From a virus, in the IMG/VR virus record IMGVR_UViG_3300045988_131117: a DNA stretch of 64,000 nucleotides; one strand, given 5' to 3'. This document shows positions 1-64,000 of the stretch, piece after piece. The notes beneath the pieces were generated by a model. The model had not been told where the DNA came from. It did not search any database and saw only the letters and a program-made list of their open reading frames with translations. The number at the start of each line of letters is the position of its first letter. The first letter of the stretch is position 1. Both the position numbers and the translations under genes were made by a program.

Positions 1-10
1 GAATAAACTG

Positions 11-2647
11 GTGTCCAATATGGTTATCAAGGTCATGAGTGGGAACCGATTCGTTTCTGTTGTAAAAGCTGACACAGGGGGCATAGATGGTATAAGTAAA
101 ATAAGAAGAACGGCTTTTAACAAGTGGAAGAAGGACGCCGGCCGGTCGGCTACCATCGGCGTCGGCACGCATGTTGTTGCCCAGACCCTTCCCGGAAGAC
201 CGGTGTTTAACATGAAGGTGAACGGTCAAGGATATGGCCAGGTAGAAAATCTCCCCATTACCGAAAAAGGTGCTGAAAAAGTATCTGATGTTGGATATGT
301 ATTAAATGGCAAAGTCGTGCTTAAGAACGGATCTAAATACACAGGCTTCCCATTTGCTTATTCTATATTAAATGACAAGGGGAATAATTACAAAAATGTA
401 AGAGTTCCGGTAGTCGTCATCAAAGGTAAAAACGGTCTTAATTATCTTTTCCCAGTTAGCCTACGTTCTGTAGAATCAGAGGAAGGGCAGAAATGGATGT
501 CTTTTATAGATATGCTGCTTGAATCTGGTGATTCTGAATTGCTACAGATGGGTCAAGATGACATACAAGATCTTAATGCGTATCTAACCAAGTTAGGTCT
601 TGATCCGGCTTCGTATCAAGTATCGTATTTGAATCCTATTTCAGGGCTTAGAAAAGCTCGTGAGGCTATAGAAAAATTATCTACGGTTCCTGATGTTGTT
701 AAGTGGGTAGAAGATGAAAGCAGGAATGTGAAAGACATTGTGACGTCTGAAGTAGAATCTGGAATAGATTTCGAAGGTGAGATGTTTGTCGCTCCTAAGA
801 TCAGGATTCAGTTTGGCAAATCATCTTCCAGACCTAAATCGCTTATAGAGGATGATCTTCCTTTCTCTGATGAGGGTAAGACCGTTACTTCTAAGGTAGA
901 AGATGTGGAAGTTTATGAAGAGGAAATGCCAGAGGAAGGGGCTGCCCGGGAGACTCAGCCGGCGCCATTAGCTCAGCCGGCTCCTGCGGCACAAGCTACG
1001 CAGTCTTTACCTGGCAAGAAGCGTACCTCCAGGAAAAACTTCTCTCTTATGTTAAACGAAATAGAATCTCATATAGAAAAAGAAGGATTGCCGTCTTATG
1101 CTAATATTTTTGATTTTATAGCAAGGAAGATTGTAGGAGGTGATTTGAGGTTTCTTCGTGAGAGAGGTAATCCTAAAAGCCTTAAGGAAGAAATGGGATT
1201 AGAACCTAAAGGAACAGTAGGTGATAAAATATCCACTCCTTCCAGTAAAGGTGGTAAGACCTTAGAAGAATACGTTTCTTGGCTTCGTTCTCAAACAAAT
1301 CAGGTGGTGGTTGATTATGTTGGGCCAAGATCTGACGAACAAATTATATCAGAGTTGAAAAACTTTTTGAAATATATTAATTTTGTTCCAAGCAAGGCTT
1401 TGAATTATTCTCTTAGAGTCAATGGCATGGATACCCTAAAAGAATATGGCACAAAAGAGGAAGTAGAAAAAATGGAATCTGATATCAATAGTTTGGTTTC
1501 TAAAGTTTTGCCTACGGTGGACAACCAAACTATAGAAGATGTTTCTACTGCAATAAAATCAAACAACTTGCCTGCCATATGGGAGCCCGTGGAAAGCCTT
1601 GATATGACAAACGAGGAAAAAATAGAGTTTTTGAATAACGTAGCAGATTTCCTTAGCGGCATACCAGAGTATGATGCTGTCGTGGAGTCTATAGAGTCAG
1701 AATCAGATAATATTTTAAATGATGGAAAAGAAGGAAGTGCAGAAGGCGGTGCAGTACGCACTGAGGAAGATGGCGATAAAAAGGGAGATGGAGAAGGCAA
1801 AGGACAATCCAGAACAAATGTCGAAGTTAAAGGAAATATCGAATTACCTGGATATGAAGAAGGAAGAGTAGATAACTATAGGAAGAACGGAGATAAGTTC
1901 TCTGACATTGCTGAAGTCACTTTATGGCTACTTAGAAGGGCTGCCGGCATAACCTCTATCCCGGAAGGAGAAGAGGTTTATGTAGAGGGAGATGAGGTTA
2001 ATAGTATTATGACCGATATGGAATCAAGGTATGGTATAGACACCATCAATCACTCGCATACGACTAAGGCTATAAGGGATCTTAACGGCGTATCAGGTTA
2101 TAAAGTAGAATACGGCTTAACCTTTTTGACATACGATCCTTTTATTAGGATATCCAATCCAAGGGAAGAATATAAGGCTGCGAAAGACGAGCCTCGTATA
2201 TCCGAAGAACCTCTTACTCACATATCAAGGGTGACAACCCCTTATTTCCTGTACGGCGGTGATGAAGCATATACATCTGTTCCGGCTAAGGTAGAACCTA
2301 TACCGGAGAAGATAATGGGTCGTAATGGCATTAAATTTGGTATGAGTGTAGTCGAGTTAACCAAATTAGGGTACAAAAAAGCTGGTGGAAACTGGATATA
2401 TAAATTCTATATGAACTCAGGTGTGTATGATTTGTATAATATCAGTACCGGTGAAGCGTTTAGGGCAAAACCGGATCTTGGAGTTAAGATAAGTTCCAGT
2501 GCATTCATCCGCTCTTTATCTCAATCTGGTAGAAAAATACAAAATATGATGAGTAATATGAGCCAGGAAGAGATAGATAGGAATAAGAATCTCGTAGAAG
2601 GTTCTGATAATTCGGATTCGATAAATGAGTTAAATAAGGAGTGTTGA
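11..2647 (+). CDS. large hypothetical protein (878 aa), possibly virion-associated; contains PAPLAQPAPAAQATQ low-complexity linker
   Basis: Uninterrupted 2.6-kb ORF. The frame is open to the window start, so the 5' end may be partial. No recognisable catalytic motif. Confidence 0.6.
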   Translation: MSNMVIKVMSGNRFVSVVKADTGGIDGISKIRRTAFNKWKKDAGRSATIGVGTHVVAQTLPGRPVFNMKVNGQGYGQVENLPITEKGAEKVSDVGYVLNGKVVLKNGSKYTGFPFAYSILNDKGNNYKNVRVPVVVIKGKNGLNYLFPVSLRSVESEEGQKWMSFIDMLLESGDSELLQMGQDDIQDLNAYLTKLGLDPASYQVSYLNPISGLRKAREAIEKLSTVPDVVKWVEDESRNVKDIVTSEVESGIDFEGEMFVAPKIRIQFGKSSSRPKSLIEDDLPFSDEGKTVTSKVEDVEVYEEEMPEEGAARETQPAPLAQPAPAAQATQSLPGKKRTSRKNFSLMLNEIESHIEKEGLPSYANIFDFIARKIVGGDLRFLRERGNPKSLKEEMGLEPKGTVGDKISTPSSKGGKTLEEYVSWLRSQTNQVVVDYVGPRSDEQIISELKNFLKYINFVPSKALNYSLRVNGMDTLKEYGTKEEVEKMESDINSLVSKVLPTVDNQTIEDVSTAIKSNNLPAIWEPVESLDMTNEEKIEFLNNVADFLSGIPEYDAVVESIESESDNILNDGKEGSAEGGAVRTEEDGDKKGDGEGKGQSRTNVEVKGNIELPGYEEGRVDNYRKNGDKFSDIAEVTLWLLRRAAGITSIPEGEEVYVEGDEVNSIMTDMESRYGIDTINHSHTTKAIRDLNGVSGYKVEYGLTFLTYDPFIRISNPREEYKAAKDEPRISEEPLTHISRVTTPYFLYGGDEAYTSVPAKVEPIPEKIMGRNGIKFGMSVVELTKLGYKKAGGNWIYKFYMNSGVYDLYNISTGEAFRAKPDLGVKISSSAFIRSLSQSGRKIQNMMSNMSQEEIDRNKNLVEGSDNSDSINELNKEC

Positions 2648-2649
2648 GT

Positions 2650-3180
2650 ATGAGAAGGAGATTTTTTAATGCTGCGGATAATTTCGTGGGAGGATGTTAT
2701 AATAAGTTATCCAATGAAGATATAAAAAGGCTTGGAGGAAAAAGACCTTATGTATGTCAGTTTAATAAAATTCATATACATATAGGACCTGTATTAAAAG
2801 ATCATGATTCTGATGTTAGTTACATAATGTTTAATAGTAATTGGAATTATGGTGGTTATGAATCTATGGTTTATAATCATAGCAATAATGGTATTTTTAT
2901 ATTAGGTGAAAACAAAATTGGTAACATAGAAGATCATATACAAGATCTAACATATTGGTACGAATATGATCCAAGCATTAATGAAAATTATTGTTATTTT
3001 TATTATGAGGCTAATAACAGCGGAAATGCTATCAAGTTGAATGGTGAGTTTGGTGATACCAGTACTGTTTTCAACATTCCCAGCTTGGAAGTCACCACTC
3101 TTCGTGATGGCAGTTTGAGTTTTCCGGAGATTTATATAGAAGGAATTTGGGATCCGTCATTGTATAAGTCGGTTTTATAA
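2650..3180 (+). CDS. MRRRF-N-terminus family protein (176 aa), beta-rich, possible fiber/receptor-binding-like
   Basis: ATG at 2650 preceded by AAGGAG 8 nt upstream. N-terminus is MRRRFF, shared with three other ORFs. Asn/Gly/Tyr-rich C-terminus. Confidence 0.55.
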   Translation: MRRRFFNAADNFVGGCYNKLSNEDIKRLGGKRPYVCQFNKIHIHIGPVLKDHDSDVSYIMFNSNWNYGGYESMVYNHSNNGIFILGENKIGNIEDHIQDLTYWYEYDPSINENYCYFYYEANNSGNAIKLNGEFGDTSTVFNIPSLEVTTLRDGSLSFPEIYIEGIWDPSLYKSVL

Positions 3181-3206
3181 TTAACTTTGCAAAAAAGTTA
3201 ATTATA

Positions 3207-5465
3207 ATGGGTGTCAAATGTCAGATAGAAAAAAAGGAAAATGAAATAAAACGGGTTAAGGCTCCTAACGGGGAGCCTTCCGTTCTTTACGAAAGTGCTT
3301 TAAAAGTATTAGGAAACAGCGAGCGGGCCCTTCAGGTATGGGCTAAGGCTTACACTCCTGGTTTTTTGTCGTATTATGGTCATTGGAATAACCCGGCTCC
3401 AGGGGAGATGTTTAATACCGATCCCAATGGCGAACCTCTTTTAGAAGACGTGCTGTCGTATATGAAGCGTCAGACTTATTTTGCTGATCCTTTAACGGCT
3501 CAGGACATTAAGGATGTAAGGGATTTCCTTTTGTCTACTCATTATTTTTATAATGCGTCTTCATTGTCTAATGCTATTCTCTTCGATTTTTATGTAGATG
3601 GCAGTTTGATACTGAATGAGCAGAAATTAAGGAGATCCGGTTTGTATGATGAAACAGAGATAAGTCGTATTTTATCCGATCCTTCTGTTTTAAATGAGGT
3701 TTCGACTTCCATGAGAAAGTTAATAGATTATTCTATTAACGAACATGATAGGGAAAAGGATAATTATTTTATGTCTGTTGACTATCAGTATGGTCCTATT
3801 GTTTACAAGGAGGGAGTGTTTAACCAATTTGGTAAAAAAGTACCATATAATCCTTCTGAGCTTTATTGGGCTATGGGCAAAACAGTAGCCGGCATAAAAA
3901 ACTTTTCTGAATTTTCATCTGCTTTTGAATCGTTGAGAAACTCATACCCTGAACTGGTTGAGAAATTCGTTTCTGATAAAGAATTTGCCGAATCTATGTT
4001 TGATGAGTTCTCATCTACGAATAAGATTCCGGTAATAAACATAGAAGGGGATGATGTGGTAGAAGGCAAGAGAAGATCCTTGTCTAAGCTACAAGATCTG
4101 TCTTATTACAATCCTGGCAAAATAGAGTTCCTAAGAGCTCGTATATCAGCTTATTTACATAGGGCTAATGCCGACACCGAATCCGACTTAAGAAGCATGA
4201 TATGGGATATAGAAGAGGCTTGTACGTGGTTTGGCATAGATATAATAGGGACATCGGAAACTTATGATGGCACAGAAGAATCTTTGAATAAGATAGATAA
4301 TTTGATGCTGGATCTTGATATTTATGTGGCCAGGCATAATGATGTAAATTATGCTCCAACGCTGGCATCTTCTATAGATGATATTCTTGGTGATAGCACA
4401 GATTATTATTTTGGATTATTACCGGAGTATATGGATAATTTGAATATCGTTTATTCTGAATCCGATATAGACCCAGTAGAGGCATTTGAGAAACATTCAT
4501 TGCTTAAGGTAGGAGATAATCTATATCAAAGGATCAGCAAAGATGATCTTAACGAGATGTATCAAATATCAACAGTATTAGCCAAGCACAACCTAACTCA
4601 TTTTTCTACTAAAATATATCCTGAATCTTGTTTTAAGAACGGCGTTTTGGATAAAGAGAAAGTACGGAACGTAGATAATAATACGCTCATGGATTCCATT
4701 AAAAAATACGTCAGATCGTTCATGGATTCTCAAAACACAGAGGACATGATAATGACCAGGATGGCGTTTGGGCACCCGGCGGTACTTGACATTTCTTACG
4801 CGGATATGGATCGGGAGTATAGTCGATACATGAACAAAAAACAAGATAGTGAAAACCCATTATCCTTATTCGATTTATACCAATCTTACCTTGACAACAA
4901 ACTCCATAAAACAAAATTATATGATAATGCCTATAAGTATCTTGACTTCAAACCTGGTCCATCTTTGGGCCTTATTTCTGATGATCCTGATATTCTGAAA
5001 TCAATAGAATTATCTTTATCTGGAAAAGACAGGTTGATGTTGTTTGATTATAGCATGACCAGCACCGATCCTTCTTTATCAAAATTGTTTTATTTGGATA
5101 GGTATGACCCTTCGTATGCCGATAATGATTTTGAACATTATTTTTACACCAGGCACCCGTATCTGTTAAAAGAAAAATCGGGTCCTAATATCGTAGAGCA
5201 AGATGGTGTTATAACAGCCGAAGGTATTTATGATAATTTTATAAGAGTAGGTAATAAGATATGGTCTAAAGTAAGCGAAAGTAGTTCCGGCTCTATCTAC
5301 CAAAATCTGACAGGAACCGAATCGGAGGTGAAATACGATTCTACTCAGAAGGTTAAGACGGTAGAAACCGATTACGCTCCATACCAAAACAGATCTGGCC
5401 TGACGCAAGATATGATCGTAAGCAAGTCTGAATTGGATGATCTTAACAAATTAGAATGCAGGTAA
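3207..5465 (+). CDS. large hypothetical protein (752 aa)
   Basis: Long ORF with no recognisable motif; a hairpin terminator follows it. Confidence 0.55.
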   Translation: MGVKCQIEKKENEIKRVKAPNGEPSVLYESALKVLGNSERALQVWAKAYTPGFLSYYGHWNNPAPGEMFNTDPNGEPLLEDVLSYMKRQTYFADPLTAQDIKDVRDFLLSTHYFYNASSLSNAILFDFYVDGSLILNEQKLRRSGLYDETEISRILSDPSVLNEVSTSMRKLIDYSINEHDREKDNYFMSVDYQYGPIVYKEGVFNQFGKKVPYNPSELYWAMGKTVAGIKNFSEFSSAFESLRNSYPELVEKFVSDKEFAESMFDEFSSTNKIPVINIEGDDVVEGKRRSLSKLQDLSYYNPGKIEFLRARISAYLHRANADTESDLRSMIWDIEEACTWFGIDIIGTSETYDGTEESLNKIDNLMLDLDIYVARHNDVNYAPTLASSIDDILGDSTDYYFGLLPEYMDNLNIVYSESDIDPVEAFEKHSLLKVGDNLYQRISKDDLNEMYQISTVLAKHNLTHFSTKIYPESCFKNGVLDKEKVRNVDNNTLMDSIKKYVRSFMDSQNTEDMIMTRMAFGHPAVLDISYADMDREYSRYMNKKQDSENPLSLFDLYQSYLDNKLHKTKLYDNAYKYLDFKPGPSLGLISDDPDILKSIELSLSGKDRLMLFDYSMTSTDPSLSKLFYLDRYDPSYADNDFEHYFYTRHPYLLKEKSGPNIVEQDGVITAEGIYDNFIRVGNKIWSKVSESSSGSIYQNLTGTESEVKYDSTQKVKTVETDYAPYQNRSGLTQDMIVSKSELDDLNKLECR

Positions 5466-5507
5466 TTTTTGTATATATATATAGTTTTTTCATAGTTATA
5501 ATTTGGG

Positions 5508-5540
5508 AAGTGAGGCTTGTGAAAGTCTCACTTTTCTCAT
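5508..5540 (+). terminator. rho-independent terminator-like hairpin
   Basis: AAGTGAG / CTCACTT stem (7 bp) with a 12-nt loop followed by TTCTC, immediately after the 752-aa ORF. Confidence 0.45.
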
Positions 5541-5960
5541 ATATGTACGTATATCAATAACATACAAGAAAAGTTAGATTTTCATTGTTTATGAATTATT
5601 TTTATTAAGTTTGCAATATTAGTTTCAGGAAGGGATTATGGAAATAAGGAAAAAGTAAGAACCGAACGTAACTAATAACAGTAGGAAATGAGAATCAGTA
5701 CCATCAAACGTAACAACAGCATTCATCTTATGTATAAAAACATTATGAATGATTTAGGTCAATTAAGAACTGTAGTTTCAAAATCCTATATTTATAATCT
5801 GATACAAAATCAAACCGGATTAAGTATCAGAACTATATCCCATGTCTTGAATCACACAAAAGAACAGGATACAGATTCTTTGTGAAAAGCATACATTTTC
5901 ATACATTTGTGTGTTCTTTAGTTTTTAGATTTAAGTTTTTCATGGTATTAGTTTAGAGAT

Positions 5961-5995
5961 CAGGGCTCGCAGTGATGCGGGCCCTGGTTTGATTT
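5961..5995 (+). terminator. hairpin terminator-like element
   Basis: CAGGGC / GCCCTG stem with a 14-nt loop, followed by GTTTGATTT. Confidence 0.4.
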
Positions 5996-6209
5996 ACAGC
6001 GCTTTACCCAAAATGGGAAAAGCGTAAGTTATTGATTGTAAAGTTTTCCACTTAAATGGGGAAAATTGCTCATTGTGTATTATTTTTCTATCTTTTCTGA
6101 AAATACTTCTCTTCTATAGGAAATAAACACACCTATATTCCACCTTACAATCATGATCTTTGTTACGTGCTTCATGCACGTATGTTTAACAATTAAATAC
6201 TATAAAATT

Positions 6210-7217
6210 ATGGGTGGTGATAAAATCGTCCTTTTAGATGGAGCCGGGGCTAACGGTGGTGGTGCAGCCACTAACGGTCTTCTTTCAATGATTCCCGGCA
6301 TGTTTGCTAATTTGATAGGTGGTAATAAAATGGATCCGAATCTGGTGGCGGCTTTGATGAACGGTCGTAACAACCAGGACGGTTTCGGTGGGGCTAACGG
6401 TTGGTGGCTCTGGATAATTGTTTTGTTCTGGCTGTGGGGTGGACGCGGCTTCGGTAACGGTTTTGGAAATGGCGGTGATTGTTGTGCCAATGGTTTGCCG
6501 GCTCAGTTGAATAACGATTACGGTCGTGAACTTTTGATGCAGGCAATTCAAGGTAATCGTAGCGCCATAGATCAGATTGCTTCTGCTTTGAACTGTTCTA
6601 CTACTCAACTTCAGAACGCTATCTGCAACGTACAGGGTGCTATTGATAAAGTAGCTGGTCAGGTAGGTATGACTTCTCAGGCTGTTATCAACGCAGTTCA
6701 ACAACAAGGTTGTGAAATAGGAAATCAAATCAGCTCTTGCTGCTGCAATCTGAGTTCGTTGATCAATCAAAGCACTTGCCAGACTCAGGGAATGATTACT
6801 CAGCAAGGTTTTGATAACCAGCTTCGCACGTTGGAACAAACCAATATCTTGCAGAACGGTCTCAACCAAGGTCTGGCTAACAATCGTGAGCAAGCTACAA
6901 GCCAATTCAATATCTTGTCTGCGAAACTTGACGCCCAAACCGTTATGATCAACGACAAATTCTGTCAGTTGGAAATGAGGGAGATGCAGAACACTATTGC
7001 TCAACTTCGTGAAGAAAAAGCGGCTTTGACAGCTTCGGCATTATCTCAGCAACAAACCCAGAATATCGTTGGTCAATTACGCCCGACGGCCGTCCCGGCC
7101 TACCCCTCTTGTTCTCCTTACCAGGCTTATACTTGGGGACAGGTATTCGGAGGAGGTTGCTGTAATAACGGATGCGGATGTAACAACGGATGTTGCAATA
7201 ACAACGCTGCTGTCTGA
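6210..7217 (+). CDS. Gly/Cys/Asn/Gln-rich membrane coiled-coil protein (336 aa from ATG 6210)
   Basis: Gly-rich N-terminus, a single hydrophobic segment WWLWIIVLFWLWGG, a Gln/Asn-rich heptad-like middle with scattered Cys, and C-terminal GGGCCNNGCGCNNGCCNNNAAV. Local GC content is higher than in neighbouring genes. Confidence 0.55.
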   Translation: MGGDKIVLLDGAGANGGGAATNGLLSMIPGMFANLIGGNKMDPNLVAALMNGRNNQDGFGGANGWWLWIIVLFWLWGGRGFGNGFGNGGDCCANGLPAQLNNDYGRELLMQAIQGNRSAIDQIASALNCSTTQLQNAICNVQGAIDKVAGQVGMTSQAVINAVQQQGCEIGNQISSCCCNLSSLINQSTCQTQGMITQQGFDNQLRTLEQTNILQNGLNQGLANNREQATSQFNILSAKLDAQTVMINDKFCQLEMREMQNTIAQLREEKAALTASALSQQQTQNIVGQLRPTAVPAYPSCSPYQAYTWGQVFGGGCCNNGCGCNNGCCNNNAAV

Positions 7218-7240
7218 TTTTATTAAGAAAGGAGGCTAAT

Positions 7241-7654
7241 ATGGCTTGTGTTTCTAAAATAGGATCGTTGTATGAGATGGTTACGAAGAATGTTATTGTC
7301 AGTACGACAAATACAATCTTCGGTATTAACCCACGGGCTTGGATCGCCCTTCCGTGTGAGGGTCTTATCCTTCTTAAGATAAGGCAAGTAGTCCCCACAG
7401 CCGGAAGTGCTCTACCGGTACAGATTGCGGTCCCGGCAAACAGCACAGTTTCAACAGTAGGAGCCGACACCTGTTGCTCGGTTACGGGAGTGAATGTCGT
7501 GAACCCTATTAACGTAGCTGTAACGGGTGCTGCTATGGTAAATGGCACAGAACGCCTTCTGTACTTCAATAAAGTTCGTGGCGTGTTAAGATTAATGGAT
7601 TGCTGTGTTCCAGTAGCGGCAGCCCAGGCGTCTGAAGTTAAAGCAGGTAAATGA
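7241..7654 (+). CDS. hypothetical protein (137 aa), Val/Thr/Cys-rich
   Basis: Strong SD AAGGAGG 7 nt upstream of the ATG; the ORF follows the Cys-rich gene. Confidence 0.5.
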   Translation: MACVSKIGSLYEMVTKNVIVSTTNTIFGINPRAWIALPCEGLILLKIRQVVPTAGSALPVQIAVPANSTVSTVGADTCCSVTGVNVVNPINVAVTGAAMVNGTERLLYFNKVRGVLRLMDCCVPVAAAQASEVKAGK

Positions 7655-7704
7655 TTTCAGTAGGGTGATGAAGATCATCACCCTATTTTCACCTAACTAA
7701 TATT

Positions 7705-8199
7705 TTGATCATGTTTTCAGATTTGAAGAAAGGGTTTCAGGTACATACCCTTGATACTAATACAGTACCTAAATACGAATTGGGAAAGGTAGTAGCCGTA
7801 TCCGAACCCAGGTATCTTCCTCCTCAGCCAGGTCAGTATCAGGCGATGCAGACCCGCGTGGTGGATCTGACGGTAGAGCTCACTGGCGAAACCAAGACCT
7901 ATACGGTCCCGGAATCCCAGAATGTGGCTAAGGCTATGGGCATAACATTATCTACCAGCATAGATCCGATTATGAACGAACTGAATGCTATAAAAAACAC
8001 CAGTCAAGACATAATAAACAGCGTAGATGCCCATCGTGCCAAGATAGAGGCTTGTGAATCTATATTAGAAGACATCAATCCGGCATTCAAACAAACGAGA
8101 GAGCAGGATCGTAAAATAGCTGGTATAGAAAATAAGGTGAATGACCTTACTGATTCATTCGAAGATTTAAAGAAGTTAATTGTAGAACGTTTGAAATAA
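7705..8199 (+). CDS. hypothetical coiled-coil protein (164 aa)
   Basis: ORF in a co-directional gene series with no recognisable motif. Confidence 0.45.
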   Translation: MIMFSDLKKGFQVHTLDTNTVPKYELGKVVAVSEPRYLPPQPGQYQAMQTRVVDLTVELTGETKTYTVPESQNVAKAMGITLSTSIDPIMNELNAIKNTSQDIINSVDAHRAKIEACESILEDINPAFKQTREQDRKIAGIENKVNDLTDSFEDLKKLIVERLK

Positions 8200-8206
8200 G
8201 TATAAT

Positions 8207-8575
8207 ATGATAGTATATGATTTAAATTCAGGACACAGAGAATATCCTGGATATGACGAGATAGAAGACAGACGAGGTGGAGGCAGAGGCAGAAGCCGGC
8301 GTTCTGATGGGACGTACATGGGGTACGGTGGTGGTATTTACGACCATTACGGTATGCATGAGAAGATGAAAGAAATGGAAGAACGCGAAAACGAGCTGGA
8401 AGAAAGGGAAAGAAGGCTCGAAGAGCGCGAACGTCGTCATGAAATGGAGGACCGGGAATACCGGAGGATGGGTTACGAATCCTACCCGACCGATTACTAT
8501 GGAGACGACAGATACTACGGTGACGGACCTCAGATGCGTAGAGGTCGCGGACGTGGCAGAGGTCGTTCTTATTGA
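8207..8575 (+). CDS. Arg/Gly/Glu-rich low-complexity protein (122 aa)
   Basis: RGRGRGRG termini and an ERERRLEERERR acidic/basic repeat core. Confidence 0.4.
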   Translation: MIVYDLNSGHREYPGYDEIEDRRGGGRGRSRRSDGTYMGYGGGIYDHYGMHEKMKEMEERENELEERERRLEERERRHEMEDREYRRMGYESYPTDYYGDDRYYGDGPQMRRGRGRGRGRSY

Positions 8576-8668
8576 GGAGCAGACGCAGAGGATCCAGCTT
8601 ATCAGAAATATGTAGATACTTACGGCTACCATTTTTCTAATGCTCTCGCTGATGAGGCGGTAAAGAAG

Positions 8669-8962
8669 ATGGTCAACGTCGATGGATCCAAGAGGATCTG
8701 GAAGCAGCCGGAAATAAAAGATATTTTTGAAAAGTGCGGAGCGAAGAAGCCGGATAAAGCGACATGGGGCGATGTCCAATATGTCTTTGCAATGTACTAT
8801 TCGGATGGTTTTCCGAAGGTCTTCAAATGTGAGAACGAGTTGGTGAAAGCTACGTTAATGTATTTGGATGATCCGGATGCTCCCGAAGGAGTAGCCTTTA
8901 TAAGATGGCTTGCCGTGCAAGATTACCTCGGCGAAAAAATAAACTGGAAGGATCTGACCTGA
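8669..8962 (+). CDS. hypothetical protein (97 aa)
   Basis: ORF only. Confidence 0.4.
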   Translation: MVNVDGSKRIWKQPEIKDIFEKCGAKKPDKATWGDVQYVFAMYYSDGFPKVFKCENELVKATLMYLDDPDAPEGVAFIRWLAVQDYLGEKINWKDLT

Positions 8963-9130
8963 GATCCAGACCCAGGTCCTTCCGGTGGTGCGGGAGCCAT
9001 AGTGAAAAATATGATTCCCGCATTCCCGTTTTTCCCGTTTGGAAAAAAAGGAATAAAAAAAATGTTATACCGGTCGGCGGGCAATAGAATACCCGTGGCC
9101 GGTTTGTTTCACATAACTTTTTTTTTGACA

Positions 9131-9306
9131 TGAATATAGCACACGAATCTAAATCAAATAAAACACCCTTGTATTTAATAGGAGAGTTGATTGGCGTACC
9201 GAATACGGTTATGGACTCAGCATTGCATGAACTGAGAGATAGAATAGACAAAGACCCTAAATATAAAGATGTTAAAAATTGGCTCGAGTCTTTACCCAAG
9301 ATCTGA
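9131..9306 (+). CDS. small hypothetical protein (58 aa), not in the supplied ORF track
   Basis: ATG-initiated ORF MNIAHESKSNKTPLYLIGE..., followed by a CCCGAT/ATCGGG hairpin plus T-tract at 9327–9357. Confidence 0.35.
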
Positions 9307-9432
9307 ACCTGTTTTTTCAATACCAGGCCCGATGCGATTTTAACGTATCGGGTTTTTATTTTAATTTATATTGTTTTATTTTAAATCTAATTAATTCATG
9401 AATGTCGTACATTTGTTGAAAAAGTATTTTTT

Positions 9433-9660
9433 ATGGAAAATAAGGAAGATTACGTTGGTTACGAAGATCAAGAACTGTGTAACCGGTATTACAAAGAGGC
9501 TGAAGCCATGAGACAAAAGCAGGACTGGTCTCGGCTTAGGGCTGTCCCTGCTCCGGCCAAGGGAACGCCATCGCCCGGCTGGGGTCAGCTTGGACGTGGA
9601 AATGAAGTTCGTGTCAAGTACGTTAGCATCAATTCAGGATTGGGAGGGGATAGATTATGA
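9433..9660 (+). CDS. hypothetical protein (75 aa)
   Basis: ORF with a GC-rich patch. Confidence 0.4.
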   Translation: MENKEDYVGYEDQELCNRYYKEAEAMRQKQDWSRLRAVPAPAKGTPSPGWGQLGRGNEVRVKYVSINSGLGGDRL

Positions 9661-9872
9661 CTGTAGAAGAATTAGCCGGCAAAAGATACGGTGGCGAATT
9701 TGTTTTCATGTTTGGTCATCTTGAAGGTAGAACAAGATTCGTTTTTGAATGCTTTGATCCAAGACCTGATCACGAAGGTAAAAATACCTATATGGTTTCT
9801 TATTTTGAGAAGGGACTTCGTAGAAGAGATGTGGTAGATGTGCCATGTTATATGAATGTTTTAGCAAAATAA
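9657..9872 (+). CDS. hypothetical protein (71 aa)
   Basis: ORF whose start overlaps the upstream stop by 4 nt (ATGA); a GGAGGGG SD-like sequence lies upstream. Confidence 0.45.
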   Translation: MTVEELAGKRYGGEFVFMFGHLEGRTRFVFECFDPRPDHEGKNTYMVSYFEKGLRRRDVVDVPCYMNVLAK

Positions 9873-9892
9873 ATTAAAATATTGTAAATATC

Positions 9893-10525
9893 GTGGTTAG
9901 AATCGCATATTTCGGAACCGATGGCTGCCCTGGTCATCACATTATTCCAATACGAGGTAAATTTACGGAAGAGGATATTAAGGTAATAGAATCTGTAGAT
10001 TGTGATGATTTCTATAAGGTGTTTGACGTTATGCGTTTTAAGATAGCTGAGTTTAAAGGATGGACGATATTGGGAATCCCGGCAAGCTTAGACGATCATA
10101 GACCTGGAAGCAAAACCGTTATCTTCATAGAAGGTAAAGCTAACGAAGCTGATTTTATAGAAGTCATACAAGAGTATTCTTTTCTTAAAAATAAGGTAAA
10201 GAAACTTACCGAATTGTATCATGATGGAGAATGGTTTGCGACTGGTAAATTAAATCAAGATCCGCCTACTAACAAGGAGCGGTTTCAATTCACGTTAGAC
10301 AGGGATGATATTATTAACATGATTAGGGGAGTCATTTTAAACCCTTATTCTGATGTGGCGAATGAAATGGAGAAAATCGGATTGGGATCATCATCTGATT
10401 CTTCATATGATGGTCCCACATGGTCTTGGTTTGTTAACAAAGTAGATATTTGGCAGAATAATGCATGGGATGGTTTTTCTGCTGAGTTCTTATGGGGTTT
10501 GTATTGTAGGATAAAGAAAGTATAG
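9893..10525 (+). CDS. hypothetical protein (about 210 aa; start uncertain, GTG in the track)
   Basis: ORF only. Confidence 0.4.
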   Translation: MVRIAYFGTDGCPGHHIIPIRGKFTEEDIKVIESVDCDDFYKVFDVMRFKIAEFKGWTILGIPASLDDHRPGSKTVIFIEGKANEADFIEVIQEYSFLKNKVKKLTELYHDGEWFATGKLNQDPPTNKERFQFTLDRDDIINMIRGVILNPYSDVANEMEKIGLGSSSDSSYDGPTWSWFVNKVDIWQNNAWDGFSAEFLWGLYCRIKKV

Positions 10526-10536
10526 TAACAATTAAT

Positions 10537-11427
10537 TTGAAACAAATCATGGGATTAGACGATTTTAAAAAAGATGTAATGAGAGTGATGACAAAAGAAG
10601 AGTTCGAATCAGCAATCAACGAAGATATTAAATTCGTTGAAGGAATTAAGCATTTTTTTAAACATGATGATGCTACGAGGGTAATGGAACACGTAAAGTC
10701 CGTGTTAGAAGCATCAGTAGATTACTTCTATCCTAATCATCCTGAAGTAGAATTTGAAAAAGATTTTAATATACAATACGATGTCAATAATATCTTGAAC
10801 AAATACGGCCACACCGAAATGGGTATGTATAAAATACAGCTCTATATAGGGAATATTTTGGGTAGTATTCAAAACAAGAAGCCTGTAGACGTGGGAGAAG
10901 TCTCTGATGGATACCACACTTTCAATGAATTGTATCGGTATCGCATGTTGTATAACGCTGCCTTCTTTAACCTATTAGCCAGAAGCGGACAGGTTGAAGT
11001 TTGCAAATCAAGGAGACACAGCGACGGAGAAAAATGCTTCGGTTCTGATGATTGGTTTATTGTGATGGCGATCCTACCTACCGGTCAGGTATCTAATCAC
11101 TATGAAAGCAAATACTGGGATTTGTTTGATGTTCCAGAAAGAGAAACCGCTTTCGAATACGATGGCCATACACCAAATGAAGCTGCCGACAGACTTGAAA
11201 AGTATCTCAAACTGCCTCGTCGTGGCATGACATTCGAACAGGCTTTAGAACAGCTTAAATTAGGTCGTAAGATAAAAAGAATCGATTGGGGTAAAAAGTA
11301 TATCTGTATGTTTATTGTAGAATCTGACGTAAATATATTGATGGTAGATACAGGTCAAAAAGTAGCATCAAATTGGAATCCAACCGAACATGATATTATG
11401 TCTAATGACTGGGAGATTGCGGGATGA
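10537..11427 (+). CDS. protein with C-terminal DUF2829 (Tad2-like) domain
   Basis: The C-terminal ~70 aa, MTFEQALEQLKLGRKIKRIDWGKKY...WNPTEHDIMSNDWEI, match the DUF2829 pattern MxFxEAL..LK.G.K..R..W...Y...W.P...D....DWEI. The N-terminal 220 aa are unassigned. Confidence 0.55.
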   Translation: MKQIMGLDDFKKDVMRVMTKEEFESAINEDIKFVEGIKHFFKHDDATRVMEHVKSVLEASVDYFYPNHPEVEFEKDFNIQYDVNNILNKYGHTEMGMYKIQLYIGNILGSIQNKKPVDVGEVSDGYHTFNELYRYRMLYNAAFFNLLARSGQVEVCKSRRHSDGEKCFGSDDWFIVMAILPTGQVSNHYESKYWDLFDVPERETAFEYDGHTPNEAADRLEKYLKLPRRGMTFEQALEQLKLGRKIKRIDWGKKYICMFIVESDVNILMVDTGQKVASNWNPTEHDIMSNDWEIAG

Positions 11428-11699
11428 GTTTGTTTGTTTGTTCAAAGTGTGGCTGTATAGATAATACAGCCACATCATATTACTGGGCTCTTATAAGACC
11501 TTGTAAGAATCGTATTTACGATAAGTCGCTAAAGGGATATGAAGGCAAGCCTCTTTGTTCTGAATGTGCCGCTATTGAATATAGTAAGGGATGCGAAGTG
11601 GTGGTAGTTCCTGGAACGTGGCACGGTAAGTTCAAGAAAGAATGGCCTACTGAAGAAGAAAAGAAACATATTGGTAAAAACGGAATATTAAATTTATAG
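11424..11699 (+). CDS. Cys-rich small protein (91 aa), probable zinc-binding
   Basis: CSKCGC...C and CSEC motifs; start overlaps the upstream stop by 4 nt. Confidence 0.45.
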   Translation: MSLFVCSKCGCIDNTATSYYWALIRPCKNRIYDKSLKGYEGKPLCSECAAIEYSKGCEVVVVPGTWHGKFKKEWPTEEEKKHIGKNGILNL

Positions 11700-11701
11700 T
11701 C

Positions 11702-12007
11702 ATGTGTAATAAAGAAATCGTGATATGCGCGGCCATCTGGGTACAGGACGACAAGAAACGTCCCTATCAGCCCACCAATATACCATCCGGCACCGTGTTC
11801 TGTGGATTGAGACACCCCTCTATACTATCTCAACTTGCGGCATACGGTATAGCCCATAAAAACCGCAGTGTTCAAGGATTTTTGACAAGCAAGAACCGGT
11901 TTTTAACAAGAGAGGAAGCGTCTGAACTTGTTAGAAACAATAATCAAGAAATGGTAGTAGATAGGAGTGCCATTAGAGAACAATTGTATTCAGAAGATTT
12001 ATATTAA
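11702..12007 (+). CDS. hypothetical protein (101 aa)
   Basis: ORF only. Confidence 0.4.
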   Translation: MCNKEIVICAAIWVQDDKKRPYQPTNIPSGTVFCGLRHPSILSQLAAYGIAHKNRSVQGFLTSKNRFLTREEASELVRNNNQEMVVDRSAIREQLYSEDLY

Positions 12008-12026
12008 CTAAAAAAAACAAAATAAC

Positions 12027-12383
12027 ATGGGGTTTAAAATCAAAAAGTCAATCATTTATAATATGATGGACGGCAGTCGGGTAGAGTATGAATTTGACAA
12101 CACCAAGGATTTTGATTATATCACATTTAAGGGCAATGGCAAAGAATCTTTTTCATTTAACGTAATCCTTGTTAAACAATTAATTGAAACATTTGAAATC
12201 ATGTTGCAGGATATATACTCTAATAATTATAAGCTTAAGGTTTATGCTGGTAATTGCATAGCTCAATTGAGTGTAAATCCAAAGGACTCAAGTGAATCCT
12301 TTTTTGACGTATATGATAAAGATGAAACGAAACTGATATATGGAATAGAGATCGGTATTCTGAAGGAAATGTTTGGCATATGA
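12027..12383 (+). CDS. hypothetical protein (118 aa)
   Basis: ORF only. Confidence 0.4.
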   Translation: MGFKIKKSIIYNMMDGSRVEYEFDNTKDFDYITFKGNGKESFSFNVILVKQLIETFEIMLQDIYSNNYKLKVYAGNCIAQLSVNPKDSSESFFDVYDKDETKLIYGIEIGILKEMFGI

Positions 12384-12697
12384 TTACTAAACAAGATATA
12401 CAAGCAGCAGCATCGTATATTTTCCGAAGCAGTTTTGTCTCGGAGGACCAGGCAAGGAAAGTAACGATAAGAGCCAGCAATAACGCTACCAAGATCCTCG
12501 TCAAGACCTTTAGAGGCAAGTTGTTCAAGAAAGCTTTTGGAAGAGCTCGTAGAGGAAAGGATATCAGTTCTTTTGAAAGACAAGAAAAAGAAAGTGGTTT
12601 TAATTTCCTTTACAATCTTAATGGTCGTATGCAAAGCGGTCATATTATAATAGACGGAATTGGTCTGTTTAAACAAATAATGAAGTCGGGTACGTAA
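12380..12697 (+). CDS. hypothetical protein (105 aa)
   Basis: ORF with a 4-nt overlap on the previous gene. Confidence 0.4.
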   Translation: MITKQDIQAAASYIFRSSFVSEDQARKVTIRASNNATKILVKTFRGKLFKKAFGRARRGKDISSFERQEKESGFNFLYNLNGRMQSGHIIIDGIGLFKQIMKSGT

Positions 12698-12726
12698 GTT
12701 ATCCGACTTTTTCATATATTTGTGGC

Positions 12727-13050
12727 ATGGCAAGAGGTTATTATTGGATACCACAAACAGATGAAACGTTAAATGGCAGAAGCTATTACGTGGCTAAGAT
12801 AGTAGGGGATATCACGTTTGATACTAAACGAAAAAGAATCGTATTTCAAACTGATAGGTATTTCCCTGTAGGATCTGTTTTCCATTTTACGCACAATTGC
12901 TTTAACTATATCATAACTTGCCGACTTCGCAAGCCGGGGCTTTGGTTTGAAGCCAGGAGAGAAGATTCAGGCTCTATTTGCCTTGAAGATATTGAGCGCT
13001 TTGAATCGGGAAGGTTTATACACCGAGATGGGTACATGCATTACATATAA
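12727..13050 (+). CDS. hypothetical protein (107 aa)
   Basis: ORF only. Confidence 0.4.
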   Translation: MARGYYWIPQTDETLNGRSYYVAKIVGDITFDTKRKRIVFQTDRYFPVGSVFHFTHNCFNYIITCRLRKPGLWFEARREDSGSICLEDIERFESGRFIHRDGYMHYI

Positions 13051-13102
13051 GCTGAACTTGACGATTTTTCGTCAGATTATAATTTTTTTTCATATTATTT
13101 TT

Positions 13103-13140
13103 AAGCCATCAGACTGAGAAGTTAGATGGCTTTATTTTTT
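13103..13140 (+). terminator. rho-independent terminator
   Basis: AAGCCATC / GATGGCTT 8-bp stem with a 14-nt loop, followed by TATTTTTT. Confidence 0.6.
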
Positions 13141-13192
13141 ATGATATGCTTGATTTTTAACTACCTTTGTCTCATAACAAAAATGTTTTACT

Positions 13193-16100
13193 ATGACATC
13201 AGCGTGTATTATTAAAAGAGATAATAAAAAGAAAGTTGTTTCTGTCTCTACCAGATCAGGGGACAGGTCTATGTTGTTTGATAAAATAGCATCTATTCCT
13301 CTTATGGAGAATAGGGAACGGGCTACTACTGTTTTTAAAACCGTATTTTCTAATAAGTTCTTAAAGGCTTTTGGCGACTGGAGAAAGAGAGTGCCTATCA
13401 ATAAACAGGCCTACAATAAGGTGAAATCCAACATCGATCTTATTCCGGAAGCTTATAGAGAAAGGGTGCTGGATAAGGCTTCTAAGATGAGTAATCCTGT
13501 TCTTGTATCAAAATCAGATGCACCTTATGGGATTCAAGAATCAGGCTTCGGATTCTATAGCCAAGATCTGGGTGATAATATTATGTTGGTGGATGCTATG
13601 GTTCCTTCAAGTATTTCCGTACCGGAAGGACCGGGAATAGACGCCGGGCAGTATTTACAAGATGCTATATCTTCGGACTTCACTCCCGTATCTATGGTAC
13701 AGGATAAGGGTGTTAATTATATGGTTATAAAAGACGGTCTTAAGATATTTAGCCCAGAAGAGTTACCACAGACAGATTCTAATCCTGTGGGTGTAACGTA
13801 TCAGACCGGAGAGCCTCGTTTGTTTTTCATGAACGATCGTAATCAATTATTTGAAGATTACGGAGAAGCTCTTCGCTCTGGCGGGAATGATATTAGAATA
13901 GGATTCTTATCCGGCACCGTTCAAGAATCTGCCTGGGATGGCGTGGCAGACATTACTTACAAAGCTGGAAAGTATGTTCTTAATAATCCCAAATCTTTTA
14001 TACCGGTCATGACCGCTTCTGCTTCTACTTCTTTATCAACAAAAGGTGGTATAATTAACTACCTTATAAAGAAAGGTCTTTTGTCCGGATCTAAGATATT
14101 CGATCCTGAAACAAGAAGCTATTATCTTACAGGAGAAGGTCATACAGGACAAATTAGACTTTTCAATTCAGCCTTATCCTACACCGATCTCCGTAATCAT
14201 TTTGGTTCCGATGTTTCCATGAACGACCAGGGTATGATAACCATAAGCTCGTTGGATAATAGTAAGGTAACTATGAGGCTCGCCACCGGAGGAACGGAAA
14301 GGGTTAGCAAAGAGCAGATAAAGAACGATCTCAAGTCAGGAAGATACAATGAATTGGACGCCAAGTACGATCATTTTGATGCGCTTGTAGTTTCATTCAT
14401 ATTAGAAGACAACGATCTTTATGCTGATACTAAAGCTAAGATCGTATCAGATTATAGCAGGCAGGAACGTGATCAACGAAATTCTATTGTCGAGATACTG
14501 AAAACGCTTGGCGTTAGTGTCATAGGTATGACCGATTATATAGAGAAGTACCAAACCAAATACGGGCATGAACCTTCTGCTAAGGCATTGGCGGATATTG
14601 CCAATAACGTAATAGCAGTTGGTGAAGATGCTACTTTATCTGATTTAGTAGAAGAAACAGCCCACTTCCTTGTAGAGGCATACAGAGATCAGAATGCTGT
14701 TGAGGCTGTTCTGCAAGATGTAGAAGGTACGGAAGAGTGGAACCAATATGCAGGTCAGTATTATAATACATACGGTAAGGTATATGAAGGAGCTGAGCTT
14801 GATAATGCTGTTAGGAGAGAAATTCTTGGAAAGATCCTCGCCAGGGAGATGCAGACCGGCACAGCACAGGCGCCGGTAGAGCCCACCTCCTTCCTGGGGC
14901 GCGTCCGGCAGCTTCTCTCTGGAATCGTAAGCTGGCTTAAATCAGCTTTATCAACCCAAAGACAAGATTTGAATAACGTTATTAAAAACATTCGTGATCT
15001 TGCCATTACTGACATAGATAAAGGATTTGACACCTCTCTGTTAAAGGATAATGACTTTACATTATACTCCCTTTCTTCTATGAACAAGAACAAGTTTCTT
15101 GAGTCTAAGATCAGATCACTAAGAAAAACATTAAGAGACTTACGTCAGATAAGCTCTGATAGGGCTGTAACTACGTCTATGACCCTTGCGCAGCTTAAGA
15201 CCATAGAAGATAAGATAAATAAGGTAGAGACCGAAATAGACAAGAATGAGATGGCGGCTGCCATGAACAGCATGATCTCCACAGCCGAAGCTCAGGTCAG
15301 ATACTTAAACAATGTCGTGAACACCATTCTTCATGGAGATACTAAAGACGGTAAGCTTCACTTCAATACCAATGATCGAAAGAACGTAGATATTATCAAC
15401 AATCAGGTTCTTCCGATCATGAACGATCTTCGAGGATATATCCGTAACAGAAGTACCGAATTTGATGAACGTGAAAAGCAGGATTATACAAATAGGATCA
15501 ATACCGTCATTGCCGACATTAATGGTATTCAATCTGATATTAAATCAGTACAAGACCTTGATGAAAGTACGTTGCTTGATAAGTTAATGAACGAACTTCA
15601 TGTGCCGGCAGATAAGGTAAAGAGAGTAAAAGAATTTTTTGACAAAGTTCAACATGATGTCTCTTGGATAAGTAGGTGGTTCGGTATATTAGAGCATTCT
15701 TCCAGTCCGTTCAATAACGCTCTTGGAGCTATGATTGCCAAAGACAATTACAATGCGATGGTGAATGCCCAGCCCGCCATATCCGACTTCCTGGCATATG
15801 CGAAAAAGCATGGTTTTAACAAATATGAATTTGAAAAACTGCTTCAGAAAGTAGACGGCAAAACTTCTAATTACCTTCGTAGTGCTCTTGATATGGCTAA
15901 ATACGATCGTAATAAGAAGCTGGCGCAGATGCGAGCGTTTGCGACTGCCATGAACATAGAGATATCAGAAGAAGAAATAAATGATGTGGTTGACAATAAC
16001 CGTAATTACGTATTTAAAAGAGAAGTAGTTGACAAGGATGGAAATACGGTTACTGAAAACGCTAAATTTAAGCCATCGTCTGATAGGGTTAATACCGATA

Positions 16101-19100
16101 TTTTTACCATCGAGCAGGAAAAGATCTATACGGAACAGATGGAAAAGTGGGATGCTGAAAATTCGGAACTGGAATTTAGCGAAAGTTATGCCACAAGAAT
16201 GGAATCCATATACAAAAAGGCTGAAGAAGAATTAGGACATCCGGTTTCTCAAACAACCAAAGAATACCTTAATGCCCTATCCCGGCAAAAACGGATATTG
16301 AGGCAGCCTTTTATTGATAGCGGTGGTAATTTTGATGAGGTTGCCTACTATAAGAGTAGTAACTACGAAGAAGAAGGACTGCTTCGTAAACAACGTAAGG
16401 AAGCAGCTTCGGAATACATATATGTTGGTACCAGACGTGTTGAAAAAACCGGAGACCAGCTTAAGATGGCTAAAGAAATACAAGCCATAAATGAAGTTTG
16501 GAGAAAAGAATCAGATAAGGTTTCCAATGCCGTATCAGAATCGTTTTTGCAAAAATTGAGAACGATTCAAAGCGAGTCGGGAGGAGAAGCTGCGCTGAAG
16601 ACACTTATGTTGGGAGGTCACCTGTCATTTAATGATCGGTTTTGGAATGATGTAGAATCGGAACAGTCGGCACGTACCGAATCAAATAACAAGGCTTCGT
16701 ATCTCAAAATGGCGCATGATATCATTAGTTCTACGACAAGTGATAGAGATGCGACTGACGTGGACTCGATTGTAAAAGATATAGAAAAAAATAAGGCCAT
16801 TATCAAGGAAATAATCGGAAACAATCGCGATGTGGCTGATATCGGAGAAATTAACGAAGCGACATTTACCTCATCCGAAAGAGATGCTTTTAGGGCCGCA
16901 TCTGAAGCTATTGAAGCCGATTACGCTATTTTGATAGATTATGCTAAGATGGTGGGTCTTGAAGATATTGATAAGTACCTTACTAAAAGCAGTAAGGCTG
17001 AAAACGAAGTAAATCAGTCTTATTTAAATGCTCTTGCTGACTCCAAGGAAGTGGAATGGAAGTTCGTACAACGTCATACTACGGCGAAGAAAGCAAAAAG
17101 GATTCAGGCTTTAAGGGATAAGCTGTTTAAGGCTGCTGATAACCGATATCTGTTTACCGTATCTGAAACCAATTACCTGTCAGAAAAGCTTGGTATAAGC
17201 AAAGAATTAGACGGTAGAGATTTTAGGAATGCTGTTAATGCTAAGATGGCCAGCTTATTTTTAAATAATACAAGAGAGGAGGGCATAGAAGAGGCCAATG
17301 CTATTGTTAATGAATTTGCCAGGAGCCAGGTCTTTTCGTACTATAAACGCATGGCGCCTACCGGATATGCGGCTATGATCGACAAAATTGGTCGAGGTGA
17401 GATAGATGTGGCGCAGATGGTTAAGGACGTACAAAATGGTACATCCACCCAAGATTATGGCATGGACATATCGTACCTGTCTTTCGATCCTGCAAGGGCA
17501 TGGGTGGCTGAATCTGAAGCCGAAAATAGCGGCCGTAATCCTGATTATGTAAAAGATCATGGGTATGGTCATCGAATGCCTAAGAAAAGCCTGTATCGTG
17601 ACGAATCGTATTTCAATGACTTTGGTATCAAGTATGATGCTGACGGTAATGAGGTTGCTACTAAAAACGTAGAGCAGTGGAATATGATTCAAAAGCTCAA
17701 AGAAATAAAAAGACAATCCCTTGATCTATATAAAGAGCAGAGTCCGAACCTGTATGCTATTCCACAGATATCCAAACAAGACATAGAACGTGTAGAAGGA
17801 TTGGGTATTAACTTCAAAAATACAGTTCGTAATTTTGTATCAGATCTGTGCCTGGACAGAGTAGACGATTCTCTATACGGTAAAACCAGACAGGGGGAAG
17901 TATATGATCCTGAAGACAGGCTTAGGTCTATACCTAAATACTACATATATGAATTGGAGAACCAAGATGATGTATCTCACGATTTTGGCTACTCTTATTC
18001 GATGCTTATGATGCAGTCATCGTTATACAACGAAAAGCAGAAGTCTATAGAGCTTGCCCAAGGACTGGAACAGATGTTGCTGAATAAGCAATTTGAAGGC
18101 GGGAAGAAAGCTGAAGCAACCCAAGCATATCAGATGTTCAGGGACTTCTTCAATGACCATTATTATGGCATTAGGATGAACACCAAAAAACTGACGGTAA
18201 ACATCGGTGGATACACAGTAGACCTTACCAGGATAATGATGGCCGTTGAAAGATTTATGTCGGTCATGAACTTGGCACTGTCCCCGTTTGTGGCAGCTAC
18301 CGGCGCCCTTACCGGCCATATCAACCTCATCATGGAATCAGCCGTAGGACAGTATATAAGCAAAGATTCCCTTAAATACGCATCGGCTGAGTTTTCCCGT
18401 CTTGCGCCATCTTGTATAGCAGAAACCGGAGACATAGATAGGAAAAGCAAATTATATGTCATAGGTGAGAGAATGGGGATATTCAATATCCGAAATCGTA
18501 TGTATGGTGCCGGATATAATAGAGTGGCCAGGACCTTAATGCGTTCGCCTATGTATGCTTTTATGGAAATCCTGAACTACCCTCTTGATCCGCAGGTTAT
18601 GATTGCTACTATGGACAATGTTCGTTATTACAAAGGCCGGTTCTATACGTTCCAAGATTTCAAGATGGAAAAAGAACGCAATAAAGAACAGAGTACCATA
18701 AAAAGAGAATGGGATGCATTAAAAGATCGCACTTTATGGAGTATGGTAGACGTCGTGGATGGAAAGGTGGTTGTAAAGCCGGGATCGGGTGTTACTGTTG
18801 AGGAAGTTGAAACCCAGATGGCTATAACCAGGAATCAAGTCCGTAGCTTGTCGCAGATATGTAACGGATCTTTGAATGAAGAAAACCGAACTGCCGCATC
18901 GCGCAACTGGATAGCCAGGTTCATGACCGCCCACCGAGGCTGGCTGGTGCTGGCAGCTCAACGTCTGTGGAAAAGACGTGGCTTCAATTTCCAAACAATG
19001 CAAGAAGAGGAAGGGTTGTCAATTACGTTAAAGAATATGATAGCCAAAACATTTAGCCTGGCTTCCGAGTCTGGTATGAAAAACATCATAGATGCCTGGA

Positions 19101-19615
19101 ACGAAAATAAAGACAATATGAATGAGGTAGAAAAAACTAATCTCAAACGCCTCAGTGTCTATGCCGGCACGTTCCTTATCATGCAAGCCGTATCCATGCT
19201 TCTTGCCGGATGGCGTGATGATGATGAAAACGAAGAAAGTTGGCTTACTCAATTTGGATCTTACGTTGGATTCAGAACCATAAACGAAATAGCTTCACAG
19301 ATGCCGTTTATTATGGAGCTTAACGTTGTAGATATCATTAACGACCCGTTTGTTATGGGAAGGAAGCTGAAGGATCTTACCGATCTTAGGAATTATTCAC
19401 TTGATAAAGTAACATCCGGTACATACAAAGGAGAGTCTAAGCTATTTAGGCAACTCGCCAAACAGACGTTTATCAAACAATGGTATAATATCAAGACGCC
19501 GGAAGACGTAGCGCGCGCCTATAATTGGTGGCAGCAGACAAACAACAAGTCAATGATGTTCTTCATCGGCGCTACTCCTGATTCGGAAGGAGACGATGAC
19601 GTTAGTTACAAATAG
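13193..19615 (+). CDS. giant hypothetical protein (2,140 aa), possibly a tail tape-measure or ejection/internal virion protein
   Basis: A 6.4-kb uninterrupted ORF that is largely helical and charged, with hydrophobic segments near the C-terminus (LSPFVAATGALTGHINLIM, TFLIMQAVSMLLAGW). No catalytic motif recognised. Confidence 0.6.
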   Translation: MTSACIIKRDNKKKVVSVSTRSGDRSMLFDKIASIPLMENRERATTVFKTVFSNKFLKAFGDWRKRVPINKQAYNKVKSNIDLIPEAYRERVLDKASKMSNPVLVSKSDAPYGIQESGFGFYSQDLGDNIMLVDAMVPSSISVPEGPGIDAGQYLQDAISSDFTPVSMVQDKGVNYMVIKDGLKIFSPEELPQTDSNPVGVTYQTGEPRLFFMNDRNQLFEDYGEALRSGGNDIRIGFLSGTVQESAWDGVADITYKAGKYVLNNPKSFIPVMTASASTSLSTKGGIINYLIKKGLLSGSKIFDPETRSYYLTGEGHTGQIRLFNSALSYTDLRNHFGSDVSMNDQGMITISSLDNSKVTMRLATGGTERVSKEQIKNDLKSGRYNELDAKYDHFDALVVSFILEDNDLYADTKAKIVSDYSRQERDQRNSIVEILKTLGVSVIGMTDYIEKYQTKYGHEPSAKALADIANNVIAVGEDATLSDLVEETAHFLVEAYRDQNAVEAVLQDVEGTEEWNQYAGQYYNTYGKVYEGAELDNAVRREILGKILAREMQTGTAQAPVEPTSFLGRVRQLLSGIVSWLKSALSTQRQDLNNVIKNIRDLAITDIDKGFDTSLLKDNDFTLYSLSSMNKNKFLESKIRSLRKTLRDLRQISSDRAVTTSMTLAQLKTIEDKINKVETEIDKNEMAAAMNSMISTAEAQVRYLNNVVNTILHGDTKDGKLHFNTNDRKNVDIINNQVLPIMNDLRGYIRNRSTEFDEREKQDYTNRINTVIADINGIQSDIKSVQDLDESTLLDKLMNELHVPADKVKRVKEFFDKVQHDVSWISRWFGILEHSSSPFNNALGAMIAKDNYNAMVNAQPAISDFLAYAKKHGFNKYEFEKLLQKVDGKTSNYLRSALDMAKYDRNKKLAQMRAFATAMNIEISEEEINDVVDNNRNYVFKREVVDKDGNTVTENAKFKPSSDRVNTDIFTIEQEKIYTEQMEKWDAENSELEFSESYATRMESIYKKAEEELGHPVSQTTKEYLNALSRQKRILRQPFIDSGGNFDEVAYYKSSNYEEEGLLRKQRKEAASEYIYVGTRRVEKTGDQLKMAKEIQAINEVWRKESDKVSNAVSESFLQKLRTIQSESGGEAALKTLMLGGHLSFNDRFWNDVESEQSARTESNNKASYLKMAHDIISSTTSDRDATDVDSIVKDIEKNKAIIKEIIGNNRDVADIGEINEATFTSSERDAFRAASEAIEADYAILIDYAKMVGLEDIDKYLTKSSKAENEVNQSYLNALADSKEVEWKFVQRHTTAKKAKRIQALRDKLFKAADNRYLFTVSETNYLSEKLGISKELDGRDFRNAVNAKMASLFLNNTREEGIEEANAIVNEFARSQVFSYYKRMAPTGYAAMIDKIGRGEIDVAQMVKDVQNGTSTQDYGMDISYLSFDPARAWVAESEAENSGRNPDYVKDHGYGHRMPKKSLYRDESYFNDFGIKYDADGNEVATKNVEQWNMIQKLKEIKRQSLDLYKEQSPNLYAIPQISKQDIERVEGLGINFKNTVRNFVSDLCLDRVDDSLYGKTRQGEVYDPEDRLRSIPKYYIYELENQDDVSHDFGYSYSMLMMQSSLYNEKQKSIELAQGLEQMLLNKQFEGGKKAEATQAYQMFRDFFNDHYYGIRMNTKKLTVNIGGYTVDLTRIMMAVERFMSVMNLALSPFVAATGALTGHINLIMESAVGQYISKDSLKYASAEFSRLAPSCIAETGDIDRKSKLYVIGERMGIFNIRNRMYGAGYNRVARTLMRSPMYAFMEILNYPLDPQVMIATMDNVRYYKGRFYTFQDFKMEKERNKEQSTIKREWDALKDRTLWSMVDVVDGKVVVKPGSGVTVEEVETQMAITRNQVRSLSQICNGSLNEENRTAASRNWIARFMTAHRGWLVLAAQRLWKRRGFNFQTMQEEEGLSITLKNMIAKTFSLASESGMKNIIDAWNENKDNMNEVEKTNLKRLSVYAGTFLIMQAVSMLLAGWRDDDENEESWLTQFGSYVGFRTINEIASQMPFIMELNVVDIINDPFVMGRKLKDLTDLRNYSLDKVTSGTYKGESKLFRQLAKQTFIKQWYNIKTPEDVARAYNWWQQTNNKSMMFFIGATPDSEGDDDVSYK

Positions 19616-19752
19616 ACGAAGAATATCGGACTTGCATTGTTTTTGTATGATTCCAATATGTTATATTAGCATCGTCAAAGAGTAGATTGTACGTTTTTTT
19701 GTTCTTACTTGAAAGATTATGTAGGTTTAATTTTTTCTGAAATTGTTTTCTT

Positions 19753-19797
19753 ACCGGTTCTCAGTCAGAGATGATAGGGAACCGGTTTCTTTTATGT
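19753..19797 (+). terminator. rho-independent terminator
   Basis: ACCGGTTC / GAACCGGT stem followed by TTTCTTTTAT. Confidence 0.5.
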
Positions 19798-19829
19798 TGT
19801 CAATTATTGCTATCTTGCAAACAAAAATC

Positions 19830-20447
19830 ATGAGACGAAGATTTCAAATAGGGATGGGGGTAAATCCCTCGCTTATAATCAATAAAGGCATATACATCCA
19901 ACATGTAGATGGAGGATTATATACAAAAGAAAATTGGTCTAATAAAGGATATTCCAATGATCTATGCAATGGAATAGCTCTTGTAGATAAAGTGTGTTTT
20001 GTTATAGCCACCGAATATATTGGCACATTTCGTTGGGGTAAGGATGGAGAAATAGACAATATATTTGCACAAGATAGTTCTCATATGGGAACTATTAAAA
20101 AGGATTATTGGGGGCGTGAAAATCAGAATGCGTATCTTGAATATGATACCAGTAATACAGATTACGCTTTTAATAAAGCTAATAGCTATTTATTTAAAAA
20201 TGGTCAAAATGGATATGTAGGTGGCGCCGGAGAGTTTTTTTTGATATCATTGTATGCTAATGAAATAAACGAATGCCTTTTAATGGTAGGAGGTACGATA
20301 ATGAGTAATAGAATGTGGACATCCACTCGAAATACAAAATTTACCTATTCGTGGTATTATGATATAAACATCCAAGGAGATCATTTGGATACAGGTTCAA
20401 GGGGTAGTTCACATTATGTCCGCCCTTTTACTGAATTAATTTTATGA
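19830..20447 (+). CDS. MRRRF-N-terminus family protein (205 aa)
   Basis: ATG at 19830 gives MRRRFQIG...; beta-rich Asn/Gly/Tyr composition. Confidence 0.5.
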   Translation: MRRRFQIGMGVNPSLIINKGIYIQHVDGGLYTKENWSNKGYSNDLCNGIALVDKVCFVIATEYIGTFRWGKDGEIDNIFAQDSSHMGTIKKDYWGRENQNAYLEYDTSNTDYAFNKANSYLFKNGQNGYVGGAGEFFLISLYANEINECLLMVGGTIMSNRMWTSTRNTKFTYSWYYDINIQGDHLDTGSRGSSHYVRPFTELIL

Positions 20448-20451
20448 AATT

Positions 20452-20901
20452 ATGAGAAGAAGATTTGAAAATATTAAGACAGTTGCCGGCGTCAAGATCC
20501 CTGTTTTTGCTTGTTCGATTTCGGCCCCTACAACCACATGGCGAAATCCTGTACCTATTCTTGGTTGTAGATACCGATCTAATGGAGCAACTATGGCGGC
20601 TTCCTATGTTTTAGATGAAATTAATAATAGCAAGGTATGTACGATGGGCGGTAATCCTATAAATTGTACGATATCAAATTCTGGACAATATATCCAGGCT
20701 TACTTTAATGAAGGATCGGTAACAGGTGATATTATGTTACAGTTTACGATTGGAGACGTTTTTTATTATTTCTTTATTACAGAAGGATCCAATCAAGTAC
20801 CTCAACTGAAATTAAGTCCAAGTACTCACCTTATTCATTCAATATATAAGATAAGTACAATTGGCAGCTTTGTTCCTATTGACACCTATGTAGAATTATA
20901 A
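20452..20901 (+). CDS. MRRRF-N-terminus family protein (149 aa)
   Basis: MRRRFENIK... N-terminus; last gene of the plus-strand block. Confidence 0.5.
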   Translation: MRRRFENIKTVAGVKIPVFACSISAPTTTWRNPVPILGCRYRSNGATMAASYVLDEINNSKVCTMGGNPINCTISNSGQYIQAYFNEGSVTGDIMLQFTIGDVFYYFFITEGSNQVPQLKLSPSTHLIHSIYKISTIGSFVPIDTYVEL

Positions 20902-20966
20902 TAAAAGATATAAAAATAGTACTAAAATGTATTAGTATAAGATAAGACGGTTATTAATCATATATT

Positions 20967-21013
20967 ACAATAATCCCCAACCGTACACCTATTGTATGGC
21001 CGGGGATTATTGT
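20967..21013. terminator. bidirectional terminator hairpin between convergent gene blocks
   Basis: ACAATAATCCCC ... GGGGATTATTGT 12-bp stem, with further pairing inside the loop (CCGTACA/TGTATGG). Confidence 0.6.
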
Positions 21014-21015
21014 AG

Positions 21016-21264
21016 TTACCATCTTTTCTTGTAACAAGAATCCACTACCTTTACCTTTTCTTCTTCTTTCTCACCATAATTAAATTCATACGCATCTTCG
21101 AATGAATAAAAAACAGCATAATACGACACGCCAAACATATTATATTTTATTCTGTTTTTCCATTTCCCAAAAATGTTTTGATATTGGCACCAATATTCTA
21201 TTTCCCCATTAGTTAATTTCCTTTCAAATATTCTAATAGGAACATGAAATAGATTCCTAAGCAT
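21016..21264 (-). CDS. hypothetical protein (82 aa)
   Basis: ORF only. Confidence 0.4.
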   Translation of the reverse strand: MLRNLFHVPIRIFERKLTNGEIEYWCQYQNIFGKWKNRIKYNMFGVSYYAVFYSFEDAYEFNYGEKEEEKVKVVDSCYKKRW

Positions 21265-21745
21265 TAGCTTTATGACCTTCCCTATCTGTGAAAACTAAAC
21301 CAATACCTTCTATAATATATCCTACTACAGGAGCTTTGTCAAATTCCTCCTTCGTAGCCCAAGTGGCATTATCAGGCATCAGATCCTTAAATGCATCCGA
21401 AACATCACCTTGGCACCAGCAGTTATTTGATACAACAATGCCTTTCCCTTCGATATTGATATACATTTTTCTTCCACCGCATCCAAGGCTGTTCCATCCG
21501 CTCGGTACGTTTTCCACCATAGGCTTAAGCACCCAGCTTTCACCGTCTATCCTAACCCATCCTGGATCGTCTTTGTGCTTGTCGTACATATTTTGCCAAA
21601 AAGAGCATTCGTAGCACCACCCCCTGTCTTCCATGACAGTTCTTATCTCACACCTTTCAAATCCATCTGCATCCATCGTGTGCGGAGAATGAGGCTGGTG
21701 AGGAGTGCCACATTTTGGACATACGAGTTTTAAATTATTTTCCAT
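21257..21745 (-). CDS. Cys-rich hypothetical protein (162 aa)
   Basis: CPKCG...C, CYEC and CWC motifs. Confidence 0.45.
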   Translation of the reverse strand: MENNLKLVCPKCGTPHQPHSPHTMDADGFERCEIRTVMEDRGWCYECSFWQNMYDKHKDDPGWVRIDGESWVLKPMVENVPSGWNSLGCGGRKMYINIEGKGIVVSNNCWCQGDVSDAFKDLMPDNATWATKEEFDKAPVVGYIIEGIGLVFTDREGHKANA

Positions 21746-21983
21746 ATTGTTTCACTTTTATGATCTTAATAGAATCTCCTATATTGTATTCCCCTTGGTA
21801 TCCAACGAATTTTATAAGTCTATTACTGTTAAATATTGAAAATCCTCCGTCTTCACCATAATACATCACACGCCCACCCTGTAAAGGACGTAAATCATAT
21901 ATAACCCATCCGTTATTAACCTGACTATCATCATGCGAACATGATGATAACACAAGTGCCATCAATAAAACAAAATACCTCAT
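21735..21983 (-). CDS. small predicted lipoprotein (82 aa)
   Basis: Signal peptide MRYFVLLMALVLSSC with lipobox Cys followed by SHDD, a Bacteroidota lipoprotein-export-like signal. Confidence 0.5.
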   Translation of the reverse strand: MRYFVLLMALVLSSCSHDDSQVNNGWVIYDLRPLQGGRVMYYGEDGGFSIFNSNRLIKFVGYQGEYNIGDSIKIIKVKQYGK

Positions 21984-21990
21984 GTTATTT

Positions 21991-22182
21991 TCAACATAAA
22001 AATTTATAACCTGGTTTTACTGCCTCTGCTTCTTCTCTCGTATCAAACATTAAGATAGTAGTTGATTCTGTACCTTCACAAATGTAAGATACTTCCACCC
22101 ACCACCTAAAAATTCCAGAGCCATAATCATCATAGTACGGCTCAGAAAGAACTTCTTCTACATACCCATCCAAATAATTCAC
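21991..22182 (-). CDS. hypothetical protein (63 aa)
   Basis: ORF only. Confidence 0.35.
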   Translation of the reverse strand: MNYLDGYVEEVLSEPYYDDYGSGIFRWWVEVSYICEGTESTTILMFDTREEAEAVKPGYKFLC

Positions 22183-22901
22183 GATCGCTCCTCCTTATTT
22201 TTAGATTCTGCCTCTTCGAGTATGCTGATCACCTTATCAACAATATCCGAATCAGACATTTTCTCAATAAAAACATCCATTGCCTTAGTTATGTCATTGG
22301 CTTCTTTTTCTTCAAGAGCTATTTCTCCACCGGTAATAGCATCAGATAATGATGTAGATAAGTGTCTTATCTTATCAATGCTCATAAACGTAAATGGATT
22401 ACCACCTTGACCTCCACCCATTTCTTTCATGATCTGATATCCACCTGAGATAAGTCTGCCTGATGTCGTGGCCAAGGAGGATACGATTAGGGACAGTACC
22501 GCCGCTTCCGTCCGCTCCTCGGACACACCCCTCGACCACACGGCTGCCCTTATAGCGCCGGCCAGATCGTCTATGTATGGCATGAGGCAATCTTCCATCG
22601 CTTGTGTTATATCAGCTATAACCTCACTACGCTCTTTATTTATGTAGTAGATAGAAGCATTGTACCTCTTTATCTCTTTGTCCATGTCATTTAAAAGACG
22701 CTTGATATTGTGCTTATACATAGGACTGGTTTTAATTACTTCCTTTAGCTTAAGAATGTAATTATAAGCCTGGTCGTTTACGAACAACGTCATGGTCTCA
22801 ACCGTTGAATGAAGCGTGTTAAGACTGTTAAGAATCTTATCGAAATTGTTTATCAAATAAGCTTTTCTGGCTTTTGCCGCGTAATTAATCATCGCATTCA
22901 A
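22179..22901 (-). CDS. hypothetical protein (240 aa)
   Basis: ORF only. Confidence 0.45.
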   Translation of the reverse strand: MNAMINYAAKARKAYLINNFDKILNSLNTLHSTVETMTLFVNDQAYNYILKLKEVIKTSPMYKHNIKRLLNDMDKEIKRYNASIYYINKERSEVIADITQAMEDCLMPYIDDLAGAIRAAVWSRGVSEERTEAAVLSLIVSSLATTSGRLISGGYQIMKEMGGGQGGNPFTFMSIDKIRHLSTSLSDAITGGEIALEEKEANDITKAMDVFIEKMSDSDIVDKVISILEEAESKNKEERS

Positions 22902-23427
22902 ATTTTAGATTTTCAAGTTCGAGTATTTGTAACCTAAGAGACTTAATTAAATCCGTTCTCTGTTCCTCTGCATGTTTTAAAGCCTCTTCCTTGCTTTCAA
23001 AAGCACAATCCCCTATCTGATAAGGGGTGTAACGACCAGGAGTGTCGGCTAATAAAAGACCACCACAATCTTCTATTCTGGCTTTTACCTTTCTTATTTT
23101 CCCATCTTTTAGACACATGTCCGTAACCCATACGAATTTACCATATAATTTATCATACTCTTCTAATCTCTCTTCTTGCAATTCATACCATTTAGGCTTA
23201 GGAAATCTTAATGTGAATTTAACCTCAGTATCTTTTTCTAAGACATTAATATCGTATGCTTCCGGCCACAGCTCTTTTATGCTGTCTTCGTCTTCGGCAT
23301 ACACTACAAGTATGAATGAATCATCGGATTCACCACTACACCAATATGGATATTTTATAGGCCATTTGACTGGACGGTAGTCGTTACCGCAATCGGATTT
23401 TTTAATGTAAAATCTTGCTTTAATCAT
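22885..23427 (-). CDS. hypothetical protein (180 aa)
   Basis: ORF only. Confidence 0.45.
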   Translation of the reverse strand: MIKARFYIKKSDCGNDYRPVKWPIKYPYWCSGESDDSFILVVYAEDEDSIKELWPEAYDINVLEKDTEVKFTLRFPKPKWYELQEERLEEYDKLYGKFVWVTDMCLKDGKIRKVKARIEDCGGLLLADTPGRYTPYQIGDCAFESKEEALKHAEEQRTDLIKSLRLQILELENLKFECDD

Positions 23428-24627
23428 GATTCTTTTATTCTTTTAAGTATATGTTCAATCACTTTAATAGTCCACCCGTTTCCCAACATCTTGTACTGTT
23501 GGGTTTCGCTGCATTCCCATTTATACCAATCTGGTACAGTCTGTAACCTGGAGCACTCTGTAGGGGTTAATCTTCTTATTTTGAAATCGCCATGTAATGC
23601 TCTCTGTATGATAAAATTGTTTCTATCATATGAATTACAAGATAATGTTGGAGCCTTATCTTCATGAAATCCACCTTTGTTAAATCCTCTTGGTATTTGG
23701 GAAATAAGATTATCTTTCTGAACTGTTTTAAGACCATATTCTCTACATGTAGGTTTTTCTGGATTCCTACCTCTCGTTGCTACACAAATAAGATCGTACA
23801 TGTATTTACCCTTTACGGTAACAGTATTGGATTTCTCATCTTTTGTTTTAATATTAGCTCCATAATAATTTCCCCTGTCGTGATTTATTTTCAAGTGAAA
23901 AGTTAAATTGTTTAAAACTTTTTCAGATAAGTAATATTTTTCATCTACTTCATATTCCGCTATATCACTTATAGTCAAACCTTCGTCTTTAGGTTGAGGG
24001 ATAATTCCGCCTTGAATATTAGTCCAATAAATACGTTTCCTGGTTTGAGCGGAAACAAGCGCTGAATTAATATGATTGCCTTTACACCCTATAGCATTAT
24101 CAAATACCGGCTCCCATTTCTTTCCCATCTTAACGTTCTCAAGAAGAAACAACACATCGGGATTGGTTTTTCTTGCATCATTCAAAATACGGATAAACTC
24201 CCAGAATAAGTAAGACTGACCGGAAAACTCAAATCCTTGTTTTTTTTAATTCAAGATACTCATTAAGTGATTTGATTTCTATTCCTTCTACGGTAGACAA
24301 CCCTTTTCTTTTTCCAGAAAAGGACATATCCGTACATGGGCTGCCGGATAAAATAAGATCTATGTGTCCAAGATCTTCTACATTCAAATCCCTTACATCT
24401 CCTACTTGTATAGTATTAGGGAAATTTAATTGCGTTTGTTTAATAGCAAACTTATCTATTTCTGATGCATAATATACTTCAGGTGTGATCCCTATTTCTT
24501 TTAGCGCTATTTGACCACATGACATTCCGTCAAATAAACTTAACACTCTCATGGCATTATACACATTTTTCAATTTTAATTGATTTTGATGATAGATACA
24601 TATTCCATGTTCCTCTGCCTCTGTCAC
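23424..24627 (-). pseudogene. DNA (cytosine-5)-methyltransferase, reading frame split at an A8/T8 homopolymer (24240–24247); may be a pseudogene, a slippage-regulated gene or a sequencing error
   Basis: The upstream part (24229–24627) carries motif I LFDGMSCGQ and the PC motif GSPCTDMSFSG. The downstream part (23424–24185) carries ENV (LLENVKM), QxRxR (QTRKR) and a GNGW C-terminal motif. Removing one A restores a continuous ...ELKKQGFEFSGQSYLFWEFIRILNDARKTNPDVLFLLENV... frame. Confidence 0.75.
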
Positions 24628-24865
24628 CTTTTTCGTTTTGTTTTTGGATTGTCAAGTACAGATCTCCGTCTTCACATACTTCAACTTTTTTCAAGAAGCC
24701 TATCATTTCATCTCCTGTTTCGTGTAAAATACGGATCTTATCTCCTTCTTTTAACCCATAATTGGAATCAAAGTATTCTTTTTTGATTCTATCAATATTG
24801 TCTTTATGATTTTTTATAGCATAAAGCTCGTTTCTTAATAAATAATTTAGTTGTTCTATTGTCAT
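24557..24865 (-). CDS. hypothetical protein (102 aa)
   Basis: ORF only. Confidence 0.4.
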   Translation of the reverse strand: MTIEQLNYLLRNELYAIKNHKDNIDRIKKEYFDSNYGLKEGDKIRILHETGDEMIGFLKKVEVCEDGDLYLTIQKQNEKGDRGRGTWNMYLSSKSIKIEKCV

Positions 24866-25419
24866 TTCTTTTCCTCCTTGTTTAATGGTATCAACCCTTT
24901 TCCATGCTTGTCATACCACAGCATAGCTATACAGTTCCATGCACATTGTGCAAGATGAAAACATCCTGTATCGGAATCCACTCTTTCCCCTTTCATGTAT
25001 TCCATCAGGTGTCGAAACATCGCAGCACGGTACCGTTCAAACCCGTTGTCAAGGTTCTGCCAAGTATTAGGATCGTACTTTTTGGCTCCGGCATGATAGA
25101 CTTTTACAATGTCCTCAATCTCTTCCATTGGAAGCAAATCCCATCGTAGTTTATCATCAATGATGTCATTTTTCACCGATTTGTTTTCTATGGGGTCTTT
25201 GGTAAGAATAATATCCATAATATCCGTTTCTATGACGAACGTCTCCCCATTGCAACAAACCTCAGCATATTTATCATTTACTTCTATGTCTGATACTGCC
25301 TCCGCTATAGCTCCTTTGACGATTTTAAATTCGGCACTGATTATATCATCTTTTAATATGCGAAAAATAGATCCTTTTGGATAAAGGATATTTTTAGTAT
25401 TATCATCCATCTTTTCCAT
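24862..25419 (-). CDS. hypothetical protein (185 aa); C-terminal half weakly MazG-like / nucleotide pyrophosphohydrolase-like
   Basis: KYDPNTWQN...FERYRAAMFRHL...DSDTGCFHLAQCAWNCIAMLW segment; tentative assignment. Confidence 0.35.
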   Translation of the reverse strand: MEKMDDNTKNILYPKGSIFRILKDDIISAEFKIVKGAIAEAVSDIEVNDKYAEVCCNGETFVIETDIMDIILTKDPIENKSVKNDIIDDKLRWDLLPMEEIEDIVKVYHAGAKKYDPNTWQNLDNGFERYRAAMFRHLMEYMKGERVDSDTGCFHLAQCAWNCIAMLWYDKHGKGLIPLNKEEKK

Positions 25420-25471
25420 TGCTTTATCGTTGTTTTACCTCATTTCGATAGTAATATAATCCATCTTCGTC

Positions 25472-25759
25472 TTATACCCTATCATTTCTGTTTTTCTCAA
25501 AATACTGTCTTACGGCTTCAATCGCCTTATCGTCATCAAAAGCCTCTACAAACCCCTCATAGAATCTATTTCGCTCCATAGAGAACGTATTGCTTCCATC
25601 CGGAATGGTTCTGAACACAACTACCTTCTCTCCATCTACGTTCGTTCCTATGATGTTGTTATGGAGAATAATAGAATACCGCCCAGAGTTTTTGTTCTGG
25701 ACGACACTATGTTCGAGATTGTAGAGTCTAAGTAGTTCTCTTATTTCTTTTACTCCCAT
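25472..25759 (-). CDS. hypothetical protein (95 aa)
   Basis: ORF only. Confidence 0.4.
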   Translation of the reverse strand: MGVKEIRELLRLYNLEHSVVQNKNSGRYSIILHNNIIGTNVDGEKVVVFRTIPDGSNTFSMERNRFYEGFVEAFDDDKAIEAVRQYFEKNRNDRV

Positions 25760-25760
25760 A

Positions 25761-26528
25761 TTATTTTACGTTTTTAGAAGTTACAGCCTCTTCTCCCCAT
25801 TTCTTTACATATATAGATCTCATCATGTTCATTAAATTAGAGAAAGAAGAGATGGTTCCCATCTCTATGCAGAATGCAAGATTAGACTGTAGGGTTTCAA
25901 GTTCTTTCAACTGCTCCTGTGTAGCCCTATTTCTTATCATGCTTTCATGCTCATTAAATACAATCCAATTTAAGCCTTTAGCCATCTTGGAGTAATCGGC
26001 ATCCGGAAATCTTGATATAGCTCTTGACAAGACATTGTATTTATCACCTGCCTCTATTCGGTTTAAGATAAGCTTATCTGTTAACCACGTAACAACCTCA
26101 GCATACAACATAGGGTTTAGTTCCATAGCTACAAGCACCCATATATATGGATTACACATAGTTCTCCTATTCTCTCCTCTACCCATTGTCTTATAAGCTC
26201 CCATTTTTTTCATCACTTTTATAAGTGACTCTTTTTCAACAGATTGTATAAAACCAGGAAATCCTGATTCTATCTTATATCCCTGTTTTTCAAGGATATA
26301 GTAAACACGTTCCGCACTCTCCTTATTAGATAGGATATTCTCTATTCTCTTTTCATTCCACCCCATCTCAACCCTCTTCTTCGTATAGGCTTCCTGAAGG
26401 TCTGTTAAGGACATAAACGAAGTTTTAGTGTCCTGCTTAATTATTACGCCAAATAATTCTCGGTCTTTTGATACCATTGTAACATTTGTTTTCATAAAAT
26501 ATAACACATAAAAAATAATACGATACAA
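25761..26528 (-). CDS. hypothetical protein (255 aa), N-terminus possibly KilA-N-like
   Basis: ELFGVIIKQDTKTSFMSLTDLQEAYTKK resembles the KilA-N/APSES fold; weak evidence. Confidence 0.35.
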   Translation of the reverse strand: MYRIIFYVLYFMKTNVTMVSKDRELFGVIIKQDTKTSFMSLTDLQEAYTKKRVEMGWNEKRIENILSNKESAERVYYILEKQGYKIESGFPGFIQSVEKESLIKVMKKMGAYKTMGRGENRRTMCNPYIWVLVAMELNPMLYAEVVTWLTDKLILNRIEAGDKYNVLSRAISRFPDADYSKMAKGLNWIVFNEHESMIRNRATQEQLKELETLQSNLAFCIEMGTISSFSNLMNMMRSIYVKKWGEEAVTSKNVK

Positions 26529-26592
26529 AAATATGTATCGTATTATATCTATACAAATATATTGTGTTAAATTTTATGATTATATTTTTACG

Positions 26593-26955
26593 TTATGCGC
26601 CTATGGCTGCCTCTAAATTCCCTATAATACCAGTTTCTATGTCATTGATTTTATCATCAATGGTTGAAACCGCATTCTCTAAATCCCCTACAATACTTTC
26701 TATATCATCAACAACCGCCTCCATATTAGCTACAGCCTCATCTGATTGATAATATCTTTCTGTATCTTGTAACGACTCCGGCATATTATCTCTTGCTTCC
26801 GTCTCTTCGTCTAAAATCATATCAACATCATCCTTGGCTGAATCCAGATTATGCCTAACCTCTGACAGCTTTGATTTGATAAACTCAAGATCTGTTTTAT
26901 GCTTTTCCAAATTGGAAATAATATCCTCTATTTTCTTACGTCTTTTGCTGTTCAT
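26593..26955 (-). CDS. acidic coiled-coil protein (120 aa)
   Basis: ORF only. Confidence 0.4.
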   Translation of the reverse strand: MNSKRRKKIEDIISNLEKHKTDLEFIKSKLSEVRHNLDSAKDDVDMILDEETEARDNMPESLQDTERYYQSDEAVANMEAVVDDIESIVGDLENAVSTIDDKINDIETGIIGNLEAAIGA

Positions 26956-28376
26956 GCTTTTATTCTATTATAATATTCGATAATCTTTTCTTTCCTGTCT
27001 CCTGGTTTTACTGCCATATTCTCAGCCAAGAACCTAAAATACGACACTGGTATGTCCTTGAATCTAATTCCTTCATATTTTCCAAACCACATTATTATGC
27101 TGTCAAGATCGTCTTCTCTCCTACCATCTCCATTCACAGATTTAAGCGAGGCTGCCCGACGAAGGATCTCGTCTTTGGTAATAATATCACCCATCCTTAT
27201 ATTAGACAGAAGTTGATCGCCGGCAAACATACACCAGCCCTTAGAAGGGAATTGCTCGATTGTCAGGTCTTCTATCCGACCAAAGCGTCTCATGTTGTCG
27301 CAGCAATCAACTATCAGCGCCTCTTTCTTGTCAGGATGGATGCGGACGGCGCGGCCTAATATTTGGTAATAAGTTGAATATGAGAAAGTTGGTCGACCAA
27401 ACATCACACAATCAAGTTCAGGAAAATCAAATCCGGTAGCAAGCGTTGAATAATTAAAAACCACCTTCAACTTACCTTCTTTGAAATCGGATATGATTTG
27501 CTCTCTTTTCTTTTTGGTTGTTAGCGATGTTACGACACCGGTTATGGCTCCCATCCTGGCATTCATGAACTCTGATATTCTATTACATGATTCGATAGAA
27601 TCCATGCAAACCAAAATGGCTTTACGCTCGTTCATAAGTTGAAGAAGGCGCTTGTAGATGGAGTTGTTTAAGCCGTTTCGTACAATACTTTCTTTAATAG
27701 ATTCGTTGGTGTATTCGGCTCCGGTACTGTTTAACATCAGAGCCGATTCATCAAAAGACCATCGTTCGTATTTAAGAGGGCACCAAAATCCCTGAGAAGT
27801 TAGCTCTTGTATTTGTGTTACGTGAACTATCTTCTTAAAGAAGTTATGCTCGTCTTTCGTCAGCATATTAAGTTTGCTGTAGTTCCCTTCCAACATAGAA
27901 CTGTAGGTTCGGAGGCGGCAGGGAGTGGCGGTGAAGCCCAGTACCTTCGCCTCTGGGAACCTGTTCATAAACTCCATAAATTCAGAACCTTCTTCTGGGG
28001 AATATCCTGAATGACATTCGTCTATCAATAAGGTATTTATCCCTATATCCTTCAACTTCGCTACATCTTTCTTTATGCTCTTTAATGTTGCATAAGTCAT
28101 AGCCGACAGTTCCTTTATACCACATGAAGCAGAATATATAGTAGGTTTAGAACCGAATGATACGGCTTTTGCATAATTCTGCTCCAGAATCTCTTTTGAG
28201 GGCTGTAATACTAATGTCGGTCTATTTATTTCATGTGCTATCTTGGATATCAGAAGGCTCTTTCCACATCCGCATGGAGCTACGATTATGCCAGGCTTCT
28301 TAGATCTTCCTGTAAGAAACTTAAGCCCGGCATCTACGGCCTCTTTTTGGTAAGGTCTAAGTTCAAAGCCCATCAC
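26952..28376 (-). CDS. SF2 DEAH-box DNA helicase (ResIII/RAD25-like) with a C-terminal DUF3820-like FGKY..IP.SY motif
   Basis: Walker A APCGCGKS, motif II LLIDECH, motif III GFTATP and the helicase-C segment ILGRAVR. C-terminal MWFGKYEGIRFKDIPVSYFRFL. Confidence 0.8.
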   Translation of the reverse strand: MMGFELRPYQKEAVDAGLKFLTGRSKKPGIIVAPCGCGKSLLISKIAHEINRPTLVLQPSKEILEQNYAKAVSFGSKPTIYSASCGIKELSAMTYATLKSIKKDVAKLKDIGINTLLIDECHSGYSPEEGSEFMEFMNRFPEAKVLGFTATPCRLRTYSSMLEGNYSKLNMLTKDEHNFFKKIVHVTQIQELTSQGFWCPLKYERWSFDESALMLNSTGAEYTNESIKESIVRNGLNNSIYKRLLQLMNERKAILVCMDSIESCNRISEFMNARMGAITGVVTSLTTKKKREQIISDFKEGKLKVVFNYSTLATGFDFPELDCVMFGRPTFSYSTYYQILGRAVRIHPDKKEALIVDCCDNMRRFGRIEDLTIEQFPSKGWCMFAGDQLLSNIRMGDIITKDEILRRAASLKSVNGDGRREDDLDSIIMWFGKYEGIRFKDIPVSYFRFLAENMAVKPGDRKEKIIEYYNRIKA

Positions 28377-28749
28377 AATCTATTATATTATTTTTTGAAA
28401 GTTCTATTATCGCCTCTTTCAACATCTCCCTTGCTTTATTCTCATTATCTTCAAACAGACATACACTGCATGTAGCACCTTTGGAGGGGTAGTCTCTGTA
28501 GGCTTCTGCTCTTTCTACAACGTACTCACAACAATAGTCGTGACTCATGTCTTTTGCTATACTTATAAAATGATCTTCTCCATCCATCAACACGCAATAT
28601 TCAGCATCGTTTTCACATGCAATAACACCTTTGTTTTTTAAAATGGATAGCACTTTATTTCCAAAAAGTCCAATATAGACCCATATATCTTTCCCTGCAT
28701 TTTTGTAAAAAATATCCATCCCTTCTTTGATTGTGACTTTCTTTTCCAT
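28363..28749 (-). CDS. hypothetical protein (128 aa)
   Basis: ORF only. Confidence 0.4.
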   Translation of the reverse strand: MEKKVTIKEGMDIFYKNAGKDIWVYIGLFGNKVLSILKNKGVIACENDAEYCVLMDGEDHFISIAKDMSHDYCCEYVVERAEAYRDYPSKGATCSVCLFEDNENKAREMLKEAIIELSKNNIIDCDGL

Positions 28750-28755
28750 AACCCC

Positions 28756-29106
28756 TTATTTTATATCAGTAATTAAAATATATTTTTTAACAATATCTTC
28801 AAGACTCTCAGAAGAACGTATATATAGTTTTTCTTCGTACTCATATAGAGCGTACCCTTCTTTTATGTCTAATATCTTAATCACATGCTTGCCTCTTTCA
28901 AATGGATCCTCAAAGTAGCTCTTATGTTCGTATCTTTGACCTACTTTGATTTTGTCAGTTTTCTTCTTCATCTTATAACGACCTACTGCTTCACCTGTTT
29001 TTATGAAAATTGTCGTGAGTAAGTATAATAAAACTAAATACAAAAGGATCGCTACTCCACATATTAGATCTTCTTTCATTACACTCCTTTTAAATAGTTG
29101 AACCAT
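28756..29106 (-). CDS. small membrane protein (116 aa)
   Basis: N-terminal TM segment GVAILLYLVLLYLLTTIFI. Confidence 0.4.
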   Translation of the reverse strand: MVQLFKRSVMKEDLICGVAILLYLVLLYLLTTIFIKTGEAVGRYKMKKKTDKIKVGQRYEHKSYFEDPFERGKHVIKILDIKEGYALYEYEEKLYIRSSESLEDIVKKYILITDIK

Positions 29107-29245
29107 ATATCCTCCAGCTTCTCCTGAAGTTCAAATGCTTTCTTGAAATTCCCACATCTTACAGCAACGTCTCTCATGTATTCTACGTTTATAACTTCCG
29201 GATCTTGCCGGTATTTTGTTCTTAACTTTTGAACGTCCTCGTATT

Positions 29246-30265
29246 TCATCGTTTTATCTTTTTAGACGGATCCCAATCCGAAGAGAAAGGGCATTCGTTT
29301 TTGTTATGTAATCCAAAGTCACAATAATAACACAGTGCTGACGGGCAGGGTAGCTTGTTTTGCGAAACAGGCTGGCTTAGGGTGGCACGCCGCTTGCTAT
29401 ATCTGGCTCCTTCTGCCCCCTGGATGTATGCCTGAAATGTTTTTACACTATTATCTTCAAAATCATACATTTTAGATAAAGTGTCATTTAGCATCTCTAT
29501 AGATTTTGTTTTACGTTCTTCATCCACCTTAACCTTTTGGTACTGCCTGGTTCTGGTAAAGAAATAGATGTTCATATCTGGTAGAACCCCACCATATTTT
29601 CTATAGATGTAAAACGAATATATAGGATGCTGTAAATTCGTTTCCAACTTCTTAGAATCAAAAACCTTATTACCTGATTTCCAATCTATGACATAATGGT
29701 GAACTACGTTCTTGCTCTTTATAGCCAGATGAAGATCTACCGATCCTACTATGTACACATGTGTATGAACGTCACCATTTATATCAACAGGCTTAGGAAG
29801 ACGATACGGCAGCACAAAATCTTCTTCGACTCCAATTATAGCGCCGTGTCTGATAAGTTTCTCACAGGGATTAAGATCACTATCAGCTATCATAAACCTA
29901 TTGCCGTCTTTTTTGAACAGATCCACAATCCAAGCAAGAAGCTCCCCAGATTGTTTCATGGCTATCATCATATTTTCCGGTGATTGCCAAGGTATGTCTT
30001 CTTGATAGGAATAGTAACTTATCGCTTCTCCAAGGTCTTTACCAGAAGGCTGTCTTCCGTTCTTAAAGAAGTATTCCAGTGTTTTATGGATAACCGTACC
30101 ATAAGATGTAGCTTCTTGTTTTTCTGTAGACCTTTTACCCTCTACGTAAGTCTTATACCATTTCATTGGACAAGTAAGAAACGTATCTATCTGGGAATAA
30201 GATATGGCAAGACGTTTCACACCATTAAACTCCTTATATAGCAAATGTGTTTCCGGGACCATCAT
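29246..30265 (-). CDS. PD-(D/E)XK nuclease, Cas4/RecB-like with an Fe-S cysteine cluster
   Basis: IVGSVDLH...VIDWKSG (D...D/ExK core), an N-terminal Cys (LTCPMKWYK) and C-terminal C-x2-C-x(n)-C (LPCPSALCYYCDF...NECP). Confidence 0.7.
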   Translation of the reverse strand: MMVPETHLLYKEFNGVKRLAISYSQIDTFLTCPMKWYKTYVEGKRSTEKQEATSYGTVIHKTLEYFFKNGRQPSGKDLGEAISYYSYQEDIPWQSPENMMIAMKQSGELLAWIVDLFKKDGNRFMIADSDLNPCEKLIRHGAIIGVEEDFVLPYRLPKPVDINGDVHTHVYIVGSVDLHLAIKSKNVVHHYVIDWKSGNKVFDSKKLETNLQHPIYSFYIYRKYGGVLPDMNIYFFTRTRQYQKVKVDEERKTKSIEMLNDTLSKMYDFEDNSVKTFQAYIQGAEGARYSKRRATLSQPVSQNKLPCPSALCYYCDFGLHNKNECPFSSDWDPSKKIKR

Positions 30266-30609
30266 AAGTCATTGTCTTTAAATCCTTCCGGGTAATATAC
30301 GACATACTTCTTACCGTCTTCTGGTGTCATGGCAAACTGCATGTAGTTATTACGATTACGATGCTTGCCATCTAATCCTCGCTTCCAATACAGAATCCCG
30401 TCTATCTCCACATAAGACCGTCCGCGTTCGGCTCTAACTACGTCCGTGTGTAGCAGATACCCGTCGGAAGACACGATCCATACTTTATCACCTTTGTTTA
30501 AATAAGATATTCTTTTTCTTACAACAACCTTTTTCTTATTATCCAATACAAATTCCCCATCAGTCATACTCTTCATCCTCCTCTTCTTCTGTTTCAAAAT
30601 CAATTCCAT
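30262..30609 (-). CDS. hypothetical protein (115 aa)
   Basis: ORF with a 4-nt overlap on the downstream gene. Confidence 0.4.
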   Translation of the reverse strand: MELILKQKKRRMKSMTDGEFVLDNKKKVVVRKRISYLNKGDKVWIVSSDGYLLHTDVVRAERGRSYVEIDGILYWKRGLDGKHRNRNNYMQFAMTPEDGKKYVVYYPEGFKDNDL

Positions 30610-31113
30610 ATCCCATATTCTATTAAATATATTTAAAGCTATTCGTATGTTTTAATACATCCCCTCGGAGACCTTTCGGTCTCCTTGGTAGATGTAAATC
30701 CCGTTAGGGATAAGTCAGGATTTCTCCTGTAAGTACCCATCGCCAATGTTATTTAAGGTTTTGAATAAGCAACACTGTTCCTGAATACCAGAACTGTTTA
30801 ATCACTTACCTTAGAGCTACAGACTTGGGCAAACATCCGTAGGTAACTATCTATTCTTAAATAACGTAGCCTTTGTTTCAAGGCTTAGGCTAATAACCCG
30901 ATCTCTTAAAGAGATGTATTAAACTTTTATAATAGAATTATATTGGTTTAATACTATTTGGGGTTATAACACTGATCATAATGATTGGTCAGTTCTTCTG
31001 GTTCTAAATCTTGTCCAAAATCCATGTTAAAAATATCGTAATTAGTAAAGCACTTAAAAGCACTGTTTCCGCCGGCAGGAAATCTATGAATGCTGCTTTT
31101 ATTTCTTCAATTA

Positions 31114-31135
31114 GGCCCAAGTGTAACCTTGGGCC
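31114..31135 (-). terminator. hairpin immediately 3' of the flotillin-like gene
   Basis: GGCCCAAG / CTTGGGCC perfect 8-bp stem with a 6-nt loop and no clear U-tract. Confidence 0.35.
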
Positions 31136-31142
31136 ATTGTAT

Positions 31143-32843
31143 TTATTTTTTGTCATCTCCCTTTAACTTCTTTAAAGTATCTGCAATCGGAAGCTGATCA
31201 ATGACTCCCAATGCCGGAGCGACGGTCTTGACAACATTGTTAAGGAAATTACCGGTACTGTTCTGACCGCCGTCAAATACCGTGATATTTCCGAGGTTAA
31301 TGTGCTCAAATGCCTTAACCTGTTCTCCGGCAATTTCTTTCCACTGATTAACCATCTTGTACTGGATGGCGATCTGAGGATTGGATTCTGCTGCTTCCAC
31401 CATAGCCTTAAATCCGTCGGCTTCTGCCATCAACGATTTTTTCTTACCTTCGGCTTCTGCCTCCAGCTTCATCTGAATAGCTTTTGCCTCCGCCTCAGCT
31501 TTTGCCAAATGTGCTGCTGCCTCTGCCTCAGCCCGGCGTTTGATCTTCTCGGCCTCGGCATCAGCTTGCAAGATAGCCTCTTCCTTCTGGGTTTCAGCCG
31601 GCACAATCTTTTCAGCCTTAAGCGCAGCCTGAACTTTCTTAGCCTTAGCTTCTTCCACTTCTTTGTCGGCAAGCTCTTTTGCTGTTTTTACAGCCGCTTC
31701 CGATTTAACTTTTTCTTCTCCGGCCTTCTTCTCTGATTGAGCTTTGATGATCTGTAGTTCTGATACTGATACAGCAACCTCCTTCTGGGCATTGTTGTAT
31801 CCTATAGACGCATTTTTCTCAGCCTCAGCCTTCTTAATCTGAGCTTCAGAGTCTTGTATTGCTATAGCTGCTTCCTTGTCAGCTTCAGCCTTATTCTTTC
31901 CGACTTCTTCCATTCTTTCAGCCTCGGCTTTATTTACTTCAAGTTCTGCCTTAGATCTTACGATCGCCGATTCCTTGTCGGTTAAAGTTTTTGCGATAAC
32001 CGCAGCCCTGTCTCTATCTGCTTGAGCTACACCGATCTGTTTCTCTTTGTCGGTTAAAGCTAAAGCTATTTCTTTTTCTTTCTTCGTTTCAGCTACTATT
32101 GTCTCCTTTTCTTTTTCAGTACAAGCAATTTGAATCTCTTGTTCTTTTTTGGTATTAGCCACAGCCGTTTCTTTTTCCTTCTGCTGTACAGCAATTTTAA
32201 TAGCACCCAGCTTCTCCTGTTCTTCGATATTAGCCTGTGCCTCGTTCAGAGCCCTACTTTCAGCTTCCTTACCAAGGTTCATAATATAACCGGCTTCGTC
32301 TCTGATGTCACTGATGTTGATGTTCAGGAGGTAAAGACCTAACTTGTTAAGCTCATTATCAATGTTCTTTCTCGCCTTATCCAAAAACTCATCCCTGTCA
32401 GAATTAAGTTTTTCGATTGTCATTTCAGCAATAATCAAACGCATCTGACCGTAAACGATGTCCGTAATAAGATTTTCAGTAGATTCGGTATCCATCCCCA
32501 AAAGTCTTTCTGCCGCATTTTGCATGATTTCGGGATTTGTACTGATAGCTACTGTAATGGTCGTAGGTACATCTACTCTAATATTCTGAGATGACAAAGC
32601 ACCGGTAAGCTTGCAATCTATTTGCATAGGCTCCATTGACAAAACATCATAGCTTTGAATAATAGGCAAGACAAATGCCGCTCCACCATGATATAATTTC
32701 GCCGATTTCTTTTCCCCACCTGTCTTACCGTAAACGACCAAGACCTGATTAGGTTTACATCTACGATACCTTGATAAGACTCCGATGATTGTCAAAATAA
32801 TCACTACAGCTAAGATAGCTGACACGTACATGATTGTTGTCAT
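31143..32843 (-). CDS. SPFH/band-7 flotillin-like membrane protein (566 aa)
   Basis: N-terminal membrane anchor, SPFH-like core (NQVLVVYGKTGGE...FVLPIIQSYDVLSMEPMQIDCKL) and a long Glu/Ala-rich coiled coil (EAEAE repeats), as in bacterial FloT. Confidence 0.7.
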   Translation of the reverse strand: MTTIMYVSAILAVVIILTIIGVLSRYRRCKPNQVLVVYGKTGGEKKSAKLYHGGAAFVLPIIQSYDVLSMEPMQIDCKLTGALSSQNIRVDVPTTITVAISTNPEIMQNAAERLLGMDTESTENLITDIVYGQMRLIIAEMTIEKLNSDRDEFLDKARKNIDNELNKLGLYLLNINISDIRDEAGYIMNLGKEAESRALNEAQANIEEQEKLGAIKIAVQQKEKETAVANTKKEQEIQIACTEKEKETIVAETKKEKEIALALTDKEKQIGVAQADRDRAAVIAKTLTDKESAIVRSKAELEVNKAEAERMEEVGKNKAEADKEAAIAIQDSEAQIKKAEAEKNASIGYNNAQKEVAVSVSELQIIKAQSEKKAGEEKVKSEAAVKTAKELADKEVEEAKAKKVQAALKAEKIVPAETQKEEAILQADAEAEKIKRRAEAEAAAHLAKAEAEAKAIQMKLEAEAEGKKKSLMAEADGFKAMVEAAESNPQIAIQYKMVNQWKEIAGEQVKAFEHINLGNITVFDGGQNSTGNFLNNVVKTVAPALGVIDQLPIADTLKKLKGDDKK

Positions 32844-32874
32844 AACTTTTAAAATTTAATTGTTGATAAAAAAA

Positions 32875-33369
32875 TTAGATACTTAATTCTCCTTCTTCAT
32901 ATTTTATATTCACCTTGTCACCGTTTTTGTAGGTTTTTCCAGACAAGCATCTTACTCTCATTTGCTCCTGTCTTCCATTTTTCGAAATATTTACCATATA
33001 ATGATTCTTCCCTGATCTAAACACTATCTCCACTTCTCTTCCATTTAAATCTTCCGGACATTCGTACACCATTTCTTGCTTTAACTTAAGAAGTAACTTA
33101 TATACGTAAAACAAAACGATAAAGAAAAGCGACCCTATCACAACCCCTACTAAATGGGAACCCGAAAAGTAGGTAGTCCAGCTATATCCAAGAATAAAAT
33201 GTGTTATGCCCTTGAATGATATGATGTCCGACAAAGACATGCTTAAATCAGAAGCACTGTCAATGTCAATATCCGTATCCAGATCAGATCCTAATATCGA
33301 CAACAAAAACTGTATAACAAAAGCAAATGACGCTATTAAAGCCATGCATAAAATTATGTCACTTCCCAT
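32875..33369 (-). CDS. NfeD-like membrane protein (164 aa): N-terminal TM helices plus a C-terminal beta-rich OB-like domain
   Basis: Three hydrophobic segments, then GREVEIVFRSGKNHYMVNISKNG...GDKVNIKYEEGELSI. Sits immediately upstream of the flotillin-like gene, as in the yuaF-floT pairing. Confidence 0.5.
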   Translation of the reverse strand: MGSDIILCMALIASFAFVIQFLLSILGSDLDTDIDIDSASDLSMSLSDIISFKGITHFILGYSWTTYFSGSHLVGVVIGSLFFIVLFYVYKLLLKLKQEMVYECPEDLNGREVEIVFRSGKNHYMVNISKNGRQEQMRVRCLSGKTYKNGDKVNIKYEEGELSI

Positions 33370-33610
33370 ATCCTTCTGTTATTATTTTGTAAACAAGATC
33401 AGTCATATCTTTGATGGTCTCCATATCATAATCAATAATAACAATATTGAATTTTTGTTCCACCATCACATCAAGCTCAATCCGATCAACAGAATCTAAT
33501 CCAAGTTCTTTAAACGACACATCTTCTTCATGAACTATATCTATTTCCGAATTAAGAAACTGAGTAATAATTATATCCTCTATTATCTTTCTGATTCTTA
33601 CTTTTTCCAT
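33359..33610 (-). CDS. acpP: acyl carrier protein (83 aa)
   Basis: FKELGLDSVDRIELDVMVEQKF matches the ACP phosphopantetheine-attachment region (GxDSL/V ... EL..E..F), including the Ser in LGLDSVD. Confidence 0.7.
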   Translation of the reverse strand: MEKVRIRKIIEDIIITQFLNSEIDIVHEEDVSFKELGLDSVDRIELDVMVEQKFNIVIIDYDMETIKDMTDLVYKIITEGYGK

Positions 33611-34311
33611 TGCTTTCTAATTTTGTTAAATAAGTATGTTTTTATGTTTTTCAATCTCTCTTTGTCTGTTTCAGAACTTCCGGTAAATAAATAATCCGGA
33701 TTGCCTTTAGCCGGCGGCGTAGGCAATTTAGATACGGCAAACAACCAATCCATTTCCTTATTCTTCTTAGGCTCCAAATAAGGCTCGGTAGCGATCTTAA
33801 ATTTTTCAGCTATTAAGTCAAAGAGCTTTGAATTTTTAAGGTTCATATGAACTGAAAAAGCTTGAGAAGGCGGTTTCCATATGAAGTTACATAAGCTCAT
33901 TGTATAATCTCCTGACTCTGCTATATAAGATTCCGTTACCTGAAGTATGACCTCTTTCTTGAATGAGGTGTTACCCATAAACCAACACAATCTGGATTCT
34001 GCTTCTTTTCTGCTGACACCTATGTCTTTTGAATATGATTCGTACATTCCTATCATAATCTTCAACGTTTCCAGAACCTCGTCTGTCATTTCCGGTGTCT
34101 CTATATAATTCACAAAAGACGTTCCCTTGTTGGTCAATCTCATCACGCCTGATTTTAATTTCTCAACCAGGCCAAGCTCTATATACCTCCCAGCATCTTC
34201 TTCCGGCATGGCTTCGATCATAACCGAATCCTTCTGTCTTATGGCAAGAAGATTGGCAAGATCATTAGGAGTCATGTCTGATGCTGCAAGTTGTCTGAAA
34301 TTGATGTACAT
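33598..34311 (-). CDS. hypothetical protein (237 aa)
   Basis: ORF only. Confidence 0.45.
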   Translation of the reverse strand: MYINFRQLAASDMTPNDLANLLAIRQKDSVMIEAMPEEDAGRYIELGLVEKLKSGVMRLTNKGTSFVNYIETPEMTDEVLETLKIMIGMYESYSKDIGVSRKEAESRLCWFMGNTSFKKEVILQVTESYIAESGDYTMSLCNFIWKPPSQAFSVHMNLKNSKLFDLIAEKFKIATEPYLEPKKNKEMDWLFAVSKLPTPPAKGNPDYLFTGSSETDKERLKNIKTYLFNKIRKQWKK

Positions 34312-34313
34312 TC

Positions 34314-34511
34314 TTAATCAGCTTTAATAAAAATAACATTCTTGTTATCTTGTCTATCAACATGTCCACATGGACCAATAATTATGTCTGTACATGAACA
34401 AGAATCGTAATCTTCGAATATACACCTATCGCATGTATCACCTTCCACACATTTTAATCTTACAAGTCCGGCAGTAAATACTTCTCCTACTTTAAATTCC
34501 TTCTTTTCCAT
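34314..34511 (-). CDS. small Cys-rich protein with CDRCIF motif (65 aa)
   Basis: CVEGDTCDRCIFEDYDSCSC; a paralog of the 55354–55623 ORF. Confidence 0.45.
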   Translation of the reverse strand: MEKKEFKVGEVFTAGLVRLKCVEGDTCDRCIFEDYDSCSCTDIIIGPCGHVDRQDNKNVIFIKAD

Positions 34512-34526
34512 ATTCCCTCCTTGTTT

Positions 34527-35129
34527 TTAACTGTTGTACCCTTCTTTAATAATCGAATTTCTACCGGTAGATACCGACTGTCGAAGATCGTCATGTACAG
34601 AATCTACCGTAGAATACTTGTTTCTGGTTGTAAAAATCACTTCCAGCATCTCCTTGTAATCACCTAAAGCTACTTCGTATCTCGGATCTACTTTGGCTTT
34701 TCTTTCGGCCTCGGCATTACTTTTAGCCAGTTCTCGGTCGAGGAGGTCTTCTTTGATTCGGTCAGCAATCATATCAAGTTCTTTTTTAATAACTTCTCCT
34801 GCTGCCCGAAGTTGACCTTCTACGTCACCAAGCTGGTCTTGGACGGTTCCTATTTCTTTCTTTAAACGATCGTATTCGTTAATCATACCCATATCACCTG
34901 CATATCCGGAAAAGTCCTTGATTATTCTGGTTCCTTCTTTAAGGAGCTCAATGACTCGTCTTTTACGTTCTCTGCTTATTAAAGACGGAAGACGATAATT
35001 CATATCCGCCACCGCCTTATCATGTATGGAGTTGATTAAAAACATCTCTCTTTCATCTCCTGCAAACTCAGTAAGAACCAAAAGGAACTTACTTATCAGG
35101 TATTCGTTTTCTTCTACTGTCAGTCTCAT
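34527..35129 (-). CDS. hypothetical coiled-coil protein (about 201 aa from ATG at 35129)
   Basis: The track ORF extends upstream across the helicase gene. The internal Met (MRLTVEENEY) avoids that overlap. Confidence 0.4.
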   Translation of the reverse strand: MRLTVEENEYLISKFLLVLTEFAGDEREMFLINSIHDKAVADMNYRLPSLISRERKRRVIELLKEGTRIIKDFSGYAGDMGMINEYDRLKKEIGTVQDQLGDVEGQLRAAGEVIKKELDMIADRIKEDLLDRELAKSNAEAERKAKVDPRYEVALGDYKEMLEVIFTTRNKYSTVDSVHDDLRQSVSTGRNSIIKEGYNS

Positions 35130-35143
35130 GGTTCTTATTTTTT

Positions 35144-36277
35144 TTAATACAATGACTGTTCTTCTTTTGTCTCTTGTTCTTGTTCCTGATTGTCCGTAAC
35201 GTCTTCCACAGTATAGAGCTTGGGCGGCGTCGGCGGCTGGTTGGGGTTCACGAACTTCGTCCCGCCCTCCCCGTACATCCATCCATGCCCCGGCAGAATC
35301 TCTGGGTGGATTGTATTAGTAAGCTCTTCCATACTAACTTGCCTTACCTTCAGTATATGATGAAACACCAGTCCGGCTGTCCTGAATGATGTTTTGTTTT
35401 CAGTTTTAAACCTATCAAGAGTCTGATACCAATCTTTCCCAAATATCATATACTTATCCAGCCCGTACCTACGAGGATTGTGCAAACCTATCATTAACGT
35501 ACATAACTGACCCAGCGTATCAGATTGGTAAAAATCAGAAAGACGCGGAGGCTGCTCTTGTGGGCTTTTTATCCTTCCTTCTATCTCTCTGTTGAATTGT
35601 GATATGATGAGGAAAAATATGTTTTTATATACTAATTTAGCTTCGTTTATAACCGCCACCAAATCATCTATAGCCGACTTAGGATCTAACCCCATTCTTT
35701 TTATCAAAGCAATATGATCGACTTTAAATATTATAAGACGTTTGTCTTTGTGTTTGGTAGCTATATGATACACAGCCGCCTCAAACTCTTTTACCGTACA
35801 CGGAGCATCGATGTATATTATATTATTCCTGATTTCACCTTGAAGGATTTCAAACATCCTCATCTCTTCCACTGTATTAGAATCTTGCCTTCTTAATATT
35901 TCAGGAGCCCGCTTTTTCATATCCTGGCTCATTCTACGAAGAAGAAGATCTTGAGGATTCATTTCGAACTCGCAATTAACAAGAAAATAATCTTCTGCTT
36001 GCGGGTTGATCATCGGATTCATCACATTTTCCAATATCTTTTGGGCCACATACGATTTACCTACAGATGGCCGGGCTCCTATGGCAATAGCATGCTGAGG
36101 GAAAATACCTCCAAGCAAAGCCTCATCAATATAATCGTATCCGGTTTTAGCGGGGATAAGCTCTCCCCGCCTGTATTTCAAGATATTCTCATACGCCTCT
36201 TCCATGACCTGTTTAGAGGTCTTGAATATCCTTCTTATATCTATTTTATTTTTCAGATCCTCTTGCATTTTTGTCAC
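35144..36277 (-). CDS. DnaB-like replicative DNA helicase (RecA-fold C-terminal domain only, 377 aa)
   Basis: Walker A GARPSVGKS and an ISQFNREIEGR segment resembling the DnaB SQLNR motif. Short N-terminal region. Confidence 0.65.
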   Translation of the reverse strand: MTKMQEDLKNKIDIRRIFKTSKQVMEEAYENILKYRRGELIPAKTGYDYIDEALLGGIFPQHAIAIGARPSVGKSYVAQKILENVMNPMINPQAEDYFLVNCEFEMNPQDLLLRRMSQDMKKRAPEILRRQDSNTVEEMRMFEILQGEIRNNIIYIDAPCTVKEFEAAVYHIATKHKDKRLIIFKVDHIALIKRMGLDPKSAIDDLVAVINEAKLVYKNIFFLIISQFNREIEGRIKSPQEQPPRLSDFYQSDTLGQLCTLMIGLHNPRRYGLDKYMIFGKDWYQTLDRFKTENKTSFRTAGLVFHHILKVRQVSMEELTNTIHPEILPGHGWMYGEGGTKFVNPNQPPTPPKLYTVEDVTDNQEQEQETKEEQSLY

Positions 36278-36524
36278 CTTTTGTATCCGATTTGGATCCC
36301 CTATTAGCTTTTACTGATTTATACCTAAGACCGTTCTTGGTATGAGAACAATCCTTGCCTTTCCTCCAGCCCTTGCCCTTTTTCTTGTCCGTTTCGTAGT
36401 TTTTACGACCAAGTTCCCGGCGTTTTGCTTTCTGTTCCGGTCTGGCATTTATTTCCTTGTCCTTTTTAGCCTTTTTCTTCCTGGCTTCGGGATGAGTCCT
36501 GTAGTACTCTGTTGATCTGCCCAT
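36246..36524 (-). CDS. highly basic Lys/Arg-rich small protein (about 92 aa from MGRSTEYY)
   Basis: KKKAKKDKE...KRRELGRK...KKKGKGWRKGK; possibly nucleic-acid binding. Confidence 0.4.
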   Translation of the reverse strand: MGRSTEYYRTHPEARKKKAKKDKEINARPEQKAKRRELGRKNYETDKKKGKGWRKGKDCSHTKNGLRYKSVKANRGSKSDTKGDKNARGSEK

Positions 36525-36577
36525 CTTCTTACATTTTTTTTTGATTGATAATAGCACAAAGATAGGCAATTCGCGCC

Positions 36578-37144
36578 CTATTTCAACCTGCCGTAGCTCA
36601 TATCAGGATCACACCAGACATACCCGTCTTTCTCATCATGAAGATACTCAGGACATCCTCTGCATGCGCTACTGCCTGACACTATTTGATTGTTTTTATT
36701 AGGGCACTTATCTCCAGGCTTATGCCGTTCTATTCTCGAACCTGATCGCTCTTTGTTTACATGACAGAACTGAAAGACTTTTCCCATCGTCTTCTCGCCA
36801 AACATACCTATATGTGTGTACTCTTCCGGTATAGCGAGAAATTCAGATAAATCTTTATACATCCTTTCCCGTTCCTCCGGCGTAGACCATAGTCTGTCAA
36901 GTTCGGCATGGACTCTTATCTTAAGAGATCTCAGTGATGGCCCTGCAAGCCGGCCTTTAGCTTTTCCCTTATTCGGCCCTGATTCATGAACACCGACATA
37001 AGCGTTGCATGGTTTGCACATCATAACCATCCCTAAGCCTTTTCTGTTATATACTTTATCGGCATTGATCAACTCGGTTTCTCTTCCGCAATAAGGACAA
37101 ATTTCGCCTCTTAAAACCCGTTGTTGGCGCTCATTAAGTTCCAT
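36578..37144 (-). CDS. zinc-ribbon protein (DUF3268-like)
   Basis: CPYCGRETELINADKVY...MCKPCNAYVGVH fits the phage zinc-ribbon pattern CPYCG...C.PC.AYVG.H. Confidence 0.4.
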   Translation of the reverse strand: MELNERQQRVLRGEICPYCGRETELINADKVYNRKGLGMVMMCKPCNAYVGVHESGPNKGKAKGRLAGPSLRSLKIRVHAELDRLWSTPEERERMYKDLSEFLAIPEEYTHIGMFGEKTMGKVFQFCHVNKERSGSRIERHKPGDKCPNKNNQIVSGSSACRGCPEYLHDEKDGYVWCDPDMSYGRLK

Positions 37145-37386
37145 ACCCTATTCTTTTGTTTTTCTTTAAACTTTTCATACAAACTGTTTTCAGTTTCCAT
37201 TTCCGAAATCTCTACCTCTACATCCTCTCTTTTGAAAATTACTTTCTTGGCTGTCGGATACGCACATTTAGAGATACGAATAGCATTACGAATAGCGTAA
37301 ACAAAATACGTTTCTGGTGACGATTCGATCACCACCACCTCATTTAAAGTGTTTTTGTAATTTTCCATATTATCTGCTTGCTTCAA
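37111..37386 (-). CDS. hypothetical protein (91 aa)
   Basis: ORF only. Confidence 0.35.
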   Translation of the reverse strand: MKQADNMENYKNTLNEVVVIESSPETYFVYAIRNAIRISKCAYPTAKKVIFKREDVEVEISEMETENSLYEKFKEKQKNRVWNLMSANNGF

Positions 37387-37723
37387 TTATATAACCAGGA
37401 TGATCTTCACACGCCTCTTTGTATTCGATAAGAAACTTAAGAAATGAATCATAAGACCCCCATCCATTTTCTGGCTCGTATTTCAAAAGACTTTTTCTCT
37501 TGGAGATCATAATACATATACCTTTTGTAAGTACATTCTTCATCTCATCGGTATCTATTTCCCTACCCAATTCTTCTGGTCTCCAAACATAATCGTACAG
37601 CGTTTCTTTATTTTCTGATACGAATATTCTTTGTGCCATCTTGTTCATGTTGTGGGTAATGTTTGCAACCCATTCACGATCCTCTTCTTTCTTCTTACTT
37701 TTAATATAAACGTCCAGGCTCAT
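37370..37723 (-). CDS. hypothetical protein (117 aa)
   Basis: ORF only. Confidence 0.4.
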   Translation of the reverse strand: MSLDVYIKSKKKEEDREWVANITHNMNKMAQRIFVSENKETLYDYVWRPEELGREIDTDEMKNVLTKGICIMISKRKSLLKYEPENGWGSYDSFLKFLIEYKEACEDHPGYIIEASR

Positions 37724-38714
37724 ACTGTTTTTCTTTTACCTTGTTATTGATTATCAAATCTGCCACATCATCTCCGTCCCCTACATTTTCAACATTTTGA
37801 AGATAGTCCGATACTTTTATCCTTGACTTCATCATCATCCCATCTATCTTTTTACTCCATGTCTCAAATGCTTGTCCTTTGTCCGGAAAAGCTACAGTCT
37901 TTCTATCTTTTAAAACATCTATCACTTCCGGCCTTAGATTCTGCAACCCACCGGTAGCTACAAATAACTCATCCGGTTTATTCACAGCGCATATAATAGC
38001 CGTCTTTTCTGATTCCACCAAATTAACCACCTTATCCGGATACTGGCTTAGAAGATGTTCTCCGAACAGGCATTGTCTAAACAAGAAGTCTCTTGCATGC
38101 AACGAGTGATAAAACATGACATGAGGCCGCTCATTGTCACCGTCTTTTTCTTTCACTCTTTTTACATCAATCTCATTCCCCTGGCTGTCGGTCTTTATAT
38201 AAAAGTCCATGATCTTGCCGGTTCTACATACAAAATCTTTGTCTATCTGCCAGAATATACAACACCCTTTCCATCCCCATAAGTCCATTGTTCCGACATG
38301 ATACCTCCTGAATACATCAGATACCCTTTCTTTTCCCCATAGAGACGATAAAAATCTAAATACGGTGTTTCTATCGTCTGGAACCACAGTCCTCTCAAAC
38401 TCGCTAAAAGGTATGTAATTTACAACGTCAGGATTTACAGGAGGACGATAAGCTCTTATACACTTGTTTCCCGAAATCCAAAGATCTTTGTCACCTACAT
38501 CCTTGCCGGTAGGTCGTTTATCGTAACCGCAAGTCCGTTCATGATCGCATCTTCCGAACTCGTTTCCAACAACCTGACCTGTTGCCACATCAATATAAGG
38601 GGTGAGGCACCGGCTTTTCCCGCAGGCCGGGCAGGTTAGCTTCAGCCGGCTCCTGCCGGGTCTGCGGTCAAGTTGAAACCGGGGTACGTTTTCGTATTTT
38701 CTAAAATCAAGCAT
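37701..38714 (-). CDS. putative DNA primase (N-terminal zinc ribbon plus TOPRIM-like domain)
   Basis: N-terminal CPACGKSRC...GRCDHERTCGY zinc ribbon. C-terminal ESEKTAIICAV...LFVATGGLQNL...KTVAFPDKGQA resembles the TOPRIM Glu and DxD-like motifs. Confidence 0.45.
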   Translation of the reverse strand: MLDFRKYENVPRFQLDRRPGRSRLKLTCPACGKSRCLTPYIDVATGQVVGNEFGRCDHERTCGYDKRPTGKDVGDKDLWISGNKCIRAYRPPVNPDVVNYIPFSEFERTVVPDDRNTVFRFLSSLWGKERVSDVFRRYHVGTMDLWGWKGCCIFWQIDKDFVCRTGKIMDFYIKTDSQGNEIDVKRVKEKDGDNERPHVMFYHSLHARDFLFRQCLFGEHLLSQYPDKVVNLVESEKTAIICAVNKPDELFVATGGLQNLRPEVIDVLKDRKTVAFPDKGQAFETWSKKIDGMMMKSRIKVSDYLQNVENVGDGDDVADLIINNKVKEKQYEPGRLY

Positions 38715-39057
38715 TTTTAACTCCTCTCATCGCCTCTATGATTCTATCTGCTATAGTTATAGACCATGACACCACATCTGGTACATATACTCCGCAATCT
38801 ATTTCACCTTTTCTATTTTGTGCTTTAACAAACTCAATAGAATAAGCCTTAATAAGATCGAATCTACGTTGCTCCCAGTCTACATCTTTGTTTTCGTCAT
38901 TTACAGGAAGGGTATCGAGATAAAAATTTAAACTCTCACTTATCACATTCCCATTATCACCATAGAACTGTATTCTGTCATGGTCGCTTCTTGTAGTTGA
39001 GCTACTGAAAGTGATTACGTCTATTATCTCTCCTGTTCTTCTAATTTTTCTTTTCAT
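38707..39057 (-). CDS. hypothetical protein (116 aa)
   Basis: ORF only. Confidence 0.4.
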   Translation of the reverse strand: MKRKIRRTGEIIDVITFSSSTTRSDHDRIQFYGDNGNVISESLNFYLDTLPVNDENKDVDWEQRRFDLIKAYSIEFVKAQNRKGEIDCGVYVPDVVSWSITIADRIIEAMRGVKNA

Positions 39058-39287
39058 ACTCTTCTTGTATTTCTGACCAATATAGGCATTATTATTTCGA
39101 TGGTCTTGCCATATTTCTTATGAGATGCAAGTACACATATTGCATATTTATCTCCTATTTTCAAATCTTTCGATAATCTTAATCTCGAACCCCTTTTGAT
39201 GTTAATAAAATAACCACCAAAAGGATTGATGCATATCGGTTTTACGATTTCTATATAATCTCCTTCAGGAATAACAATATCGTTCAT
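39054..39287 (-). CDS. hypothetical protein (77 aa)
   Basis: ORF only. Confidence 0.35.
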   Translation of the reverse strand: MNDIVIPEGDYIEIVKPICINPFGGYFINIKRGSRLRLSKDLKIGDKYAICVLASHKKYGKTIEIIMPILVRNTRRV

Positions 39288-40603
39288 ATTATGAATCTTT
39301 TAGACATTTCCTCTGCAATATCATACACGACCGTATGATCCTCTTCATTGTACGGCTTATTGATATTCAGCACTCCTTTTCTCACTTTGAACTTCTTATC
39401 TTTTCTAAGGTGATTCAACATACCTTGTTGGAACACGCAGTCCGCCTTTTCAAGTGCTATACTGTCTTCTGTCCATTCTTTCAACGTATATCCTTTGCTG
39501 CTCGTGCTTTTTGGAGAAAAGTTCATAATACGTGCATCAATCCCATACCATGCTTTAACCATTCTTCTTTCAGCTTCTAATTGAAATGCGTATGATTCCC
39601 ATATTCCCCCTGATTTAAAGTCGAGAATAACCACTTCTTCCTTCTCCACGTCTCTTACCTCCTTCTTCGGATCACCTTTTTTAAACTGCCCTGTAGCCCT
39701 TTGATACACGGCTCCAAAATAACCTTCTTCTTTGTATTTGAATGTCATTTTAACCATCGCATCTATCGGCGTAGCTACTAAATAGTCTTCTAATGACAAT
39801 ATTCTTTCAATCATCATCGGCTTAACCTTATACTCTGAACAAAATTTGGCAAACTTCATAATTCTGACAATCATATCATCAAGATCATCAATACTGTTAA
39901 AAAACCGATCAAGATTTTTCTTAGATATTTTCAGCTTGCCTTCTTGCACTGTCTTAACTACAAAGCTTCGATTTAAGACCATATCTCTACCTGTTAGGTA
40001 CAATCCGTACAGATAGTGCATGATCGTTCCCCTGTCGGCTTCATACTGTGCCACCTCTTCCGGATTGCGACCAAGCATCTTCATCTCTTGCTTCCATTCC
40101 TGAAGTGCGGTCTTATCATCTACATACCCATCTTTGATTAAAGTTGTTACCGAAGCATATATCTTGGCCGTTCCATCATCCATCTTCCTTACATAAAAAC
40201 GATTATCGTCTAATGTCAATCTTACGAATTTGGGAGTCTCAATCTTCTTCAACTCATCGCAGATATAAAACGGCTCTAACGTTTCTTGATTTTCTGTAAA
40301 CGGATTCGAATCTTCCTCTCCAGGGTTAGGATCTGCTTCCTCTGCCGGAGCTTCCGGTTCTTCTCCCTGGGCCTGCTCTGGCTCAGGCTCCGGCTTTTTA
40401 ACTACTGGAACCCGTCCGCCTCTTTCTGCTATATCTTTGTTTTTTATTAAAGACATAACTTCCTTTCTCAATTGCTCCGGTGTTTGATTAGGATCTGACA
40501 CCGACATCACAACATCGTTCATTCTAAACAACGTATTTCCTTTTCCCTCCACCATAGGTACAAACCCTAAATCTGTCAATATTTTTATTTTCTGTTCTAT
40601 CAT
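39284..40603 (-). CDS. PD-(D/E)XK-like nuclease family protein (439 aa) with an acidic low-complexity N-terminal linker
   Basis: ATPIDAMVKM ... VVILDFKSGG parallels the IDWKSG core of the Cas4-like nuclease. PEPEPEQAQGEEPEAPAEEADPNPGEE acidic linker. Confidence 0.4.
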   Translation of the reverse strand: MIEQKIKILTDLGFVPMVEGKGNTLFRMNDVVMSVSDPNQTPEQLRKEVMSLIKNKDIAERGGRVPVVKKPEPEPEQAQGEEPEAPAEEADPNPGEEDSNPFTENQETLEPFYICDELKKIETPKFVRLTLDDNRFYVRKMDDGTAKIYASVTTLIKDGYVDDKTALQEWKQEMKMLGRNPEEVAQYEADRGTIMHYLYGLYLTGRDMVLNRSFVVKTVQEGKLKISKKNLDRFFNSIDDLDDMIVRIMKFAKFCSEYKVKPMMIERILSLEDYLVATPIDAMVKMTFKYKEEGYFGAVYQRATGQFKKGDPKKEVRDVEKEEVVILDFKSGGIWESYAFQLEAERRMVKAWYGIDARIMNFSPKSTSSKGYTLKEWTEDSIALEKADCVFQQGMLNHLRKDKKFKVRKGVLNINKPYNEEDHTVVYDIAEEMSKRFII

Positions 40604-40685
40604 CGCAATTTCTCAATTAATTCCTCTTTAACATAATACAACACAGTTACAGTCTCATCAATATCTGTGGCTGCTTTCTCAAATA

Positions 40686-41207
40686 CTATTTGGGGTTATA
40701 TCTGTCAATTATTTCAATAATCAACCTACCTCTTTCTTTAATCATTCCCCTGCTTTCCATATCCAGTACCTTCTTTACCGCATATTTCCACACAAAAGGA
40801 AATTCTGTTTCAAGTTTATCAAATTCTATCCGGTCAAGATACATGTCGAATACCGTATGCTCCGATTCATGTAGAAAAACTATATTATCTCTGCAAGTGG
40901 CAACCGACTTATATATCCTTTTCGGAAGTATGTGACATACGTTACATACTGTAGGAAAATGAATAGCCCTACCAGTCATAGACATCCGAATACTATTTAG
41001 CTCTTCCAGCATAAGACGAAAAAACCCGGATAAATCCGGGCTCTCTAACTTTTTCTTCTTGCTGCTGTTTTTAATGGATGTAATTCTGTTTTTCTTCTTC
41101 GGAGTCAACTCTTTGCTCCTGCAAGCCTGGCATAAGCCATGACTTCTTATCATCACTTTTCGTCCGCATCGTTCGCAGACGTATAGCTTCTTTTCCTTGC
41201 TTTCCAT
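40686..41207 (-). CDS. zinc-ribbon protein, possible HNH-like/NinG-like nuclease
   Basis: N-terminal CERCG...CQAC and a central CNVCHILPKR...NIVFLHESEH segment. Confidence 0.3.
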   Translation of the reverse strand: MESKEKKLYVCERCGRKVMIRSHGLCQACRSKELTPKKKNRITSIKNSSKKKKLESPDLSGFFRLMLEELNSIRMSMTGRAIHFPTVCNVCHILPKRIYKSVATCRDNIVFLHESEHTVFDMYLDRIEFDKLETEFPFVWKYAVKKVLDMESRGMIKERGRLIIEIIDRYNPK

Positions 41208-41392
41208 TCGAATAATAATGATATTATTGAAAAGAACAATCCCACTGAAGCCAGTAGATAAGGTACGTTCATTAATAATTTAGATACCTCGTCTGTCTTA
41301 ATCACTATCAGAAGGAAAGCGCCTGCTGAAAGCAATGATATTATCGCCACAACAAGCGCTATGTTGGAAACTACATCAGCCTTACTCTTCAC
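41153..41392 (-). CDS. small membrane protein (79 aa, two TM helices)
   Basis: Two hydrophobic helices. Confidence 0.4.
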   Translation of the reverse strand: MKSKADVVSNIALVVAIISLLSAGAFLLIVIKTDEVSKLLMNVPYLLASVGLFFSIISLLFEWKARKRSYTSANDADEK

Positions 41393-41852
41393 TCTTCTTC
41401 TCGCCTAATTTTTCAGCTCCCTTCTGAAGATCGTATTTGAATACGTCTATGATCTTCGTTTCAGCAATAGCTTCGCAGTTCCAGTCGCCCAACGTACCCT
41501 GCATGCCTTTAGTCAACACAGCTTCGGCATCCTTGGGATTGCCGGCCTGGACATACATATAGCATGGTGTTTTCTTTTCTTTACCTTTCTTTTCATCCAG
41601 TGTAATGTAATTCACCTTACACTTATACCAGTACTCAGCCTCTCCGTTGAAGAAGATTTCCGACACTTTAATAGGATTAATTTTTACAACCTCGAAAGAA
41701 TTGTACAAATCCTTGAAGATCTCCAACGATCTTGATTCTGCCTCTGTGTAAGACAAGGCATCTACCAAATACTTTTCAGTTACTTTCTTTTTTTTGCCGT
41801 TCTCGATATTATCAATCTCGGCTTTTACCGTAATTTCAAACCAACGATTCAT
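41382..41852 (-). CDS. hypothetical protein (156 aa)
   Basis: ORF only. Confidence 0.4.
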   Translation of the reverse strand: MNRWFEITVKAEIDNIENGKKKKVTEKYLVDALSYTEAESRSLEIFKDLYNSFEVVKINPIKVSEIFFNGEAEYWYKCKVNYITLDEKKGKEKKTPCYMYVQAGNPKDAEAVLTKGMQGTLGDWNCEAIAETKIIDVFKYDLQKGAEKLGEKKSEE

Positions 41853-41863
41853 TGTATTAATAT

Positions 41864-42139
41864 TTAATTAGTTGATTTCTTTCCTTTCTCTATACTATTT
41901 TTAAATCTTTCAGAACACCACTGCAAAACGTCCATCATCATCATTTCATTATTAGATAAGATGCCTTTTATAACTAACGCCAATTGATACTGTGACATTC
42001 TTTGGCTCATATCAAATCTTCTTTCCTCTTCATTTACTATCGTAGCCACGAAATACTTACACCCCTCTAAGTGCGTCAGGGCTTCAATCATAGCTTCTTT
42101 TATCTCTTTTTCTTCCATTCTGTTTGTTTTTTTGGACAA
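41864..42139 (-). CDS. hypothetical protein (91 aa)
   Basis: ORF only. Confidence 0.4.
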   Translation of the reverse strand: MSKKTNRMEEKEIKEAMIEALTHLEGCKYFVATIVNEEERRFDMSQRMSQYQLALVIKGILSNNEMMMMDVLQWCSERFKNSIEKGKKSTN

Positions 42140-42191
42140 AGATATGTCTTTTGATAATAAAAAAGATTCAAAATGATTTAATTTAGCTTAA

Positions 42192-42854
42192 TTACTGCTC
42201 TTTTGATTCGTCCGGTATAGGCATGTCAAACTTTTTTCTGATAAACGACTCTGTTTCTTCATTGAATGGATAGGCCTCCTTGATAAAATTCATAGCTACC
42301 TCCATGTCACCGTCTGCTATATCTTTATACCTTTCAAAGATACCAACCAGGTCATTGTTGTATGAACGTTCTTGTTTTATGTTGTACACGTATTTCAATA
42401 CCCTGTCTTTGATTTCATTGGCTTTTTTCACAGTATCATTGAAAGAATTTATACTTTCCAATTCTGGATCTTTGTTTTCCTTGTTTACCTTATCAAACTC
42501 TTCCTTGCTATATCCCGCTTCTCCTGTAATGGCTGGGCAAACACTTCCATTTATGATCCAAAACCGTTCATACGATCCTATCAGAAACTTTGATTCCATT
42601 TTAAATGCATTATATTTAACAAGCAAATTAGCCACCTCAGTTGCACCTTCTACGGTTCTAAAACCGATATCTTTTAATATAAATACTGGAACTCCCATTC
42701 TTGGATACACGACTTCTTTTTTGTTCTTTATATTCCAGTTTTTAGCTTCAATTGGAATACCTTTACCAGCAAGCTCTTTGTCTATATACAGATATATCTC
42801 TTCGTCTGTCAATGACACAATCTCATCTCTGCTTAAATCAAAAACTGTTTTCAT
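42192..42854 (-). CDS. hypothetical protein (220 aa)
   Basis: ORF only. Confidence 0.45.
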   Translation of the reverse strand: MKTVFDLSRDEIVSLTDEEIYLYIDKELAGKGIPIEAKNWNIKNKKEVVYPRMGVPVFILKDIGFRTVEGATEVANLLVKYNAFKMESKFLIGSYERFWIINGSVCPAITGEAGYSKEEFDKVNKENKDPELESINSFNDTVKKANEIKDRVLKYVYNIKQERSYNNDLVGIFERYKDIADGDMEVAMNFIKEAYPFNEETESFIRKKFDMPIPDESKEQ

Positions 42855-43054
42855 TTCTTTTTATTTATTAAATTAAACAATCTACCTCTTTGTTCGGGCT
42901 CCGTATATTCAACCCATATATCGGCTGCCACATTTCTAAGAAATTCCATAAAGTCTTGATGATCCCTGTATTCAGCAGAATCAACTTTTCTCACAAAACT
43001 TAGAATTTCCTTTAACATCTTATTGTTTTCTTCAAGAAGTTCTCTGTCGGTCAT
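42851..43054 (-). CDS. hypothetical protein (67 aa)
   Basis: ORF only. Confidence 0.35.
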   Translation of the reverse strand: MTDRELLEENNKMLKEILSFVRKVDSAEYRDHQDFMEFLRNVAADIWVEYTEPEQRGRLFNLINKKK

Positions 43055-43174
43055 AACCTTTCATATTTTCTTCTTAAGTCTTTACCTGCCCAGATATCAT
43101 GATCTTTTTCTTGTTCTTGATAAATCTTTGCTGCTTTTTCAATATCTTCTCTTTTCATAATTTTATACTTTAAT

Positions 43175-43678
43175 CTAACCTCCAATAAAATCATCGGGAG
43201 TTATATATCCTACTGATTCCATACGGTCTATAATCTCATTCGCATTCATTTCTGAACCGTTCCATTCAAGTATGATTTCATTTCCTGAAGCCATGCTCAA
43301 ATTAGGCTCATTATCTCTAAATCCTGAGAAAGCAAGATGTTCCCAAATGGATTGCAGTGCAAGGTCCGCTTCGTTTTGTTTGTTTTCTGCTTTCTTTATG
43401 GCATTTCTTAATTTTTTATTCATTATCACCCCCCTTTCTTCTTCGCATGGGAGCAAGTCCTCGATGTATGCCCAGCGCATATAATAATCCTTTTCTGAAA
43501 GTTCTTCCCATGGCTTGCTCTTGGTTAAATAGACCAAATCATAAGCACCGTCAATATCCTCCACAATGAGCAGTTTCCCTTTGTCTGGCTTTTCTCTTGC
43601 ATCGTGCCACACGCTGTTAATGCGCCATTCTGCACCAGCTTTAAAAAGAGGAACAGCATATTCTATATCTTGTTTCAT
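43175..43678 (-). CDS. hypothetical protein (167 aa)
   Basis: ORF only. Confidence 0.4.
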   Translation of the reverse strand: MKQDIEYAVPLFKAGAEWRINSVWHDAREKPDKGKLLIVEDIDGAYDLVYLTKSKPWEELSEKDYYMRWAYIEDLLPCEEERGVIMNKKLRNAIKKAENKQNEADLALQSIWEHLAFSGFRDNEPNLSMASGNEIILEWNGSEMNANEIIDRMESVGYITPDDFIGG

Positions 43679-43722
43679 GTCTTATTATTGTTTAATTAAT
43701 TTAAATATTTTTAGTTTTGAAA

Positions 43723-43968
43723 TTATTTAATATGCTTATCGGCTGGACTGATTATCAATCCATCGTCACATGAAGGGAATGATATGTTAGATTCTCCATT
43801 ATCAAGATTAGTCAGTTTAACCGTTCCAGCATATTCATCATCCACAAAAAACAATTGACCCGAAGAAACCACAAACCTGCATTGATATGCATTCATCATT
43901 GCTCCAAGTTGTCTAATCTTAGTTTTAATCTCTAAAAGTTGAGCGTTGTTGATTATATTCTTATTCAT
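43723..43968 (-). CDS. hypothetical protein (81 aa)
   Basis: ORF only. Confidence 0.35.
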   Translation of the reverse strand: MNKNIINNAQLLEIKTKIRQLGAMMNAYQCRFVVSSGQLFFVDDEYAGTVKLTNLDNGESNISFPSCDDGLIISPADKHIK

Positions 43969-44121
43969 ATTTTATTAAAGTTTATCTATTATTTTGTCAC
44001 CCATTTCCTGCCATTCATCACTCACGCTTATAACCAATCCTATGACAGTGAATGATAATAACAACGTAAAAATAAGCCATAACAGAAAGCAGATAAAAAC
44101 ACATACATACCTCATGATTTT

Positions 44122-44868
44122 TTAGTTGTTAGATAAAAGCAAAATCGGTTCATTTGACTCCGCAATTGCTTTTATTTGTTCTGGATTGATAAAACTCTTG
44201 ACTTGTTCACTTATCTTACAAATAGATTTGATCATATCAACGAATAATTTTGAGGTGCATTCGTTGCATTCCACTTCCATTACCGGCTTATATCGATTGT
44301 ATGATATGCATGTTACATAATTCAGCCAGTGCGCATAAGTTCCTTTTTCTGTATTTAACCTGTCGTATTCTACTTTTGTCTCTCCATTACCATATTCAAT
44401 TACTCTTTTTAGAAATGGTTTTGCATAAACACTAAAACCGAAAGGTTGGGTGTTTAAGGCATCTAAACGAGAGGTTCCATCTCTCCATTTCCCGTTTTCA
44501 TCACCTCCTGTCCATTCTTTAGAGGTATTAGGGACAATATTTCCATTTTTGTCATATGAAAACATGCAATTCGTTTCCAGTTGATACTTAATAACAGGCA
44601 CTTCTTCTACTATTTTATAACTCAAACATCTCTTCATAACTTCCCTGATTTGACTTTCCAAATCAGAAAGTGTTATACTATTGAAATATCCTTCGTTGCC
44701 TAATCTGTTTGTAGGTAATTTGATCCTATAAGAATGAATCTTATCCACATCTTCTTTTGACAATGTAGTGGTAAACACTCCTTCTTTGGTGACATTCACT
44801 TTAACAGTTACGGACAAACTGTTATTAGCGTTCTTTTCCGTTATATTTAGTGTTGTTAATGCTGCCAT
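44122..44868 (-). CDS. hypothetical protein (248 aa)
   Basis: ORF only. Confidence 0.45.
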   Translation of the reverse strand: MAALTTLNITEKNANNSLSVTVKVNVTKEGVFTTTLSKEDVDKIHSYRIKLPTNRLGNEGYFNSITLSDLESQIREVMKRCLSYKIVEEVPVIKYQLETNCMFSYDKNGNIVPNTSKEWTGGDENGKWRDGTSRLDALNTQPFGFSVYAKPFLKRVIEYGNGETKVEYDRLNTEKGTYAHWLNYVTCISYNRYKPVMEVECNECTSKLFVDMIKSICKISEQVKSFINPEQIKAIAESNEPILLLSNN

Positions 44869-44886
44869 AATCAGATCTTTTTAAAA

Positions 44887-45147
44887 TCAATTCGAATAAA
44901 TATAATACATTCCTGCTTCATATACCTTATGTACATCAGGGTCATTCTTGTCTTCCGGTTCCAATTCACTCTTTTCACAAGTATAATTCCATTCAGAGTT
45001 GTAGTACATATCCTCGTCTGTTTTCTCCAAGGAACAATCTTTCATTAGATTCATATTTTCTCCCCATACTGCAACTTCTTGTCGTTGCTCTTCTTCTGTC
45101 ATAAGAGATATTTTGTCTTTCAATTCTTTCCAAGTCATGATTTTCAA
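44887..45147 (-). CDS. hypothetical protein (86 aa)
   Basis: ORF only. Confidence 0.35.
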   Translation of the reverse strand: MKIMTWKELKDKISLMTEEEQRQEVAVWGENMNLMKDCSLEKTDEDMYYNSEWNYTCEKSELEPEDKNDPDVHKVYEAGMYYIYSN

Positions 45148-45162
45148 AAGATGATTAATAGT

Positions 45163-45546
45163 TTATTCTACATCAAAAAGCTGATCTAACACCAATAATT
45201 CGGCATCCATGTCTTCATCTTTCGGGAAACGAACTTTTATATTTCCAAACTTAGATGTCTTGAATAAGATGTAAGGATTCATATCTTCGGCAGTCACCGG
45301 CTTATACTCCTTAACTTCCGACATCTTGAGATACCAGTCACCTATTTTTACAAACCCAGAAAAGATAGAACACAGATGCGCTTTTACAGACTGTATCTCC
45401 TTTTTATCTTTGAAAGGTATAATTTCGTCCTTTCCCCTTATCCTGATTGACAAGAAAGGACGAATGTTATCTGTTTCATTTTGAAATTTGAAGCCTGTTA
45501 TGGCTTGCTTGGGGATTCTTCTTCCCATTAATATAAAATAGCTCAT
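45163..45546 (-). CDS. hypothetical protein (127 aa)
   Basis: ORF only. Confidence 0.4.
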   Translation of the reverse strand: MSYFILMGRRIPKQAITGFKFQNETDNIRPFLSIRIRGKDEIIPFKDKKEIQSVKAHLCSIFSGFVKIGDWYLKMSEVKEYKPVTAEDMNPYILFKTSKFGNIKVRFPKDEDMDAELLVLDQLFDVE

Positions 45547-45857
45547 TGTGATAAGTGATTTTGTTTTATGTTAGGTAAGTAATTTGTAATAACATCAAGT
45601 GATATCCATAACTCTGGCTCTATGCTGTTTTTTATTCTATCACTGAAAAGAGAATTATCATCACAATCACAATGAGAGATTGTGATATAACAATCTTGAT
45701 AATCCCACCAATGAGCCGATTTAAAATCGTCTCCTCCATTCCAAAACCCTATTCTTATACCTCTTGGGTTGAAATCTTCATCTATCCAACTTGGGTGATA
45801 AGCCAACACTTCTTCTCCCTCTGAAGGTTTTTCCTCTTTGAATTTCTTCCAGTTCAT
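45543..45857 (-). CDS. hypothetical protein (104 aa), DUF551-like Trp-rich
   Basis: W..K..KP.EGEEVLAYHP composition; weak evidence. Confidence 0.35.
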   Translation of the reverse strand: MNWKKFKEEKPSEGEEVLAYHPSWIDEDFNPRGIRIGFWNGGDDFKSAHWWDYQDCYITISHCDCDDNSLFSDRIKNSIEPELWISLDVITNYLPNIKQNHLSQ

Positions 45858-45868
45858 CTCACCTTTAA

Positions 45869-46666
45869 TTAATTAGACACAAATATACAAGTTTTACTAA
45901 GATACCCTTCTGTCATCTCTATAAAGTTCACACAATCTAATTTGCTTAATTTGTAAATCAATGCCGGATTGTGTACTATGGCTATAATTTGTGTTTGTGG
46001 TTTATGGAATGACAATACATTATAAATTTGCATTATGTTGTCAATGTCAAGATTCCTGTCTGGCTCATCCATGAGAACCGTGTATTCAAAACTGCTTTTT
46101 GTTAATGTTATGCGGTTTCTTTTATAATACTTCAACAGGTTATCAATTCTTTTAATCCAAAACGCATTTGATTTTTTCTTGTATTCTACAAGATCTTGTA
46201 TTGGAAATGTATAATCCTTTTGACCGAACATTAAATTGAAAAGCGATTCCAATGATAACACCACTTTCTCTCCATAAGATCTTCGAATATTATTCACATA
46301 CAAATCGAAATTGCTGAAGTTTTTCAATACGCTATCTCGATTCATCTCCGCCGATGGCAATAAACGGAATACTTTCCCTGCATAATCAGACGATATGTCG
46401 ATCCCATCAAAAACCTTATCATCATCATCAAATATAGGTGGAAAATCCAGTGCCTCGATCGGCATTTCAGAGCACATAGACTTCTCACACAACATATACA
46501 TTGATATGATATTAAGTAAGGTCGATTTTCCACTACCGTTTTCACCTATAATCACATTCACTCCTGGCTTGAAAATAAATTCTCTGCCATTTTCAAACGC
46601 TTCTATGTCCGAAACATATTCAAATGGAGTTTTTGTATTGTCTTTTATTTTTACTTTATATATCAT
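45869..46666 (-). CDS. AAA/ABC-type ATPase (AAA_21-like, 265 aa)
   Basis: Walker A GENGSGKST and Walker B VLMDEPDRNLD. Confidence 0.65.
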   Translation of the reverse strand: MIYKVKIKDNTKTPFEYVSDIEAFENGREFIFKPGVNVIIGENGSGKSTLLNIISMYMLCEKSMCSEMPIEALDFPPIFDDDDKVFDGIDISSDYAGKVFRLLPSAEMNRDSVLKNFSNFDLYVNNIRRSYGEKVVLSLESLFNLMFGQKDYTFPIQDLVEYKKKSNAFWIKRIDNLLKYYKRNRITLTKSSFEYTVLMDEPDRNLDIDNIMQIYNVLSFHKPQTQIIAIVHNPALIYKLSKLDCVNFIEMTEGYLSKTCIFVSN

Positions 46667-46854
46667 TTTATACTGGCTATGTTATAAAACATACGGATGT
46701 TATTTAATTTCATATTTTTCTTCTCTAACTTTGTTTTACTCAATCGAATCATATAGTCCCTTGTTTCGGACAAGACGGTTGGGTAAAAGAGGTCTTTGAT
46801 ATAAGGTTTTACCCTAAAAAAAAATAGGTGATTATATACAACTTTACACCATCT

Positions 46855-46908
46855 ATATAAAACAGAAGCCGGATAATGATTAACGTATATCCGGCTTCTG
46901 TTTTATAT
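46855..46908. repeat. 21-bp perfect inverted repeat forming a long hairpin
   Basis: ATATAAAACAGAAGCCGGATA (46855–46875) pairs with TATCCGGCTTCTGTTTTATAT (46888–46908) around a 12-nt loop. Lies just downstream of the transposase operon. Confidence 0.6.
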
Positions 46909-46910
46909 GG

Positions 46911-47099
46911 TTAAAATTCTTTTTCGTTACCACCTTTTTTAGAGGTGGTTTTATCAAAAAGAGGGTCGTTAGGATCTGTTTTGGGATTATAGCTAAATAC
47001 ACCTTTAGCTATTCTCTTCATATCCTTCTCTAATTTTCCAATTTTACTACTTCTGATCGTAGTAGTGGTTGATATTGTGAATTTCTTATTTTTTTTCAT
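46911..47099 (-). CDS. small hypothetical protein (62 aa)
   Basis: ORF overlapping the transposase stop by 4 nt. Confidence 0.35.
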   Translation of the reverse strand: MKKNKKFTISTTTTIRSSKIGKLEKDMKRIAKGVFSYNPKTDPNDPLFDKTTSKKGGNEKEF

Positions 47100-48019
47100 G
47101 CCGTAATTTTCTTTAGTTGTGAATACCTTAATCGTCGTTTGGTATTCTGCAAAAATACATCGAATCTTTCAGATTCCGATAGATGTTTCGTGTTATATCT
47201 GAAAGATTCGCAATCTACATATCTTTGAAGATGTTTTCTCGACACCCAGAAATGGGTTCCAGAAATCATTTTCTTCAAATGGCTCCAATATCCTTCGATT
47301 GTGTTTGTTGATCTTCTGCCTATTACATACGCTCCCTTTTTGTGATATACTTTTTGATGATCAAACTTTTCTTTGTTGATCCCGTTATACGCATACCATT
47401 CGTCAGAATATATGGTAGAATTAGGATGAACGGTATTGTATATCAAAGGAAGTAAGGTTTTACCTTTTGTGTCTGTAACGACATAAGCGACAACAAATCC
47501 TTCTCGTTGGAGTGTCCCAAACACAGGGGTTTTATCTTTTAAAGATCTCCCCTGTGCATCTTTAACTTTATCCTTACTATGTCTATTCTTGTTTTTGCCA
47601 CCAATATAAGTTTCATCCACTTCAATCTCGCCTTTCAAACACGGCTCTTTTATTTCAATACTAAAACAATTGTGAATACGTTGAAGCATAAACCAAGCCG
47701 TTTTCTGTGTTACTCCCACGATTTTAGACAACTGTAAAGATGATACTCCTCTTTTCATTTCAACAACAAAATAACAAGCCAACATCCATTTTCGTAATGA
47801 GACTTTCGAATTTTCAAAAATCGTTCCTGTACGAACATTGAAATATTTACCCGTGTTTTTACACTTGTATCTATTTCCTTTGCATTTATACACCTTAGAT
47901 TCCGGATCAAAAGGAGAAACAACGTGATCTCCCCACCTTTCTTTTTCAAGAAAGGTTATACACGCTTGCTCATCAGGGAACAATTTTGAAAATTCGGGAA
48001 GTGATTTAAAATCGAACAT
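47096..48019 (-). mobile_element. IS1595-family (ISXO2-like) transposase gene
   Basis: N-terminal zinc ribbon (VVSPF...CKGNRYKCKNTGKYF) and a DDE-type core with the IYSDEWYAYNG motif. Terminal inverted repeats not identified. Confidence 0.65.
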
Positions 48020-48187
48020 ACTTCTTATCTTTATATTGGATTATAAAAATACAAAAATATATTCATATAACCAACTAAAAATCAATTAAATTCATCGAAT
48101 ATCTGATTTTGAATTATTTTTTTTTGTTGTTAAATTTCTAATTCTTTTCTATTTTTGAGGATTGTCTAACTTAATTGTAATAATATC

Positions 48188-48364
48188 ATGGAAAAGAAAA
48201 TAGAACACAAAAAAGACAAAGTGGAACTTTACAAAGACAAAAACGATAAATGGCGATGGAAAAGAATAGCTCCAAACGGAGAAGTAGTTGGTGCTTCTAC
48301 CCAAGGATATGCCAATAAAAGTTACTGTAAAGAGAATGCAAGGAGAAATGGGTGTGATATATAG
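48188..48364 (+). CDS. DUF1508 (YegP-like) domain protein (58 aa), not in the supplied ORF track
   Basis: VELYKDKNDKWRWKRIAPNGEVVGASTQGYANKSYCKENA matches the YegP pattern F..yKd..g.WRWrl.a.NGe..a.S.gY.sK.....a. Confidence 0.6.
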   Translation: MEKKIEHKKDKVELYKDKNDKWRWKRIAPNGEVVGASTQGYANKSYCKENARRNGCDI

Positions 48365-48370
48365 ACAATG

Positions 48371-48535
48371 CTAATCATTTGGAATAATCCCCACTACTTC
48401 TTCTGTTGTAGCTCTTTGTTTAACAAAATCTTCTGCTTCATTCCAAGAAGTAGCCCATATTTCACCAGCGTATTTTCGCCCGTTGATTTCAAATTCTGTC
48501 AAAAATTTCTTTTGTTTTTCTTCTTTTGTTTTCAT
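48371..48535 (-). CDS. small hypothetical protein (54 aa), not in the supplied ORF track
   Basis: ATG ORF MKTKEEKQKKFLTEFEINGRKYAGEIWATSWNEAEDFVKQRATTEEVVGIIPND. Confidence 0.3.
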   Translation of the reverse strand: MKTKEEKQKKFLTEFEINGRKYAGEIWATSWNEAEDFVKQRATTEEVVGIIPND

Positions 48536-48579
48536 AATTACAATTTTAAAAAGTTAATAATTAATTGATTTATAAAAAG

Positions 48580-48611
48580 AAAGCGGTGATAAACTAAGTT
48601 GCCACCGCTTT
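48580..48611 (-). terminator. rho-independent terminator (minus-strand reading)
   Basis: AAGCGGTG / CACCGCTT stem followed on the minus strand by TTTCTTTTTAT; lies 3' of the lipoprotein gene. Confidence 0.55.
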
Positions 48612-48632
48612 TACTGCTTACTATTTTGTATA

Positions 48633-49028
48633 TTATTGTATCCTGTACATTGAAAAGTCTTCAAAATCTCCAGATACACAATCAAGTTTCAGCCAACCTT
48701 CTGACACCTTTACATCATAAACAATAGGTGGCTCAGGGTCACTATCAAATACAATGACTAATTTCATTGTATTTTTATCAAAAGAGTATGTGAAAGGATC
48801 TGGGCTTTTCTTTTTGCCTTCATTGTAATATACAGTCATTACGCCTGTATCGTCATTATAAAATGTGAGTTCGAAAAATTCATCTGCGGGGAATTGCTCT
48901 CCCCATGAACCTATTAATATGCTGTTATTGTCATTATTCACATTATCATCGTTACACGAAAATGTGAATAAAAGTAGCAAGGTTAATAATATATGTAGTA
49001 CTTGTTTCATGTTATTGTTAAAATTCAT
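48633..49028 (-). CDS. predicted surface lipoprotein (131 aa)
   Basis: Signal peptide LLTLLLLFTFSC with Cys followed by NDDN, the Bacteroidota lipoprotein export signal pattern. Confidence 0.6.
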   Translation of the reverse strand: MNFNNNMKQVLHILLTLLLLFTFSCNDDNVNNDNNSILIGSWGEQFPADEFFELTFYNDDTGVMTVYYNEGKKKSPDPFTYSFDKNTMKLVIVFDSDPEPPIVYDVKVSEGWLKLDCVSGDFEDFSMYRIQ

Positions 49029-49722
49029 ATCCGACCTTTATACTAAATCCGTTCATGTCACCACTTCCATCTCCCCATTCTTCATCAAATGATACCTTTT
49101 GTATAGAATATCCTATACCTAAATTAACAGCTTGTTTTTTAGTGGTCATAAACCGTACGCCAATAAAAGGGTTACAATACAATCCACCTTTTTTTGCATG
49201 TCTTGGTGCTTCTTTTGTATTGAACTTATACCCTATTCTTAATGCAATAAAAGGAGATATTGGACCATTCAAGGCATATCCTCTCACATCCGCAAATACA
49301 GGTATGCTTACTGTTGAATAATCGGTCATATAGTGTATGCCGGTTCCACCTCCTACAAATAAATATTGATTGATTTGGCTTCCATATGTAAAATATAATT
49401 CTGGGCCTTTGTATCCACCTGCCCAGTATCCGAGATCAATCATAAATCTACTCCCTGTCAAATCGTACTTTTCATTGGATATTTTAAATGGAATTTTAGA
49501 TTCTTTCTCTTCTTTGGTTATTTTACTGATATCTTCCATAGGGTACACAAACGTACTACCATCAGAAGTGCGAATAGTAATTTGCTTGTCTGGTATCTGC
49601 TCGATAATAACCCCTTTTATAACACTTCCATTTTTTAAATGAATAGCTTCAACCATTTTGTTCTGTGAGTAAGCGCATACACTACCCAATAGAACAACTA
49701 ACAATAATAGATACTTTTTCAT
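49018..49722 (-). CDS. outer-membrane beta-barrel protein (234 aa)
   Basis: Signal peptide MKKYLLLLVVLLGSVCAYSQ, alternating beta-strand composition and a C-terminal ...KVGYEF aromatic terminus. Confidence 0.6.
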   Translation of the reverse strand: MKKYLLLLVVLLGSVCAYSQNKMVEAIHLKNGSVIKGVIIEQIPDKQITIRTSDGSTFVYPMEDISKITKEEKESKIPFKISNEKYDLTGSRFMIDLGYWAGGYKGPELYFTYGSQINQYLFVGGGTGIHYMTDYSTVSIPVFADVRGYALNGPISPFIALRIGYKFNTKEAPRHAKKGGLYCNPFIGVRFMTTKKQAVNLGIGYSIQKVSFDEEWGDGSGDMNGFSIKVGYEF

Positions 49723-50135
49723 ATGAAATAATTTTGCTCTTTCTGCCTCCTTCGAAAGATTAACAAAAAAAAGAAGCGTGGAGACTATTGGATACTACCA
49801 CATTGAGGTCTTGGACTACCCTTCGCACAATAGTAAACAATAGCCCCACGCCTTATGTCAGTATACTATTATCCCTCTTGTATAATCAGAATGCGTATAC
49901 AACAACATAGGCGTAGGAGCTGTATGTCTATTATCTTGTGCGAATGAAAGTGTCCAAGTTTCAATGCAAGATAATATCTTAACGCTTCTACGTCTTTATT
50001 CTAATACGTGAGGGCAAAGATAGTTATTCTATCTAATATTTTAAAACGGCTTAAAAGGATTTAATTTGATGTAAAATGAATATTGGGAATTTTAACAGTT
50101 CGTATTTTTGCATAAACAACAAAATATCTAAGATC

Positions 50136-50300
50136 ATGAACAAATGCAAAAAGCCATCAAGAAAAACAGCCAGTAAAGCAGGCAAGTTATTAAGAAAGAA
50201 GATATCTTCCAAAGATGTTAAAACTCTTGCAGGTTACACTTTACAAGCCGCTTCCCGTCGTGGAAAAAGTAAGAGTGGTTGCCAAAAGAAAGGAAAATAA
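50136..50300 (+). CDS. small basic protein (54 aa)
   Basis: MNKCKKPSRKTASKAGKLLRKKISSKD... Lys-rich. Confidence 0.35.
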   Translation: MNKCKKPSRKTASKAGKLLRKKISSKDVKTLAGYTLQAASRRGKSKSGCQKKGK

Positions 50301-50562
50301 GTTCTTTAATACAAGCTTTTGGTATGGTCATTATACCAGAAGCTTGTTCTAATGTATTGGAATTACCAACAGCATAATGACCAGCTACAGATATAGATCT
50401 CTCATTTTCATGTACAACAATACCATAGCTCTCTATTTCTGATATATCTGTTTCGTAATCCTCCAGATCTACCCATGTTCTTTCTGATAGGTTGGAATCT
50501 ATCCACTTAACTAATACCCGCTTGTTTAAAAGCGATTCTTTTTTATGTCTATTCTTTTTCAT
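50218..50562 (-). CDS. hypothetical protein (114 aa)
   Basis: ORF only. Confidence 0.4.
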   Translation of the reverse strand: MKKNRHKKESLLNKRVLVKWIDSNLSERTWVDLEDYETDISEIESYGIVVHENERSISVAGHYAVGNSNTLEQASGIMTIPKACIKELIFLSFGNHSYFFHDGKRLVKCNLQEF

Positions 50563-50681
50563 AACTTGTTATATTGATTTTTTAGTAAACGAAAAGAGAT
50601 TGTGCCAGCATTTTGACACAATCTCAATTATATGGGAATAATACTAAGGAAAAGTGTAAAGTGGTATATAATTACCTTAAT

Positions 50682-51155
50682 TTATTTTCTACGTTCATTT
50701 TCATGCAAAAATTTAAAAACGACCTTCATTACATTTCCAAAGTTCTCCACCTTAACCCACTCGTGAGCTACTGCTCTAAGTACGGATGTTTCGTATGTCG
50801 GAATATCGTCTTCTTCAACCACCTTACAAGAAGCCAGAACTCCTTCAGTCGGCTTTAGTCCGAGGTCATGCAGCTCGCAGAGACCGCCCGGCTGGCGGAA
50901 TGCGCACCACCCGTCTTTCTCTGTTGGCTGGATCATCGCTATTGGTTTTTCTTTCACTGCAAGATACCCTACCATCCACATTGTTTCTTTTAACCTGTCA
51001 GCGTATCCGGCATCTATGATAGCCTCTATGTCTTTTGGCGTACCAATACAAGGAACTTTACACATGTTTTTACATTTATCACATGTACAAGGTTGCTCCC
51101 ATCTGTTATGATCTATGCCTACCAACTTCTTTATCCGTTCTACTTCTTCTTTCAT
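50682..51155 (-). CDS. Cys-rich hypothetical protein (157 aa)
   Basis: CTCDKCKNMCKVPC cluster. Confidence 0.4.
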   Translation of the reverse strand: MKEEVERIKKLVGIDHNRWEQPCTCDKCKNMCKVPCIGTPKDIEAIIDAGYADRLKETMWMVGYLAVKEKPIAMIQPTEKDGWCAFRQPGGLCELHDLGLKPTEGVLASCKVVEEDDIPTYETSVLRAVAHEWVKVENFGNVMKVVFKFLHENERRK

Positions 51156-51156
51156 A

Positions 51157-51441
51157 TTATACTATCTCTGTTAGTTTTTCATAATACAACTTCATTTCCG
51201 GTGAAGCATATTCCATGAATGCTTCGAATAAGTAGGGTACCTCTATTATCATATTCACATTACAACCTTCTGCCTGTGAAAGAGATTCAAGATCATTGCT
51301 GTATGAACACGTTACATGAGCTCCTACATTAAACACATGTAAATCTAATCTTACATATTCCATACATAAATCTAACGCTTTAAACAAGTTTTCTACCTCA
51401 ATCTCCTGAAATAGGTCTATAAACATCCTTAAATCCATCAT
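51157..51441 (-). CDS. hypothetical protein (94 aa)
   Basis: ORF only. Confidence 0.4.
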   Translation of the reverse strand: MMDLRMFIDLFQEIEVENLFKALDLCMEYVRLDLHVFNVGAHVTCSYSNDLESLSQAEGCNVNMIIEVPYLFEAFMEYASPEMKLYYEKLTEIV

Positions 51442-51821
51442 TTTACTACCCTTTCTATGTGTTTAATTAATACTACCGCCATTCCATTGCCGGTTTTTAT
51501 CGCACATTCCGATCCTTTTATCCATTCTACACACCCTACATACTTTTCCGTAGCATGAAATCCGGGATTGTATTTTCCAGATGTACTGAACTCTACCGTA
51601 TCCCCTACCTTCAGATCATCAAAAGCAATAGACCATGTGGTCCAAATTCTATCATGTCTCCCAGGCTGAATGGCTCCGATTACGCCTTTTTTACGACCGT
51701 TTTTTATCGCCCTTAGTATTATCTTTCTATCACCTTCGATAAGGCTGCAAAAGCGCCCGTAAAAGGTCAAATCAACCTGTTTTCCTCCTATTTCTTCTCT
51801 TATTTTTGTTATTCTGTTCAT
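51438..51821 (-). CDS. hypothetical protein (127 aa)
   Basis: ORF only. Confidence 0.4.
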   Translation of the reverse strand: MNRITKIREEIGGKQVDLTFYGRFCSLIEGDRKIILRAIKNGRKKGVIGAIQPGRHDRIWTTWSIAFDDLKVGDTVEFSTSGKYNPGFHATEKYVGCVEWIKGSECAIKTGNGMAVVLIKHIERVVK

Positions 51822-52065
51822 TTTCTGATTTTGTTTTATTTTTTTTCTTGTTTTTTCTATCTTCTATAGAAGATGATAATAACATTATCTTTTCTATGTT
51901 ACTTTTTGATTGTAAAAAAGAATCGCATTTCATTACTACTACCACCTTCTTAAGTTCCCCATTATCGTATAGCGATACACGCATCATGTTTTGCACCTCG
52001 TCCACTATCAGACCTGGAGTAGTCTTAACCATTTTGCGTAGCTTATTATACTCCGGTCTTTCCAT
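51772..52065 (-). CDS. hypothetical protein (97 aa) with a Lys/Asn-rich C-terminus
   Basis: ORF that overlaps the downstream ORF, so the start is uncertain. Confidence 0.3.
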   Translation of the reverse strand: MERPEYNKLRKMVKTTPGLIVDEVQNMMRVSLYDNGELKKVVVVMKCDSFLQSKSNIEKIMLLSSSIEDRKNKKKNKTKSENEQNNKNKRRNRRKTG

Positions 52066-52330
52066 TTCCTCTGTTTATTACTCTATAGTATTTATCCTTG
52101 TCCCCTTCTTTCAACTTCTCCAGATAGAAAATCCCATCATGTAAATGAGACAAACAAAACCTGTATCCGTATTTCTGTACTCTTCTTACATGATCCCGCA
52201 GTCTTATCTCTTCACTTTTGTCTTGTACTTTGATCTTAATACTGTCTCCTTCTTTGATTGTGTATAAAATAGTTTGAATCTCTTCTTTTTTCATCTTATA
52301 AAATATTTTAACGGCAGCACCTATACTCAC
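52046..52330 (-). CDS. hypothetical protein (94 aa)
   Basis: ORF only. Confidence 0.4.
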   Translation of the reverse strand: MSIGAAVKIFYKMKKEEIQTILYTIKEGDSIKIKVQDKSEEIRLRDHVRRVQKYGYRFCLSHLHDGIFYLEKLKEGDKDKYYRVINRGNGKTGV

Positions 52331-52357
52331 GCACCACTACTGCCTTATGTTTAACAA

Positions 52358-53167
52358 TTAAATACTTAACTCTTCAATGGTCAAGCCTTTTTCTTTTGCC
52401 CATTTTAACATTGCGCATAATTCTGTTTCTGACTTATATTTCGGATCACGCCACGCCCATCCGAATTTATCCAGGACATGATGATATAATTCGTCGGCCT
52501 TTGCCGTGTAAATGTCTTTGAATAAATGCTCCGAACCTTCCGGTATAAGCATCTCTGTTGTTGCAAAATCGGAATACGATAAACATCCGTAAGCATATTC
52601 TGTTATTTCACTCCATGCTTCTCCGGCTTTAAATCCAAATTCTTTTACAAAAGCCAAAGTTAGATACATATTTAATAATATTGTTACATCATATCCGGAA
52701 TCCGACTTTCTTTCTATTATTTCCTTTTCAAATTCATTTAAATCTTCAGGCCCTAAAAAGATGTATCCTGATACCGATCGGTAATTAGCCTCCGCATACT
52801 TCTTGCATTTATCATCATTGACAATCTTACTAATGTTAGATAACATCTTTTGCCTCCATTCATCACAAAACTCTACCTCTACGTTCATCCAATCAGTACC
52901 ATAATTATATTCTTTCGGATATCCGACCGATGTTACCTTTATACTATTCACGCCATATCCGTAAAGGCGTTCACTTACCTCATTCGCCCATTCCTGTACA
53001 AAAGGAATAAACTTATTGTAATAAGAATCAAAATCAAAATCCGATTCCTCCTCATATTCTGGCATCTCTTCATAATCCTGTTCAAAGAAATGACGAGGAT
53101 CTGCTATTGTTTCGTAGAAACTTACGTTAATGAAACAAAACTCGTTGGTTGTCGTTTTTAATATCAT
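52358..53167 (-). CDS. hypothetical protein (269 aa)
   Basis: ORF only. Confidence 0.45.
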   Translation of the reverse strand: MILKTTTNEFCFINVSFYETIADPRHFFEQDYEEMPEYEEESDFDFDSYYNKFIPFVQEWANEVSERLYGYGVNSIKVTSVGYPKEYNYGTDWMNVEVEFCDEWRQKMLSNISKIVNDDKCKKYAEANYRSVSGYIFLGPEDLNEFEKEIIERKSDSGYDVTILLNMYLTLAFVKEFGFKAGEAWSEITEYAYGCLSYSDFATTEMLIPEGSEHLFKDIYTAKADELYHHVLDKFGWAWRDPKYKSETELCAMLKWAKEKGLTIEELSI

Positions 53168-53418
53168 AACTTTTTGTATTTACGTACATTTTTCTTGCCA
53201 TAGAATCTACACATGGCACGAATCTGACTATAAAATACTTTTGTCCTCCTGGCCTCAAAGTATTTAAACATTTCTTCATTCTTTGTTTCCCAAACGTAAT
53301 CCGTTTGGGAACTCATGCGATCTTTCTCCTTGCGTGAATAATGGTAATATGATACCACAACACGTTTCATACCATTCTTTACAGGTACGATATTTACGTC
53401 TATACTATTCTCTGTCAT
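53164..53418 (-). CDS. hypothetical protein (84 aa)
   Basis: ORF only. Confidence 0.4.
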   Translation of the reverse strand: MTENSIDVNIVPVKNGMKRVVVSYYHYSRKEKDRMSSQTDYVWETKNEEMFKYFEARRTKVFYSQIRAMCRFYGKKNVRKYKKL

Positions 53419-53537
53419 ATTATTATTGTTTTATGCATTATACAAATACAAAGAGCGCATACCTTCACAGGCCGGCGCTCCTTTCAATAAAAATGAAAAA
53501 ACTAATATTACATAAACATATTGTTTTCTACTCTTTA

Positions 53538-53771
53538 TTACAATACTTTTGTTCCGCAATTATTATATCTTCCGTACTCTTTTTTCGTATCATTCAAGAT
53601 TTCAAAAACCATCTTCTTGTGATCTTCGTTTGGTAACCTATCCTTAACAGCCGATATTACGCCCGCTATAGACGTAAAGCCTGAATCTGTTATTGAACAC
53701 AGCAACACGCCTCTGTCGGCTCCGGTGCTTATTGCTGACGCCTTTATAATATCATTCTTATATATTCTCAT
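53538..53771 (-). CDS. hypothetical protein (77 aa)
   Basis: ORF whose start codon lies 21 nt downstream of tRNA-like element C1. Confidence 0.45.
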   Translation of the reverse strand: MRIYKNDIIKASAISTGADRGVLLCSITDSGFTSIAGVISAVKDRLPNEDHKKMVFEILNDTKKEYGRYNNCGTKVL

Positions 53772-53792
53772 AACTTTTTTGTTTTATTGTTT

Positions 53793-53853
53793 GTGAGATG
53801 CCCAGAATCGAACCAGGACCGGCACATACGCACCGGCACGCCGCGTCATCCCC
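53793..53853 (-). ncRNA. tRNA-like minihelix element C1 (acceptor-like stem, variable hairpin region and T-arm; no D-arm)
   Basis: Minus-strand T-arm CCTGG-TTCGATT-CTGGG. The 3' strand CATCTCA pairs with 5' GGGGATG at positions 2–7. 61 nt long. Ends 21 nt upstream of the ATG of the 77-aa gene. Confidence 0.4.
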
Positions 53854-53946
53854 TCTATGATGCAGAAATAGGCATGCCTATCCTCACGAACCGACATGCC
53901 AAAACCCAAAACTTAATTTGATGAATAAAATAGATTAACAAAAATA

Positions 53947-54261
53947 CTATTCTAATTCTTTTATAATATCTTTCACAATATTCAGCCTTACCTCCTTCGT
54001 TTCTGGACTAAGACAACCAAACCACCCATAAAACGTTCTTGTTTCCTCTGGTTCTGTGGCCATACTTATCTTCTCCTCCAATTCCGGGAAATATATTCTC
54101 ACCATTTCGTCTGAACGAAACTCATAGATATTTTTATGTGTTTTGAAATACATAAACACTACATTTCTTAACGCAACACATATGTATTCCCCATCCTCTA
54201 ACCTATCAATCATCTCATATACCTTTTTCCATATGAATAATCGCTCTTCTTTTGTAAACAT
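53947..54261 (-). CDS. hypothetical protein (104 aa)
   Basis: ORF only. Confidence 0.4.
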   Translation of the reverse strand: MFTKEERLFIWKKVYEMIDRLEDGEYICVALRNVVFMYFKTHKNIYEFRSDEMVRIYFPELEEKISMATEPEETRTFYGWFGCLSPETKEVRLNIVKDIIKELE

Positions 54262-54269
54262 ATCTTTCT

Positions 54270-54617
54270 TTATTTTTGTGGTATTATTTGACTGTACGCA
54301 GACTTTTCCATGTACACAATACTATGCTCCTGTCCAAGTATTTTCTTTGCTGCTTCTTTCTTTATCGCGCAATATCTCCCTGTACGATACGGATTCTTTT
54401 GATCTGATCCATCCTCAACTTCGATAATAAAACAACCTCCGTCATCTATTATCTTTTTGCAATTGTCACATATTTCTCCCGTGCATATATGATGCGGCGC
54501 CTGCCCTTTGATGTTATTCCCTAATAAAGCAATCCCCATCTCTTCACCGCATACTATGCATAGTTCTATGGATGGATTCAACCCATGCTCTGGATGCAAT
54601 ACAATACCGTCTTTCAT
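54270..54617 (-). CDS. Cys-rich hypothetical protein (115 aa)
   Basis: CIVCGEE...HHICTGEICDNCKK cluster. Confidence 0.4.
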   Translation of the reverse strand: MKDGIVLHPEHGLNPSIELCIVCGEEMGIALLGNNIKGQAPHHICTGEICDNCKKIIDDGGCFIIEVEDGSDQKNPYRTGRYCAIKKEAAKKILGQEHSIVYMEKSAYSQIIPQK

Positions 54618-55018
54618 TTTCTATCCTCCTTTATTAATTCTATTATAAACTTTTTATCTTGTTCCCACAATGGCAGCCCTTCTTTTACTGTGTATGCCAC
54701 TGTTTCCCTCTCTCCTATTAATCGCACGGCAATCTCTCTTGCTTTCAAGTCATCCTCCTCATGCGATTTGTTTATTAAATCATAGGCACATGATTCCACC
54801 TTTTGCCTTTCGATTATTATCGAACCCATTAACTCGCTTATATGCGATCCTAAAAACGATAAGACATTAATAGCTTTCCCAATATCATTTGAAATAGCAC
54901 TTGCTAAATACATCTTATCCATATACTCCGGCAAAGCCTCGTATGCCGTTTCTATGTTTTTATACTGATTTTCGTTTACCTCCCTTTTAATCAGTTCTTC
55001 AAATTCTTCTTTTAACAT
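54614..55018 (-). CDS. hypothetical protein (about 134 aa from MLKEEFEELIK)
   Basis: The internal ATG at 55018 is used because the track's upstream extension would overlap tRNA-like element C2. Confidence 0.4.
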   Translation of the reverse strand: MLKEEFEELIKREVNENQYKNIETAYEALPEYMDKMYLASAISNDIGKAINVLSFLGSHISELMGSIIIERQKVESCAYDLINKSHEEDDLKAREIAVRLIGERETVAYTVKEGLPLWEQDKKFIIELIKEDRK

Positions 55019-55041
55019 GTTCTTCCCTATTTTAATGTTGT

Positions 55042-55086
55042 GTGAGATCGCCGGAATCGAACCGACTTGCTGCACCATGAATCCCA
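55042..55086 (-). ncRNA. tRNA-like minihelix element C2
   Basis: T-arm GTCGG-TTCGATT-CCGGC. The 3' strand GATCTCA pairs with 5' TGGGATT across all seven positions (5 Watson-Crick plus 2 G-U). 45 nt long. Preceded by a 13-bp hairpin (55094–55123) and ends 23 nt upstream of an ATG. Confidence 0.4.
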
Positions 55087-55093
55087 TAAAGCA

Positions 55094-55123
55094 AATGCTC
55101 CGATCTTCGCAGATGGGAGCATT
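55094..55123 (-). terminator. strong hairpin terminator
   Basis: AATGCTCCGATCT / AGATGGGAGCATT 13-bp stem (one mismatch) with a tcgc loop, followed on the minus strand by a TTTGCTTTAT T-rich run. Confidence 0.5.
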
Positions 55124-55353
55124 CTGTCTAAAGCATAAGAAAATTAATGAAGAAATTTTTCTCACTTACGCCATAGCATCTAAAATAGCTATCAGCACTA
55201 TTTCTATGACAAACATAATAGAAAATATCTTAAATGCCTTTTTCATATCGCTATCTCCTCCTTTTTATTTTTTTTAGTTCCACAATAAACTGTTCCGGCT
55301 CTGCTCCGACCTACGTTCCACCTACAACCGCAGGCCTTAGCCCAAGGCGCCGC

Positions 55354-55623
55354 CTACTCCCCCTCTATGGCAGCCTGTTCGTACCTACAAATCCAATCTC
55401 CATCTATACAACTATCACTACGCGATAATAAACATTTATCCTTATAACAATCATAAAAAATACACCTATCACAACTGTAATCCTTAACGTCTACACAGCT
55501 AACTACCTTAGCATATACTATTCCATCACTGCCTTCTATTCCTTTTACCCCGAAAATAGAACCTTCTACCTCCTTACTCAAATCTAAGTCAGGCGCAAAG
55601 TCATATACGTTCATACCATCCAT
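55354..55623 (-). CDS. small Cys-rich protein with CDRCIF motif (89 aa)
   Basis: VVSCVDVKDYSCDRCIFYDCYKDKC; a paralog of the 34314–34511 ORF. Confidence 0.45.
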   Translation of the reverse strand: MDGMNVYDFAPDLDLSKEVEGSIFGVKGIEGSDGIVYAKVVSCVDVKDYSCDRCIFYDCYKDKCLLSRSDSCIDGDWICRYEQAAIEGE

Positions 55624-56490
55624 ATTTTAATTGTTAAACATCCCGCTTAAAAAAAAATACTCACATAATGCAGTCCTCAACCCTTAATCTGTTGGAAGGA
55701 ACCTATATAATGCTGTTTTAAACCCTTATCATATTGAATTTTGTGGAAATGATCTACTGAACACTGTTTTAAAACGCTTATCTATTGAATTTTGTTGGTA
55801 GGGAGTGCCCTCCCTCTCCCCCTCTCCAACTCCCGCTAATCCTCCGGCTTTCCGCATAGAACCCACGCCCTACCGCCTCACTACCGGCATACGAAGAGCG
55901 CTACAAGCTTATACTCTGGCATGAAGTATGGGGTGTTTGGAGATAATATCATTCCATAGAGAGAATAGAGAGCCTTCAGCCCACGCCCTACCGCCTGTTC
56001 CTCCTATCAAGATAGATATTCAGACCTATAATCAAAGCCAGAAACAAAAAGCAAAAAACCATCACGATATTATACTGATCTGGTCCGTACTCTAACATAG
56101 ACCTTACTCCAACCGATAAAAAATACAGGTCAGATACTAATAAAAACCACCACATAAAATAAAAAATTTACAATAAGTATGTCCGAAAATACGGGTATTA
56201 TAAAACATAACTAATTGATAATCAAGCATACCTCGTTTTTAAGAAAAATACAATAAGCCTGATTTTCAATCCATAGAGATGAAAAAGGCGGCATCCGACA
56301 CCCTATTTTGGGTCAGAAAACCGCCTCAAGTTTCGTTTTAGACCAATTTTAACGACATGATATAGACAAAATACCGGCATTATATCCAAACTGTCCTATT
56401 TTAGTTTCGTTTTAGACCAATATAGCTCAAATCCGCCGTTCACTCTCAGAATACCTACCCGTAAATAGAAAGAGTAGGATACGAAAATAG

Positions 56491-56525
56491 GGCTGCTCCG
56501 ACGTTCGGAACAACCCTACTCCTAT
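56491..56525 (-). terminator. hairpin terminator-like element
   Basis: AGGG...CCCT outer stem with an inner CCGA-CGT-TCGG hairpin, 3' of the 68-aa gene. Confidence 0.35.
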
Positions 56526-56732
56526 TTAAATGCTGTTTATGTTTTCCTTGACGTATGTTCGTGATGTATGAACTTTACGCTTGCATTTGTCCTTTCCTGT
56601 ATCGGCATGATACGCTTCTTTGAGATCACGATACAACATAAATTCACGATACGCTCTTTTCCGCTTTTCTTTAGCTTCTTTCCTGGACAGACCGCGAACG
56701 TCTACCATGTGAGATTTAAATTTCCTTTCCAT
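56526..56732 (-). CDS. small basic protein (68 aa)
   Basis: KEAKEKRKRAYREF... Lys/Arg-rich. Confidence 0.35.
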   Translation of the reverse strand: MERKFKSHMVDVRGLSRKEAKEKRKRAYREFMLYRDLKEAYHADTGKDKCKRKVHTSRTYVKENINSI

Positions 56733-56754
56733 TTTCTTTATGCTTTAATTATGA

Positions 56755-56925
56755 TTAACCCCAGCGGTTAAGTGCTTCAATATAGAAACCTTCCGCCTCT
56801 TTGTACTCACTTTCGCTTAGTGCTTCAACCGTCTCGATATAGTTACGCAATGTTATTTTTACGCAACTGTTTTTAGATTTATTGAACGCTTCAGTTAAAG
56901 CGTTGATCATTGCTTTCTTTCCCAT
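56755..56925 (-). CDS. small hypothetical protein (about 57 aa from MGKKAMINAL)
   Basis: ATG at 56925 lies 23 nt downstream of element C3. The longer track ORF would overlap the element. Confidence 0.35.
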   Translation of the reverse strand: MGKKAMINALTEAFNKSKNSCVKITLRNYIETVEALSESEYKEAEGFYIEALNRWG

Positions 56926-56948
56926 GTTATTATATTGTTTATAATTTA

Positions 56949-57012
56949 GAGGTTGCTCCGGAATCGAACCGAACACGCATTCCTATTCTATACGAATTTT
57001 ATGCTACAACCA
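56949..57012 (-). ncRNA. tRNA-like minihelix element C3
   Basis: T-arm TTCGG-TTCGATT-CCGGA. The 3' strand GCAACC pairs with 5' GGTTGT (6 bp including one G-U); the acceptor sequence differs completely from C1 and C2. 64 nt long. Ends 23 nt upstream of an ATG. Confidence 0.4.
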
Positions 57013-57482
57013 ACAGCCCGTAATTAGTACGTAGTTCTTGTGTACAGGCCCGTACTATGTTGTTATTATATTTTCCGTCTGCTACACAACTTAGCCACAA
57101 ATAAAGGCGATTGTGTCCTTGCGTTTTGATATATCACGCTCCTACATGGTAGGCTACATGTTTATACCCTGTAATTTAATCTACAGCCTTGTCCTATTTT
57201 ACGTGTAGGCAAGTAAGACGCGTTTCGGTCTGGAGATAAACCGCGTACAACGGTATGTTTTCCAAACTGTACTAACATACCTAACATAAACCACACTTAT
57301 TTAGTGCAGTTCATGCAGCAATACCGTATCTTTAATTGCCAACGGCTTCGATACCGGTATATCTATCTCCAATATGTAAAATAACTCTCTGTTTTGTCAG
57401 CTTCAGTCTAAAGCATACGCGGGACGTGCACCCACTGACAACGGCGTACAAGCGCGTTTAACGGTACGCGCCTAACCTTTTT

Positions 57483-58022
57483 TTACTGCTGGTTGCTTTC
57501 ATGTGTTAAATACTCACTCACGCACTTTGCAATGGTACGGATTGAATAAGATTTAATCTTAACGGCTACATAAGTAGCTTTATACTCATCCGTTTCTTTA
57601 ACAAGCCACTTTGCGCTTTTTTTAGTCTCCAACGTTTCAGCGGTTGAAAAACCGAAAGATTTATACTCCCCGCCATAAATCACATTTTCCGCGCACCAGT
57701 CGGCCGTTTTTGCCTCGATTCCTTTCTCCTTGTCTACCTTGTTATCCTTATATACTTTAGAGTATAGAGAAAATTTAACAAAGGTATCACCCACTTTAGG
57801 CAACATTTGGCTACACACGGCAACCAGCCGTTTTTTGTCCTTTGCGAGTGCTGCAACCTTTACAGCATATTCGGCTGGTATTTCCAACGTCTTACAAATT
57901 GCTTTCAGGTCAGCACCATTTGCAAATAAAGCATTATACAACTTTACAGCACCCACCAGGTTAGAGGCATTCTCTTTAATAACAGCGTTCTGTAGCTTGT
58001 TAACATTTTTCTTTGTAATCAT
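57483..58022 (-). CDS. hypothetical protein (179 aa)
   Basis: ORF only. Confidence 0.45.
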   Translation of the reverse strand: MITKKNVNKLQNAVIKENASNLVGAVKLYNALFANGADLKAICKTLEIPAEYAVKVAALAKDKKRLVAVCSQMLPKVGDTFVKFSLYSKVYKDNKVDKEKGIEAKTADWCAENVIYGGEYKSFGFSTAETLETKKSAKWLVKETDEYKATYVAVKIKSYSIRTIAKCVSEYLTHESNQQ

Positions 58023-58258
58023 ATCAATATGTATTTATTTGTTAAACAATATCACCTCAATATATCACCCCTTTACAACGCAAAGGGGCAAAAGGTATCA
58101 CCATACAATACACCCAACGGGAATATATATATATATAGCTTCATTATGTAACACCAATATTCTCGCTCGAATACGGTGCAAATATACAACCTTTTTCAGT
58201 ATTACATATATATATGCTATCTTTTTTTTGTTAACTTGTATTAATTTCGATTCTATTA

Positions 58259-58412
58259 TCTGATTATCAGCAAGTTGCAAAACACACAAGAGCAGTACTA
58301 TACGCGTACATTAATATGTAGGATATATGTTTATTTAAGTGGCTTATAATCAATATGTTATAATAATACATTGATTATCAATAATTTAAATAAACTGTTG
58401 ATAATCAGCGAG
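58259..58412. promoter_or_regulatory. cluster of palindromic TGATWATCA boxes
   Basis: Four near-identical boxes: CTGATTATCAG, ATAATCAATA, TTGATTATCAA and TTGATAATCAG. Confidence 0.4.
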
Positions 58413-58430
58413 TTTATATGTTTGAGGTAA

Positions 58431-58488
58431 AAAACGCGTTTCCGGTTTTCCAGCGAAGGGGGTGTGGGGGAGAAAACGCGTTTCGGGG
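58431..58488. repeat. direct repeat AAAACGCGTTTCSGG (two copies, 43 bp apart)
   Basis: 58431–58445 and 58474–58488; each contains the palindrome AACGCGTT. Confidence 0.5.
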
Positions 58489-58510
58489 GCGGGAGGTTCG
58501 TGATAGGTAC

Positions 58511-58654
58511 CCCCTCTCTCCCATCACATAAACATCTTTCATATCCCTCATCACACAAACCTTTTTTAGCTTCTCTCCTATCACATAAACATTCTTAATC
58601 TCTCTCCCGTAACATAAACATTTTTACCTTTCTTCCTCATCACATAAAAAAAAG
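58511..58654. promoter_or_regulatory. iteron array: five copies of (A)TCACATAAACAT with about 29-bp spacing, candidate origin or regulator-binding site
   Basis: Copies at 58523, 58550, 58580, 58609 and 58639. Each follows a CTCTCYC-like tract and is flanked by AT-rich ATATATATATA runs. Confidence 0.5.
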
Positions 58655-58713
58655 CAGGGAAGCCTATTTAGGACCTCCCCACTTACTACAACCAACAATA
58701 TTTTAAAATTACC

Positions 58714-59106
58714 TCACTTACTTTCCCATATTAATTTATCTCGTACTTTTCCTTTCTTTACTTCTTCACACTTTCCTGCCACCCATCCAACGAGGTAGCA
58801 GAAAGGTTCTGATTGCATTACTTTTTCTCCTAAGAAATCAAATGCATTGAGAGACACATGGACTGCCTCGTGTGAGACTGTGTTAAAATCAATAACGTTC
58901 TTATTAATAAACCATATCAAGAATCCTGTGCAAGGATCTAATTTGCATCCTCCATACGGTACGGTTATGGTTGCGCCCATACTATTATCTATGTAACTAA
59001 AATCGTTATTGAAACACTCTACCATACCAGAAACATCTTTACCTACATATATCCACAGATTAAAGGGATAGACTTGTGGGGAAAATTGATACAGTTCGCA
59101 CTTCAT
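58714..59106 (-). CDS. putative zinc metallopeptidase-like protein (HExxH, 130 aa)
   Basis: SHEAVHVSL contains an HExxH motif; otherwise unassigned. Confidence 0.35.
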   Translation of the reverse strand: MKCELYQFSPQVYPFNLWIYVGKDVSGMVECFNNDFSYIDNSMGATITVPYGGCKLDPCTGFLIWFINKNVIDFNTVSHEAVHVSLNAFDFLGEKVMQSEPFCYLVGWVAGKCEEVKKGKVRDKLIWESK

Positions 59107-60059
59107 TGTGATATAAGTTTATGTTTTTCTATAAATTCCCTGAATCTGATATCCGTGACATCAAGCACAAACCCAGCAGCACCAGCATGTCCTCCACCAC
59201 CGAATCTCTTACTTACTTCACAGCAATCCGCGCTGTCTTCCACGCATTCATAAAGAGAGAACCTAACCTTACCACCTGGCATGATACAAAATGGCATAAG
59301 GGCTTTAATTTTTCTACCGTCTAACCAGTCTCGTGTAAGAGAATCAAATACTTTAGAACTAAATTCCGTGGTATTCATCGCCACTACCTTCACCTCATCG
59401 ACGTAAGCTTCAAACGAATACGCACTTACCTCTTGTTCGTTTTTACCAGCCATGTAATTAATTATAGCACGTCCTTCTTTAGCGAGATCATAAAAAATAA
59501 GATCAATTTCATTGTCCTTCATATCTTCTTTAAAATGGTCATACAAATACGACAATGCTATTAATACATTGAGTCTTATTTTTGATCTCAAGGCATACTG
59601 GATAGCTACTACCGTATCCCAACCTAATTCAGATTCTTTATTCCACACATCGTAGTCTGACAGGCACCGGACGATCGCCGGCACCTTCCCCATAAGCAGG
59701 TCGGCGGCAAGTGCGCACGCACCAGTACCGACTCTCCTCAACCCTGGAACTACGAACCCCCATGTCTTACTGTCCTCAATAATTCCCTTATGGTGATCTA
59801 TCCACATCAGGCTCTTTCCTTCATCAAGCCACTTTTTGAAAACCGTTTTAGAATCGGCTCCGAAAGACACGTCAAGAACATAAACAGCATCTAAGTCACG
59901 CACCTTGCTGGTAACTTTCTTAACATCATCTTCATACGAATACGGGATATAAACAACATCCTTGTTTTTACTGTGTTCATACATAGTTGCGATGGCTGCC
60001 GACACAACGCCATCTAAATCCGATTTATGATAAACTATCGCTGTTTTCTTTACTTTCAT
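59103..60059 (-). CDS. DHH-DHHA1 family phosphoesterase (NrnA/RecJ-core-like, 318 aa)
   Basis: Motif I YHKSDLDGVVSA, motif II VLDVSF, motif III WIDHHKG (DHH) and DHHA1 GGGGHAGAAGF. Confidence 0.7.
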   Translation of the reverse strand: MKVKKTAIVYHKSDLDGVVSAAIATMYEHSKNKDVVYIPYSYEDDVKKVTSKVRDLDAVYVLDVSFGADSKTVFKKWLDEGKSLMWIDHHKGIIEDSKTWGFVVPGLRRVGTGACALAADLLMGKVPAIVRCLSDYDVWNKESELGWDTVVAIQYALRSKIRLNVLIALSYLYDHFKEDMKDNEIDLIFYDLAKEGRAIINYMAGKNEQEVSAYSFEAYVDEVKVVAMNTTEFSSKVFDSLTRDWLDGRKIKALMPFCIMPGGKVRFSLYECVEDSADCCEVSKRFGGGGHAGAAGFVLDVTDIRFREFIEKHKLISQ

Positions 60060-60900
60060 GATATAAGCTTGTATATTTGATACTACCGTCTTTTAATGTT
60101 TCTATTTTTATAACATCACTATATGAATTGAAATTCTGATCTTTATCAATCCTTATATTCAGCACATCATCTACGGTTGCAGTTTTTCCATCATCGGTTT
60201 CAATCTTATAAAAATCTTTTAAAGTGATTTTTATATTAAGACCAACCCCATATGGATTTTCAAGGATATATATATGATCGTTGTTTAGAATAACTATTCC
60301 TTCACTTGTATGTTCTTTGGACAACACATAATTCAAATCAAGGTCTTTACCAACAAACGTGATAACATCCATATATTCAACGCCGGCCTTCTCAGCACAT
60401 ACCTTATCCGAATCAGAGAACTGCCCTGGTAGGCCACTGGCGTCCCCGACCATCAACGAACATCCCTTAAGTTGACTAAAGTTCATACCACGCATTACCG
60501 TGTCTTTACACTTCATAAGAATATCATCAATCATGCCAGTGTTAGGCTTCCTCATCGGATTTTGTTCGTCATTTGAATAACACAACCTTTTTTCATATAG
60601 GACGCCTCTTATGCCTCTCTTTACCGCCAGATCATGTACGGACCTCAGTACGTATTCTATCTTAGCTTCAATATCAGCTCCAGAAACAAACCCAGCTTCT
60701 ACTCCTCCTTGATTGCTTACGATAGCAAATACCTTAACACCGTTCTCCTGCATGAGGTCAAGAGCCTTATTCACCACATCCATCTTAATCCTCATATCTG
60801 TCAAGTCTGTAGCGAACGTATTCCCAGAAGCGGTTTCTATAAGCGTCCCGTCAAAATCGAATAGCAGTATTCTTTTGTTTTTAATATCTACATCGTTCAT
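60025..60900 (-). CDS. HAD-superfamily phosphatase, polynucleotide 3'-phosphatase (PNKP)-like N-terminal domain with an unassigned C-terminal region
   Basis: HAD motif I LFDFDGTLI, motif II IVSNQGG and motif III/IV LMVGDASG. No P-loop kinase domain. Confidence 0.6.
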   Translation of the reverse strand: MNDVDIKNKRILLFDFDGTLIETASGNTFATDLTDMRIKMDVVNKALDLMQENGVKVFAIVSNQGGVEAGFVSGADIEAKIEYVLRSVHDLAVKRGIRGVLYEKRLCYSNDEQNPMRKPNTGMIDDILMKCKDTVMRGMNFSQLKGCSLMVGDASGLPGQFSDSDKVCAEKAGVEYMDVITFVGKDLDLNYVLSKEHTSEGIVILNNDHIYILENPYGVGLNIKITLKDFYKIETDDGKTATVDDVLNIRIDKDQNFNSYSDVIKIETLKDGSIKYTSLYHESKENSDSLS

Positions 60901-61310
60901 AATTTTTCACTCCTACTCTTTTTTATCACCCTAAGCTGAAGACGGAATAGATTACTGTCTTCTTTTATAATATCATACACAGCATAAGAATTTTCTCCTA
61001 TATTCCATCCAAGATAATCGAGCAGGTCTTTTAAGTAAATCCTCTTGTATTTTACACCAAGGTTATTTACCTTAAACGATCTCTCGTCTTCAACATCAGA
61101 AGTAGCCAGATAAAAGACCGTATTTTCAACTCCTTCAAATATCTTCCCTTCTTCTAAGCCGATAACAACCGCATCCGTTACCCCCATCCAATTCAAATTA
61201 TCTACAGAGATAGTCATTATCTTACTTTTGCTGATTGACAACTTCCGGATCTTGCTTTCTTTAGTTTTAGATCCTAAAAAATCCTTACTGTTAAAAAAAT
61301 CTACTTTCAT
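60897..61310 (-). CDS. hypothetical protein (137 aa)
   Basis: ORF only. Confidence 0.4.
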   Translation of the reverse strand: MKVDFFNSKDFLGSKTKESKIRKLSISKSKIMTISVDNLNWMGVTDAVVIGLEEGKIFEGVENTVFYLATSDVEDERSFKVNNLGVKYKRIYLKDLLDYLGWNIGENSYAVYDIIKEDSNLFRLQLRVIKKSRSEKL

Positions 61311-61390
61311 GGCTATAATATTTTATATTGATGTTGCAAACATACATAATAATATCAACAATACTATTTAAAAACAGTTAAAATATGATA

Positions 61391-62503
61391 TTATAATGCT
61401 GGTAATTTTTTAAACTGCTCCGGACTTACTTCGGATATGGTTCCACGAAAAGCGAGACGCGAACCGTAGTATGGATACATGCTTGAGGCATCGTAAAACG
61501 CATCCACAAACGCCACACCGTCATACGAATACGAGTCGTAAGCGGAGCGCGCCAAAACAAGGTTGACGTCCGATGATTGATCATAGTGATCTGAATAATG
61601 TGTCGTTTCGCTGCCACCTACATTCGTTGGTACCATATCGAAAAAAGGACCGTTTTCGGCTGCGATGTTCGTTATCCAGCCGTCGGAAGTCGCGGCGTTC
61701 ACGTTGCGAGTCGAACCGTCAGGATCGGTTATTTTCCAAACTCGGTTATTGATTTCCACACCGTCCACCCATTCGAAGATACCGCCGAAAACACCTTCCA
61801 AGCCTAAGCCTGAAACGTATTTAGAGTTTTCGTTTTTGGTATCCACATTACCGATCTCGTTACTGCTGCCAGTTGTTGTAGCCGGATCAGAGATTGCTCC
61901 ACCGGTTCCTAATACAGCTTGCGTGTTTCGTGTTTTGTACTTAGCATACAACATCATAGCAATCACGCAATGTTGCTGGAAATCTATCACCTGGTATCCG
62001 GTACCACGTGCTTTTGCGTAACTTCTGAAATCAGATAATGATACGTTCGTCGTAGGAGTAACATCACTCCAGCTATATAATCTATTCAAAGATACATATC
62101 CTTTATATGCTCCAACAAGAGATTGCGGGACATGGATGTAAGTGCCATCGATATTATGATCAGCAAAATGATAAAGAAATCTATTATCATCCACCTTATA
62201 CCATTTATACCAAAATTCTAAGAAAACGACCATCACATCACCTTCTTGTCCGGTAAGAACAGCCCTACTGCCATCAAGATATAAGTTGCTGTCATTATTT
62301 CCCAATCTACATACAAAAACCTCTCTTCCTCCCGCAGCGCTCTTGCAAAGAACTCTATAAAAGCCACTGGTAATCAAACGATATAAAAAATCACTGTCTT
62401 CGCTTATTGTTATATTAGCCGGATCTGATACTGATTTATCAAAAACCATAAAATTATCAGTAGGGAGATCGCCCCCTATTTTGTCAAAAAATCTTCTTCT
62501 CAT
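61391..62503 (-). CDS. MRRRF-N-terminus family protein (about 370 aa from ATG at 62503)
   Basis: The internal Met gives MRRRFFDKIGG.... Beta-rich Ser/Thr/Gly/Asn composition. First gene of the minus block beside a divergent promoter region. Confidence 0.5.
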   Translation of the reverse strand: MRRRFFDKIGGDLPTDNFMVFDKSVSDPANITISEDSDFLYRLITSGFYRVLCKSAAGGREVFVCRLGNNDSNLYLDGSRAVLTGQEGDVMVVFLEFWYKWYKVDDNRFLYHFADHNIDGTYIHVPQSLVGAYKGYVSLNRLYSWSDVTPTTNVSLSDFRSYAKARGTGYQVIDFQQHCVIAMMLYAKYKTRNTQAVLGTGGAISDPATTTGSSNEIGNVDTKNENSKYVSGLGLEGVFGGIFEWVDGVEINNRVWKITDPDGSTRNVNAATSDGWITNIAAENGPFFDMVPTNVGGSETTHYSDHYDQSSDVNLVLARSAYDSYSYDGVAFVDAFYDASSMYPYYGSRLAFRGTISEVSPEQFKKLPAL

Positions 62504-62621
62504 AATTGTCTTATATTTTAGGTCAAATACAGCTTTTAATTTATAAACATGAATAATATGATTTTCGTGTAATAAATATATCTTTGTCAAGATATTAATT
62601 AACTACAAAATTATTTATGTC

Positions 62622-63278
62622 ATGACAGAAATGAAAATAGGTTTTGTAACATTCAATCCGGGATCAGGTGACGGTGATCAGGCGGTTACCGTATCAGGTG
62701 AAAAATACGAAGGTCGTGTACAGCGTACGTTACAAGTAGAATTTGGTGCCGAATCCGGGGGTGTTAAGAAAAGTGCTACCATAAACCAAGCTCCGGTAGC
62801 TGAGTTCGTAAAAATAGATCCTACTGCATCTGTAGGGAAAGAAGGTGGTACTGTAACAATCAACGGTACAAGTAACTCAACTAAATTAACGTTCTCCTTA
62901 ACTCCAGACGAGACTCATCCTCTGACGTTGGAAATACCTGCCTCCTATCAGGCGGCAGGCAAGGCTACCAACAACGGCGCTGTTATTGCCGACGACCCTG
63001 GTGCAACAGGGGGCTTTGCTTTCAGTATCGTATTCTCCAATATTGCTGCGAACACTGATGTAAACGATCTGGTAAATACTCTTAAGGTGACGGCCGCTGG
63101 TGGTCAGACAGCTAATACGGTTATTACCCAGACAGCAGGTGATCCGTTCTTGGAGATAGACAAGGAGGTAATTAACTTGGATGCAAACGGTACTCCTCAG
63201 ACTATCAATGTTAATGCAAACATCAGGTGGACTATCACGCAAGCTGTTTCTAAGTTGGTAAGGAAAGTAATGAAATAA
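62622..63278 (+). CDS. Ig-like/BACON-like beta-sandwich protein (218 aa), candidate virion decoration or structural protein
   Basis: Thr/Gly/Ala/Asn/Val-rich repetitive beta-strand composition (GTVTINGTSNSTKLTF...TLKVTAAGGQTANTVITQT). Confidence 0.4.
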   Translation: MTEMKIGFVTFNPGSGDGDQAVTVSGEKYEGRVQRTLQVEFGAESGGVKKSATINQAPVAEFVKIDPTASVGKEGGTVTINGTSNSTKLTFSLTPDETHPLTLEIPASYQAAGKATNNGAVIADDPGATGGFAFSIVFSNIAANTDVNDLVNTLKVTAAGGQTANTVITQTAGDPFLEIDKEVINLDANGTPQTINVNANIRWTITQAVSKLVRKVMK

Positions 63279-63286
63279 CAATTACT

Positions 63287-63330
63287 TACAGAAAAAGAAA
63301 AGGGGCGTCTATTTGGCGTCCCTTTTTTCT
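63287..63330. terminator. bidirectional rho-independent terminator
   Basis: AAGGGGCGTC / GCGTCCCTT stem followed by TTTTTTCT; lies between convergent genes. Confidence 0.55.
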
Positions 63331-63578
63331 ATGCATTGTATGTAGTATTTATCTTTTTGCCTACTGACAAAAATCTTTTTTAAAATCATCTGTTTTCTGA
63401 TATGGACTCTTTTCCCATCATCTAATTCTCTCCATATTTCATTAAAGATCAAATCTATTAATTCCATAACCTTCTTATCGGAGACAAGATTCTTCCTACC
63501 GGGGCTGACCCATCCATCATCAGTCATCTTACCGGCTATCCTATTAGCTATCCTGCTTAATTCACGTGGGGTGCTCAT
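63309..63578 (-). CDS. hypothetical protein (89 aa)
   Basis: ORF only. Confidence 0.4.
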   Translation of the reverse strand: MSTPRELSRIANRIAGKMTDDGWVSPGRKNLVSDKKVMELIDLIFNEIWRELDDGKRVHIRKQMILKKIFVSRQKDKYYIQCIEKRDAK

Positions 63579-63982
63579 TTTAATTTGTTTTTAAATATTC
63601 TACCTTTTTCACACTGAAGTATGCAGTCTCTCATGGGATGATCTTGTTCGTGATCGTCACACATCGGAAATTCTTTTCCATAGGGGAAAGCAATGTGCGG
63701 GCACTGCGCCCTGAACGCATCCCAGGCCGACTTCCTCACAGCCTCAGCTCCGGCACGCACGCCTTTCTCTCTTTCCTTGGCTGGGTCAGCATACACGTTT
63801 GAAATAGCTCTTTTCTTCCAAGTAAGCATATTGTAGTAAAACTTATCCACCAGTTTCCTACCCACTACATCAAACTTCTGTCTATGAATTAAAGGTGCTA
63901 CCTTAACGACGTTCTTCCTATTTTTACTAACATCGACATAAATCAGCCCGGCATAAGAAGGGACTTCACTTACGTCAATCAT
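63575..63982 (-). CDS. hypothetical protein (135 aa) with His/Cys/Asp-rich C-terminus
   Basis: ORF whose start lies near the window end; CPHIAFPYGKEFPMCDDHEQDHPMRDCILQC cluster. Confidence 0.4.
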   Translation of the reverse strand: MIDVSEVPSYAGLIYVDVSKNRKNVVKVAPLIHRQKFDVVGRKLVDKFYYNMLTWKKRAISNVYADPAKEREKGVRAGAEAVRKSAWDAFRAQCPHIAFPYGKEFPMCDDHEQDHPMRDCILQCEKGRIFKNKLK

Positions 63983-64000
63983 ATTAGGCGGACAGGCGTA

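Follow-up and report, generated by a model that had tools for sequence, protein, structure and literature searches.

What a phage does with genes for an acyl carrier protein (ACP), an NfeD-like membrane protein and a flotillin-type SPFH protein, and where it obtained them, is the question raised by this locus. The window, i.e. the whole stretch of 64,000 nucleotides that was analysed, is ~98% identical to phage csAssE-Sib (OR575929), a deposited complete genome of 151 kb. The phage is crAss-like and common in the human gut; no publication on csAssE-Sib turned up in a literature search, nor any connecting crAss-like phages with flotillin. All three genes had been annotated before in GenBank record OR575929, as "acyl carrier protein", "transmembrane protein" and "flotillin family protein". 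The arrangement is exactly as an earlier note, made from the sequence alone, had described it: three consecutive minus-strand genes at 31143–33610. The NfeD-like/flotillin pair lies among replication genes that are closely packed on the minus strand; adjacent genes of this strand generally overlap by 8–14 nt, regardless of function.

The flotillin resembles chromosomal Bacteroidales genes (62–70% identity), as might a piece of bacterial DNA wrongly joined to phage sequence during assembly, but such an artefact can be given virtually no weight. The same arrangement, with phage replication genes on both flanks, occurs in the deposited complete genome, in at least 166 independent IMG/VR contigs and in diverged relatives; neither GC content nor strand skew breaks within the region, and contaminating host DNA would show a far higher identity. 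The phage context assumed in the earlier note is genuine, and the misassembly that it had named as a potential objection is excluded by the independent assemblies, the relatives and the unbroken GC and skew. The window lineage, L243 and the diverged L087 lineage all keep the order ACP, NfeD-like, flotillin, and the NfeD-like and flotillin genes are intact in 77–79 of the 82 window-lineage loci.

The flotillin gene (31143–32843, minus strand) encodes a protein of 566 aa with an N-terminal membrane anchor, an SPFH/Band_7 domain, an A/E/K-rich coiled coil and a Flot C-terminal domain. Band_7 (PF01145) is matched at E 7.6e-26 (91.7 bits vs a gathering score of 23.6), and the Flot domain (PF15975), positioned after the coiled coil, at E 2e-9 (38 bits vs 27). 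Residues 215–450 are 56% A/E/K, and a single hydrophobic segment at the N-terminus (residues 1–28) qualifies as a membrane anchor. The flotillin-like SPFH protein with a coiled coil, as first proposed, is borne out by these features. The best matches among PDB sequences are the chains of the human flotillin-1/2 cage (E 7e-23), while the FloT equivalog cut-off (NCBIfam NF058507) is missed by a wide interval (144.5 vs 700 bits). Judged by its sequence, the protein is a member of the SPFH superfamily, of the flotillin type, yet not a FloT equivalog. The 'EA repeat' was also considered as a tandem repeat at the DNA level and rejected.

The middle gene (32875–33369, minus strand) encodes 164 aa, arranged as a TM helix, an acidic D-x-D-x-D loop, an 'SFKGxxHF' helix, a second TM helix and a C-terminal OB-type beta domain. 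Hydrophobic segments are found at residues 1–30 and 67–96, and the predicted model places helices at 2–25, 46–69 and 72–101, ahead of a five-stranded OB-type beta-barrel. The best structural matches of this barrel are solved NfeD proteins, YuaF and YbbJ among them, with modest scores. Profile searches did not place the protein in the NfeD/YqiJ families: there was no match in Pfam, NCBIfam, PHROGs or PADLOC, and when 69 family members were rescanned with Pfam NfeD (PF01957), one reached E<0.01 and three E<5, amid transmembrane noise. Compared with PDB sequences, a full-length profile gave only transmembrane noise, and a profile of the OB domain alone gave artefacts from designed beta-propeller repeats, with YuaF at just E 0.28. 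The designation NfeD-like with a C-terminal OB domain, made in the earlier note, stands as regards the TM/OB layout, the structural matches and the location in an SPFH operon, but every NfeD HMM misses the protein. At these modest scores, the middle gene appears to have the NfeD architecture of TM helices plus an OB domain. It falls in a family of 426 clusters (at 50% identity), marked out by the acidic D-x-D loop together with the SFKGxxHF motif and overlooked by present Pfam and NCBIfam models. Defining this family would improve how the genomes of Bacteroidales and of their phages are annotated.

These domain assignments bear on one candidate role, protease control, in which the flotillin cage would enclose or restrain a host membrane protease, as HflK/C does with FtsH, and so protect labile phage proteins or tune the infection programme. 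Cages of SPFH proteins enclosing FtsH are established, as cited in PMC12478178, and a 2026 Crassvirales preprint speculates along similar lines for an HflK/C-like domain (10.64898/2026.08.21.746148). However, the phage protein is of the flotillin type (by its Flot domain and its best PDB matches) and not of the HflK/C type, no protease gene is linked to the pair in phage or host loci, and the NfeD-like protein, being of the short form, lacks a ClpP-like protease domain. Such a role is improbable.

The earlier note missed the origin of the pair, a Bacteroidales chromosomal operon. A family profile (8-sequence subset) was scanned against 185,579 species genomes and gave 80 loci, all assigned to Bacteroidales except one titled Coprobacillus and two with unspecific names. 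The NfeD-like gene is directly upstream of the flotillin gene in 79 of these 80 chromosomal loci, usually at a distance of roughly 20–130 nt, although in a single locus the gap reaches ~320 nt. The host pair stands as a unit of its own among unrelated and variable neighbours. In B. xylanisolvens XB1A (L115, 5001–7171) and Parabacteroides goldsteinii (L146), for example, the same two genes follow one another as in the phage, separated by a short intergenic stretch, and the NfeD-like proteins have the same size and motif layout as that of the phage. Phage and Bacteroidales flotillins are alike over their full length (62–67% identity by tblastn, 65–70% by global alignment). Their SPFH and C-terminal domains are near-invariant, and the differences are confined to the coiled coil, where the phage protein has small insertions. 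In contrast, the NfeD-like proteins are just 38–44% identical. The phage copy also differs in its setting, a replication module with an ACP gene before it and a small hydrophobic ORF after it, both missing from the host loci. Neighbour-joining trees of the two proteins agree, the window and L087 forming a sister clade to the Bacteroidales chromosomal clade. This shows that an ancestor of the phage clade captured the NfeD-like and flotillin genes as a unit from a Bacteroidales host, in the form of a near-intact operon copy. Since the NfeD-like protein has diverged far more from its host counterpart than the flotillin has (38–44% vs 65–70%), the adaptor may be the part that was adapted to phage use.

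The pairing itself extends well beyond these hosts. A short NfeD-type OB protein is encoded directly upstream of an SPFH gene in B. subtilis yuaF-floT (NfeD2-FloT) and in E. coli yqiJ-yqiK and ybbJ-qmcA, although the phage NfeD-like protein is without significant sequence similarity to these partners and falls in its separate family. Among viruses, the pair is present in every one of 71 other large contigs that encode a family member, which fall into ~20 clusters with unrelated neighbours; the operon is also found in L085, L087, L089 and L243–L245. Thus, the view of NfeD plus SPFH as a conserved operon pair holds for 79/80 bacterial and 71/71 viral loci, and the suggested check for conservation in related phages finds the trio in L243 and L087. 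The word 'unusual', also used in the earlier note, fits only in part: an ACP gene beside the pair is restricted to the csAssE-Sib-like clade, but the pair recurs in the ~20 clusters, and lists of phage SPFH genes go back to 2006 (PMC1524935). Such genes are of unknown function and regarded as morons or host-derived (PMC1524935, PMC5834331). Phage-encoded SPFH membrane proteins are likewise present in the T4-like phages 44RR, Aeh1 and RB43, in Stenotrophomonas phage DLP5 and, as a 'flotillin family protein', in Vibrio phage KIT04. None of these has been reported with an NfeD partner (in KIT04, only an 82-aa ORF without a Pfam match precedes the flotillin), whereas here the complete host operon is present, and it recurs in numerous large phages of the gut.

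Recurrence in many unrelated large phages would be expected of a general tool for takeover or exclusion. The phage copies might then co-assemble with host cages or displace them, leading to superinfection exclusion or to the disabling of a membrane-associated host defence. The high host identity in the oligomerisation regions of the flotillin (65–70% would allow mixed oligomers), next to a strongly diverged adaptor, is in keeping with this. Against it, PADLOC defence models match none of the five proteins encoded here (the small ORF, flotillin, NfeD-like, ACP and orf237), the literature search gave no support for SPFH-based exclusion, and the flotillin is under strongly purifying selection (median dN/dS 0.03), with no sign of an arms race. 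A competitive or defensive use is possible but unlikely. Purifying selection acts on the ACP and NfeD-like genes as well; the medians for the flotillin and NfeD-like (0.07) genes are as low as those of DnaB and the nuclease.

The ACP gene (33359–33610, minus strand) encodes a small (83 aa), strongly acidic protein (pI 4.35), as is usual for type II carrier proteins. It scores 26.5 bits with Pfam PF00550, above the gathering threshold of 20.8, and also matches phrog_5934. The protein matches 57 PDB ACPs, its serine (in 'GLDSV') aligns to the DSL of solved ACPs, and the motif GLDS[LIV] is kept in 37 of 38 alleles, in agreement with the intact phosphopantetheine site claimed before. It is a genuine carrier protein, probably phosphopantetheinylated, for which it would depend on the host AcpS. 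It does not appear to be an ortholog of AcpP or of a named specialised ACP: the best score with NCBIfam ACP equivalogs is 29 bits, vs cut-offs of 65–146 for stand-alone ACP models. Other phage ACPs of PHROG 5934, an auxiliary/host-takeover class, are similar small acidic PP-binding proteins with a DS[LIV] serine. The window ACP differs from them in being lineage-specific (by tblastn against deposited phages) and in having no biosynthetic partner nearby. A homolog search returned only same-lineage sequences among the matches listed, and when the two phage ACPs and orf237 were compared with deposited phages by tblastn, either csAssE-Sib alone or nothing was matched. Some GenBank MAG records call the ACP 'DUF1493'.

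The earlier note had treated ACP, NfeD-like and flotillin as one functional unit, and in such a triad the ACP would bring an acyl group to the microdomain of the NfeD-like protein and flotillin, or would itself serve there as a lipid-bound adaptor, with the result that the phage modifies or marks membrane lipids or proteins in the cage. The gene order conserved across three lineages, the 11-nt overlap between the ACP stop and the NfeD-like start, and an ACP serine motif that is conserved with dN/dS below 1 (median 0.28) speak for it. However, the overlap is of the general minus-strand kind, and the gene is absent from 80/80 host loci and from 71/71 other phage loci with a family member. It is also the fastest-evolving gene of the block, with 34% identity between the window and its positional ortholog in L087, compared with 61–82% for its neighbours. 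Neither the annotation of the reference genome OR575929 nor a scan of 10 more ORFs of the window yields a phosphopantetheinyl transferase (PPTase), an acyltransferase or a ligase, and orf237 likewise matches no PPTase or acyl-transfer enzyme. The remark that no acyl-transfer partner is obvious was thus correct, but the single functional unit was not supported, and the triad is a decidedly unlikely reading. Because the ACP is missing from the host and other phage loci and is so divergent between phage lineages, it is read as an independent neighbour. It is probably best regarded as a separate accessory gene located upstream of the pair in this clade, and not as a third subunit.

Two further ORFs border the trio. 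Upstream, orf237 (33598–34311, minus strand) shares 13 nt with the start of the ACP gene and shows strong conservation (76% identity to the L087 ortholog, dN/dS 0.04), but it has no counterpart in Pfam, PHROG, NCBIfam, PADLOC or the PDB; its single-sequence AF2 model (pLDDT 34.5) is too poor to use. Considered as a candidate partner for the ACP, it gave no sequence match in the databases searched. Downstream, a small ORF (31004–31156, minus strand; 50 aa) overlaps the flotillin stop by 14 nt and has a C-terminal hydrophobic segment (residues 21–50), making it a possible accessory membrane peptide. Its length varies (34, 50 or 57 aa) and its dN/dS is 0.42. ORFs of similar size follow the flotillin gene in L087 (52 aa, no detectable similarity) and L243 (50 aa), and there is none in the host loci examined. 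Whether it is part of the same unit is uncertain.

We lean, with some reserve, towards a captured SPFH-NfeD operon that builds flotillin cages in the membrane of the infected cell, with the ACP as an independent neighbour. The pair is presumably transcribed together with the minus-strand replication block; a scan for sigma-70 promoters and terminators gave nothing above shuffled controls, the sigma-70 model being unsuited to Bacteroidales. As cellular flotillins do, the phage protein would be anchored in the cytoplasmic membrane by its N-terminal hydrophobic segment and oligomerise through its SPFH, coiled-coil and Flot regions, so that a closed cage encircles a patch of membrane. Judging from homology to QmcA-YbbJ, FloA-NfeD and the cage of flotillin-1/2, the TM helices of the NfeD-like protein would lie in this patch, while its OB domain binds the flotillin and aids assembly. 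The model of a cage with a partner derives from QmcA-YbbJ (PMC13086221), and the mechanism is outlined in PMC12478178, citing Tan et al. 2024, Fu & MacKinnon 2024 and Ukleja et al. 2024. Most likely, the phage pair would supplement or re-specify the flotillin microdomains of the host, and the membrane would stay functional through a long productive infection; fluidity, protein stabilisation and the scaffolding of membrane complexes are candidate routes. The roles put forward in the earlier note, namely anchoring of the replication compartment, exclusion and lipid modification, are speculative. Mechanistically there is nothing new here, and the eye-catching ACP link is probably incidental.

A more far-reaching version, in which large gut phages employ the captured cage and a re-specified NfeD-like adaptor (with a private ACP in the csAssE-Sib-like clade) to build a membrane microdomain under phage control, is a long shot. 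If true, this microdomain would anchor or protect part of the machinery of infection or tie up a membrane factor of the host, and would be a phage-made membrane compartment analogous to the use of lipid rafts by eukaryotic viruses.

SPFH/flotillin cages occur across all domains of life. Here, an abundant lineage of human gut phages, along with ~20 other lineages of large phages, maintains a flotillin/NfeD operon of the host type. That the operon is intact and under purifying selection of helicase strength suggests an importance of flotillin microdomains in the infection of Bacteroidales by phages, and phage infection could serve as a natural perturbation from which to learn what flotillin cages do.

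The three minus-strand genes described in an earlier note are present exactly where it placed them, and encode an acyl carrier protein (ACP; 33359-33610, 83 aa), a middle, NfeD-like protein (32875-33369, 164 aa) and an SPFH/flotillin protein (31143-32843, 566 aa). The start of the ACP gene overlaps its upstream neighbour, orf237, by 13 nt and its stop overlaps the NfeD-like start by 11 nt, while the spacing between the NfeD-like and flotillin genes is 31 nt. These overlaps reveal little about functional linkage, as overlaps are frequent on this strand regardless of gene function. The flotillin stop is overlapped by 14 nt by a 50-aa minus-strand ORF with a C-terminal hydrophobic segment (orf50; 31004-31156). 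Related phages carry small ORFs of 50–52 aa in this position (that of L087, a diverged lineage, has no detectable similarity); the length of orf50 varies (34, 50 or 57 aa), its dN/dS of 0.42 indicates weak constraint, and host NfeD-like/flotillin operons lack it.

The window is ∼98% identical to csAssE-Sib (OR575929.1), a complete 151-kb human-gut phage genome that encodes terminase, portal, capsid and crAss-type ring and muzzle proteins, together with a diversity-generating retroelement and Bacteroidetes-associated carbohydrate-binding proteins. There the three genes are annotated as "acyl carrier protein", "transmembrane protein" and "flotillin family protein". At least 166 IMG/VR contigs match the flotillin, many with a length of 140–155 kb; identity is 96–100% in the 80 that were listed. 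The cluster is flanked by genes for a DnaB-like helicase and a PD-(D/E)XK nuclease, and neither GC content nor strand skew breaks through the region. Misassembly with bacterial DNA, a concern raised in the earlier note, is excluded by the recurrence of the locus in the reference genome and independent contigs, the phage flanks, and the even GC and skew.

Several further elements occur in the window. A full-length HEARO RNA (Rfam RF02033, the IscB-associated omega-RNA family; 30729-30967, minus strand; 112.9 bits, gathering score 83) sits in the ∼394-bp gap directly downstream of the flotillin/orf50 unit, with no IscB- or HNH-sized ORF adjoining it. At this position csAssE-Sib has only ∼24 nt, and the insertion is polymorphic (14–16 of 82 lineage loci), apparently an omega-RNA element that is orphaned or mobile. 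An IS1595-family DDE transposase of 307 aa (47096-48019, minus strand; PF12762, E 2.9e-42) is encoded within a segment, 46824-49800, that has no megablast match to csAssE-Sib and is a strain-specific insertion or replacement. Finally, a 251-aa ORF (34527-35282, minus strand), of the same length in GenBank, shares 139 nt with the DnaB-like gene. Since its orthologs in L087 and in L243, a relative within the csAssE-Sib-like clade, are 200 aa long and start with MRLTVEENEYL, the internal Met is probably the true start and the annotated N-terminus too long.

The flotillin matches both Pfam Band_7 (E 7.6e-26) and the Flot domain (E 2e-9), as its proposed SPFH identity would predict; it has a single N-terminal hydrophobic anchor and a central A/E/K-rich region, and the solved structures closest to it in sequence are those of the human flotillin-1/2 cage chains. 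The proposed "EA repeat" of the coiled coil is a matter of composition; no DNA tandem repeat underlies it. Within the lineage, flotillins range from ∼467 to 595 aa at 69–99% identity, all variation falling in the coiled coil (approximately residues 240–400); that of P0289 has a clean in-frame deletion of 85 aa. As the cage wall consists of the coiled coil, cage height may differ between variants.

The middle protein has no match in Pfam, NCBIfam, PHROGs, PADLOC or PDB sequences. Its AF2 model (mean pLDDT 71; C-terminal domain 81–86) combines three helices at the N-terminus with an acidic loop that is disordered and a small beta domain. Independently, Foldseek places YbbJ (from the QmcA-YbbJ cage of E. 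coli, where it is the NfeD subunit) at the top of its matches, at an E-value of only 0.042. An exhaustive profile search gave 426 clusters at 50% identity, mostly of 160–180 aa and matching end to end, with a common layout: TM helix, D-x-D-x-D acidic loop, "SFKGxxHF", TM helix and the C-terminal motif "LVGR..IY...NG...GD.V.I..Y..G.YYI". The SFKGxxHF motif is almost invariant, and the D-x-D-x-D-x-D loop preceding it could be a cation-binding site. Pfam NfeD is reached by one of 69 members at E<0.01 and three at E<5, and a profile restricted to the OB domain matches YuaF across that entire domain at E 0.28. The protein is thus NfeD-like by fold, TM/OB architecture and gene neighbourhood, as had been proposed, but membership by sequence is not demonstrable. 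No Pfam or NCBIfam model covers the family, a candidate new one inside the NfeD clan.

The NfeD-like and flotillin genes form a real, conserved SPFH-NfeD cassette of host origin. A family-subset profile, run against a 185,579-species genome collection, found 80 loci. Apart from two with unspecific names and one whose record is titled Coprobacillus, all are assigned to Bacteroidales (Bacteroides, Phocaeicola, Parabacteroides, Prevotella, Leyella, Xylanibacter). In 79 of the 80 a flotillin with 62–67% full-length identity to that of the phage follows the NfeD-like gene at ∼20–130 nt (one up to ∼320 nt); in the 80th the sequence ends ∼250 bp beyond the NfeD-like gene. Neighbour-joining trees of both proteins concordantly place the window and L087 as sister to the Bacteroidales chromosomal clade, apart from other phage copies. 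Between phage and host, NfeD-like proteins (38–44% identity) are much more diverged than flotillins (65–70%), whose SPFH and C-terminal domains are near-invariant, with differences in the coiled coil. The pair also occurs at 71 further IMG/VR loci in ∼20 clusters (contigs of 9–270 kb, most 90–195 kb), all with a flotillin of 558–694 aa directly downstream; this other phage clade has virtually no representatives among deposited phage genomes. The pair of L172 (IMGVR_UViG_3300045988_141550, 25 kb) nests within the Bacteroides chromosomal clade, so this contig is probably a piece of bacterial DNA or of a prophage flank and not an independent phage copy. Some small "phage" records from Enterococcus and Listeria, unannotated, also match the flotillin and may likewise be host DNA.

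The ACP assignment, including the phosphopantetheine serine, holds: the protein scores 26.5 bits against PP-binding (gathering score 20.8), matches PHROG 5934 ("acyl carrier protein"), and aligns the Ser of its "GLDSV" with the DSL site of 57 solved ACPs. Its pI is 4.35 and the serine motif is intact in 37 of 38 alleles. It falls far short of all NCBIfam ACP equivalog cut-offs, and is thus a carrier protein without assigned subtype. Consistent with the remark that an acyl-transfer partner was not obvious, neither the reference annotation nor 10 additional window ORFs include a PPTase, acyltransferase or ligase, and orf237 matches nothing in Pfam, PHROGs, NCBIfam, PADLOC or the PDB; host AcpS would be the obvious activating enzyme. 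Genes are intact in 77–79 of the 82 lineage loci, with median dN/dS of 0.03 (flotillin), 0.04 (orf237), 0.05 (PD-(D/E)XK nuclease), 0.07 (NfeD-like), 0.09 (DnaB) and 0.28 (ACP); identity to L087 is 82% for flotillin, 76% for orf237, 61% for NfeD-like and 34% for ACP. The ACP is a neighbour of the pair in the csAssE-Sib-like clade alone (the lineages of the window and of L087, together with L243). It is absent from all 71 further viral loci, where the upstream neighbours differ wholly from cluster to cluster, and the 80 host loci, with unrelated and variable neighbours, have no homolog of ACP, orf237 or other phage neighbours. A functional triad of all three proteins, which adjacency and the retained serine might suggest, is quite unlikely; the association is probably incidental.

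Phage SPFH genes have been on record since 2006 (PMC1524935; also PMC5834331), with others in Vibrio phage KIT04 and a 2026 Crassvirales preprint, and phage ACPs already constitute a PHROG, the one matched here. Our literature search yielded no paper describing an NfeD partner in a phage or a flotillin in crAss-like phages; what is new, as annotation, is the assignment of the middle protein as NfeD-like and the derivation of the pair from a host. As summarised in PMC13086221 and PMC12478178, SPFH proteins build closed cages around membrane patches (QmcA-YbbJ, of 26 heterodimers; flotillin-1/2), accompanied by NfeD partners that promote assembly or function, and FloA-NfeD acts in unfolded-protein stabilisation. 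Co-assembly with host flotillin might serve exclusion or anti-defence, an unlikely role for which PADLOC returned no defence match; FtsH-type protease control is quite unlikely. Most likely, the phage pair would act as cage and partner in the infected cell, like cellular SPFH/NfeD pairs, and would supplement or re-specify the microdomains of the host.

What the first reader, a model, noticed from the sequence alone, without database searches (positions are those of the whole stretch)
53793..57012. Three D-armless tRNA-like minihelix elements, each ending 21–23 nt upstream of a start codon
Three minus-strand elements (53793–53853, 55042–55086, 56949–57012) share a near-canonical tRNA T-arm (5-bp stem, TTCGATT loop, GGTTCGATTCYGG). 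Just 3' of the T-arm sits a 6–7-nt strand that pairs with a 5' strand, as a tRNA acceptor stem would, followed by a single discriminator-like C. The acceptor stems differ between copies yet still pair: GGGGATG/CATCTCA, TGGGATT/GATCTCA and GGTTGT/GCAACC. The region between the 5' strand and the T-arm is 11–30 nt, too short for D and anticodon arms, so these are not canonical tRNAs. All three end 21, 23 and 23 nt before the ATG of the next gene, and one sits right after a strong terminator hairpin. An acceptor/T-arm minihelix is the minimal substrate of RNase P, RNase Z and CCA-adding enzyme. The arrangement therefore suggests tRNA-punctuation-like mRNA processing sites that define 5' ends. Alternatives are translation or stability elements, or conserved promoter/regulator sites that merely mimic the B-box.
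Basis: partly seen in the sequence, partly recalled or inferred. Interest (0 to 1): 0.8.

Follow-up and report, generated by a model that had tools for sequence, protein, structure and literature searches.

The report
tRNA-like RNA elements before phage genes
Three conserved RNA structures in a gut crAss-like phage keep only the acceptor-stem and T-arm half of a tRNA and sit just upstream of small genes, most likely as cutting signals for the host's tRNA-processing enzymes, although no cutting has been shown.

Summary
Three minus-strand elements (53793-53853, 55042-55086, 56949-57012) carry the only canonical T-arm hairpins in the 64 kb window. Each T-arm is stacked on a 6-7 bp acceptor-like stem. 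Each element ends 21-24 nt before an ATG.

They are not tRNAs: ARAGORN and Rfam reject them, and none has an anticodon loop. They are not host tRNA fragments either. About 270 copies in related IMG/VR contigs keep the stems through G-U wobble and compensatory changes, so the fold is a sense-strand RNA.

The window is an epsilon crAss-like phage, 94% identical to crAssE-Sib. Its real tRNA cluster lies in the same leftward gene array. That cluster follows the same kind of GNRA-capped hairpin and is followed after 16 nt by an ATG. Further paralogs (E4, E5) occur in related gut-phage contigs. Gene content changes exactly at the element borders.

Best reading: tRNA-derived, non-decoding tRNA mimics used as RNase P / RNase Z processing signals, which also act as recombination joints for gene cassettes. 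The structure and origin are well supported. The cleavage is inferred only.

Rivals are trans-acting tRNA mimics (the related phage crAssE-Sib encodes Ro60 and a candidate YrlA-like RNA) and decaying pseudogenes.

The parts
53793..53853 (-). E1 tRNA-like structure. 5' acceptor strand 53853-53847; mini-hairpin ACG-CGG-CGT 53846-53838; 8-bp tetraloop hairpin 53837-53818; T-arm CCTGG-TTCGATT-CTGGG 53817-53801; 3' acceptor strand 53800-53794; discriminator-like C 53793.
   Evidence: Sequence. 34 distinct variants are 98.6% paired, with 13 extra pair types. RNAalifold gives a cloverleaf-like consensus. Not called a tRNA.
53772..53792 (-). A-rich 21-nt leader between E1 and the ATG of the 77-aa ORF (53538-53771). 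Gene content switches after about 13 nt of it in relatives.
53871..53900 (-). Long hairpin upstream of E1: 8 bp, a 1x1 mismatch, 4 bp and a GUGA tetraloop, followed by a U-rich tail (53870-53854).
   Evidence: Minimum-free-energy fold. Very low diversity among 84 relatives.
53912..53946 (-). Ultra-conserved AT-rich stretch right after the stop codon of the 104-aa ORF. It begins with TATTTTTG, which fits the Bacteroidetes -7 promoter box TAnnTTTG. Candidate promoter; unproven.
   Evidence: pi = 0.003, against 0.105 at third codon positions of the adjacent ORF. Motif scan.
55042..55086 (-). E2 tRNA-like minihelix. TGGGATT 55086-55080; 13-nt linker containing a hypervariable 7-mer; T-arm GTCGG-TTCGATT-CCGGC 55066-55050; GATCTCA 55049-55043; C at 55042.
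   Evidence: The T-stem switches GTCGG/GCTGG while keeping pairing. The acceptor strands are invariant in 122 copies.
55019..55041 (-). 23-nt leader between E2 and the ATG (55018) of the 134-aa ORF. At least four different downstream genes or leaders follow ...CACAACATTAAAA in relatives.
55093..55125 (-). Hairpin upstream of E2: GAAUGCUCC-C-AUCU-GCGA-AGAU-C-GGAGCAUU, then UGCUUUAU. Terminator-like or 3'-protective.
   Evidence: RNAalifold finds 4 pairs with compensatory double changes (A-U to G-C in 5 variants, and others). Fold z = -2.0.
56949..57012 (-). E3 tRNA-like structure. (T)GGTTGT 57012-57006; interrupted hairpin GCAT-AAA-ATTC-GTATA-GAAT-AGGA-ATGC 57004-56977; T-arm TTCGG-TTCGATT-CCGGA 56973-56957; GCAACC(T) 56956-56950.
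   Evidence: 13 distinct variants: all 19 pairs are 100% paired, and 2 pairs show double changes. The acceptor and trailer resemble the phage tRNA-Cys.
56926..56948 (-). Leader between E3 and the ATG (56925) of the 56-aa ORF (56755-56925).
53538..53771 (-). 77-aa ORF led by E1. Function unknown.
54614..55018 (-). 134-aa ORF led by E2 (phrog_15742, unknown function). Absent in many relatives, where E2 leads directly into the next gene.
56755..56925 (-). 56-aa ORF led by E3. Function unknown.

Best explanation
E1, E2 and E3 belong to a small family of tRNA-derived RNA structures that no longer decode. They are transcribed as part of the leftward (minus-strand) gene array of an epsilon crAss-like phage.

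Selection has kept the half of a tRNA that processing enzymes read. That half is a canonical T-arm (G53-C61 closing pair, loop UUCGAUU) stacked on a 6-7 bp acceptor-like stem, with no encoded CCA. The D and anticodon arms have been lost or replaced by short tetraloop hairpins.

The most likely mechanism (inferred, not shown) has three parts:
- Host RNase P cuts at the 5' edge of the acceptor stem. The upstream RNA then ends a few nucleotides after a stable GNRA-capped hairpin.
- A 3' tRNase (RNase Z type, as expected for CCA-less precursors) cuts after the discriminator. The downstream mRNA then starts with a short, unstructured, A-rich leader of about 16-30 nt.
- The real tRNAs of the same operon must be excised in this way.

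Because the elements are conserved repeats, they also serve as homology patches where gene cassettes are swapped or deleted.
For: Shown:
1. They are the only T-arm hairpins in the window, all on the coding strand and all in intergenic DNA before an ATG.
2. The fold is an RNA fold on the minus strand.
   - E3: 19 of 19 pairs are 100% paired with 2 double compensations. Slid controls give 38-53%.
   - E1: 98.6% paired with many G-U/G-C/A-U switches. These would be A-C mismatches on the other strand.
   - The 12-bp acceptor plus T helix across 30 distinct variants of four paralogs has 6 pairs with double changes. That is 45 cells against 16 +/- 2.9 in shuffles, 0 of 500.
3. They are not tRNAs. 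ARAGORN calls none of about 250 copies. Rfam gives no tRNA hit for E1-E3 even in 70-90 nt searches.
4. They appear tRNA-derived.
   - The E3 acceptor and trailer (GGTTGT...GCAACC T CTAAA) resemble phage tRNA-Cys (GGCTTGT...ACAAGCC T CTAAA).
   - Paralog E4 is called a D-armless tRNA-Met(CAU) by ARAGORN in mitochondrial mode.
   - Paralog E5 is a clean cloverleaf with 18.8 bits to Rfam tRNA, below the 29-bit threshold.
5. Real tRNAs sit in the same module. In crAssE-Sib, the tRNA-Met-Gln-Arg-Cys cluster lies in the same minus-strand array. It is preceded by a hairpin of the same shape (9 bp, a mismatch, 4 bp, a GNRA loop, then a U tract). It is followed 16 nt later by the ATG of the next gene. 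None of these tRNAs encodes CCA.
6. The elements persist in the lineage: E1 in 76 of 81 and E3 in 24 of 25 loci with enough flank.
7. Gene content switches exactly at the element borders.

Established knowledge:
- An acceptor/T-arm minihelix is a sufficient substrate for RNase P, tRNase Z and CCA-adding enzyme.
- A bacterial tRNA mimic with a 7-bp acceptor stem is cut by RNase P and receives CCA (PMC4201824).
- Plant mitochondrial t-elements form mRNA ends in this way (PMC1920247).
Against: - No RNA ends or cleavage data exist. The function is inference only.
- Only E2 (and E4) have 7 acceptor pairs. E1, E3 and E5 have 6 plus a mismatch. In PMC4201824, Y RNAs lacking a 7-bp stem were not cleaved by RNase P.
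- In the E2 family the acceptor strands never vary, so that stem rests on comparison between paralogs. RNAalifold prefers a competing small hairpin for its 5' strand.
- Single-sequence folds are not more stable than shuffles: z = 0 to -1.
- Covariation comes from closely related genomes (about 95% identity) and from paralogs, so the events are few and not independent. In E1 all changes are one-sided transitions, and the shuffle control is not significant.
- E1 diversity (pi 0.060) is lower than at third codon positions (0.105). It is no lower than at first and second positions of the neighbouring ORF.
- If the upstream hairpins are efficient terminators, the elements would be made only by read-through.
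- E5 is followed by about 320 nt with no ORF, so leading a gene is not universal.
Confidence: 0.5

Rival explanations
1. The elements are made to be released as small stable tRNA mimics that act in trans. Candidate roles are extra Y-RNA-like partners of the phage Ro60 protein, or decoys or sponges for host factors that read the acceptor/T-arm half of tRNA (modification enzymes, CCA-adding enzyme, tRNA-targeting toxins or defence nucleases). Their position before genes would be secondary. This is compatible with processing by RNase P/Z and differs only in what the product is for.
For: - The closest sequenced phage encodes a Ro60-related protein. It is preceded by two tRNAs and a fourth non-tRNA T-arm element that gets a full-length, sub-threshold YrlA hit (28.5 bits, E = 0.0055).
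- The best weak Rfam match for E1 is the tRNA-like part of the Deinococcus Y RNA (13.9 bits).
- E1 and E5 carry tetraloop hairpins in place of the D and anticodon arms, as designed mimics do.
- E5 is not followed by a gene.
- The operon also carries a polynucleotide 3'-phosphatase (PNK3P domain, 1.7e-20).
- E1 and E2 carry a G3-U70 pair, the alanine identity element. It is not conserved in E4, L015 or some E1 variants.
Against: - The elements lie about 75 kb from the Ro60 gene, whereas known Y RNAs are encoded beside it (PMC4201824).
- No Ro-binding helix is evident.
- There is no YrlA hit for E1-E3 at E <= 10, and the Y RNA score is far below threshold (13.9 against 80).
- There is no evidence for any stable small RNA.
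Confidence: 0.2
2. They are decaying duplicates of the phage's own tRNA genes (pseudogenes) with no present function. They look conserved only because the sampled genomes are close relatives and because recombination homogenises repeats.
For: - Real tRNAs lie in the same operon, and E3, E4 and E5 look tRNA-derived.
- All relatives found share about 94-95% identity.
- E1 diversity is not lower than at first and second codon positions of a neighbouring ORF.
- Five loci have lost one element through E2/E1 fusion without obvious harm.
Against: - In five paralogs, decay has removed or replaced the decoding arms. It has left the T-loop sequence, the G53-C61 pair and both stacked stems intact.
- 13 of 16 distinct stem changes in E1 and all 9 in E3 keep pairing, including double compensations.
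- The inner arms were replaced by stable tetraloop hairpins and did not simply erode.
- E4 and E5 are shared by contigs with different neighbouring sequence, which suggests they travel as useful units.
Confidence: 0.13
3. They work at the DNA level, as a promoter, a regulator binding site or a site-specific recombination site that merely resembles the tRNA B-box/T-arm. One variant is that they are attP-like copies of a host tRNA 3' end.
For: - TTCGAT followed 17-18 nt later by an A/T-rich hexamer (CAATAA, CATTAA, TTATAA) loosely resembles a -35/-10 pair (read).
- The elements coincide with recombination breakpoints.
Against: - Stem positions change while keeping pairing, and many pairs are G-T. 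These are mismatches on the opposite strand and are meaningless for a duplex binding site.
- The sigma-70 scan lists no promoter at the elements.
- No TAnnTTTG box lies inside them.
- A scan of 185,579 species genomes for the T-arm plus 3' strand 21-mer found no tRNA. The only true match is a phage contig binned into a MAG.
Confidence: 0.05
4. They are functional but highly unusual armless tRNAs that take part in translation.
For: - E4 has a 5-bp stem with a 7-nt loop CACAUAA, one base away from a tRNA-Met anticodon loop. ARAGORN in mitochondrial mode calls it.
- crAss-like phages are known to carry unusual and suppressor tRNAs.
Against: - E2 has no inner arm at all.
- The inner loops of E1 and E3 are 4 and 5 nt.
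- E4 has A, not U, at position 33, and one third of its copies break the stem.
- Armless tRNAs need specialised mitochondrial translation factors. No such factor was looked for here.
Confidence: 0.02

Closest known systems
Plant mitochondrial t-elements and the mitochondrial tRNA-punctuation model
   Same: Degenerate tRNA-like structures, or real tRNAs, lie between coding regions of long transcripts. They are read by RNase P and RNase Z to create mRNA 5' and 3' ends (PMC1920247). The position before start codons, the retention of acceptor and T-arm, and the loss of decoding parts all match.
   Different: That system is organellar and uses protein-only or eukaryotic-type enzymes. Here the setting is a bacteriophage of a Bacteroidales-type host, the elements follow GNRA-capped hairpins, and no cleavage has been shown.
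YrlA / bacterial Y RNAs (Rfam RF02553, RF01053)
   Same: These are non-decoding tRNA mimics with a canonical T-arm and an acceptor-like stem. One of them is cut by RNase P and receives CCA (PMC4201824). They occur in phages. The related phage crAssE-Sib has Ro60 and a candidate YrlA-like RNA.
   Different: Y RNAs are encoded next to Ro60 and carry a Ro-binding helix formed by their 5' and 3' ends. E1-E3 lie about 75 kb away, have no such helix, sit in front of protein genes, and score far below threshold.
mascRNA / MALAT1- and MEN-beta-type tRNA-like 3' processing signals
   Same: A cloverleaf-like tRNA mimic with a shrunken anticodon arm is embedded in a longer transcript. RNase P and RNase Z excise it. 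The upstream RNA is left with a protective 3' structure, which parallels the hairpin just upstream of E1 and E2.
   Different: Those are eukaryotic nuclear lncRNAs. There the protected upstream RNA is the functional product, and here the downstream mRNA is presumed to be. No Rfam hit.
Canonical tRNA genes co-transcribed with mRNAs (this phage's own Met-Gln-Arg-Cys cluster; E. coli tufB operon type)
   Same: Same operon, same strand, same upstream hairpin shape, same short leader to the next ATG, and no encoded CCA.
   Different: E1-E3 lack an anticodon loop and a D-arm, and they fail ARAGORN and Rfam tRNA.
PeSL-type regulatory cassettes of T4-like phages (promoter-early stem-loops at mosaic junctions; recalled from knowledge, not looked up here)
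   Same: Short conserved intergenic elements are repeated in front of small accessory genes. They mark the borders where gene cassettes are shuffled by recombination.
   Different: PeSLs are a promoter plus a terminator stem-loop. Here the repeated unit is a tRNA mimic, and no promoter has been shown in it.
tRNA gene fragments left by integrating elements
   Same: Partial tRNA-like sequences that annotation tools may or may not call (PMC9897764).
   Different: Those are one-sided copies of a host tRNA end. E1-E3 have both acceptor strands, and they match no tRNA in 185,579 species genomes.

Membership tests
tRNA (Rfam RF00005 / ARAGORN) | Scores at or above the family threshold (29 bits), or is called by a tRNA finder in standard mode | tested here: not met
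   ARAGORN finds 0 genes in the window and calls none of about 250 copies in relatives. Rfam gives no tRNA hit at E <= 10, even on 70-90 nt windows. With mitochondrial mode and a lowered threshold, only E3 is weakly called.
tRNA (Rfam RF00005 / ARAGORN) | Anticodon arm with a 5-bp stem and a 7-nt loop with U33, plus a D-arm | tested here: not met
   E2 has a 13-nt linker only. E1 has a 3-bp/3-nt and an 8-bp/4-nt hairpin. E3 has a 4+4 bp stem with a 5-nt loop.
tRNA (Rfam RF00005 / ARAGORN) | T-arm (5 bp, G53-C61, loop TTCRANY) stacked on a 7-bp acceptor stem | tested here: inconclusive
   The T-arm is canonical in all three. The acceptor is 7 bp in E2 and 6 bp plus a mismatched 1:72 position in E1 and E3.
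tmRNA | tRNA-like domain plus an internal tag reading frame and pseudoknots | tested here: not met
   ARAGORN finds no tmRNA. Rfam matches only the 17-nt T-arm: 6.2 and 9.9 bits at E2, and 4.7 bits over 13 nt at E3.
YrlA / Y RNA | Encoded next to a Ro60 (TROVE) gene | tested here: not met
   The Ro60 gene of the related phage is at 73.1-74.7 kb of OR575929. That is outside the window and about 75 kb from the elements.
YrlA / Y RNA | Matches the covariance model, including the Ro-binding helix | tested here: not met
   No YrlA hit. E1 scores 13.9 bits against a threshold of 80 for Deinococcus_Y_RNA, and only over the tRNA-like part, model positions 33-85.
YrlA / Y RNA | Bound by Ro60 | not testable with these tools
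   Needs immunoprecipitation.
t-element / tRNA-punctuation processing signal | tRNA-like fold placed at the border of a coding region within a longer sense transcript | tested here: met
   All three lie on the coding strand, in intergenic DNA, 21-24 nt before an ATG. The fold is supported by covariation.
t-element / tRNA-punctuation processing signal | Cleaved by RNase P at the 5' side and by RNase Z at the 3' side, giving the mature mRNA ends | not testable with these tools
   No RNA-end data or enzymes were available.
Intrinsic terminator (for the hairpins upstream of E1 and E2) | G+C-rich hairpin followed directly by a U tract | tested here: inconclusive
   The hairpins are stable and covarying. 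The tails are U-rich but interrupted (UGCUUUAU, UAUUUCUG). The simple terminator scan did not list them.
attP / host tRNA 3' fragment | Identity to the 3' part of a host tRNA gene | tested here: not met
   The 21-mer scan of one genome per 185,579 species gave 5 hits. None is a tRNA, and one is the phage itself.

The most novel reading that the evidence does not exclude
A widespread gut phage lineage has turned worn-out tRNA genes into portable 'expression sockets'. Each is a non-decoding acceptor/T-arm mimic, often behind a protective hairpin. Host RNase P and RNase Z excise it, so that any gene cassette dropped behind it gets its own defined 5' end and a translatable leader. This would be mitochondria-style tRNA punctuation with degenerate t-elements, seen for the first time in a bacteriophage. 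It would be coupled to modular gene exchange. The excised minihelices might also serve as tRNA decoys or as partners of the phage Ro60.
Probability: 0.35. Interest if true: 0.75.

Novelty: new variant of a known kind. Interest (0 to 1): 0.6.

Why it matters
crAss-like phages are among the most abundant viruses of the human gut, and how they organise gene expression is largely unknown. For the model phage phi14:2, no common motif was found upstream of early transcripts (10.1101/2020.03.07.982082).

If these elements are processing signals, three things follow:
- The phage would use the host tRNA-maturation machinery to break long transcripts into separately stable, translatable mRNAs. That mechanism is known from organelles and a few eukaryotic lncRNAs. 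My literature searches here found no description of dedicated degenerate tRNA mimics doing this in phages.
- It would explain why accessory-gene cassettes are exchanged exactly at these points.
- It would give annotators a recognisable landmark.

It is directly testable with existing gut metatranscriptomes and with simple in vitro cleavage assays.

If the released RNAs act in trans instead, they would add to the short list of phage-encoded tRNA mimics.

Tried and rejected
- Ordinary tRNA or tmRNA: rejected by ARAGORN and Rfam. Only the out-of-window paralog E4 is called, in mitochondrial mode. E3 is called only at a lowered threshold.
- More copies in the window with degenerate T-loops: relaxed descriptor scans give chance-level hits.
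- Coding explanation for overlapping ORFs (41 aa over E1; GTG-extended 73 aa over E3): rejected. Relatives carry 1-nt and 14-nt indels in E1, and the GTG is lost in many E3 variants.
- Host tRNA fragment or attP: rejected by the genome-contig scan.
- Template-strand DNA hairpin promoter, as for phage N4 virion RNA polymerase: rejected. The G-T pairs become A-C mismatches on the template strand.
- Sigma-70-type or Bacteroidetes-type promoter inside the elements: none found.
- Other close relatives in GenBank phages: only crAssE-Sib, so deeper covariation could not be obtained.
- Function of the led genes: no Pfam hits, and only two unknown-function PHROGs.
- The 'CCA-adding enzyme / polyA polymerase' label of the 220-aa ORF (42192-42854) in the crAssE-Sib record is not supported by Pfam, so it was not used as evidence.
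- A suspected link between the E6-led gene and the MmcB-like gene that follows tRNA-Cys failed BLASTP. E6 remains unresolved.
- Literature searches found no prior description of such elements in crAss-like or other phages.

Full report
**What is there**

On the minus strand, GGTTCGATTCYGG occurs exactly three times: 53802-53814, 55051-55063 and 56958-56970. I scanned both strands of the 64 kb window for a 5-bp stem (G-U allowed) closed by G-C around a TTCRANY loop. The scan returns these three sites and nothing else. Looser loop definitions give hit counts no higher than shuffled sequence.

In each element the T-arm is followed directly by a strand that pairs with a strand 13-32 nt upstream of the T-arm:
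- E1: GGGGATG/CATCTCA, 6 bp plus a G-A mismatch.
- E2: TGGGATT/GATCTCA, 7 bp.
- E3: GGTTGT/GCAACC, 6 bp plus a T-T mismatch.

An A-rich leader of 21, 23 and 23-24 nt then runs to the ATG of a small ORF.

Three details need correction. E1 has two inner hairpins and folds as a cloverleaf-like four-way junction. E3 has an interrupted inner hairpin. Both E1 and E2, not just one element, follow a long hairpin capped by a GNRA tetraloop with a U-rich tail.

**What they are not**

- ARAGORN finds no tRNA or tmRNA in the window.
- Rfam finds nothing at gathering thresholds except a HEARO RNA elsewhere.
- At E <= 10, on 4 kb or on 70-91 nt windows, the only clan hits are the bare T-arm against tmRNA models. 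E1 also gets 13.9 bits to the tRNA-like part of the Deinococcus Y RNA, whose threshold is 80.
- The overlapping ORFs are not coding. Relatives carry 1-nt and 14-nt indels in E1, and many lose the GTG over E3.
- The T-arm plus 3' strand of E1/E2 matches no tRNA in one genome from each of 185,579 species. The only true hit is a phage contig binned into a MAG. They are therefore not host tRNA fragments or att sites.

**Genomic setting**

The region is 94% identical to phage crAssE-Sib (OR575929, 151 kb), an epsilon crAss-like phage of the human gut (PMC11054128). All genes here lie on the minus strand, in a long array of replication genes and small genes of unknown function.

In crAssE-Sib, about 7 kb upstream of E3 and just beyond the window edge, the same array holds four real tRNA genes: Met, Gln, Arg and Cys. 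They abut one another or are separated by 2 or 68 nt. None encodes CCA. The last one ends 16 nt before the ATG of the next gene.

A hairpin of the same shape as those before E1, E2 and E4 precedes the cluster: 9 bp, a mismatch, 4 bp, a GUGA loop, then UUUUU (compare). The unit 'hairpin, then tRNA or tRNA mimic, then short leader, then ATG' is thus used repeatedly. The genuine tRNAs in it must be excised by RNase P and a 3' tRNase.

**Comparative evidence for an RNA structure**

They hold 122 copies of E2, 98 of E1 and 49 of E3. The row counts below are fewer than the distinct flanked variants because the sequences were trimmed to the elements, and two E1 deletion variants were left out.

- E3 (13 distinct sequences): all 19 proposed pairs are paired in every sequence. 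Two pairs show double compensations: C-G to U-A in the T-stem and C-G to U-A in the inner hairpin. With the partner slid by 1-3 columns, only 38-53% of cells pair.
- E1 (34 distinct sequences): 98.6% of cells pair, and 12 of 19 pairs vary. By my count, 13 of 16 distinct changes keep pairing. All are one-sided wobble transitions, so the shuffle control is uninformative.
- Many pairs are G-U, which would be A-C mismatches in the complementary strand. The structure therefore belongs to the sense RNA.
- Across paralogs, I took 5' strand + T-arm + 3' strand from 30 distinct variants of E1-E4. Pairs 2-12 are about 99% paired. Six pairs show double changes: 45 cells against 16 +/- 2.9 in shuffles (0 of 500). 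Slid controls give 31-60%. The inner parts were cut out by hand for this test, and paralogs are not independent samples.
- The hairpin before E2 shows clear compensation, for example A-U to G-C in five variants.

Weak points:
- The E2 acceptor strands never vary. RNAalifold prefers a competing small hairpin for its 5' strand.
- Single-sequence folding energies are unremarkable.
- All relatives are close, at about 95% identity.
- E1 diversity (0.060) lies between that of third codon positions (0.105) and first and second positions (0.054-0.060) of the adjacent ORF.

**Origin and family**

E3 resembles the phage tRNA-Cys in its acceptor and trailer: GGCTTGT...ACAAGCC-T-CTAAA against GGTTGT...GCAACC-T-CTAAA. 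The difference amounts to the loss of one base pair from both strands.

Related contigs hold further paralogs:
- E4 (27 contigs): a perfect 7-bp acceptor TGGGACG/CGTCCCA, and a 5-bp arm with loop CACAUAA, one base from a tRNA-Met anticodon loop. ARAGORN's mitochondrial mode calls it a D-armless tRNA-Met. It follows a GUGA-capped hairpin.
- E5 (21 contigs, mostly 30-61 kb): a clean cloverleaf whose two inner arms end in tetraloops. Fold z = -3.4, and it scores 18.8 bits to Rfam tRNA against a threshold of 29.

The family thus forms a graded series, from D-armless tRNA-like to bare minihelix. The T-loop, the G53-C61 pair and the stacked stems are what persist. The whole crAssE-Sib genome contains only the six tRNAs, E1-E3 and one more non-tRNA T-arm element next to its Ro60 gene.

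**Mosaic junctions**

- After ...CACAACATTAAAA of the E2 leader, relatives continue with at least four different genes or leaders.
- One gene (ATGGAAGTAATAAC...) follows E1 in many genomes and E2 in others.
- Five loci have E2/E1 fusions that delete everything between them.
- The E2-E1 distance is bimodal, about 1249 or about 854 nt, depending on one gene.
- For E5 the break is at the other side. At least five unrelated upstream contexts join exactly at the first G of the acceptor stem.

The elements therefore mark cassette borders. This is expected if conserved repeats (E1 and E2 share 33 nt at 79%) promote recombination and if element-plus-gene is a portable unit.

**Mechanism**

Shown: a conserved sense-strand RNA fold that keeps exactly the half of a tRNA recognised by RNase P, tRNase Z and CCA-adding enzyme. 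It is placed where real, CCA-less tRNAs are placed in the same operon.

Inferred: host RNase P cuts at the 5' edge, which leaves the upstream RNA ending just after a stable hairpin. A 3' tRNase cuts after the discriminator, which leaves the downstream mRNA with a short unstructured leader.

Precedents:
- Plant mitochondrial t-elements (PMC1920247).
- A bacterial tRNA mimic with a 7-bp stem that RNase P cuts and that receives CCA (PMC4201824).

Cautions:
- The same paper reports no cleavage of mimics with shorter stems, and E1 and E3 have 6 bp.
- If the upstream hairpins terminate efficiently, the elements are made only by read-through.
- A very conserved AT-rich stretch begins with TATTTTTG, which fits the Bacteroidetes -7 box. 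It lies upstream of the E1 hairpin (pi 0.003), so E1 may sit in a 5' UTR.
- E5 is followed by about 320 nt without an ORF.

I put the processing reading at about 0.5.

**Rivals**

- Trans-acting tRNA mimic, about 0.2. crAssE-Sib encodes Ro60 behind two tRNAs and a candidate YrlA-like RNA (28.5 bits, E = 0.0055, full-length), and E1 weakly resembles a Y RNA. However, E1-E3 are 75 kb from Ro60 and lack a Ro-binding helix.
- Functionless pseudogenes, about 0.13. This is disfavoured by the selective retention and compensations but not excluded, given the shallow divergence.
- DNA-level promoter or binding site, about 0.05. This is disfavoured by G-T-rich covarying stems and by the promoter scans.
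- Armless decoding tRNAs, about 0.02.

**Novelty**

Searches of the held literature found no description of such elements in crAss-like or other phages. In kind they are closest to t-elements, mascRNA-type processing signals and the tRNA-like domain of YrlA. I therefore rate them as a new variant of a known kind. The structural claim is solid and the functional claim is untested.

Noticed in passing
window 30729-30967 (-): HEARO RNA (the RNA that accompanies IscB/HNH-type nucleases), 112.9 bits, above the Rfam threshold of 83. A mobile RNA-guided nuclease element is likely present in this phage.
   Followed up: no
window 55630-56525: An intergenic stretch of nearly 900 nt holding only short ORFs (<=55 aa) that I did not assess. 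It has exact direct repeats (19 nt at 56329-56347 and 56403-56421; 17 nt at 55862-55878 and 55980-55996) and a good sigma-70-like promoter match (TTGATT-17-TATAAT, 56225-56197, minus strand). The PhageTerm-defined genome end of crAssE-Sib maps to window 56444/56445. This may be a packaging, terminus or origin region.
   Followed up: partly
L155 2601-2705 (OR575929 72601-72705), outside the window: The related phage encodes a Ro60-related protein (73091-74725). It is preceded by tRNA-Tyr, tRNA-Lys and a non-tRNA T-arm element with a full-length but sub-threshold YrlA (Y RNA-like) match: 28.5 bits against 69, E = 0.0055. This is probably a phage Ro60/Y-RNA pair in a crAss-like phage.
   Followed up: partly
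L122 7039-7069 (-), upstream of tRNA-Met: The real tRNA cluster is preceded by a hairpin of the same architecture as those before E1, E2 and E4 (9 bp, a mismatch, 4 bp, a GUGA loop, then UUUUU). A TAACTTTG box lies about 50 nt further upstream.
   Followed up: partly
L033 about 11000-11045 (+), and L128-L153: Paralog E4: a D-armless tRNA-Met-like element with loop CACAUAA, called only by ARAGORN in mitochondrial mode. It precedes a DUF4494-like gene. It occurs both in long (147-173 kb) epsilon-like contigs and in contigs of 5-97 kb.
   Followed up: partly
L131 about 1480-1570 (+), L136, L157-L175: Paralog E5: a clean cloverleaf with tetraloop-capped inner arms. At least five different upstream contexts join exactly at its first base. 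It is followed by a conserved region of about 320 nt with no ORF and no Rfam match, possibly a larger non-coding RNA with a tRNA-like 5' end.
   Followed up: partly
L139 about 2840-2930 (-), and L176-L179: E6: a T-arm (GTCGG-TTCGACT-CCGGC) with a 6-of-7 acceptor-like pairing and 52 nt between the strands, before a 117-aa gene. It does not fold convincingly and is not called a tRNA. Unresolved.
   Followed up: partly
window 59103-60900 (-): Adjacent genes for a polynucleotide 3'-phosphatase (PNK3P domain, 1.7e-20) and a weak DHH/DHHA1 phosphoesterase. This is an RNA- or DNA-end-healing pair in the same operon as the tRNAs and tRNA mimics.
   Followed up: partly
window 42192-42854 (-): The homologous ORF in crAssE-Sib is annotated 'polyA polymerase / CCA-adding enzyme'. 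Pfam gives no support for this (best hit THP2, E = 0.006, below cut-off).
   Followed up: partly
window 55301-55315 and 56493-56507: Two more hairpins share the ...TCGGAGCAG arm with the hairpin before E2. They lie after the 89-aa and 68-aa ORFs but have no tRNA-like element behind them.
   Followed up: no
L126 (NZ_DXLG01000138.1, 3.9 kb contig of a 'Veillonella sp.' MAG): This contig is a fragment of the phage (E2 with its hairpin and downstream gene). It is a likely binning contaminant and not a Veillonella sequence.
   Followed up: no
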